Assembly: GCA_015523565.1 (NCBI GenBank)
Contig: WAKA01000044.1
Span: forward strand, 1 to 35,641
Reading direction: 5' to 3'
DNA from: Candidatus Heimdallarchaeota archaeon
GTDB taxonomy: Archaea; Asgardarchaeota; Heimdallarchaeia; Heimdallarchaeales; Kariarchaeaceae
DNA length: 35,641 nucleotides
The notes under the pieces are model-generated. The model did no database searches, was not told the origin of the DNA, and saw nothing but the letters and a program-made list of their open reading frames with translations. The first letter of the stretch is position 1, and every line of letters begins with the position of its first letter. Positions 1 through 35,641 of this stretch are shown piece after piece. A program made the position numbers and the translations under genes.

Positions 1-636
1 ATGTTGGGGCCTGGCATGTACAAGCGAACGTCAGATGGGGTGAACATCATTGGTGAGCTAAATGGAGAAATCACTCCTCGAATAAATGAATTGAAAACAC
101 TGATGTCATATAACTCAAAAACAAGGATCACTGACAATATTGTGGGTGTTAAATGGTCAAAGCTTGCCATCAATTCCTCGATAAATTCTGTGGGGGTTAT
201 TACTGGTGAGGTTCTTGGGGTAACCCTCTCCGTAAAAAGAGCAAGGGAGATCTTCTTGAGGGTCTATTCAGAAGTCATTGACTTGGCAAATGCCCAAGGC
301 ATCAGACCTGAAAAAGTGGTGACAAATCCCTATCTGCTTTATATTCCCAAAGATTCCAGCAGATTCAAGCGATTCATTAAAGACAGGTTGGTCATGATTG
401 TCGGTCGCAAATATGGTGACATAAAATCAAGTAGCCTTCAAAGCCTAGAGCGGGGAAGAAAGACAGAGATTGAATTCCTGAACGGTTATGTTTCAAGAAA
501 AGCGGCTGATATCGGTTTTGAAGTGCCTGCAAACAAGGCCATCTACAAAATGGTTCGGGAAATTGAAGATGGAACTCGAAAACTGGGGATGGAAAATATT
601 GACGAATTGTACATGCAACTCCAAAATTCCCTCTGA
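1..636 (+). CDS. panE: 2-dehydropantoate 2-reductase (ApbA/PanE family), C-terminal part; 5' end probably outside the window
   Basis: ApbA_C motifs KWSKLAINSSIN and SSLQSLERGRKTEIEFLNG. The N-terminal GxGxxG Rossmann domain is absent, so the gene is truncated at the window edge. Confidence 0.85.
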   Translation: MLGPGMYKRTSDGVNIIGELNGEITPRINELKTLMSYNSKTRITDNIVGVKWSKLAINSSINSVGVITGEVLGVTLSVKRAREIFLRVYSEVIDLANAQGIRPEKVVTNPYLLYIPKDSSRFKRFIKDRLVMIVGRKYGDIKSSSLQSLERGRKTEIEFLNGYVSRKAADIGFEVPANKAIYKMVREIEDGTRKLGMENIDELYMQLQNSL

Positions 637-679
637 TGAAAATACTACTAGTATTATGACCCCCTTTCTTGCCTTTAAA

Positions 680-1162
680 TCACTCAATTTGTATTTCTGT
701 CCATCCTTCTTCCACAATGATCTCATTGGCTCTTTTCTGTAATTCCCTGAGCCTTCCGCTCATCTGGGCCGTGATTGTTTCCGCCTCTTTGAGCAAGTCC
801 TTTGCTTTTATTGGATCTATTGCCAACGTGCTTTCAACAATTGTCTCAAAATATTTTGCGACTGCCTTCAATTGCATGGCAATTTCTGGAAATCTTGCCC
901 GCAAAAACGATGTTCCCTTTGCAGTTCTCATCACTGCCATTTTTTTGCCTAAACGATCCCTGATAAGCAATCCTGTATGCTCCAATCTTCTAATCACAGG
1001 GTAGACTGTTCCTCGCTCTGGTGTCCAATAAATTGTAGATGATTTTAGTTGATCGATCAATGTGGAAACAGGCATAAGCTGATTGTCAGGGACTGTAACC
1101 AATACCAATAGCTCCACAGACGAAAGGGGCTTGTCTTCAAATTTCAAAATGCCTATCCACAT
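680..1162 (-). CDS. PadR-like winged-helix transcriptional regulator
   Basis: W-x-P-x-x-GTVYPVIRRLEHTGLL recognition helix, wing, T-x-KG, followed by C-terminal helices. Confidence 0.8.
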   Translation of the reverse strand: MWIGILKFEDKPLSSVELLVLVTVPDNQLMPVSTLIDQLKSSTIYWTPERGTVYPVIRRLEHTGLLIRDRLGKKMAVMRTAKGTSFLRARFPEIAMQLKAVAKYFETIVESTLAIDPIKAKDLLKEAETITAQMSGRLRELQKRANEIIVEEGWTEIQIE

Positions 1163-1231
1163 GTTGTGAACTCCATACTCCCAATATGTTCATTGCTGAA
1201 AAATGTTGCAATCATACCGGGGTCTTCTGCA

Positions 1232-1705
1232 TCACTCTATGTTGATTTCTTCCACTCCTTCGACTGGTGCCTCCAACAGGAGTATACCTTCCTCATATTT
1301 TGCCTTGACTGTTGCAGGATCGATTTTTTCAATTAGGTTGACCTTCAGGGAGTATTCTCTTTCTCCTAAGACGTCCTCAAATCTTTTGCTGCCAGTCGCA
1401 TCCAGAATGAGTGAATCTGATTTCGCCCTTAATTTCAAGGTTTCCTTGTCAATTCCTGGCAAAATTATGGCTACTTTCAATGTATCTCCCACAACTTTTT
1501 GGAAGACACTGTCTAAGGGGTCGTGTTTTGCAAATCGATGTTTCATTTGGCCTGGGGCACAGCATCCTTTCCCCATTTTGAATACAAATGGGGGTGGTCC
1601 AAAGTGCTTTCCATGTCTGCCGTGTCCTCTTCTAAACATGAACACTCTTGGGTTTTCATCCATGACAACTTCTTCTTCAATATTTTCATTCGTGTCTTTG
1701 TTCAT
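1232..1705 (-). CDS. Small heat-shock protein (Hsp20/alpha-crystallin domain)
   Basis: LPGIDKETLKL...IDPATVKAKYEEGILLLEAP alpha-crystallin signature. Start moved to ATG 1705 because a GAGGTGA SD lies at 1717-1711 (ORF track uses GTG 1714). Confidence 0.85.
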   Translation of the reverse strand: MNKDTNENIEEEVVMDENPRVFMFRRGHGRHGKHFGPPPFVFKMGKGCCAPGQMKHRFAKHDPLDSVFQKVVGDTLKVAIILPGIDKETLKLRAKSDSLILDATGSKRFEDVLGEREYSLKVNLIEKIDPATVKAKYEEGILLLEAPVEGVEEINIE

Positions 1706-1750
1706 TTTTTTCACCTCGTGTGTAGTCTTATCCTATGTGACAACTAATGT

Positions 1751-1768
1751 TTGTAAGATGTCTTACAA
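1751..1768. promoter_or_regulatory. Palindromic operator-like site TTGTAAGA-TG-TCTTACAA
   Basis: Perfect 8-bp inverted arms with a 2-bp spacer in the hsp20/ubiE divergent intergenic region; a second copy is at 1909-1926. Confidence 0.6.
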
Positions 1769-1908
1769 CTGCTATTTTGTTGTCAATATATGTTATAATT
1801 CTATCATATTTAAATTTTATGATTATGTTTGATATCATACATTATTTCACATACGAAAATAACTCCATTATTCTGATCTGTGATGTGTTTTATTATTAAT
1901 TTCGTTTT

Positions 1909-1926
1909 CTATAAGATATCTTACAA
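1909..1926. promoter_or_regulatory. Second operator-like copy CTATAAGA-TA-TCTTACAA
   Basis: 15/18 identity to the 1751-1768 palindrome; lies upstream of ubiE/menG. Confidence 0.55.
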
Positions 1927-1989
1927 ATTATTCCTATTCTGGGTGAATTTAACTTGAAGTTATTAAGCCATGAATTTACTGGAATATTA

Positions 1990-2691
1990 GTGACTCTTGA
2001 CAAATCTCCTGAAAAAATTGCGGATATGTTTGACAAGGTGGCAATCCGCTATGACCTATTGAATGATTTGATGACTGGGTTCAGTCACAGGAGGACAAGA
2101 AAATTGGCTGTTGCACTCTCTAAGTTCCATGATGGTCAAGCGGCAATTGACTTAGCGACTGGAACGGGCGATTTCGCTTTTCTTTTGGCAAGAAAAGCCC
2201 CAAACGGGAAAATAATTGGTGTTGACATCTCAAGGAAAATGCTTGCTGGGGCTAGATATCGATTATCAAAACTTGCCTTCCAGAATGTGGATTTCCAATA
2301 TGGGAACATCTATGATTTGCCATTTGACGATGATACATTTGATGTTGCCACCATCGGATATGGAATCCGTAATGTCCCAGATCCTGTCACTGCAATGCGT
2401 GAGGTTCGTCGGGTGACAAAAAAAGGGGGTCGTTTTCTAATAGTGGAAGCCACTCCGCCTTTATCGAAATATGCACGTTTCATTGCAAACTTCCATTTTT
2501 CAAGGCTAGTTCCTTTTGTTGCAAAGTTCCTGTCACCTGGCGGTGATGCCTACCACTATTTTGCCAAAAGTGTTGAGCAATTTCCCCCTGCCCCCAAATT
2601 TGCAAAAATGATCGCAAAAGCGGGGTGGAGTGAAGTATACTATCATCCTATGTATTTTGGGACAGTAACTGTTTTCTTGGCAATCTGTTAA
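1990..2691 (+). CDS. menG: Demethylmenaquinone/ubiquinone methyltransferase (UbiE/MenG)
   Basis: MFDKVAIRYDLLNDLMT, SAM motif DLATGTGD, IGYGIRNV, Y-x-Y-x-x-x-S-x-x-x-FP. Likely start GTG 1990 (ORF track starts at 1954). Confidence 0.88.
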   Translation: MTLDKSPEKIADMFDKVAIRYDLLNDLMTGFSHRRTRKLAVALSKFHDGQAAIDLATGTGDFAFLLARKAPNGKIIGVDISRKMLAGARYRLSKLAFQNVDFQYGNIYDLPFDDDTFDVATIGYGIRNVPDPVTAMREVRRVTKKGGRFLIVEATPPLSKYARFIANFHFSRLVPFVAKFLSPGGDAYHYFAKSVEQFPPAPKFAKMIAKAGWSEVYYHPMYFGTVTVFLAIC

Positions 2692-4064
2692 TCCATCATT
2701 TCAAACATGGCGTCTCCCAACATTTGGTCGGTATCCTTCCCAAATAGTTTCTGCCTATCTCCTGCCTCCCCTGTTTTGACGTTGAACAGGAACACGATGG
2801 CCAACACTAGTGACCCCAATGAAAAATAGAACAAGTTTGTGGCAGAGATGTCCATTAAAGCCCCTGAAATGGTCGGCCCAAGAATTGCGGCCATTGAGGA
2901 AAATGCATAATAGACTCCTGTTCCCGACCCGTTATCATTTGCATGTTCCCATACAACTACTATGCTGTTCACATTGATCAATCCCCAACCCATTGCGGCA
3001 ATGGCAAATAAAATCTTGAAACTTGTTCTCCAACCTATTGGGATGCCCATCCATCGTTCATTCTCTACAAAAAGGGCACTTGCAAGAATCAGGAGGAACA
3101 ACGTCAGACCGATTTTCATGGTTTTTATGCGACCCAATTTTGTCCCGACAATCCCTCCCACAACAGTAAACACCACAAAAACCACGGGGAAAATGAAAAG
3201 TATCTGTCCACTTTCTCCAATGGCAAGGTTTGACAGTTCTGAGGCGCTTTTGTTTGGGAACTCCTTTGCCAAATAGACCTTCCATACGTATGTTGAAAAG
3301 AATGCTTCAATTGCATTCCAAGCCATAAACCACGAAAAGATCGCCAATAACATGAAGAGCATTGATTTGTCTTTGGCATTGATCATGTCTCTGACCTGTA
3401 TTTTCAATATTTCAAAACTGGTGTGCTCGTCTTCACCCTCTACCACAAAATCCATGGGTTCACGGATTGCCAACACAAGGATGACCAAAGAAATTACCAT
3501 GACGACAGACATCAACCCAAATGCTTCTGTGTCTTTTCCCTGTTTAAACAGTCCCCCTCCCACAAAAAGGGCGAATGCACCGAATATGCCTCCCATCAGG
3601 TTGACGATTCCGTTACCTATGCTCCTATCCTTGCTTTCCACAAGGTCTGGCATCAAGCTGACGGAAGGTGATCTATATAATGCCATTGAAAAGTTGAACA
3701 ACACGATTGTCCCTAAAAACACAAAGATTGGGAATTCTTTGGCAAAGGGGATGAGGTAAAAGAAAACAGCCGCCAACAAAATGCCGACTATAATGTATGG
3801 CATTCTCCTTCCAAATCTTGTCCTTGTCCTGTCGCTTAGGGATCCAATATAGGGTTGGAAAAAGAAAGCGATTATGTTGTCCCAAGTCATGATGAAGCCT
3901 GTTATGCCAAGGGACATGCCATAAACATCTTGGAGATAGACTGGAATGGCATTGTTGAAGATTGTCCATGTCAGTGCCGTGGTTGCAAACCCTAACGCAA
4001 TTATCGGAACCATGTACAGCGGGGCTGACCGCGTTTGCATGTCTGCTGTGGTGGTTGTCATCAT
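2688..4064 (-). CDS. MFS transporter (GPH/maltose-sucrose type)
   Basis: About 12 hydrophobic segments; QPYIGSLSDRTRTRFGRRMPY motif A variant; LMPDLV. Confidence 0.88.
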   Translation of the reverse strand: MMTTTTADMQTRSAPLYMVPIIALGFATTALTWTIFNNAIPVYLQDVYGMSLGITGFIMTWDNIIAFFFQPYIGSLSDRTRTRFGRRMPYIIVGILLAAVFFYLIPFAKEFPIFVFLGTIVLFNFSMALYRSPSVSLMPDLVESKDRSIGNGIVNLMGGIFGAFALFVGGGLFKQGKDTEAFGLMSVVMVISLVILVLAIREPMDFVVEGEDEHTSFEILKIQVRDMINAKDKSMLFMLLAIFSWFMAWNAIEAFFSTYVWKVYLAKEFPNKSASELSNLAIGESGQILFIFPVVFVVFTVVGGIVGTKLGRIKTMKIGLTLFLLILASALFVENERWMGIPIGWRTSFKILFAIAAMGWGLINVNSIVVVWEHANDNGSGTGVYYAFSSMAAILGPTISGALMDISATNLFYFSLGSLVLAIVFLFNVKTGEAGDRQKLFGKDTDQMLGDAMFEMMD

Positions 4065-4116
4065 GCATTCTCAGATGGTTTCTTATTTAAGGAGAAAGGG
4101 GAAAAAGAAATCAATT

Positions 4117-4986
4117 TTACAAGATTTTTCCACTTTTTGAATTGTATTGTCGCTGTATCTTGATCGCTTCAGAAATGGGTGAAATATTGTCCAATCTCGA
4201 AAAGAAGTGTTCAAGTCTCTTTTTGATTTCTGAAATCTTCCGTTCATCATTGATCTTTCTTGACCCAATATGATAGGCAATGTGCCATGGATGGATTGCA
4301 AACACTGTAAATGGTATTTGTGGATTGGCGGATTGTCCCTTCAATAAATCAAGATATTCTTCAACCTCACGATTTCCCTCAAGAAGCTGCCAAAGGTATG
4401 TGGAGATCGGTTTGTTGTTTTTGTCCCTTCCTGTGGTCAATGGGACTTCTGGAATGGTTAGCCCTTGCATGTTCTCTATTTGCAAAGTTCTTGCATTTTT
4501 AATCGTGATTGATGAATCGTAACTGAATTTCTGGGAAATTATATTGGCAAGGTTATTGTCAAAATTCAGGTACGGGGCACGAAACCCGGTAGGTCTCCCT
4601 ATGTATTGTTTCATGATCTCAACTGCCTTGTCCAATGTTTGTGAAATTTTGTCCTTTGTTGGGACAATTCCTGTGCCCTTTCCCGTAAAATCTTCATGGG
4701 CATATCCATGGTTCCCTAAATCGTGCTTTTTCATACGCTTGATGATGGTTTGGTCTAAACGTTTGATTGCCGGAAGGATTGAAGCCTCAATAAATAATGT
4801 TGCCTTGATGTCAAATTTTTCGAACAAATCCAACAGGATTCGCATTCCCTTAACAGTTGCCTTAACAGCGGGTTCCGCAGGTGTATCCTCAGTAACTGCT
4901 GATTTTGCTTCCATCCTTCCTGCAACCGCTATCGGATAATCTCGGTCAACATCAACAGAGATGATTGTAAAATGCTCGTTGTCCAC
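4117..4986 (-). CDS. Polysaccharide deacetylase family protein (NodB/CE4 fold)
   Basis: SVDVD, KATLF, HGYAH metal motif, GFRAPYL, YDSS, HPWH. Confidence 0.85.
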   Translation of the reverse strand: MDNEHFTIISVDVDRDYPIAVAGRMEAKSAVTEDTPAEPAVKATVKGMRILLDLFEKFDIKATLFIEASILPAIKRLDQTIIKRMKKHDLGNHGYAHEDFTGKGTGIVPTKDKISQTLDKAVEIMKQYIGRPTGFRAPYLNFDNNLANIISQKFSYDSSITIKNARTLQIENMQGLTIPEVPLTTGRDKNNKPISTYLWQLLEGNREVEEYLDLLKGQSANPQIPFTVFAIHPWHIAYHIGSRKINDERKISEIKKRLEHFFSRLDNISPISEAIKIQRQYNSKSGKIL

Positions 4987-5042
4987 AATCTGATCTGAAT
5001 TGGGGGGATTAATAATTTCCGACGGCGCTCAACACATTTGGT

Positions 5043-5131
5043 TTTACAATAAATTGTAAATTTTGTCGGAATTTATGGTTTGAATTTAGGAAATTCTTAT
5101 TGCACTGTTCGTTTTTTACATATTTTTGTAA
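5043..5131. promoter_or_regulatory. Two TTACA-N6-TGTAA palindromes upstream of the purine operon
   Basis: TTTACAAT-AA-ATTGTAAA at 5043-5060 and TTACA-TATTTT-TGTAA at 5116-5131, 72 bp apart. Confidence 0.45.
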
Positions 5132-5204
5132 TTTTTTGTGAAATTAAGGTAATGCTAATAAATCATCGTGGGATGTTTGCATTAACATTTAAAAAAGTGA
5201 TACC

Positions 5205-6179
5205 ATGGTTGGCGCAAGTGAAAGCATATATGAAGGAAAAGTGAAATCTGTTGAGGATTTGGGAGATGGAACTGCAATAATGCATTTCCGGAATGACATC
5301 ACTGCGGGGGATGGGGTGAAACATGAAATGCTCGAAGGGAAAGGTGCAATAAATTGTAAAACAACTGCAATGATCTTTGAAAAACTGGAGGCTGCTGGAA
5401 TCCCCACTCATTTCATCAAACAGTTGGATTCCAACAAACTTTTGGTCAAATCCCTGAAAATATTGCCTGTAGAAGTTGTTGTCCGTAATATCGCAGCAGG
5501 TAGCTTTTGCAGGAGATATGGCGTTCAACAGGGAACCACATTCGACAAACCATTAGTTGAGTTCTTTTTGAAGGATGATGCCTTGCATGATCCATTGATC
5601 ATGAAATCGACGATTTTGAATTTAGGGCTTGCATCAAAGTTGGAGATCTCATGGATGGAATCTTTTGCTTTAAGGGTGAACGAGGTCTTACGTGATTTTT
5701 TCAGGAAGGCAGGGATGCTTCTTGTTGATTTCAAAATAGAGATTGGAAAGGACTTTGAGGGGAATCTCTTTGTCGCGGATGAGATTTCGGGTGACTCAAT
5801 GCGTGTTTGGGATGTCGAAACCCTTGAAATCCTTGATAAAGACCGATTCAGAAAGGATCTTGGAAATGTAATTGAAAGCTATACGGAAATATATGACCGG
5901 CTAAATAACGTTGTATTTAATCCCTCTTCTCAACCAATGGCTCTCCAAATTGAAATCATGCCTAAAGCAGATGTCCCCAATCCTGCAGGAGATGTCGTCA
6001 AAAGAGCCATTGTCAATATGGGATTGACTGCCACTGAAGCTGTTTCTGTTGGTAAATCGATCTTAATTACCTTGACCAATGAAATGGCGGAGAAAAACTG
6101 GCTAAAAAAGGTCAATGAGATCTGTAAAAATTTTCTTGCCAATCCATTGATAGAGGACTTCTCCATTGAGGTGCAATGA
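5205..6179 (+). CDS. purC: SAICAR synthetase PurC fused to a C-terminal PurS (FGAM synthase subunit)
   Basis: YEGKVK, PVEVVVRNIAAGS, KDDALHDP, LVDFKIEIG, ADEISGDSMR, DKDRFR (PurC). From aa ~245 (nt 5937): PNPAG...VGK...FLANPLIEDF (PurS), with no stop between the two parts. Confidence 0.92.
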   Translation: MVGASESIYEGKVKSVEDLGDGTAIMHFRNDITAGDGVKHEMLEGKGAINCKTTAMIFEKLEAAGIPTHFIKQLDSNKLLVKSLKILPVEVVVRNIAAGSFCRRYGVQQGTTFDKPLVEFFLKDDALHDPLIMKSTILNLGLASKLEISWMESFALRVNEVLRDFFRKAGMLLVDFKIEIGKDFEGNLFVADEISGDSMRVWDVETLEILDKDRFRKDLGNVIESYTEIYDRLNNVVFNPSSQPMALQIEIMPKADVPNPAGDVVKRAIVNMGLTATEAVSVGKSILITLTNEMAEKNWLKKVNEICKNFLANPLIEDFSIEVQ

Positions 6180-6180
6180 T

Positions 6181-6858
6181 TTGAAAATTGGTGTTGTTCG
6201 ATTTCCTGGGACAAACAACGAGCATGAGACGATAAGGGCTTTGGCATCGTTTGATGGTGTCACTCCTGTTTTAATTGACGTATGGAATCATGAACTGGTT
6301 AATCAAGTTGATGGGCTTTACCTTCCTGGGGGCTTTAGCTATGGTGATTTCTTGAGGGCTGGTGCCATTGCCGCCACAACGGAAACTATGCAGTTAATAA
6401 AGGAAAAAGCAAAGGAGGGAACCCCCATCCTTTCAATATGCAATGGCTTCCAAGTGACCACTGAGTCTTCCCTGTTGGAAGGGGTTCTTCTTCCCAATAA
6501 TACCACGAGGTTCGTATGCAAATTCATCCATTTGAGGATCGAAACAAACGATTCATACCTTTCTGGCTTGGAGGGGCAGGTGTTGAAATTACCCATTGCC
6601 CATTTTGAAGGGAATTTGTGGCATCCCTCTTCCAATGAACTGGAGAAGTATGCAGTTGCAAGGTATTCGGATGAAAAAGGGGATGTATTGCCACAATCAA
6701 ACCCCAATGGCTCTCTAGGGAATATTGCAGGGATCTCAAACGAGACCGGGGTTATTGTTGGGATGATGCCGCATCCCGAAAGAGCTGTTTTTCCTTATCA
6801 GGGATCCACTGATGGCAGATTGATCATTAATTCATTTTTGGAGGCCGTGAAATGCTAA
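6181..6858 (+). CDS. purQ: FGAM synthase glutaminase subunit PurQ
   Basis: FPGTN, PGGFSYGDFLRAG, ICNGFQ catalytic Cys, AHFEG, NPNGS, GMMPHPER. Start TTG 6181 follows a GAGGTG SD (ORF track starts at 6166). Confidence 0.95.
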   Translation: MKIGVVRFPGTNNEHETIRALASFDGVTPVLIDVWNHELVNQVDGLYLPGGFSYGDFLRAGAIAATTETMQLIKEKAKEGTPILSICNGFQVTTESSLLEGVLLPNNTTRFVCKFIHLRIETNDSYLSGLEGQVLKLPIAHFEGNLWHPSSNELEKYAVARYSDEKGDVLPQSNPNGSLGNIAGISNETGVIVGMMPHPERAVFPYQGSTDGRLIINSFLEAVKC

Positions 6859-8972
6859 CTGAACAAGAAATGGCGAAAATAAGGAAGACTTTGGGACGGG
6901 ATGGAACAGTTGCGGAATATGCAGTTTTCGATGCACTTTGGAGTGAGCACTGTTCATATAAGTCAAGTAAACGATGGTTCCACCTTTTCAATACCAAGAA
7001 TGAGCGAATTGCTCTTGGAATTGGTGAGGGGGCTGGACTGATTGATGTGGGGGATGGGCTTCTTGTGGGTCTGGGTTTGGAAAGCCATAACCATCCATCT
7101 GCTGTTGACCCATTCAATGGTGCCGCAACTGGTGTTGGAGGGATTGTCAGGGATATTTTAAGCCAAGGATGTAAACCTATTGCAATATTGGACTGTCTGA
7201 GATTTGGAATGCCTACATCCCATCGACAAAAATTTCTACTGGATCAGGTTGTATTGGGAATCTCATCATACGGCAATTGCATTGGTGTACCCAATTTGGG
7301 TGGGGATATCGAGTTTTCAAAGGAATTTGAAACAAACCCGCTGGTAAATGCGATGTGTGTCGGAATTGTTGAAAAGGGCAAGGTAATCCGTTCAATTGCC
7401 AAGAACCCTGGTGACTTATTATTCCTTTTCGGTTCAAAGACTGGTCTGGATGGGATTGGGGGTGTTACCTTTGCATCTGAAATCCTTGAAGAGGAACCCA
7501 ACTCTGAAAAACGGGGGTCTGTTCAAATTGGGGATCCCTTGACAGAAAAACTGCTAATTGATGCAGTTCTGGAGTTGCGAGACAAACAGCTTATTTCTGG
7601 TCTACAAGACCTTGGTGGCGGTGGTCTTGCATGTGCCGCCGCAGAAATGGCGGAAAAAGGAAAAACGGGTGTTGAACTGGATCTCAACAAGGTTCCCCTA
7701 AAGGTCAAGGGGATGAAAGGGTGGGAAATCCTGATTTCTGAATCACAAGAGCGGATGCTTGCTGTCGTCCCTCCTGAACATATTGATGAGGTTCAATCGG
7801 TCATCGAAAAATATGCCCTTGCCAATGCAATTGTGGGAAAAGTGACTGATACTGGCATGTTTCGTGCTTGGCATAATGATGAGTTAATTGCCGACATTCC
7901 CGTTGATTTCACAGTTAATGGTTTTCCTGAACCAGAAAGAACGATAGGCAAGCTCCAAACAAGGAAAACATTTGAAAAACATGTCATACTGGATGTCAGG
8001 GATGTCTTGCTTAATTTGTCTTCGAATCCTGACTTGGCACTAAAAACAGGTGTATTCCAACAATATGACCAACACGTTCAAGGAAATACAATCGTCTCCC
8101 CTGGAACTGGAGCCACTTCCTTGATGTTGCCAAATGGCAAAAGCCTTGTCTTGGCGGCTGGAACCAATTCATATCTTGTTGGACTAAATCCGAGAGTGGG
8201 TACAGAGTTGGCAACCTTGGAAATCGTGAGGAAGGTTTGGGCAAGAAAAGGAGAACCTCTTGCCATGGTTGATTCCCTGAATTTTGGAAATCCTGAAAAG
8301 ACTGAATCCTACACTGAATTTGTTGAATCCATAAGGGGACTTGGGAATTTGTCTCATAAGCTTGACATTCCTGTTGTTGGGGGTAATGTCTCTCTCTATA
8401 ATGAAACAGACAGTACAAAAATCCTTCCCTCCCCTTTTGTGGGGATTGTTGGACTTAATTCTGGGGAACCCTATCGCCCCATTGTGGAAGTTGGTGATGT
8501 TTTCTACCTAATCGGCTCACGGCACGGGCATCTTTATGGCTCACAGTTGCTTCGATATTATGGCATCGGTGAAGAAACCCCTCCACAAATTGATTATGCC
8601 GAGGAAAAAAGAATTGGAAATTTCCTTATATCCCTTGACTCCATTAAATCATCATATCATATTGGACGTGGGGGTCTGCTACTTACCTTATCAAAAATTC
8701 TTGTCACTGAGAGTGTTGGCATAACTTGTGAAGACAACATCGATTTTACGAATCTGCATTTTTCATTTGGTGAACATGCACCAAGATATCTCGTGGGGGT
8801 ATCTGAAAATAACCAAAGGACATTTGAGAAACATTTGGAAATGAACAATATTCAACATTTAAAATTGGGGGTGATTGGTGGAAGTCAAATCAAGGCAAAA
8901 GGGCTTGCCATTCAAATGGGTGAAATAAAAGAACGTCTCTCAAAACCAATAATGGAGGCATTGATGATATGA
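6852..8972 (+). CDS. purL: FGAM synthase subunit PurL (small type)
   Basis: [48 protein letters not shown]. Confidence 0.96.
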
Positions 8973-9361
8973 TTTGCATCATTTCTGGTTCAAAAAGCGA
9001 TAATCACATTGTCGAAAAAGCTACAAAAGTATTGGATGAATTCGGGGTGAAATATGAAACATTTGTTGCATCTGCCCATCGTACTCCCGATTTATTGGAT
9101 CAAATAGTCAAGGAGCAGGTCGAGAACGGTGTAAAGGTGTTTATCTGTATTGCAGGGCTTTCTGCTGCATTGCCTGGTGTTGTTGCTTCAAAAGTGAATC
9201 TTCCTGTGATTGGAGTCCCCGTATCTTCCGCATTGATGGGGCTTGACGCACTGCTTTCAATAGCACAAATGCCCAAAGGTGTTCCTGTGGCAACTGTTGG
9301 AATTGACAATGGGGCAAATGCCGCTCATCTTGCCTTGAGAATCTTGGAGGTCAAAAAATGA
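8969..9361 (+). CDS. purE: PurE (AIR carboxylase / N5-CAIR mutase family)
   Basis: [35 protein letters not shown]. Confidence 0.93.
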
Positions 9362-10353
9362 AAAGGATCAGCACTTATGCAGAAGCTGGGGTGGATAGAA
9401 CAAAAGAAGAAACTGCTGTCTATGGAATAATGGGCATCATAAAGCAAAAATCAAGTTTCAAAGGAAAATTCGGGGACTTTTTTGCGAATGGCATTGAATT
9501 TGGCGATTATTTCCTGAGTCTTGCCACGGATGGCGTTGGTTCCAAGGTAATATTGGCAGAAACCCTTGAAAAATTCGATACAATCGGTATCGATTGTGTA
9601 GCTATGAATGTAAATGATCTCATAACCATTGGATCTGTTCCCAAGGGATTTGTTGACTATATTGCCATTAGGGAACCTGATGAGTCCAAAATCAAAGCAA
9701 TCGTCTCTGGTGTCATTGAGGGATGCAATATCTCTGAAATTCCCCTGTTAGGTGGTGAGACTGCAACAATGCCTGAATTGTTTGCAGACGGGAAAAATTA
9801 TTTTGACCTGTCAGGAACCGCATTTGGCATTCAGGACAAAACAAAAATCATTGACGGTAGTGCAATCAGGCATGGCGATGTCATTATTGGTATTCAATCA
9901 AGTGGTATCCATTCTAATGGATTGACGTTGGCACGAAAACTGTTTGAGGAAACAGAAAAGAATTGGTTGCATGAATTGTTGACTCCCACCCGAATTTATG
10001 TAAAACCAATCATGGAACTGCTGAGCAATGAAATTCCCATTAAGGGGATGGCACACATAACTGGTGGTGGCTTTAGAAACGTGTTGAGAATGGGCGAGTA
10101 TCATTATTCACTTGATTCATGGGACGTCCCCCCTATTTTCAATGAAATTCAAGAAAGGGGTAGTGTCGCATCATTTGAGATGTACTCCACCTTCAATATG
10201 GGTATCGGCTTTGTTGTCATTGTAAATCCAGCGTTCGAAGAAACCACTCTTGAAATTCTTAATCGACACTATCCCTCTTTTAGAATTGGAACTATCGAGA
10301 AAGGCAATAAAGTCACAATCGGGGATTTAACCCTGTTGCCAAATAGGAGGTAA
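9358..10353 (+). CDS. purM: AIR synthetase PurM
   Basis: [53 protein letters not shown]. Confidence 0.96.
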
Positions 10354-10357
10354 TACC

Positions 10358-11218
10358 ATGTCTACCATATTGATGACCAAAAATAAGATATTAGATGGCA
10401 GAGCAATTTCATCTGCCATATTGTCTGAATTGAAAACCAAAATCCATAGATTGGACGGCATTCCCACACTCGTTGCAATATTGGTTGGTGATGATCCTGC
10501 TTCCAAAATTTATGTATCAATGAAGCAGAAACGAGCAAAGGAAATTGGAATAAATACAAGAGTGATCAATCTTCCTGCTTCAACTTCGCAGGAACAACTC
10601 CATGAAACCATTCAAGATCTCAATGAAGATAAAACTGTCGACGGCATCCTTTTGCAACTCCCACTGCCCCAGCATCTGGATTCAAACCAAGCAATTGCCA
10701 TCATCGACCCAAACAAGGACGTGGATGGCTTGAATTACATCAATTTTGGAAAACTTCACATGGGACTTGAAGGCTTCAATCCTTGTACTCCTCTTGGTGT
10801 TATTGAGATGTTAAAAAGGTCTGATGTCAAGATGGAAGGAAAGGATGCAGTAGTCATAGGTAGATCCAATTTGGTGGGCAAACCCCTTGCAAGGATGCTG
10901 GAAATGGAAAATGCCACTGTCACCCTATGCCATAGCAAAACTCGGAATTTGAAACGGTATACTGAATATGCTGACATTGTGGTATCCGCAGTGGGCAAAC
11001 CGCAAACCATCACTGCCGACATGATCAAGCAAGGTGCTGTTGTTGTTGATGTGGGCATTTCAAGAACAAAAAATGGTCTTGTGGGCGATGTTGACTTTGA
11101 ACTTGTAAAATTAAAAGCAAGCAAAATCACTCCCGTTCCTGGTGGTGTTGGACCAATGACAATCGCAATGCTCATGTCCAATACTGTAAATGCTTTTGAA
11201 AGGAGGAGGTATACATGA
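10358..11218 (+). CDS. folD: Bifunctional methylene-THF dehydrogenase/cyclohydrolase FolD
   Basis: VGDDPAS..Y, QLPLP, KDVDG, PCTP, GRSNLVGKP, TPVPGGVGPMT. Confidence 0.96.
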   Translation: MSTILMTKNKILDGRAISSAILSELKTKIHRLDGIPTLVAILVGDDPASKIYVSMKQKRAKEIGINTRVINLPASTSQEQLHETIQDLNEDKTVDGILLQLPLPQHLDSNQAIAIIDPNKDVDGLNYINFGKLHMGLEGFNPCTPLGVIEMLKRSDVKMEGKDAVVIGRSNLVGKPLARMLEMENATVTLCHSKTRNLKRYTEYADIVVSAVGKPQTITADMIKQGAVVVDVGISRTKNGLVGDVDFELVKLKASKITPVPGGVGPMTIAMLMSNTVNAFERRRYT

Positions 11219-11811
11219 TCCATCTTGCAGTATTGGGCTCTGGAAGGGGAAGTAACTTCGAAGCCATACAAAAGGCAATCATTGCGGGAGAACTTGAAGC
11301 AAAGGTTTCCGTGGTCATTTCTGATAAGCAGGATGCCCCTATTCTTGAGAAGGCACAATCATATGGAATACCTGCGATTGCTGTGCCTCGTGACAATTTT
11401 GACACCAGACAGGCGCATGAAAAAGAAATTGTGGCATTACTACAAAATTATACGATTGATTATATCGTTTTGGCAGGATACATGAGAATCCTGACAAGTT
11501 ATTTCATTCGTCAATTCCCCAACAGGATCCTGAACATACATCCCAGCCTATTGCCTGCCTTTAAGGGACTCCACGCCCAAAAGCAGGCATTGGAGTATGG
11601 TGTGAAAGTGTCTGGTGCTACAGTTCATTTAGTGAACGAAGAAGTTGACGGCGGCAGAATATTGGGTCAAAAATGTGTCCCTGTTTATGATTCAGATACT
11701 GAGGAAAGCCTAAGCCAAAGAATTTTAGCTGTTGAGCATCAGTTGTTTCCAGAGGTATTGCAAAAGATATCTGAAGGAAGCCTGAAAATTCCAATGGAGG
11801 TCAAAGCCTGA
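11215..11811 (+). CDS. purN: Phosphoribosylglycinamide formyltransferase PurN
   Basis: SGRGSN, LAGYMRIL, NIHPSLLPAFKG, GATVHLV, DGG, EH. Confidence 0.96.
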   Translation: MIHLAVLGSGRGSNFEAIQKAIIAGELEAKVSVVISDKQDAPILEKAQSYGIPAIAVPRDNFDTRQAHEKEIVALLQNYTIDYIVLAGYMRILTSYFIRQFPNRILNIHPSLLPAFKGLHAQKQALEYGVKVSGATVHLVNEEVDGGRILGQKCVPVYDSDTEESLSQRILAVEHQLFPEVLQKISEGSLKIPMEVKA

Positions 11812-13235
11812 TGTGTGGTGTAATTGGCATCTGTGGAAAGGAAATCAAGTTAAGACACGCCAAGTCCCTTCTGCAACTCTTGGTTCATAGGGGACAGGAT
11901 GCGTCAGGTTTGGCGTGGATCGATGAAAACGGGATGCACAGACTTTCAAAAGTCAAAGGACAGCCAAGCCAAATCCCCATCAACGGAGAGGTTTCGCCAT
12001 CAATTATCGGAAGTACCCGGTACCCAACCTATGGCAACAGGAAAGGTGAGGTGAATGTTGAAAAATTTGCCCAACCTTTTACCTATAATACTACAAATGG
12101 TTCATTGACGATCTGCCATAATGGTCAGATTACCAATATTGGTAACTTGACAAATGAAAAGTTTCATAGTGATGCTGAATTCATTGCCAAATACCTTGGA
12201 CAGCTTATTGATGAAAAACAAAGCTTAATTGAAGCATCTCGTACTTTATTGAAAAATTTGGACGGGGCATATTCGATTGTTGGAATTTATGACGGCAAAA
12301 TGTTTGCCTTAAGGGATCCCAATGGTATACGCCCTATGGTATATGGGATGAAAGACAATGTGTTTGTTGTAGCTTCTGAATCATTGGTTCTGCAACAGGC
12401 TGGTCTTACAGAATATCATGAAGTGCCAAGAGGACACCTTTTAATTTATGAAAATGAGCCGGAAATAATTGGACTTGATGAGAAAAGCCCGTCCCCCTGC
12501 ATGTTTGAGTTTGTCTATTTTGCATCTGCGGCTTCAACTATTGAAAAAAGAAGTGTTTATGCGACAAGGCTAAAATTGGGGAAGTTTCTTGGTCAACAAA
12601 TCCGTAAGAAGAATTTGGATATTGATTTTGTTGTTCCTGTCCCAGACACTTCAAAAACTGCATCTCAAACAATTAGTGAGGTCTTGGGCATTCCATTACG
12701 TGATGCAATCCTGAAGAATCGTTCTTCCCTAAGAACCTTCATCATGCCTGCTGAAGATGAAAGGTTATCTGCCGCCCGTGCAAAATATCTCTTCATTGAT
12801 GAACTGATAAAAGACAAAAACCTTCTCATTGTTGATGATTCAATAATCCGGGGGTTGACGCTTAAATACCTGATTTCCCTCCTCAGGCAGAAAGGCGCAA
12901 ACTCCATTCATGTGGCAATTACAAATCCACCTACACGATATCCTTGTTACTATGGTGTTGACTTTACCACTAAAAGTGAGTTGATTGCCTCCAAAAAAAG
13001 TGTTGAGGAGATAAGGTATGAAATTGGTGCAGATTCATTGACCTATCTTTCACTCGAATCTCTCAAGGAAGCTATAAACCTACCAAACCTTTGCTTGGCT
13101 TGTATTGACGGCAATTATCCCACACCATTTGGAAAGCAGTTACAAAGGTTGTCGGAAGAGGGATTGTTGCTTGAAAGCACTACCCATTATGAATCTGCCA
13201 ACCTCAAAAAAATAGCTACGACCAAGGAGGCATAA
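11811..13235 (+). CDS. purF: Amidophosphoribosyltransferase PurF ([4Fe-4S] type)
   Basis: N-terminal MCG Ntn nucleophile, HRGQD, HNG, RDPNGIRP, VDDSIIRG PRPP loop; Fe-S cysteines in CMFE, PCYYG and CLAC. Confidence 0.95.
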   Translation: MCGVIGICGKEIKLRHAKSLLQLLVHRGQDASGLAWIDENGMHRLSKVKGQPSQIPINGEVSPSIIGSTRYPTYGNRKGEVNVEKFAQPFTYNTTNGSLTICHNGQITNIGNLTNEKFHSDAEFIAKYLGQLIDEKQSLIEASRTLLKNLDGAYSIVGIYDGKMFALRDPNGIRPMVYGMKDNVFVVASESLVLQQAGLTEYHEVPRGHLLIYENEPEIIGLDEKSPSPCMFEFVYFASAASTIEKRSVYATRLKLGKFLGQQIRKKNLDIDFVVPVPDTSKTASQTISEVLGIPLRDAILKNRSSLRTFIMPAEDERLSAARAKYLFIDELIKDKNLLIVDDSIIRGLTLKYLISLLRQKGANSIHVAITNPPTRYPCYYGVDFTTKSELIASKKSVEEIRYEIGADSLTYLSLESLKEAINLPNLCLACIDGNYPTPFGKQLQRLSEEGLLLESTTHYESANLKKIATTKEA

Positions 13236-14543
13236 GTGATGGGCGATACCGTGTTGATTTTTGGTGCGGGTGCAAGAGAACATGCATTGGCGAAAGCATA
13301 CTTAAAAAGTGATCTAGTATCTAGGGTTGTTGTTGCTCCTGGTAACACATGGATGAAAAGGGACGGAATTCAGGTAGATCGCTCCTGTAGCTTAAAAGAT
13401 GCAGAAAGCATGTTAAAGGTTGCATTAAAGTACAGCCCTGATCTTGCAGATGTTGCACAGGATGACGCTCTTGCCTCTGGGACTGTAGATCTGCTCCTCG
13501 ATAATGGCATCCCTGCATTTGGTCCCACAAAAGCCGCGGCACGCATAGAATGGGATAAATCTTGGTCCAGGGACTTTATGAAAAAATATGGAATTCCCTC
13601 CCCTAAATTCAAAAGCTTTGATGATCCCAATATTGCAAAAAGCTATGTTAAAGAACTGTATTCAGTAAATCCCGACTCGTATGTTTTTGTCAAGGCTAGT
13701 GGACTTGCCGCAGGTAAAGGAGCATTGGCGGCTCATACTCTTCAAGAGGCTCTTGAATGCATAGACAGAATGAAAACATTTGGCAAGGCAGGTGAAATTT
13801 TTGTAATTGAAGAAGGATTGGTTGGTGAGGAGTTTTCATTTTATGCCATCTGTGATGGAACAAACTACATCCCGTTGATGTCTGCCCAAGATCATAAAAG
13901 GCTGTTGGATCATGATCGCGGTCCCCAAACTGGTGGAATGGGGGTGGTTGCTCCTACTGGTCTTACATCCAGCTTGGAAGATAAAATTTCAGAGAATTTC
14001 ATACATCCCGTTCTTGAAGGCATGAAAAAAGAAGGTCATCCATATGTTGGCATTCTCTATTTCAGTGGCATTCTGGTGGATGACCAAATCTTTTCAATTG
14101 AATACAACGCCAGATGGGGTGATCCAGAATGCCAAGCCATCCTTCCAGGCTTGAAAACGGATTATTATTCTTTGGTGAAAAAAGCGTTGGACGGGAATCT
14201 CGGAGAAATACAGGTTGAATTTGATGGAAAAACTCGTGTATGTGTTGTCGGTGCTTCATTTGGATATCCACAGGACTATTCCGATGTAAAAGGAAAACTG
14301 GTATATGGTCTTGAAGCATTGCATGACGTAGAATTATTTAGTGCAGGATTGGGGGACATGGATGGAAGAACCGTGGCAAACGGTGGCAGGCTTTTCTCTG
14401 TTGTTGGTGAGGGTGATAATGTACTTTCCGCACGAAAAATCGCATACGGTGCCATCTCAACAGTGGCAATTGAAAATAATTTACTGCATTTCAGGACAGA
14501 TATCGGCTGGAGAGATGTATTAAGGCACTTTAAGTCTCAATAA
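13236..14543 (+). CDS. purD: Phosphoribosylamine-glycine ligase PurD
   Basis: GAGAREHA, APGN, KASGLAAGKG, QDHKR, GPQTGGMG, EYNARWGDPE, GGR. Start is GTG 13236 or ATG 13239. Confidence 0.96.
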   Translation: MMGDTVLIFGAGAREHALAKAYLKSDLVSRVVVAPGNTWMKRDGIQVDRSCSLKDAESMLKVALKYSPDLADVAQDDALASGTVDLLLDNGIPAFGPTKAAARIEWDKSWSRDFMKKYGIPSPKFKSFDDPNIAKSYVKELYSVNPDSYVFVKASGLAAGKGALAAHTLQEALECIDRMKTFGKAGEIFVIEEGLVGEEFSFYAICDGTNYIPLMSAQDHKRLLDHDRGPQTGGMGVVAPTGLTSSLEDKISENFIHPVLEGMKKEGHPYVGILYFSGILVDDQIFSIEYNARWGDPECQAILPGLKTDYYSLVKKALDGNLGEIQVEFDGKTRVCVVGASFGYPQDYSDVKGKLVYGLEALHDVELFSAGLGDMDGRTVANGGRLFSVVGEGDNVLSARKIAYGAISTVAIENNLLHFRTDIGWRDVLRHFKSQ

Positions 14544-17520
14544 CAATACTATGTTTGCAAAGTGGGCAATACGGTCGCTTCGAAACCCATTCCAGCAAAT
14601 GATCTTCATGATACCAATATTGGCATCCTGGACACATAATGCCGATTTCAACTTCTTTCATACAAATCAGGCATTGGGTTATTGTTGTGGGAACCGACAA
14701 TTCCAATTGGAATGTTGAAAAGAACAACTTGCTTGGAATTGTCTCCTCAGCAATAAGCTCTTCCTTTTCAAACAACTCTTTTGGAAACTCAGGTGCTGTC
14801 ATCCCTAATTTTTCAAAAATCTGCCCTTGCCATTCCTTTACCTTGGCATAACCAATTTCTGTCAATTCATCTGCCCTTATTTTCTGTATCAATCCTCTTT
14901 TCATTGCATCCATGGCAATCCTGTCTACTAAATGTCTAGGGTGTTCCAAATCGGGATTTGTCACAAGTATGACCAATTTTTTCTTCGCTCGAGTCAAAGC
15001 TACATTTATCCTTTTCTCATCCGTAAGCAATGGCACTTGATGTGATGTCACTGTTGACAAGATAATGACTTCACGTTCTGATCCCTGATATCTGTCAATA
15101 GTGTCTATCTCCACTTCGGGATAGGGAAGAATGGTTCGGAGCAAGGCTACCTGCGCCCTGAATGGTGCAATGATACCGATGGCTTTTGGAGGAACATTGG
15201 TGTTCATCAAATCCATGAAACAATAGAATGTTGCGAGAACCTCTGCATTATTTGAAGGTGAAACTTCATTATGGGTTGGATTCTCTATAACTAAAACCTC
15301 ATAGGGTTTATTGCCAATGTACAATCCCTCAAACTGTGGCAATTGTTGCCTAGCAATCTCTGGACTGCCTGCTTCCAATTGACCATCATAAAACTCATTG
15401 TTCGGGAAGTAAAGTATCTCATCGTTCATTCGATATTGTTTTGTTAGTCTAATGAAACGTTCTGGAAACCTTTCGGCCAACCTTTCAAAAAGGGAGACAT
15501 GGAGCTCTTTTTCCCGTGCCTCCGGAGATGTGACTATCGGTTGCAACTGTGCATGGTCTCCCACAAGAATTGCCTTTTCTCCACGTAGGATCGGTCTAAG
15601 TGCATCTGGTTCCGTCATTTGTGCCGCTTCATCAAGGATGACGTAATCAAACAAGACCTGTTCATAAAGGTCATTTCCTATTGTGGTTGTTGTGGATAAC
15701 ACAACCAATGGCTCTTTTTTCTCCAACATTGACTTGAAAAGGTCTTCCTTATTAAAAGGCGAATGCACCTGCAACGATTCATGCATTGACCACTCATTTC
15801 CAAGTCTAAGAAAATCAATTCCTGCCTCCTGCAGTTTCTTCCCGATATTGTCAACCGCCATATTTGTATAGGCAGTGCAAAGTATTTTTCTTCCCTTAAA
15901 CAAAAACTGCCTGACCAATTCTACAATTACACTTGTCTTTCCTGTTCCTGCTGGTCCCTGTATCATGAAGAAATCAGGTGTCACCATTGACTGCATGATT
16001 GCTTTTTCCTGCACCTCATTATAGGGCATTTTGGGTTTACTGATTTTTTGAAGGGCTTCTGGAAGAGGTTCAAGCTTAAACTCTGAATCAGAAAATGATT
16101 TAATTATAATATCCAATAATGGATTTTTTATGAACATTGCATAAAAGACTGCTTTCCTTCCCCCTCTCAACCCATATGTAAAACGAGTGGGTACAATCCC
16201 CATGTTTTCTGGTAAGGGATTCACGGAGGAAACCGTTATCTTCTCACTGTCAAGGTTTACAATGGTCAATGAATAGAATAGTGTGGTTGTATCGTGTAGC
16301 TTGCTAAGATCGTAGCCAATGGCAAAATCCCCTTTTCTAAACCTTGGGGTGTTGGACACCTGCCGAAAAGTGGTAACTATTGAACTTCCATGTTCCTGTT
16401 CATCAATTTTTTCAGTGGTGATGACTGCAAACCCATCATCGACTAAACGTTTTCGGAACCGTTTATCTGTTGAACAAACTCGTGAATAGAGATATGACTC
16501 AGATAGACTGTCCCTTTCCTCAGCCATAAGCGCTTGCGTGAAATGGTCAAAATATTGCTGGTGTGGTTCCTTCCATTCTTCTTTTGTACAAATTGGTGCC
16601 TGAAGACAATTTTCACAATCACGCTGTGTTTTCATCCCTGCACAAAGTTGCCAGCATCCCTCCTTTACATAACAATATCTGCATGCCTTTGCATCATCTC
16701 CCCTAAGCACTTTGGGAAGTAACCGTCCTGATTGAACCAAATATGCATAATTCCTCCCAATGACTGTCCTATGTTTTTCCCAATGTGTGGGCAATGCAAA
16801 TCCCATCTCCCCATCATTGACATAAAGAACCATTCCCATATGTTTCCCATATTCCTCCATCATTTGCAAATAGATGTTCATTTGGATGTTATGATTGGGC
16901 CATGGTGTCCCCTGCGGTATTTTTGATGACTTGAGTTCTATTATCTGGTCATTGATGATCCCGTCAAATTTTCCATGCAAGCCTAGATTCCAGTTTTGGC
17001 AGTCCAATTCTGTCAATCCCTTGGTTCCTACTCCATCAATTGCCCCAGCATCCCTTTCAAGATATTTCTTTGCCTCGTTTTCATCTGTATCACTTGCCAA
17101 CAGATCCAATTTGGCGTCCTGAAGTGCTAAATCGATTGCATTGGTCACATCCATCCCTCGAGCCAATTTATAGGAAAAGACATCATGGAGGAGATTCCCT
17201 TGCAGCATTCTCTTAAGGACATTCAAATCTGTTACCTTTTCCGCCCCCATTGTCCTGACATAAACTTTTCGAGGACAGGATATTGCATCTATTACGCTTG
17301 TCACTGCCACAAGGTAATGGGGTTCAATGACCAATAGCCCTTCTTTAGAGATAACATTGTTCTCTGCCTCCACATAGAGCATGTCCAACTTATTTAAAAA
17401 CGGCAAGAATTGAACCCATGGGTCTTCTAGTTTAATTTTTATTTTGGATCCCGTTTCGTCAGCACATAGAATCTCTTTTCCATTTACTTCCAACAACACT
17501 ACTTGACCTTTCAATACCAA
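14530..17520 (-). CDS. Dna2-like PD-(D/E)XK Fe-S nuclease / SF1B (Upf1/Dna2-like) helicase with C-terminal RING-type zinc finger
   Basis: Nuclease: CPRK (C82), GNLLH, GKFDG, IELKS, QMNIY, CRYC-x5-C. Helicase: QGPAGTGKT, DEAAQ, VGDHAQL, QYRMN, TIDRYQGSERE, NVALTRAK. C-terminus: CxxC-x9-CxxC-x4-HxxH-xxxW-CPxC. Confidence 0.88.
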   Translation of the reverse strand: MVLKGQVVLLEVNGKEILCADETGSKIKIKLEDPWVQFLPFLNKLDMLYVEAENNVISKEGLLVIEPHYLVAVTSVIDAISCPRKVYVRTMGAEKVTDLNVLKRMLQGNLLHDVFSYKLARGMDVTNAIDLALQDAKLDLLASDTDENEAKKYLERDAGAIDGVGTKGLTELDCQNWNLGLHGKFDGIINDQIIELKSSKIPQGTPWPNHNIQMNIYLQMMEEYGKHMGMVLYVNDGEMGFALPTHWEKHRTVIGRNYAYLVQSGRLLPKVLRGDDAKACRYCYVKEGCWQLCAGMKTQRDCENCLQAPICTKEEWKEPHQQYFDHFTQALMAEERDSLSESYLYSRVCSTDKRFRKRLVDDGFAVITTEKIDEQEHGSSIVTTFRQVSNTPRFRKGDFAIGYDLSKLHDTTTLFYSLTIVNLDSEKITVSSVNPLPENMGIVPTRFTYGLRGGRKAVFYAMFIKNPLLDIIIKSFSDSEFKLEPLPEALQKISKPKMPYNEVQEKAIMQSMVTPDFFMIQGPAGTGKTSVIVELVRQFLFKGRKILCTAYTNMAVDNIGKKLQEAGIDFLRLGNEWSMHESLQVHSPFNKEDLFKSMLEKKEPLVVLSTTTTIGNDLYEQVLFDYVILDEAAQMTEPDALRPILRGEKAILVGDHAQLQPIVTSPEAREKELHVSLFERLAERFPERFIRLTKQYRMNDEILYFPNNEFYDGQLEAGSPEIARQQLPQFEGLYIGNKPYEVLVIENPTHNEVSPSNNAEVLATFYCFMDLMNTNVPPKAIGIIAPFRAQVALLRTILPYPEVEIDTIDRYQGSEREVIILSTVTSHQVPLLTDEKRINVALTRAKKKLVILVTNPDLEHPRHLVDRIAMDAMKRGLIQKIRADELTEIGYAKVKEWQGQIFEKLGMTAPEFPKELFEKEELIAEETIPSKLFFSTFQLELSVPTTITQCLICMKEVEIGIMCPGCQYWYHEDHLLEWVSKRPYCPLCKHSIVIET

Positions 17521-17553
17521 ATCAAGAAATTGTGACTATTTCAATATTAAGCT

Positions 17554-18201
17554 TCAGTTATCAATATTGAACTGACTTTCTCCACATTGTTCACAAAATT
17601 CATTTTCAGAAGGAACCTCTGAAAAACAGTTCCAACACTTTTTCGTGGGTGTCGCCCTCAATGTGCGATCTGCAATATTTTCCAGAACTGCCGTCGCGAG
17701 ATTGAATACGTCATTATCTAGCTTTTGTATTTCTTTAGCACTGTATTTTCCCCAAATGAACTTCCCTACAAAAAAGACAATGATGGATGTAAGAAACACC
17801 CAAAAAAGGATATTTGGCAGGTCTGTGGATACAATGAAATTCAAAAATGAAAGGAAAATGGTAATTATGATAGGAATCAAAAACCATAACAGGTAATAAA
17901 AAAGGAATGGCCTGCTTTGTCGGTTACTACTTTTTTTTCTTTTGTACTTGACAACAAGTCCCGTACTTTCTACAGGATAAATGACATGATCCGCTATCAC
18001 ATTGACAAACAAGGGGCGTGATGGCTTTCTCTCTAAAATGAGATACGTCTTGAACAACTTTCTTTTAACAAGCCATGAATGTTTATTTTCTGTAAATTCA
18101 TTCAGCTCTGTAGAAAATCCCCGGTTGTGAAATGCATCTTCTATTTCTGCCTTCAACTGTTCCTTTGGGAGATTATCCAGACGTATCGCCTTGTTTGGCA
18201 T
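17554..18201 (-). CDS. Membrane protein (2 TM helices) with C-terminal zinc ribbon
   Basis: Two hydrophobic stretches (FLFYYLLWFLIPIIITIFLSFL; ILFWVFLTSIIVFFVG) and CWNC-x10-CEQCG. Confidence 0.75.
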   Translation of the reverse strand: MPNKAIRLDNLPKEQLKAEIEDAFHNRGFSTELNEFTENKHSWLVKRKLFKTYLILERKPSRPLFVNVIADHVIYPVESTGLVVKYKRKKSSNRQSRPFLFYYLLWFLIPIIITIFLSFLNFIVSTDLPNILFWVFLTSIIVFFVGKFIWGKYSAKEIQKLDNDVFNLATAVLENIADRTLRATPTKKCWNCFSEVPSENEFCEQCGESQFNIDN

Positions 18202-18272
18202 TAATTTTTGATATGATTTACTGTTAAATATTTTTTTAAACCATCTCCCAATATATCACAAAATTTCAACAA

Positions 18273-18812
18273 TCATTCCAATACCTCAACAATTTGATCA
18301 AGAAATATTTTCTCCTTTTTCAAGAGAAAAAAGTGTGGGAAGCCTCCATCGTCAGAAGAACCTATTTTGGCAAATGCAGTCCTTATTTGAGGACTTGATG
18401 CTAATTTTCTCGCCCAATTTTTTTCTTTTGGTTTCGATGATAGATCAAAAAAGATCATTTCCAACAGCATATGCTCAAGAATATAATCAATATGCCACCT
18501 TAGTGTTTTCCTTAAAGGTTTCCTATAAGGAGTCCCTCTTTCCCTAAAAAAATCAACTAATTCTTCAAAAACAGGGTGTTTTTCCCCATTTTTCTTGATT
18601 GCGTGTCTTAATAACCTGTTTGGCAAGCTTGTTGCACCAATTCCCATTGCAGAACCAACATAAAGATAAATTCCTTTTTCAAATTTTACTGCGTTTCCTC
18701 CATTATACCTACCGACAGTGAACTTTTTGTTTGTCTCATTCTTTATTACCAATAGATACGTCCCTTTTTTTTGTATTTCTTGTAAATGATCATCATACTT
18801 TGCCTTTATCAC
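18273..18812 (-). CDS. GIY-YIG superfamily nuclease, DUF123 type
   Basis: GTYLL, GIYLYVGSAMG, RLLRH, RWHIDY and GSSD, as in archaeal DUF123 proteins. Confidence 0.82.
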   Translation of the reverse strand: MIKAKYDDHLQEIQKKGTYLLVIKNETNKKFTVGRYNGGNAVKFEKGIYLYVGSAMGIGATSLPNRLLRHAIKKNGEKHPVFEELVDFFRERGTPYRKPLRKTLRWHIDYILEHMLLEMIFFDLSSKPKEKNWARKLASSPQIRTAFAKIGSSDDGGFPHFFLLKKEKIFLDQIVEVLE

Positions 18813-18860
18813 TAATCTTCACCAAAATCATTGTCTTATGTTGCCTAAAATTGATCAAAA

Positions 18861-18904
18861 AATAAAACTTTGACGAAGGCAATAATGAATAAAACTTTAT
18901 CGAA
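18861..18904. repeat. Imperfect 17-bp direct repeat AATAAAACTTT-nn-CGAA x2
   Basis: aataaaactttgacgaa at 18861-18877 and aataaaactttatcgaa at 18888-18904, in the divergent intergenic region. Confidence 0.45.
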
Positions 18905-18970
18905 AATTAAAAAAAATGTTTGTCTTCGTGGAAAAATAAAAAAGAAAGGATATTATTCTTTATTCTGATA

Positions 18971-20314
18971 ATGAAAGAACTGTACCTTATTGTGGTGGAT
19001 AAAAAAAGAAATGTGCCGGTTTACCTAAAATCTAGTGTTGAAAAACAAGATAAGGGTTATTTATTTTCCAGTTTAATGACAGTTGTAAATCAAGTGATGA
19101 GTGAGTTTGACAAGAATAAATCAAAACGGATTATCACAAACCGGCACATGATATACGCAAGGGAAATGGATGATTATATTATTTTTATAATGGGGCAAGG
19201 AACAAAAGAACGTTTTGCATTAAATACTTTGGAATACATTCGACTATTTTTGGAAGCATTTCCCAGTAATGGTGAAGAACTTCCTGAGGCTGTCATAGCA
19301 TTTTTAGACAGCATTTCTAACGATTTCTTCAAAATTTTCTCTCGGGATGAACTCGTCCCAAGCATCTACATTTTTTCTAAAAGTGAGGGTCTAAAAGAAG
19401 TTACATTCCAAGGAAACAAACTAGTGGATAGTTTTTTGACCAGCCATTTTTCAAAGATCCAAAAGCCATTTAATCATATCTTTTATGCACCCATTAATGA
19501 GGATATACGGTGTATAGGTGTTGTTATTTGGAAAGATGAAATTGCAGAGGTTATCGTTTTTGTCACAGATGAGTTTAATTTTATTGACTATTTGTCTTTC
19601 CGTCATAAATTTGTAATCCTTGGATTTGAGCACTTAGAGTCCTATGGTGAATATTGGAATGCAGACCCATCGGATGTAATGCTGTCAGAAAAAGTTTTAC
19701 ATGAGTTGTCCACAAAACTCGAAAAAAACTTGACTCCTGAACTATTGGACAAAGTGGAAATAACTGATTTGCCTTTGTTTATTGAAATGATGCAACCTGT
19801 TCTCCCGTCAATTTTTACATATCTCGTTGAAGGGAAGCCATTAGGGATTTTCGGAACAGAGGAGGTGGTAATTCAAACTGCTTACTTTTTATCTTCTGTG
19901 ACCCATATTTATGATGTTGGAAAAAAATTCAATATAGATTCCCCTTCACGCATCATGATACTCCTAACAGAGACAGACAGGGAAATCGCAAAAGAGATGG
20001 GATACCCCATCCTTGATATGACCAAAATAGATCTTTACCCTTCCATTAAGCCATTAAGGTTTTGGATTGAGAAAATAAAAGAATTATCGATCCATGATGC
20101 CCAACAAACAATGTATGACCTGACAACACTTTTTGATAGGCTTTGGTCATCCGTCGATAATATTTTATTAAAAATAAGGCAAGGTGCCGATCCATATGCT
20201 GTTTTAGAAACGGAAGAGTTTGACAATAAACTCATGAAAAAATTGGTGGGCTTAGCAAACCCATTAATTTATGATGATGGGAATCAAATTGACGAAAAGG
20301 TGATCAATTGGTAA
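18971..20314 (+). CDS. Hypothetical protein with N-terminal longin-like domain and possible DENN-like core
   Basis: N-terminus ELYLIVV..NVPVY..YLFSSLMTVVNQVMSEF..IIT..IYAR..YIIFIM fits the longin beta-beta-alpha-beta-beta-beta pattern. LPSIFTYLVEGKPLGIFG and YPILDM resemble cDENN. Start ATG 18971 (ORF track starts at 18920). Confidence 0.55.
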   Translation: MKELYLIVVDKKRNVPVYLKSSVEKQDKGYLFSSLMTVVNQVMSEFDKNKSKRIITNRHMIYAREMDDYIIFIMGQGTKERFALNTLEYIRLFLEAFPSNGEELPEAVIAFLDSISNDFFKIFSRDELVPSIYIFSKSEGLKEVTFQGNKLVDSFLTSHFSKIQKPFNHIFYAPINEDIRCIGVVIWKDEIAEVIVFVTDEFNFIDYLSFRHKFVILGFEHLESYGEYWNADPSDVMLSEKVLHELSTKLEKNLTPELLDKVEITDLPLFIEMMQPVLPSIFTYLVEGKPLGIFGTEEVVIQTAYFLSSVTHIYDVGKKFNIDSPSRIMILLTETDREIAKEMGYPILDMTKIDLYPSIKPLRFWIEKIKELSIHDAQQTMYDLTTLFDRLWSSVDNILLKIRQGADPYAVLETEEFDNKLMKKLVGLANPLIYDDGNQIDEKVINW

Positions 20315-20589
20315 CCTTACAAAAAAACTCCTTGAAAGATTGCTTCGGATTTGCCAAATTTAGATATGAAGGTATTGGAGGCAATGATGTTTTTAAGACA
20401 ATTTTACAGGCATATGGCGGAAAATTAACTGTTTTTGGAGATGTACTCTATATTTTCAAGAATAAGGATTTACATATCACTGGTAGGATAGGAGGGCATT
20501 CGATCACTGTAACCTACAAATTCCCGAAAAAGAATCGAGAATTGATCGAGGATTTTGAGGGATTTCTTCATAGGTTTTTGGAGGAATAA
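20308..20589 (+). CDS. Small hypothetical alpha/beta protein
   Basis: TTG start with AGGTGA SD at 20298-20303; overlaps the upstream stop, so it is operonic. Confidence 0.7.
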   Translation: MVTLQKNSLKDCFGFAKFRYEGIGGNDVFKTILQAYGGKLTVFGDVLYIFKNKDLHITGRIGGHSITVTYKFPKKNRELIEDFEGFLHRFLEE

Positions 20590-20591
20590 AA

Positions 20592-20837
20592 ATGGGAAAA
20601 GAATTGGAAAGTATCTATGAAACAATTGAGAAAAAATATGGTAAGATTGGACTTTACAGACTTGTTGTAAAGACCAAGATATCAAAAAACAGGGCTAAAG
20701 AAATAGAGGACGATCCTGAACTTATTTCATTGGTCAAGAAAAACATTGTGGAATTGGGTTTTGTGTATATAGAACCCCAAAGATCAAAGTCTCGTTTTGC
20801 TAGACTGGCAAGTTTCATAAGGAGGCGGAAAAGGTAA
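20592..20837 (+). CDS. Small helical hypothetical protein with basic amphipathic C-terminal tail
   Basis: GAGGA SD; coupled to the next gene by TAATG; tail SRFARLASFIRRRKR. Confidence 0.75.
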   Translation: MGKELESIYETIEKKYGKIGLYRLVVKTKISKNRAKEIEDDPELISLVKKNIVELGFVYIEPQRSKSRFARLASFIRRRKR

Positions 20838-21322
20838 TGGCAGAATTCAAATTAAATCTAGAAAAAGGTGAGCTACTTATTGGTGGCAAGAGATCTGTTT
20901 TCCATTGCAATCATTACAATACTTTTCTTCAAAAGACATTGATAGATGCAATGGGCGAAAAGATGACCGTTGTACAAATTTCGATTAGTGAAAAAATAAA
21001 CTTGGAGATGCTTGGAAAAGTCACTCAAGATGTAGACAATAAATTGGAAGAAATTGAGGAAATTTTCTCAAATTTAGGTTTGGGGATATTGGATCTGAGC
21101 AATATCGAACAAGGAAAGGCAATTGTTGATAATTCACATTATGCTTTAAACTGCTATTATAAATTCGGAGAACAAAAAGGGGGGTCTTGTCTGTTTGCCA
21201 ATGGATATATACAAGCCGCCTACCAAATATTGACTGGTGAACGGAAGGAATTTGTTGAGACACAGTGTGTTTCCATGAACCCTGAAAAATTTGAGAATTG
21301 CATTTTTGAGGTGAAAACATGA
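20837..21322 (+). CDS. V4R (4-vinyl reductase / Bet3-TRAPP / H-NOX-like fold) domain protein
   Basis: LGLG, NSHY, CLFANGYI, ETQC...C-x-F V4R signature; N-terminal FHCNHYN. Confidence 0.8.
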   Translation: MAEFKLNLEKGELLIGGKRSVFHCNHYNTFLQKTLIDAMGEKMTVVQISISEKINLEMLGKVTQDVDNKLEEIEEIFSNLGLGILDLSNIEQGKAIVDNSHYALNCYYKFGEQKGGSCLFANGYIQAAYQILTGERKEFVETQCVSMNPEKFENCIFEVKT

Positions 21323-21969
21323 TTGATATGAACTATGTAACCCAACAATTCAGCAAAGCAGAGATCAATAACGATGAGAATGGTCTAATTCCTGCCTTTG
21401 GTGTCTACCTTACAAAGATTTTTGGAGATTACTACGCAGAAATTTCCTTTGAGTTTGAAAAAATGTTTGCGGATGGCTTGGATGACCCTGAGGTGTTGGA
21501 GGCCGCGAGACAGCTATTGATTGAGGCAGGTCATGTCTGTGGTTTTAACACGTTTGGCGGCATCATGAAAAGCGAAGAATGGGGTGCTGTTGTTCTTCCT
21601 TTAATTCAAGAAAAAGAAGATTGGGTAAGGGGAATGGTTGCCATCATAAATGTACTCGGATGGGGCGTGTATTCCATTGCAGAAGTTTCAGAAGAAAAAC
21701 TGGTTCTTGAAATCAAGAATTCATATGAGGCAGATGCATATCTCAGGAGATATGGTGAAAATGCAGATCATCCCACCTGCTATCTTGCTTTGGGAGCCTC
21801 CATTGCCTTGATGAGTTTGGTTTATCATGCAGATATTTCCACAAAACCTGAATTGGATGATATTCTTTACGATCGCCTATTCAAAGAGGCAAGGAAATAT
21901 GCTGGCAAGGAAACTCATTGCATGGCAATGGGGCATGAAAATTGCAAGATTGAAATATTCAAACAATGA
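21319..21969 (+). CDS. V4R domain protein
   Basis: LGWG, NSYEA, CYLALG, ETHCMAMGHENC V4R signature; GAGGTGA SD; ATGA coupling with the upstream gene. Confidence 0.82.
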   Translation: MIDMNYVTQQFSKAEINNDENGLIPAFGVYLTKIFGDYYAEISFEFEKMFADGLDDPEVLEAARQLLIEAGHVCGFNTFGGIMKSEEWGAVVLPLIQEKEDWVRGMVAIINVLGWGVYSIAEVSEEKLVLEIKNSYEADAYLRRYGENADHPTCYLALGASIALMSLVYHADISTKPELDDILYDRLFKEARKYAGKETHCMAMGHENCKIEIFKQ

Positions 21970-21970
21970 A

Positions 21971-23032
21971 TCAAAGGAACCCACTTGCCATTGCATGCTC
22001 CGCATTTAAAATGGAGCCACCACTTCCTCCCCGTATCGTGTTATGCGCAAGCACAAATGCCCGAGTTATGCCATTATCAATCCGAATCCTTCCAACAGTT
22101 GTTGCCATCCCTCTAGCACCGCTTGGACTCCCTGCGTATGAATCCAAAATAGGTTGGGGACGGTCTTCTTCATCCAAAAGAATGATTGGGTTGACAGGTG
22201 CCGTAAAATATTCATCTCCAATAAGTGGTGTAGTGGCATTCCTCATTGTGTTGATGAACTTCTCTTTTTCCCAAGGTTCATGGAAAATTGTGATTGATGC
22301 AATGTGTCCATTGACAGAACTCACTCTTGCACAGTTTGGAATGATGTTCAATGAAGATGGCATGAATTCCAATGTGTCAGATAATGTACCCAATATCTTT
22401 TGTCCTTCTGCTATCATCTTTTCTTCTTCACTTGGAATATATGGGACAACATTCTTCTGAAAGTTTGGATTTTCAAGCCCTTTAAATCCTGCCCCAGAAA
22501 TTGCTTGGTATGTGCTTACGACTGCATCCTTTATCTTGCCAACTTTTGATGCATAATGCAGATACATGGCAACTCCTGAAATTGAGCAATTCGAGTTGGT
22601 TATGATGAATCCATCGGTTCCCCAGCGTTCCATCTGTTTTTTCACAGTGCGGATATGGTCTCCATTTATCTCTGGTATGAGAATTGGCACATCTGGGTCC
22701 ATCCTATGTGCAGAGGCATTGCTGAAAACCTTCTTGCCATTCATCCTCAGTTCATGTTCGATTTCTCCAGCAACTTTTGATGGCAATCCCGAAAAACAAA
22801 TTTTATGGTCGGCAGTGGTTACTTCTGAAAGTTTTTGAATTTCCATTTCCTTGAACTTTTCTGGGCATTGGAAATCTGGCAGTCTCCAAATATCCCCCAA
22901 CTTTGTTCCTGCTGACCTTTCCGAAGCGAATACTGCTTCCAATTCAAATTTTGGGTGTTCTGCCAACATTCTGATAAACTGCTGTCCTATTAATCCTGTA
23001 GCACCTAATACAACACACTTCATGTTTATCAC
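21971..23032 (-). CDS. asd: Aspartate-semialdehyde dehydrogenase (archaeal type)
   Basis: LGATGLIGQ, SNASAHRM, NSNC catalytic Cys, QAISGAG, EEEK, HNTIRG. Start is GTG 23032 or ATG 23023. Confidence 0.95.
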   Translation of the reverse strand: MINMKCVVLGATGLIGQQFIRMLAEHPKFELEAVFASERSAGTKLGDIWRLPDFQCPEKFKEMEIQKLSEVTTADHKICFSGLPSKVAGEIEHELRMNGKKVFSNASAHRMDPDVPILIPEINGDHIRTVKKQMERWGTDGFIITNSNCSISGVAMYLHYASKVGKIKDAVVSTYQAISGAGFKGLENPNFQKNVVPYIPSEEEKMIAEGQKILGTLSDTLEFMPSSLNIIPNCARVSSVNGHIASITIFHEPWEKEKFINTMRNATTPLIGDEYFTAPVNPIILLDEEDRPQPILDSYAGSPSGARGMATTVGRIRIDNGITRAFVLAHNTIRGGSGGSILNAEHAMASGFL

Positions 23033-24114
23033 GCTCCAATGAACCCTCCCGCCAACATCAGGTCCAGCATCACAATTGCGGCAGAATTTTCAACGATTGG
23101 AACTGCGCGTGGAACGATGCAGGGGTCATGTCTTCCACGAACCTTTAATTCTGCCTTTTCTTTTGTCAACTGATTGACGGTTTGTTGTTTAATTGAAATG
23201 CTGGATGTGGGTTTGAATGCAATCCGAAACACCACGGGCATTCCATTTGACAGTCCCCCCAAGATGCCTCCTGCATTATTTGACAATGTCTTGATCTCCC
23301 CGTCTTCAATAATATAGGGGTCGTTATGTTCACTGCCTCTCATGCGAGCGGCCATAAACCCTGATCCAAATTCAATCCCTTTTGTAGCTGGAATACTGAA
23401 GGCAATATGGGCAAGCTTGGATTCAATTGAATCAAAAATAGGCTCACCAACTCCCACTGGCAACCCACGGATTTGACATTCGACAATTCCCCCTAAGCTA
23501 TCCCCTGCTTTTTTTGCATTTGATATCGCCTCTGTCATTTGACTGACCAATTCAGGATCAATACTTCTGACAATGTTCTCTTGGTCATATACAACTGATG
23601 GCTTAAGATTTTCTTCTCTTACGTCTGCATCTATTGAGCCTATCGCTTTTGTATATGCGAGAATGGAAACCCCTTTTCTTCTTAGGATCTGTTTCGCTAT
23701 TGATCCTGCAATGACCAAGCCAATTGTCATCCGTCCTGAAAACCTTCCTCCGCCCCGATAATCATTGGCTCCCTTGTATTTGACAAAAGCAGGGTAATCT
23801 GCATGTCCTGGGCGAGGCGTATCTTTTATTTCATCATAATAGGATGAATCCACATCCTTGTTTCTTACAAATGCGACAATGGGCTCTCCTGTTGTCTTTC
23901 CATTCAAAATTCCTGCCTCAATGACCAATTTGTCACGTTCCTTGCGCTGGGTGGTCACTTTGGATTGTCCTGGTGCCCTTCGCATCAGGTCTTTTTCAAT
24001 CTCCCCTATATCTATTTCTTCAGCCGCTGGCACCCCGTCTATGACCACGCCTACTAGATTGCCATGGGAAGAGCCTATTAACATAATTCTGTAATTTGTT
24101 CCAAAAATATTCAT
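23029..24114 (-). CDS. aroC: Chorismate synthase
   Basis: GSSHG, RPGHAD, GGGRFSGR, NNAGGILGG, FKPTSSI, GRHDPC. Confidence 0.97.
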   Translation of the reverse strand: MNIFGTNYRIMLIGSSHGNLVGVVIDGVPAAEEIDIGEIEKDLMRRAPGQSKVTTQRKERDKLVIEAGILNGKTTGEPIVAFVRNKDVDSSYYDEIKDTPRPGHADYPAFVKYKGANDYRGGGRFSGRMTIGLVIAGSIAKQILRRKGVSILAYTKAIGSIDADVREENLKPSVVYDQENIVRSIDPELVSQMTEAISNAKKAGDSLGGIVECQIRGLPVGVGEPIFDSIESKLAHIAFSIPATKGIEFGSGFMAARMRGSEHNDPYIIEDGEIKTLSNNAGGILGGLSNGMPVVFRIAFKPTSSISIKQQTVNQLTKEKAELKVRGRHDPCIVPRAVPIVENSAAIVMLDLMLAGGFIGA

Positions 24115-25376
24115 TTCTTTTCCTCCTTTACATTTCCCCCAAGGGTCTTGAGATCCTTGAAAAAATTCCTGTATGAGACTGAAACTGCTTCATATCCCAT
24201 GATTTTAATGGGCAGGATTGATTGGGTTCCTGCAATTGCTGCGGCCATTGCAATTCTGTGATCTCCATATGAGTTAACTGTTGCATTGCCAGAATATTGT
24301 GAAACCCCTTGAATGACTGCCCCCTCCTTAGTTTCCTTGAACTTTCCGCCAATATTTGAAATAAGTTCCCCAGTCGTTTTAATGCGATTTGTTTCCTTGT
24401 ATTTCAGATGTGATGCCCCATAAAGGTTGCTTTCACCATCAGAAAGACCAGCAAGTACACTAAGAATTGGGAAAAGGTCTGGTGAATCCTTCAGGTCAAT
24501 ATCCTGTCCTTTCAGTTCCTTGAACTTTACCAAAAGATTGTCTCCATTCTCCTTTACATCCGCCCCAAATTGTTTTACAATATCTACAATTGCGGCATCT
24601 GCTTGGGGATAGCTATAGTCAATATTTTCAATTGAAATTGAATTGCCCCGTAAGGCCCCTGCAACCACAAAAAATGCCGCGGAACTGAAATCTGCTGGAA
24701 CATTGAAAGACACTGGTTTAGATGCGGGATGGTCAACAGAATATATGTTATCATTAATTGTAAGCTTTGCCCCTGCCTCTTGAAGCATTTGAACCGTCAA
24801 ATCCACATATGGTCTTGACGGCAATGATTCAATCAGTTCAACTTCAATCCCTATCTTTCTCATTGACCCCAATATCAAAAGAGCTGACAAGAATTGCGAG
24901 CTTTTTGATGCATCCAGCATACATTTTCGAATTTCCTTGACAGGTTTCTTGATTTTGACTGGTGGAAATCCATTGCTCGTTTCGATATCTGCCCCCAATT
25001 CACGAAGTGCATCGACCAGTTCTGCAATGGGTCGTCGTACCAATGAACTGTCTCCCGTAAATGTTGTTTGTCCCTTGAAACACGCGGCAACTGCGGTCAG
25101 AAGTCGCATGCTGGTGCCTGAATTTTTACAGTCTGCAAATCCAGCCCCGTGTTCAATCTTATTTGATATGATTTTTACCCCATTGCTCTCTTTATATTTC
25201 ATCCCCATTTTTTTCAGGATCTCCAATGTTGCATCTGTATCCTCTGAAATCAAGGGATTTGTAATTTTACATCCCTCCCCGACAATTGATGAGATAATAT
25301 ATGCCCGATGAGTTACACTTTTGCTTGAAGGGGGAGTGACTTTTCCAATTAAATTGGATCTACTCACGGTTAACAT
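24111..25376 (-). CDS. aroA: EPSP synthase (3-phosphoshikimate 1-carboxyvinyltransferase)
   Basis: PSSKS..HR, NSGTSMR, RP, SSQFLS, SRPY, DFSSA, KETNR, DHRIAMA. Confidence 0.95.
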   Translation of the reverse strand: MLTVSRSNLIGKVTPPSSKSVTHRAYIISSIVGEGCKITNPLISEDTDATLEILKKMGMKYKESNGVKIISNKIEHGAGFADCKNSGTSMRLLTAVAACFKGQTTFTGDSSLVRRPIAELVDALRELGADIETSNGFPPVKIKKPVKEIRKCMLDASKSSQFLSALLILGSMRKIGIEVELIESLPSRPYVDLTVQMLQEAGAKLTINDNIYSVDHPASKPVSFNVPADFSSAAFFVVAGALRGNSISIENIDYSYPQADAAIVDIVKQFGADVKENGDNLLVKFKELKGQDIDLKDSPDLFPILSVLAGLSDGESNLYGASHLKYKETNRIKTTGELISNIGGKFKETKEGAVIQGVSQYSGNATVNSYGDHRIAMAAAIAGTQSILPIKIMGYEAVSVSYRNFFKDLKTLGGNVKEEKK

Positions 25377-26232
25377 TGTAAAATACCTCCAGACCTTTGT
25401 GGCTTAATGGTCTAAACTTTGTCTTAATTGTTTCGTAATGACCTGTGCGTTCAACTGTTTCTATAAACTCTGATGAAAGGCTTGGTTTGATTATTGCAAA
25501 CAAGGAGGGCCCCGTTCCATTCATTCCCACAATTTCTGCTCCCAGTTCCTCTAGCCGCTCAATATGTTCGAAATGTGGGTGAAGAAGCGGAGCATATGCA
25601 ATTGTATTGTAGTAAATCGCCTCGAAAATCCTTTTGTTCTCAAATGCATCCAATGCTTCCTTTAAGATTTCCTTGTCGATTTTTTCAATATTCACCTCTT
25701 TTTTTGACAGCTTTTCCGCTGGTATCAAAAGAATGACATCAAACCCTTTTGGTGAATTGTATAAACCTAGTATTTCCTTTTTTGTATTGTCCGTGAAAGC
25801 AATCCCCCCAAAATAACATGCTGCCGCATCATCATAGGCTCCAGTAATGGACACCCCTGCGTTTACCGAGGCTTGGGCACTATATTCTAGTGCCTTTAAG
25901 ACGTCCATTTTCACACCATAATAATTGGAAAGGGCAAGAAAAACACCAGTTGATATTGCACTTGAAGTTTTCAATCCTCTTTCGGGTGGAAAGGGACTTT
26001 CTGTTGTGATCTTCAAATTTTCGGGAATAATGTCTGTAATTTCTTGGAAAAGTGTCAAACATGCTTCCAAAAGTCTCCCATCGCTATATGCTGGTGAAAT
26101 GTCAAAAATCACCCCTTTTGCAGGTTCCACTTTAACTTTAGAGTAAGTTGCTATTCCTGCCGCCGCGCCTTTACCAGTTGCAACAGCATTCAGAATGGTG
26201 ATTGCCCCTCCTATTTGTTCAATTGCCTTCAT
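25360..26232 (-). CDS. aroK: Archaeal shikimate kinase (GHMP family)
   Basis: GAITILNA.ATGKG, P..RGLKTSSA, SITGAYDDA, GTGPS. Likely start ATG 26232 (ATGA overlap with the upstream stop; ORF track starts at 26253). Confidence 0.92.
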   Translation of the reverse strand: MKAIEQIGGAITILNAVATGKGAAAGIATYSKVKVEPAKGVIFDISPAYSDGRLLEACLTLFQEITDIIPENLKITTESPFPPERGLKTSSAISTGVFLALSNYYGVKMDVLKALEYSAQASVNAGVSITGAYDDAAACYFGGIAFTDNTKKEILGLYNSPKGFDVILLIPAEKLSKKEVNIEKIDKEILKEALDAFENKRIFEAIYYNTIAYAPLLHPHFEHIERLEELGAEIVGMNGTGPSLFAIIKPSLSSEFIETVERTGHYETIKTKFRPLSHKGLEVFYNVNRE

Positions 26233-27680
26233 TTTGAAATCTCCTTCAGCCATTTTTCCATAAGTGATTTTCTTTCAAGCTCTTCGCCTGTCCATATTTC
26301 AAAAGCATCTGCCGCTTGATGAAACAACATCTCCTTTCCATCATAAGATGAAATGCCAAATTTGTTTGCTTCCTTGAGAAGCCCTGTCTCATTTGTTCCA
26401 TATGCAATGTCAATTGCCGCTGTTAGACCTTTTGGAAACGGGAAGATGTCTGTAGGCGATGATGTCCCATCAAGTCCCACTGGTGTGGCATTGATATACA
26501 GGTCTGCCTTTTTCAGCTCATCTTTTGAATGCAAAAAGTGGAGTTTTTCTTTTAATGTGTTTGGAAATGCATTGTACCTTTCTTTCGTTCGATTGAAAAC
26601 ATAGACGGAAAATCCTTTCATGACTAGTGCATATGCAATGGATTTTGCGGCTCCTCCAGCTCCAACAATTACTGCATTTTCCAATTTTGAAAGGTTTCTG
26701 TCATCCATGAATTGAATAAAACCAGAGATATCCGTATTGTATGCTGAAATTTTGTCACCCTCAAATTTCAATGTATTGGCACTTCCTGTCTCATCAACAC
26801 ATTTATCCCGCACATCTGACAATTCCACCACTTTCTCCTTGTAAGGAAATGTCACATTTATCCCTCTTATCCCATACCTTGAAAGCAATGGAAGAATTTG
26901 TTCCAATCTTTTTTCAGTTGAAACTTCAAAAAGATGGTAATACCCAGTCCTATCTGCATAATCCAAAAAAATTGAATGAATGGATGGGGAAAGTGAATGG
27001 GAAAGTGTCTTTCCGATTAACCCCAAATATACATTTTCCTTTGAGGTATGGAGTTTCTGTAGGATATTGAACCTCAATATTCCTTCCATTTCCTCTAAAG
27101 AGCCAAACACAAACTGTTGGTTGAGCTTTAAGGTACGGCTTGCTTCCCCATTTCTTCCAATTGCCAGAACCACATGTCTCTTTAGATGTTTTAATGTTTC
27201 ATATGCCAAGAAAAAGTCAAGAGCATCCGTTGGCTTGCCGACAAACTTGAAGGTTACATTATCCCTGAATATTTTGGGCAGAGCTAGAATTGCAGTCAAA
27301 TATTTTCTGCTTGCTTCTTCCATCGATGTGGAATAGTCGTGTGAAGAAATCAATAACCGTTTTGCGAGAACCTCTTTATCCTCTATAAATGGTAAATCCC
27401 GATTAAGTTCAATATCCATGAGATACGGCTTGAATTGAACCAATTTTTCCAAGATTGCTTTTCTTTTTTCAAATGTGTTTTCTCCCTTTCCTCCTTCTTC
27501 TGCACTTCGATATGTCAAAATTGTCTGATCCAACGGAAAACCTGCAAGGGAATCCATTAAACTTGGATCTAGGTCAACTCGAAATTCTATAAGTGTCTGT
27601 CCATTGTCATATCCTATCTCCTGCAGTTTAGACGCATCCGATATGATTGCCGCAACCTTAGTGCTCCTCAATGTATTCAT
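26229..27680 (-). CDS. aroE: Fused type I 3-dehydroquinate dehydratase (AroD) - shikimate dehydrogenase (AroE)
   Basis: N-half IEFRVD, TYRSAEEGG, DIE, SSHD, FKFV (type I DHQase). C-half HSLSPSIH, NVTFPYK, ANT, NTD, GAGGAA, NRT, INATPVG, ML..QA. Confidence 0.92.
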   Translation of the reverse strand: MNTLRSTKVAAIISDASKLQEIGYDNGQTLIEFRVDLDPSLMDSLAGFPLDQTILTYRSAEEGGKGENTFEKRKAILEKLVQFKPYLMDIELNRDLPFIEDKEVLAKRLLISSHDYSTSMEEASRKYLTAILALPKIFRDNVTFKFVGKPTDALDFFLAYETLKHLKRHVVLAIGRNGEASRTLKLNQQFVFGSLEEMEGILRFNILQKLHTSKENVYLGLIGKTLSHSLSPSIHSIFLDYADRTGYYHLFEVSTEKRLEQILPLLSRYGIRGINVTFPYKEKVVELSDVRDKCVDETGSANTLKFEGDKISAYNTDISGFIQFMDDRNLSKLENAVIVGAGGAAKSIAYALVMKGFSVYVFNRTKERYNAFPNTLKEKLHFLHSKDELKKADLYINATPVGLDGTSSPTDIFPFPKGLTAAIDIAYGTNETGLLKEANKFGISSYDGKEMLFHQAADAFEIWTGEELERKSLMEKWLKEISK

Positions 27681-28656
27681 CAACTTCCATTCCGAAATGT
27701 CGACCTCGCCTTTGATGGACTCCTAAAACAGTATTGCCTACCGCAAGGTCCTTTACGCTGACTGCCTTATTAGGGGTTATAAAACGTACTGTCTCGGCAT
27801 CCTGAACGATAATCGGTGCTTCATCTTCTTCATACTTCAGTTTAACCAACACCATTGGGCGACGTTCAATTTTCACACGACACACAAGCTCTTCTCTTGT
27901 CTTTCCATCTTTTGAAACAATCATCACCTTTTTTCCAGCTTTCAGCTCAGAGAGGTAGTTTGTTTTCTCTGAATTCAAGACATATGCCGCAATTGCCCCT
28001 GCATTTACCCTAAACGGTCGGGATGCAACATAACCTGTTTCTTCCACTTCTGCCTCAATCAATGCAAACAATTTGCTGGTATTGCCAATCAAAAGTCCTT
28101 CCCCTTTCTGTAGCACTGCACAGGTATCGACACAAACACGGTCTGCTGTACCTATTTTTTTGACCTCTGTTATTTCCAATTCGACAAGGGGGATTGAACT
28201 CCCCTGCAATGGACTTATATGGTTCAACATTTCAACAATCGTTTCTTTTTCTCCTTCCAGCAGTACAATGTCTACACCTAATTCGAGAATTGATTCCATC
28301 AGTTGCAGGTCTTCCAAAGAGTGGGCTATTGATCCAACCATTGTCTTTGCATCATGGAATTTTGCAATGACATTTTCAAGTGGAATGATTTTCCAATCAG
28401 TTGTTTCAAAGACAACAAACTCCAGTGTATCAGAGGCTTCCAATTCCATAGCCTGTTCCATGTCTACTTGATCTTTTATCTGGAAATGAAGACCGATTTG
28501 TTCATTGGACGTGTTGAGGTAACGGTTCCCTTCACGAACTATCCTTTTTGGCACTTCATTTGCTGAAATAACTCCAACAATAATGTCACCATATCTGTCA
28601 AGGATCATTTGAACTGTATTTCCGTCCAAATGTTCTCCATTTATTATCGCTTTCAT
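27658..28656 (-). CDS. aroB': 3-dehydroquinate synthase II (archaeal AroB')
   Basis: DWKIIPLEN, DRVCVDTC, RPFRVNAG, YLSEL, KIERRP, QDAETVR, GRHFG. Confidence 0.93.
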   Translation of the reverse strand: MKAIINGEHLDGNTVQMILDRYGDIIVGVISANEVPKRIVREGNRYLNTSNEQIGLHFQIKDQVDMEQAMELEASDTLEFVVFETTDWKIIPLENVIAKFHDAKTMVGSIAHSLEDLQLMESILELGVDIVLLEGEKETIVEMLNHISPLQGSSIPLVELEITEVKKIGTADRVCVDTCAVLQKGEGLLIGNTSKLFALIEAEVEETGYVASRPFRVNAGAIAAYVLNSEKTNYLSELKAGKKVMIVSKDGKTREELVCRVKIERRPMVLVKLKYEEDEAPIIVQDAETVRFITPNKAVSVKDLAVGNTVLGVHQRRGRHFGMEVDEYIEEH

Positions 28657-29432
28657 GCTCTCTCCTTCATCGCATTTCTTACAACAGCAACAATTTTCTC
28701 TGTTGCAACTTTGGGGTCATCCGCCTGAAAAATATTCCGACCGATGGAAATCCCGTCGGCTCCATTCAATATGCATTGCTCAACAGTTTTAAGAAATTGT
28801 TGGAAATTCCCTGTCTTTGCACCGCCCGCTATGACAACGGGGATATCGATACCTTGTGTCACTTGGTCAAAATCCTCCCCATTTGGTGTGGCATTGATTT
28901 TGACAATGTCCGCCCCCGATTCTTGGGCAATTCTCGCAATATGTGCCAACGCCTCTGGTGATGTATCATCAATCCCTTCATCATTTCTTGCATACATCAT
29001 GGCAAGCAAAGGCATACCATACCTGTCTGCTTCATTTGCAACCTTCCCTAGATCATATATCATCTCCTTGTCGCCTGTGGCTCCAACATTCACATGAACT
29101 GAAACTCCGTCTGCCCCCAGCCTTACAACCTCTTCAACTGTTGAGGTCAAGACTTTTTGATTGCTATGAGGTGACCTGCTTACTGATGCGGAAATATGAA
29201 CCATCATCCCTTTTAGATTTTGAAGGGATGTCAAAACCCGAAGATTTCCCTTATGTACTATAACTGTGGACGCCCCTCCAGAAAATACACTGTTGACTGT
29301 ATTTTTCAGGGTGTCAATCCCTTTGATTGGACCCATTGTAAACCCATGATCTAATGGCACTGCTATGATTGCCCCAGATATGGGGTCTATTAAATGACGG
29401 AAACGCAATCTCTTTCCAATATTCTGAAACAT
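28653..29432 (-). CDS. aroA': 2-amino-3,7-dideoxy-D-threo-hept-6-ulosonate synthase (AroA', DhnA-type class I aldolase)
   Basis: PLDHG.TMGP, HKG, ADGVSVHVN, AMMYAR, GADIVK Schiff-base Lys, AGG, GRNIFQ; lies directly upstream of aroB'. Confidence 0.88.
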   Translation of the reverse strand: MFQNIGKRLRFRHLIDPISGAIIAVPLDHGFTMGPIKGIDTLKNTVNSVFSGGASTVIVHKGNLRVLTSLQNLKGMMVHISASVSRSPHSNQKVLTSTVEEVVRLGADGVSVHVNVGATGDKEMIYDLGKVANEADRYGMPLLAMMYARNDEGIDDTSPEALAHIARIAQESGADIVKINATPNGEDFDQVTQGIDIPVVIAGGAKTGNFQQFLKTVEQCILNGADGISIGRNIFQADDPKVATEKIVAVVRNAMKERA

Positions 29433-29454
29433 ACAATTCTGTCTCAGATAGGTG

Positions 29455-29470
29455 CATAAATAATTTTATG
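29455..29470 (-). promoter_or_regulatory. TATA-like element / short palindrome upstream of the aro operon
   Basis: CATAAA-TAAT-TTTATG; the minus strand reads AAATTATTTATG about 25 nt before the aroA' ATG, consistent with a leaderless archaeal promoter. Confidence 0.4.
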
Positions 29471-29486
29471 GGTTGGGTTAAGGTGG

Positions 29487-30956
29487 TCATCCCCCTTTTT
29501 TAGGGGTTTCCGATTGCGAATTCCGATTTTTTAGGATCATTCCCCTTAATTTCTTTCGAATGATCTTTCCTGTGCTTGTTTTTGGCAGGGAATCCAAAAA
29601 AATTATCTCTCGTGGTTTCTTGAAACTTCCCAAGCTCTTTTTTGTGGATTCAACAATTTCCATTTTCAAATGATCCAAGTCTCTGCCCTTTGCAGGAACG
29701 ACTATTGCAACAACAATTTCCCCCCATTCTTCTTCTGGAATCCCAATGACACAAGCCTCCTTGATACCTTCAATAGTCTGCAAATGTGCTTCAATCTCTG
29801 CAGGATATATGTTCTCACCTCCACATACAATTAAGTCATTCCTCCTACCTAGTGTAAAAAGCAAACCATTCTCAATATAGCCTATATCTCCTGTATGAAG
29901 CCATCCCTCTTTGTCGATTGCTTTTTCAGTAGATTCCTGATCTTTATAATATCCTTTCATGACACAAGGTCCCCTTACAAGTATCTCACCTTGTGTGTTG
30001 GTTGAATTTGCAATAGTGATCTCCATTCCTTCTATTGGCTTTCCCACTGTCTGGGGGTATTTCTTTACTTCATCGGGAATTGCAGTTGCCACTTGTGACG
30101 CGGCTTCTGTCAATCCATAAGTTGTATAAAGGTTGATTGAATTCTCCAACGCCATCTTTGCCAGTGATTCTGTGGTTTTTGCCCCTCCCAACAGCAATAC
30201 TCTCAATTGTGACAAAATTCCCCCAAACCCATTTCTCAAATATCGATAAAGCATGGTGGGAACCAATGATAAAATTGTGGCTTTTTGGTTTGAAATTGCC
30301 CATTGTAAATTGGAAATTTCTGCATTTTTAACGAGTACTACAGTAATTCCATAAATGGCTGTTCTAAAAACAATACTTATCCCTCCCACATGGTAAAGAG
30401 GAAGCGATAATACCCATTTATCCGAATCTGTTATCCTTAAACGGGTTTTAGACCCAACCGCATTGTGAAATATATTTCCCATTGTCAGACATGCCGCTTT
30501 GGATTTTCCAGTTGTCCCTGATGTAAAAAATATGAACTGTGCCAAAGAATCCGCAAAATTTGAAATGGGCTCCCCATTATATTTTAAAAAAGCCCCTTTT
30601 ATGTCCTGCATTTGTATCTGTTTAATTCCTGGAATTGCAAGTTCCCTGTCCGTCACTAGAATTGATGTATCTGTTTGTTTCAATTGGTCTTCAATCTGTC
30701 TTGTTGCAAGTCGATAGTTAATCGGAATGATAGTTGTCCCTAATCTGGCAAGTGCATGAATTAAAAGAATGTAGGTGACATTGTTTTTTGAAAAAATTGC
30801 AACATGCATTTTTTTGGAAATCCCATTATCCATCAAAAAATCCATTATTCCCCTTACATACGTTTCTGCCTGATAGTATGTGATGATTGTATCTGACGAG
30901 ACGATGTATTGCTTCTCTGGCATCTTGACTGAGGCTTGGAATAGCCATTCTGTCAT
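29487..30956 (-). CDS. menE: o-succinylbenzoate-CoA ligase (MenE-like acyl-CoA synthetase)
   Basis: FTSGTTGKSK, LPLYHVGG, SLVPTML, LLGG, YGLTEAASQ, TGDIG, GGENIYP.EIE, EWG, GKI. Confidence 0.82.
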   Translation of the reverse strand: MTEWLFQASVKMPEKQYIVSSDTIITYYQAETYVRGIMDFLMDNGISKKMHVAIFSKNNVTYILLIHALARLGTTIIPINYRLATRQIEDQLKQTDTSILVTDRELAIPGIKQIQMQDIKGAFLKYNGEPISNFADSLAQFIFFTSGTTGKSKAACLTMGNIFHNAVGSKTRLRITDSDKWVLSLPLYHVGGISIVFRTAIYGITVVLVKNAEISNLQWAISNQKATILSLVPTMLYRYLRNGFGGILSQLRVLLLGGAKTTESLAKMALENSINLYTTYGLTEAASQVATAIPDEVKKYPQTVGKPIEGMEITIANSTNTQGEILVRGPCVMKGYYKDQESTEKAIDKEGWLHTGDIGYIENGLLFTLGRRNDLIVCGGENIYPAEIEAHLQTIEGIKEACVIGIPEEEWGEIVVAIVVPAKGRDLDHLKMEIVESTKKSLGSFKKPREIIFLDSLPKTSTGKIIRKKLRGMILKNRNSQSETPKKGG

Positions 30957-31064
30957 TAGACCAACTTAGCAATCACACTTTGAATGTCTTTTTATTCATT
31001 CACTTAACTTTTTGTCAATACAATTGTGATTAGAGTTAAATGTAATAAAAATATAGGGCTACTT

Positions 31065-33857
31065 ATGCCAACAGTCTGGATACTTGATGTGCCGTATCCA
31101 GAAACAATATTGGATGTAAAGCCCTACACGGCAGAAACTGTAATCAGACCAGAGGACTTTCTCGTCTTTTCCCCCTCAAAGTGGGTCGAAATCAAACGTA
31201 TCTTTGCTGGTCAAAAGCAATCAAGAGGTTTCGTTCTTTCTCCAGTTCCTGATGAAATAATGCGGCAAATTTTTGAAACCACTGGCATCATTAAACCTAT
31301 TTCATTGGAAATCCTGACCAATAACTTTGATGATTATGTTGTCTCACAATTCTTCAATAACACACATATTCAATCAATTGAAACTCTCCCCATAGCAATT
31401 GTCACATTTGATCTTCGTCAATTCATGGAATTTGTTTTTTCATTGAATTTTGAAAATTCAGAAAAAATGGTCGCTTATTTAAAACTCCATCCACAAGTTG
31501 TTGAACTTGCCGCCAAACAACTGAGAATTCTTCACGTCAACCAAAATGCATGTCGACTCTACGAAGCTGGCAGTGCAAAGGAATTAATTGATTATCTGTC
31601 CCAGAATTTTCACACATATGAAAACAGTAGTACTATTGAACTGATGCGTATTGTCAAAAACAAAAGATACCATGACTATGATGTATTCACAAAAATAAGA
31701 ACCATCAAAGGAAACATCAAAATTATCCGTGTGAATTGGCTTTCTGAGTCTTGCTTTCCTGCATTCGCCTCTACCGTGCTTTTAGATATCACAAATCAGG
31801 AATTGATGCTAAACGAGCTTCGAACTGAACTTCAGGCATTTTATACTTTCTTCGACAACAGCCCCATGGCAATAAGTATTGTTGATCAATCTGGCAAGTT
31901 TATTTTTGTGAATAAAGAATTCTCAAATCTTCTTGGGTATGAATCGGATATGTTGATTGGAAGAAACTTTATTGAGTTCACCCACCCCAATTTCATTGAG
32001 GAAGACTTTCAAATCCATCAGAAAATAATCAACGAAAAACTGGACGAAACAGAGCTAATCAAGAAATATATCAGGAGGACAGGAGAGGAAATATGGGCAC
32101 GATTAAAGGTTAGAGGCATTAATGACCTGAAAAACGGGAATAGGCTTTCCATTGCCATAATTGAAGACATTACCGACCAAAAAATTGTTGAGGAGGCCCT
32201 TGAACAGGGGGATCTGCAATATCAGTTCTTATTTGACAATGCACCTGTTGGACTGATTGAAATAACGATAACGGAAAACCAACTAAATGAGCAAACAATT
32301 AAAATTACCTCAATCAACAAAGCTGGAAGGGACATTTTTGGATTGAACATGGTTGATGATGATTTCGAAACAATCTCATCAGAACTTCTTACCACACACC
32401 CTGAGTTTTTTCATCAAGTTCTCTCCAGAATGGTAGAAACTAAAAATTTAGATGATACAATCCAATTCAATTACAAAAAGAAAAACGGACTTTTACAGTT
32501 TAAGGTGCAAGGAGTGTTCTTGCCTTCAATTTTCCCAGACCAACGAAGGCTGGTGCTATATTTTACCGATGTGACTTTGGAATATTCACTAATTAATGAA
32601 TATGAAATTCTCAATTCATTCAATGAGATATTGGCTCGATCTTCCTTTGAAAAAGAGGAGCTGTTTAGAAGAACTGGTGAATTCCTTATCTCTATTTTTG
32701 ACAGTACTATAATGTTTATCCTTAAACACCCACATGGTGGATTTAGTGTTGAAACACTTATGAAAAAAAGTGATGGAATCGAAGAAGTCCGTCCATTCAA
32801 ACAGGGTGTTTTCTATGAATTTCCATTATTTGAAACAGTGCTGGAGAAAAATGAGGTGTTGGTCAGAAAGCTTGGTGAAGGTCAGTTAGAACCATTGGTC
32901 GGGTTAGATGTAGTAAATATCATGGAAAGGGATGTTTATTCCATATTTGCCGCGCCATTTTCTGAAGAAAGTGGATCTATTGGGGTCATTGTAATGTTTA
33001 ACCATTCCCCCAACCTACTATCTGAACTGAATACCCGAAAATTTGAAAGCATTGTTGACTTATTTGACTTGACTTATTCGAAATTCAAAATTCTCGAAAA
33101 CCTTCAATCAGAACTCAACCTTCGCATGCTTGCAGAACAAAAATTAATGGAACAGGCAGAAAAACTTTCCTCTTTAAATGAGGATTTGGAGCAGTTCGTC
33201 TATGCCGCATCACATGACATCCAAGAGCCATTAAGGACAATCATCACGTATTTAGACCTAATTTCTTCAAGATTGCAAATCGATGAAAAATCTGAAACAT
33301 ATCGCTTTTTCCAAACTGTCATCAATTCCACTAAAAGATTACGGAACTTGATAACCGATTTAAGAAACTACTCCCTTATTGGAAGGGAAAAATTGCAGTT
33401 TGACACGTTTCCATTGGGAATTCCTGTTAGATACGCAATCAATAACCTATATTCCCTGATCAAGGAAAAAAATGCAAAGGTAAACTTGAAAAACCCAAAT
33501 GCAAGAATATACGGAAACTTATCACTTATGACAACTCTTTTTCAAAACCTAATTTCAAATGGCATAAAGTTTAATGAATCACAAATTCCAACAATTGATA
33601 TTTATGTTGAGGATGACAACCAAATGCTCAAGCTCATTTTTGAGGATAACGGCATTGGAATTCCTGAAGACCAAAAAGATAAAATTTTCAAAGTTCTGAA
33701 AAGGCTGCACCCCAGTAGCAAGTATGAGGGGAGTGGCATGGGGCTCGCCATTTCCCAAAAAATTATTCAGGTACATAATGGCAAAATTGAAGTTGAAACG
33801 CGGAATGATGGAACAAGGTTTATTCTTTATCTACCAAGAGATGATAATAATGGTTGA
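31065..33857 (+). CDS. Soluble multi-PAS/GAF sensor histidine kinase
   Basis: PAS/PAC repeats (FDNSPMAI..VN..LGY..EDITDQK; FDNAPVG), H-box FVYAASHDIQEPLR, N-box QNLISNGIKF, DNGIGI, GSGMGLAI. No TM segment seen. Start ATG 31065 (ORF track starts at 31026). Confidence 0.93.
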   Translation: MPTVWILDVPYPETILDVKPYTAETVIRPEDFLVFSPSKWVEIKRIFAGQKQSRGFVLSPVPDEIMRQIFETTGIIKPISLEILTNNFDDYVVSQFFNNTHIQSIETLPIAIVTFDLRQFMEFVFSLNFENSEKMVAYLKLHPQVVELAAKQLRILHVNQNACRLYEAGSAKELIDYLSQNFHTYENSSTIELMRIVKNKRYHDYDVFTKIRTIKGNIKIIRVNWLSESCFPAFASTVLLDITNQELMLNELRTELQAFYTFFDNSPMAISIVDQSGKFIFVNKEFSNLLGYESDMLIGRNFIEFTHPNFIEEDFQIHQKIINEKLDETELIKKYIRRTGEEIWARLKVRGINDLKNGNRLSIAIIEDITDQKIVEEALEQGDLQYQFLFDNAPVGLIEITITENQLNEQTIKITSINKAGRDIFGLNMVDDDFETISSELLTTHPEFFHQVLSRMVETKNLDDTIQFNYKKKNGLLQFKVQGVFLPSIFPDQRRLVLYFTDVTLEYSLINEYEILNSFNEILARSSFEKEELFRRTGEFLISIFDSTIMFILKHPHGGFSVETLMKKSDGIEEVRPFKQGVFYEFPLFETVLEKNEVLVRKLGEGQLEPLVGLDVVNIMERDVYSIFAAPFSEESGSIGVIVMFNHSPNLLSELNTRKFESIVDLFDLTYSKFKILENLQSELNLRMLAEQKLMEQAEKLSSLNEDLEQFVYAASHDIQEPLRTIITYLDLISSRLQIDEKSETYRFFQTVINSTKRLRNLITDLRNYSLIGREKLQFDTFPLGIPVRYAINNLYSLIKEKNAKVNLKNPNARIYGNLSLMTTLFQNLISNGIKFNESQIPTIDIYVEDDNQMLKLIFEDNGIGIPEDQKDKIFKVLKRLHPSSKYEGSGMGLAISQKIIQVHNGKIEVETRNDGTRFILYLPRDDNNG

Positions 33858-35109
33858 AATCTATAAATTTGGTGGGGCTTGTTTCAAGACACCTCAAACA
33901 ATGCAACAGACAATCAATATCATATTAGATGATCCAAAACCCTTGGTTGTTGTTGTCTCTGCATTTTTTGGCGTGACAGACCTGCTTCATCAAATCTTGG
34001 ATCTCAAATCCAAGGATATCCTTAAGGGAAAATTAATTGAACTGAAAAATCAAATTGAAAGTGTTCTAGTTTCCCCTCTAAAAGAAAAAGAGCGACATGA
34101 ATTTGAAGAATATCTGCAAAAGCTGGAATCATTGCTTTTAGGGAAAATCTATGCGGGGTTATTAACGGCTCGTGTCAAAGATACCATTCTTTCCTTTGGC
34201 GAAAAAATCTCTGCATTCCTTCTTGCCAGCATGCTTCAATATTATGAGCATGATGTGTTGCTTGTTGATCCCAAAACTTTTCTGATCACTGATGGGAATT
34301 TTTATGAGGCATCCGTTGATTTACCTCAATCTGAAAAGTTGGCACAAAAGACACTTACCCCCTATATAAATGAACATCAAATCATTTTGGTTCCTGGTTA
34401 TTATGGTGCAAATGAAAAAGGCGAAATCACATTGCTTGGTCGGTCTGGAACTGATTACTCTGCCGCTTGCATTGCAAATATATTGCAGGCAAAATCCTTG
34501 ACGATTTGGAAAGACGTTCCCGGATTCATGTCCGCAGATCCAAAAATAGTTCCAAATGCAAAAAGACTGTCATCCATGGATTATGAGACCGCTGCATTGT
34601 TAACATTTTATGGTGCAAAATTAATACATCCAAAGGCACTTGAACCATTGAAGTCCAAAAACATCCCCTTGATAATTCGGGATTTCCAAAATCTTTCATC
34701 CAAAACAACGATTCTTCCCGTATCTATAGGAACGGGTCCCGTCATTTCTTTCATGGAAGGATTGGTTGAAGTCTCTTGTTCATATCCCGAAACCAATGCA
34801 TCCCTTGAAAAACTTGGGGACATTGTTTCATCCTTCCAATTTCCCATATACTACTCTGGTATCATTGGATCAAAACTGATACTTGTCATCTCTCACCAGC
34901 ATTTGAAATACTTGCCCCTTGATGAATACCTTGAAGTCAATCCAATCTCTGCAGTACTTCTATTGGGTTCTCCGATGGTTGATATGAACTCATCATATGT
35001 TTCTGCCATCAAGGGAAATGGAAACATACTTTTTCTTTGTAGACCTAACGAAATGTTGAATCTCATCATGGAATTGCATAATATTCCTGAAAATAAAAAT
35101 AAAAATTAA
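33850..35109 (+). CDS. lysC: Aspartate kinase
   Basis: KFGG, VVVSA..GVTD.L, SFGE, LGRSGTDYSA, WKDVPG.MSADP, GAKLIHP. True start is ATG 33850 (or 33841), not 33724. Confidence 0.9.
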   Translation: MVEIYKFGGACFKTPQTMQQTINIILDDPKPLVVVVSAFFGVTDLLHQILDLKSKDILKGKLIELKNQIESVLVSPLKEKERHEFEEYLQKLESLLLGKIYAGLLTARVKDTILSFGEKISAFLLASMLQYYEHDVLLVDPKTFLITDGNFYEASVDLPQSEKLAQKTLTPYINEHQIILVPGYYGANEKGEITLLGRSGTDYSAACIANILQAKSLTIWKDVPGFMSADPKIVPNAKRLSSMDYETAALLTFYGAKLIHPKALEPLKSKNIPLIIRDFQNLSSKTTILPVSIGTGPVISFMEGLVEVSCSYPETNASLEKLGDIVSSFQFPIYYSGIIGSKLILVISHQHLKYLPLDEYLEVNPISAVLLLGSPMVDMNSSYVSAIKGNGNILFLCRPNEMLNLIMELHNIPENKNKN

Positions 35110-35156
35110 ACAATCCTTCCAAAATGGTTTTTACCAATGGATACTAAATTAACAAA

Positions 35157-35567
35157 ATGCAAGATGACTCGCCTCAAATCGTGTTTATTGAAGATAAATC
35201 TGAAGATATCCTATTGATTGAAGAAGGATTTAGGCAGCTTGACATCAATCCCAACACAAAATTTTTCCAAAAAGGCCGGGACGCTCTGGAATTCCTTGCA
35301 ACAACTCCGGAAACGCCAAAATTAATTGTACTGGATCTAAATCTGCCTGAGCTCGATGGTCGTGAGGTCTTGGTTCAACTCAGAAAAATGAAAAAACTTA
35401 TGTCTGTCCCTATTGTAGTCTTTTCAACTTCCAACTCAAAATCCGATATCGAATTTTGCTATGCAAAATGTGCCAACTCATATATCGTAAAACCAGTTGG
35501 ATTTAGCGGTTTATTGGATGTCTTATCTTTGCTTTTTAATTATTGGGTTCTCTTGAACGAAAATTAA
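35157..35567 (+). CDS. Single-domain response regulator (CheY-like, Rcp1 type)
   Basis: IED, LDLNLP (phospho-Asp), DGREVL, FSTS, ANSYIVKP, YW. Confidence 0.93.
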   Translation: MQDDSPQIVFIEDKSEDILLIEEGFRQLDINPNTKFFQKGRDALEFLATTPETPKLIVLDLNLPELDGREVLVQLRKMKKLMSVPIVVFSTSNSKSDIEFCYAKCANSYIVKPVGFSGLLDVLSLLFNYWVLLNEN

Positions 35568-35641
35568 ATACTATCTTATGTATATTGTGTGGGAACAGAA
35601 AATTTATTATAATTCTTTTATTTGTTTAATTAGGTATATTG

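Follow-up and report, generated by a model that had tools for sequence, protein, structure and literature searches.

A Dna2-type nuclease-helicase of Heimdallarchaeia that ends in a non-canonical RING-type finger

In the window, a stretch of 35,641 nucleotides on contig WAKA01000044.1 of Candidatus Heimdallarchaeota archaeon (Kariarchaeaceae; GCA_015523565.1), one gene codes for a Dna2 nuclease-helicase whose C-terminus carries a RING-variant zinc finger. On balance, the protein is probably a housekeeping Dna2 with a module that recruits E2 enzymes and has a putative ligase role. Dna2 enzymes of Asgard archaea are part of a published tree (Feng et al. 2025, Ext. Data Fig. 5b; PMC12680538), and the main text of that paper mentions neither RING nor ubiquitin. 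The RING fusion is described in none of the papers found, a collection that does not extend to many subscription papers or to the supplement of Feng et al. 2025. The gene and its parts are as follows.

14530..17520, minus strand: gene of the Dna2 nuclease-helicase with C-terminal RING-variant finger; 996 residues, TTG start
17341..17520, minus strand: N-terminal all-beta domain, residues ~1-60, boundary approximate (secondary structure of the model)
16486..17340, minus strand: PD-(D/E)XK nuclease of the Dna2/AddB/Cas4 type with Fe-S staple (matches to Pfam Dna2 and Cas4)
16588..16644, minus strand: extra Cys4 cluster C293, C302, C305, C311, directly after the Fe-S staple (alignment)
14953..16029, minus strand: SF1B (UPF1-like) helicase core, residues 498-856 (Pfam AAA_11/AAA_12, match to Dna2 in the PDB, motif table)
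14674..14952, minus strand: linker, residues 857-949, of low conservation (per-position conservation)
14557..14673, minus strand: C4-H2-C2 RING-variant finger, residues 950-988; candidate E2-face residues I952, W978, P986, L987
14554..14556, minus strand: K989 at the linchpin position, 11 residues past the Trp (alignment; comparison with srfp, PMC5654768)

The preliminary description, which was made from the sequence alone, had identified the protein as a Dna2 nuclease-helicase, and this was borne out. The nuclease region matches the Pfam model Dna2 with 51.7 bits (cut-off 22.4) and has the His/Asp/Glu/Lys residues and the Q-x3-Y motif of a PD-(D/E)XK nuclease; the active site residues H112, D186, E195, K197, Q213, and Y217 are invariant in all 96 aligned Dna2 sequences. 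The corresponding residues of mouse Dna2 are His164, Asp278, Glu299, and Lys301 (PMC4716839). The four Cys residues of the Fe-S staple (C82, C280, C283, and C289, i.e. one N-terminal Cys and a CxxC-x5-C motif) are likewise invariant and align with those of the mouse enzyme, and the cluster itself is predicted. On the same chain, a UPF1-like SF1B helicase follows C-terminally. According to a motif table derived from the alignment, its residues Q504, K528, D630/E631, Q658, R697, and R844 are all intact, and the core matches Dna2 in the PDB with an E-value of 1e-53. The best Foldseek matches of the model are the mouse Dna2 structures 5ean, 5eaw, and 5eax (TMq 0.68-0.70 over about 1050 columns). 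The N-terminal all-beta domain lies at the place of the RPA-binding OB domain of mouse Dna2 (PMC4716839) and, judging from the model, would be an OB domain as well. The extra Cys4 cluster C293-C311 is kept without exception by the 33 Kariarchaeaceae-like and the 25 Heimdallarchaeaceae sequences and is missing from 10 Hodarchaeales and 18 haloarchaeal ones; it is possibly a second metal site. In the Kariarchaeaceae-like group, the linker consists of helices followed by a beta-hairpin, with a dip of the pLDDT at residues 911-930 of the model, and it is shorter in the other families. Inspection of the linker by eye revealed no canonical PCNA-binding motif.

The finger is formed by residues 950-988 with the ligands C950, C953, C963, C966, H971, H974, C985, and C988, in exact agreement with the coordinates given in the preliminary description. 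Also as described there, W978 is located four residues past the sixth ligand H974, and a CPxC motif closes the finger. In the 69 orthologues, seven of the eight ligands are invariant and H974 is present in 68. The finger alone reaches 28.6 bits with the Pfam model zf-RING_2 (cut-off 27.3), and this model matches all 29 aligned orthologous fingers (best E-value 3e-9). Due to this score above the cut-off, the complete set of matches, and the invariance of the ligands, the pattern cannot be ascribed to chance. Its ligand order C4-H-H-C2 is neither that of a canonical RING-H2 (C3H2C3) nor that of a RING-HC (C3HC4) domain. Aligned with Arkadia and HRD1, C966 occupies position C3, H971 position H5, and H974 position C6, which leaves C963 as an extra ligand; an aromatic residue stands where the canonical His4 is expected. 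The hallmarks of the RING/U-box fold, namely eight conserved ligands, a central helix bearing the Trp, and a terminal CxxC loop, are present in alignment and model. In a search of the PDB with the finger profile, the top matches were the active RING-H2 E3 enzymes Arkadia, HRD1, and gp78 (E-values 2e-11 to 7e-10). The model superposes on the HRD1 RING and the Prp19 U-box with a Z-score of 7.0 and an rmsd of 1.4-2.0 Å over 48-52 residues. Z-scores below 8 and a best Foldseek E-value of 5e-3 are expected for a domain of 56 residues, and the lists of both fold searches are full of RING/U-box entries. The RING-like domain of Nse1 is among the best structural matches (Z-score 6.8 over 55 residues; TMq 0.75-0.76), and TFIIH, GATOR2/SEA, and arenavirus Z are listed as well. 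Profile and structure searches thus place the finger with the RING/U-box domains, and the RING-type fold claimed earlier stands in the form of a predicted non-canonical variant.

The E2-facing surface that had been proposed is supported by the presence of I952, W978, and P986-L987 at the docking positions and of K989 as basic linchpin. At the position of K989, a Lys or Arg is found in 30 of 33 Kariarchaeaceae-like and in 25 of 25 Heimdallarchaeaceae sequences (55 of 58 together). All 10 Hodarchaeales sequences contain a Gln at this position and a Val instead of the Pro of the finger. Three Kariarchaeaceae-like sequences have an Ala in place of W978, and in one lineage (L053) the finger is devoid of the helix that bears the Trp. 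Based on these changes, the E2 face is kept less strictly than the zinc ligands. Surface positions near K989 vary, most in the diverse Kariarchaeaceae-like set. The srfp of Caldiarchaeum subterraneum is an archaeal RING E3 for which a shift of the C3/H4 register and an additional Cys are reported, and mutation of its residues I30, W58, and R69 abolishes or impairs the archaeal cascade (PMC5654768). Their counterparts are I952, W978, and K989, and the spacing from Trp to linchpin is equal. On this residue spacing, the finger may belong to the srfp subtype. A profile of the fingers, used to look for the srfp of C. subterraneum, retrieved three proteins, none of them named srfp. The predicted complex of the finger with an E2 of the same genome (C204; alignments and two Zn as input) had a score of 0.04 (mark 0.32) and speaks neither way.

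The genome was checked for a ubiquitin system, as had been suggested earlier; ubiquitin, E1, and E2 are all encoded, plus JAMM proteins. A ubiquitin with GG and a short tail adjoins an E1 (C97), and a second locus is a Ubl-Ubl-E1-E2-JAB-like-RING operon (C104). Further genes code for two JAMMs and for an E2 of canonical type (C204), in which the YPF and PA loops are present. In the E1-E2 operon, the final gene carries the same finger subtype as Dna2. In total, 11 copies of this subtype are found in the genome, where it is a mobile C-terminal module on many unrelated proteins; the fusion with Dna2 is for this reason less singular. The linchpin Lys or Arg is kept in nine of the ten other fingers. 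Co-occurrence with a ubiquitin system does not discriminate, as all 83 genomes of the class contain genes of the UQ_con family (E2/UEV), also those of families in which this Dna2 was not found. At none of the loci examined does the Dna2 gene lie beside Ub, E1, or E2 genes.

The same architecture occurs in further MAGs: the 69 finger-bearing orthologues stem from independent assemblies of Heimdallarchaeia (Kariarchaeaceae-like, Heimdallarchaeaceae, and Hodarchaeales) and include two closed Ca. Heimdallarchaeum genomes (L049, L063). The finger is absent from nine Loki-type Dna2 sequences (one of which ends at a contig end) and from 18 haloarchaeal ones, and its profile gave no match in the eukaryote-type Dna2 sequences retrieved. 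Of the 83 genomes of the class, 53 have the gene in a single copy; among the Heimdallarchaeaceae, it is present in 31 of 31. It was not found in about one third of the 83 genomes. Families f4, f6, and f7 and half of the Hodarchaeales gave no match with this query, and a search of these with PF08696 detected nothing beyond one weak match in f6. Most of the genomes in which no Dna2 was found are incomplete MAGs, but G066, a 96%-complete single contig, is among them. The locus is syntenic within families and its neighbours are family-specific; no operon with Ub or repair genes is conserved across the loci. In the window, the gene abuts a purine operon. An unrooted tree (LG+G4) of 48 selected Dna2 sequences, 17 of which show compositional bias, branches by host family. 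FastTree grouped eukaryotic Dna2 with the Loki-type enzymes, whereas IQ-TREE placed it with unlabelled non-Asgard sequences at weak support (77/91). A grouping of eukaryotes with the finger-bearing clade was not rejected by an AU test (p 0.18). The tree speaks neither for nor against an origin of eukaryotic Dna2 in this clade.

Several other explanations have to be weighed. It is conceivable, if doubtful, that the finger is a structural or partner-binding tail of a housekeeping Dna2, with no real ligase activity, like TFIIH p44 or GATOR2; the partner would be a replisome or repair protein, or the tail would serve oligomerisation. The stricter conservation of the zinc ligands, the Val and Gln of the Hodarchaeales, the wide use of the module on unrelated proteins, and the four-Cys-first order, which recalls Nse1, all fit such a tail. 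Nse1, TFIIH, GATOR2/SEA, and arenavirus Z are RING folds in complexes with weak or debated ligase activity, and Trp and Pro have structural roles in RING cores, too. Against a tail of this kind speak the solvent-facing Lys or Arg kept in two families and in most other fingers of the genome, the same subtype at the end of the E1-E2 operon, and the similar shifted register and extra Cys reported for the tested E3 srfp. A PHD-like or DNA-binding zinc finger is highly improbable. The C-x2-C-x4-H-x2-ligand spacing of the Dna2 finger also occurs in PHD fingers, and the Pfam model PHD matches 17 of the 29 members weakly (best E-value 0.0014). These matches are far below those of zf-RING_2, and compared with the C4HC3 pattern of PHD the sixth ligand is a His; furthermore, the top PDB matches, the central helix with its Trp, and the superposition are those of RING domains. 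No entry with PHD in its title is among the 50 matches listed in either fold search, although such an absence excludes nothing.

The preliminary description had also considered a nucleic-acid-sensing defence factor, in which foreign nucleic acid (DNA or RNA) would be recognised by the helicase and cleaved by the nuclease, with the RING as the signalling part, comparable to ZNFX1 or Prometheus/Hhe. The helicase does score against the models MkoA, PLuB, ProA, and Hhe, SF1 helicase-E3 fusions work in eukaryotic immunity, the gene adjoins DNA methylase genes at 7-8 Hodarchaeales loci, and it was not found in every genome. The matches, however, span the generic helicase only, with NCBIfam scores of 230, 61, and 49 bits at cut-offs of 999, 1500, and 2000, the last pair belonging to Hhe. 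Neither DUF4011 nor DUF3320 of the four-domain Prometheus/Hhe architecture (PMC13700489) was matched by Pfam, and three neighbours in the window are without PADLOC match. Together with the single copy, the synteny, and the tree that tracks host families, this makes a defence function improbable. An assembly or gene-calling artefact, for which the fragmentation of the source MAG into 233 contigs could be adduced, is practically negligible: besides the orthologues in independent assemblies and closed genomes, the stretch 14615-15536 recurs without any difference on a contig that the same study obtained from another sample. The fusion is therefore real, as had been noted.

On balance, this leaves a chromosomal, single-copy, probably housekeeping Dna2 with a putative E2-recruiting finger. 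As its homology shows, the protein would have everything needed for long-flap trimming and end resection in the manner of eukaryotic Dna2: a 5' single-stranded end would thread through the Fe-S nuclease tunnel while the SF1B motor translocates. The finger was added in an ancestor of several Heimdallarchaeia families, where its subtype is common on proteins. An E2~Ub thioester may dock on it via I952, W978, and P986-L987, and K989 would close the docked E2~Ub, such that Dna2 acts as a tethered E3. Targets might be Dna2 itself, which would limit a dangerous nuclease, or proteins at the same DNA end, e.g. RPA or PCNA. That the enzyme is a ligase activated by DNA ends, which marks RPA, PCNA, or itself with ubiquitin in the course of flap processing and resection, seems rather unlikely; if true, it would link ubiquitin and genome maintenance in one archaeal protein, whereas eukaryotes use separate RING E3s. 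The fusion hints, without proving it, at protein tagging tied to DNA maintenance. In the published reconstitution, the srfp cascade acted on a foreign substrate (PMC5654768); little is known about the proteins that archaeal ubiquitin modifies in the cell. With a RING long retained on a replication and repair enzyme, DNA-end processing becomes a concrete candidate for control by the Asgard ubiquitin system, and this in lineages that lie near the eukaryote stem. One genome encodes all the parts: Ub, E1, two E2s, the Dna2 finger, and a stand-alone finger of 81 residues.

Known systems resemble the protein in part. The claim that helicase-RING fusions are all SF2 enzymes (Rad5/HLTF/SHPRH) was incomplete: UPF1 is an SF1 helicase with RING-like modules for which E3 activity has been proposed (PMC9914065), and ZNFX1, a helicase-E3, likewise belongs to SF1 (10.1101/2025.10.14.682297). 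The lack of a finger in eukaryotic Dna2, stated along with it, holds for the eukaryote-type sequences retrieved. UPF1 and ZNFX1 combine a UPF1-family SF1 motor with a proposed or shown E3 module on one chain. In contrast to Heimdall Dna2, both belong to the RNA helicases, carry their CH/RING-like or RZ/Miz modules at the N-terminus, and lack a Dna2 nuclease; the parallel is an analogy and not a homology of the fusion. Eukaryotic Dna2 (mouse 5EAN/5EAW/5EAX; PMC4716839) shares domain order, predicted Fe-S staple, active site His/Asp/Glu/Lys, and SF1B motor, with a whole-chain TMq of 0.70 at 21% identity. Only the Heimdall protein carries the RING-variant finger and, Hodarchaeales excepted, the second Cys4 cluster. 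The finger is similar to the RING-like domain of Nse1 (SMC5/6) in its four-Cys-first ligand order and fold. With the RING-H2 E3s Arkadia, HRD1, and gp78, it shares top profile scores and E2-face residues. A His as sixth ligand sets it apart from these domains, and the canonical His4 of RING-H2 is missing. Compared by description, it fits the shifted C3/H4 register and extra Cys of srfp (PMC5654768). Whereas srfp is a stand-alone protein of demonstrated activity encoded in a Ub operon, the Heimdall finger, a putative E3 module, is part of an enzyme whose gene has a different genomic location.

Contig C44 belongs to a MAG of 3.57 Mb that is 90% complete and was obtained from a hydrothermal-vent metagenome. 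The gene and its cysteine-containing sites are located in the window as follows:

14530-17520, minus strand: Dna2-RING ORF, 996 aa
14557-14673, minus strand: finger ligands C950, C953, C963, C966, H971, H974, C985 and C988
16588-16644, minus strand: second Cys4 cluster C293, C302, C305 and C311 (aa 293-311), directly after the Fe-S staple

By all features testable here, the product is a Dna2. Pfam reports the Dna2 domain at aa 21-161 (above cut-off) as well as AAA_11/AAA_12, and the AlphaFold model (pLDDT 87, pTM 0.85) aligns with mouse Dna2 along its entire length (TMq 0.70, E 5e-50). The nuclease residues H112, D186, E195, K197, Q213 and Y217, the Fe-S cysteines C82, C280, C283 and C289, and the helicase residues Q504, K528, D630, E631, Q658, R697 and R844 are invariant in 96 archaeal Dna2 rows; mouse equivalents of nuclease residues are His164, Asp278, Glu299 and Lys301 (PMC4716839). 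The second Cys4 cluster, a possible second metal site, does not vary in Kariarchaeaceae-like and Heimdallarchaeaceae Dna2; some Loki-type rows have part of it, and Hodarchaeales and haloarchaea lack it.

The 3' end of the gene overlaps the convergent purD by 14 nt (window 14530-14543), and purF-purD lie downstream of Dna2 in a same-genus genome as well (L024/L131). Upstream on the strand of Dna2 (17554-18812, minus) are a DUF123 gene and a gene for a zinc-ribbon membrane protein with two helices; the latter adjoins Dna2 in same-genus loci, too. Two V4R-domain genes are found at 20837-21969 (plus strand).

The tail has a conserved RING fold, with an E2-type surface in the window's protein. In the full-length Pfam scan zf-RING_2 is weak (aa 949-989), whereas the isolated finger scores above the cut-off. 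A 29-row finger profile retrieved RING-H2 E3s as top PDB matches (Arkadia with E 2e-11, HRD1, gp78); zf-RING_2 matches 29/29 fingers, PHD weakly 17/29. The finger model (pLDDT 91) superposes on the HRD1 RING, the Prp19 U-box and Nse1 with Z 6.8-7.4, and the Foldseek list contains RING/U-box entries (best E 5e-3), modest scores that are usual for a domain of only 56 aa. The register is non-canonical, as the finger lacks the RING-H2 His4, has C963 as an additional ligand and carries His in sixth place; it falls outside RING-H2/HC, but is predicted to work like a RING. The preliminary description, a Dna2-like nuclease-helicase with a C-terminal RING-type finger, agrees with these data in enzyme identity, in fold, and in the position and pattern of the finger, including W978 and the terminal CPxC.

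Dna2-RING is a real, old and lineage-wide fusion of two known parts. The closest relatives, labelled Ca. Kariarchaeaceae or Heimdallarchaeota, end in the finger whenever complete, and so do all complete Dna2 copies of named Heimdallarchaeaceae and Hodarchaeales genomes. Closed genomes with the fusion are those of Ca. Heimdallarchaeum endolithica and Ca. Heimdallarchaeum aukensis. Across 69 finger-bearing rows, which are kin and partly near-identical, seven of the ligands never vary and 68 rows have H974. The finger is absent from nine Loki-type rows (one ends at a contig edge), from 18 haloarchaeal Dna2 and from all eukaryote-type Dna2 retrieved. A single copy of the gene is present in 53 of the 83 class genomes (by family 9/11, 1/1, 31/31, 0/3, 11/22, 0/2, 0/12), which makes it widespread, yet not universal. 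In the tree, finger-bearing sequences form one branch (support 88/86) with each family monophyletic, which is consistent with one old fusion; the trees compared place eukaryotic Dna2 differently.

A contig from a second sample spans the helicase end, the linker and most of the finger with 0 differences, which is weak evidence because it stems from the same study. An assembly artefact is ruled out by the same fusion in independent orthologues. In one orthologue (L028:3992-6952), a single TAG separates a 748-aa part from a 230-aa ORF comprising helicase end and finger; sequencing error, pseudogene and readthrough are candidates. Locus L066, from a bin labelled Thorarchaeota, has nearly the same finger as the Heimdallarchaeaceae locus L040 and is probably mis-binned.

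A ubiquitin link, as proposed initially, presupposes ubiquitin, E1 and E2, and the genome contains all three (C97, C104, C204). Other loci with the finger subtype are:

Contig C104 (L011), 1125-5573, plus strand: operon Ubl-Ubl-E1-E2-JAB-like-membrane RING
Contigs C1, C6, C8, C46, C99, C160, C164, C203 and C210 (L014-L022): same-subtype fingers

On C97, a ubiquitin ending in GG plus a five-residue tail immediately precedes E1 (L012, 18943-23428); some 2 kb farther upstream, in the same orientation, lies a gene that by eye looks like RadA. Both C104 Ubls are acidic at the N-terminus and terminate in AG instead of GG, the E2 has an insertion ahead of the catalytic Cys, and in the operon's finger Glu replaces the sixth ligand and Ser occupies the linchpin position. 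C204 encodes a canonical stand-alone E2 (L001:1444-1902), the most conserved one; its apparent ATA start, where relatives have Met, lies 17 codons before the first ATG. C32 contributes a UQ_con-type gene, probably a UEV, in an apparent ESCRT cluster, and there are two JAMM genes. UQ_con genes occur in 83/83 class genomes and are thus permissive, but do not discriminate.

The finger subtype has 11 copies in the genome; carriers include a stand-alone protein, the last gene of the E1-E2 operon and several scaffold-like proteins. L014-L022, a putative expanded E3-like repertoire, comprise an 81-aa stand-alone protein, a HEAT-like protein, several zinc-ribbon proteins and a 695-aa winged-helix/PCI-like repeat protein. 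Through this distribution, the subtype is linked to the ubiquitin system and at the same time recognizable as a mobile module.

By homology, Dna2-RING would have the capacity for flap trimming and end resection. The finger would recruit E2~Ub, and Dna2 itself or proteins at the same DNA end would be tagged, a reading towards which we lean slightly. It is supported by the linchpin, which stays basic in 55/58 rows from two families and in 9/10 other fingers of the genome. Val at the Pro position and Gln at the linchpin in Hodarchaeales, and the loss of the Trp in a few rows, count against recruitment, as does the existence of RING folds without a clear ligase role. That the finger is instead a structural or partner-binding module is a tentative, distinctly less probable alternative.

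The defence role initially considered is improbable: matches to defence systems comprise the helicase only and are far below cut-offs, Prometheus domains are missing, and synteny around the gene is kept within families. In its favour, the gene adjoins methylases in Hodarchaeales, where Eco57I/TaqI-like and N6/N4 DNA methylase genes follow Dna2-RING at 7-8 loci (L055-L069). At three Heimdallarchaeum-type loci, an RFC-large/Rad17-like ATPase is encoded upstream.

The main value of the fusion is that it makes the targets of Asgard ubiquitin a directly testable question. We found no description of it in the literature searched, which includes only part of the subscription papers. Feng et al. 2025 relate eukaryotic Dna2 to some Asgard homologues; their main text mentions neither RING nor ubiquitin (PMC12680538). 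The premise that other helicase-RING fusions are SF2 had to be corrected, as the eukaryotic SF1 helicases UPF1 (PMC9914065) and ZNFX1 (10.1101/2025.10.14.682297) are joined to E3 modules, which in UPF1 have proposed E3 activity. Archaeal RING E3 activity has been demonstrated for srfp, the small RING finger protein of Caldiarchaeum subterraneum (PMC5654768). This protein is described with shifted C3/H4 and an extra Cys. Set against this published description, I30, W58 and R69, which srfp requires (PMC5654768), would correspond to I952, W978 and K989, and the spacing from Trp to linchpin is 11 residues in both proteins.
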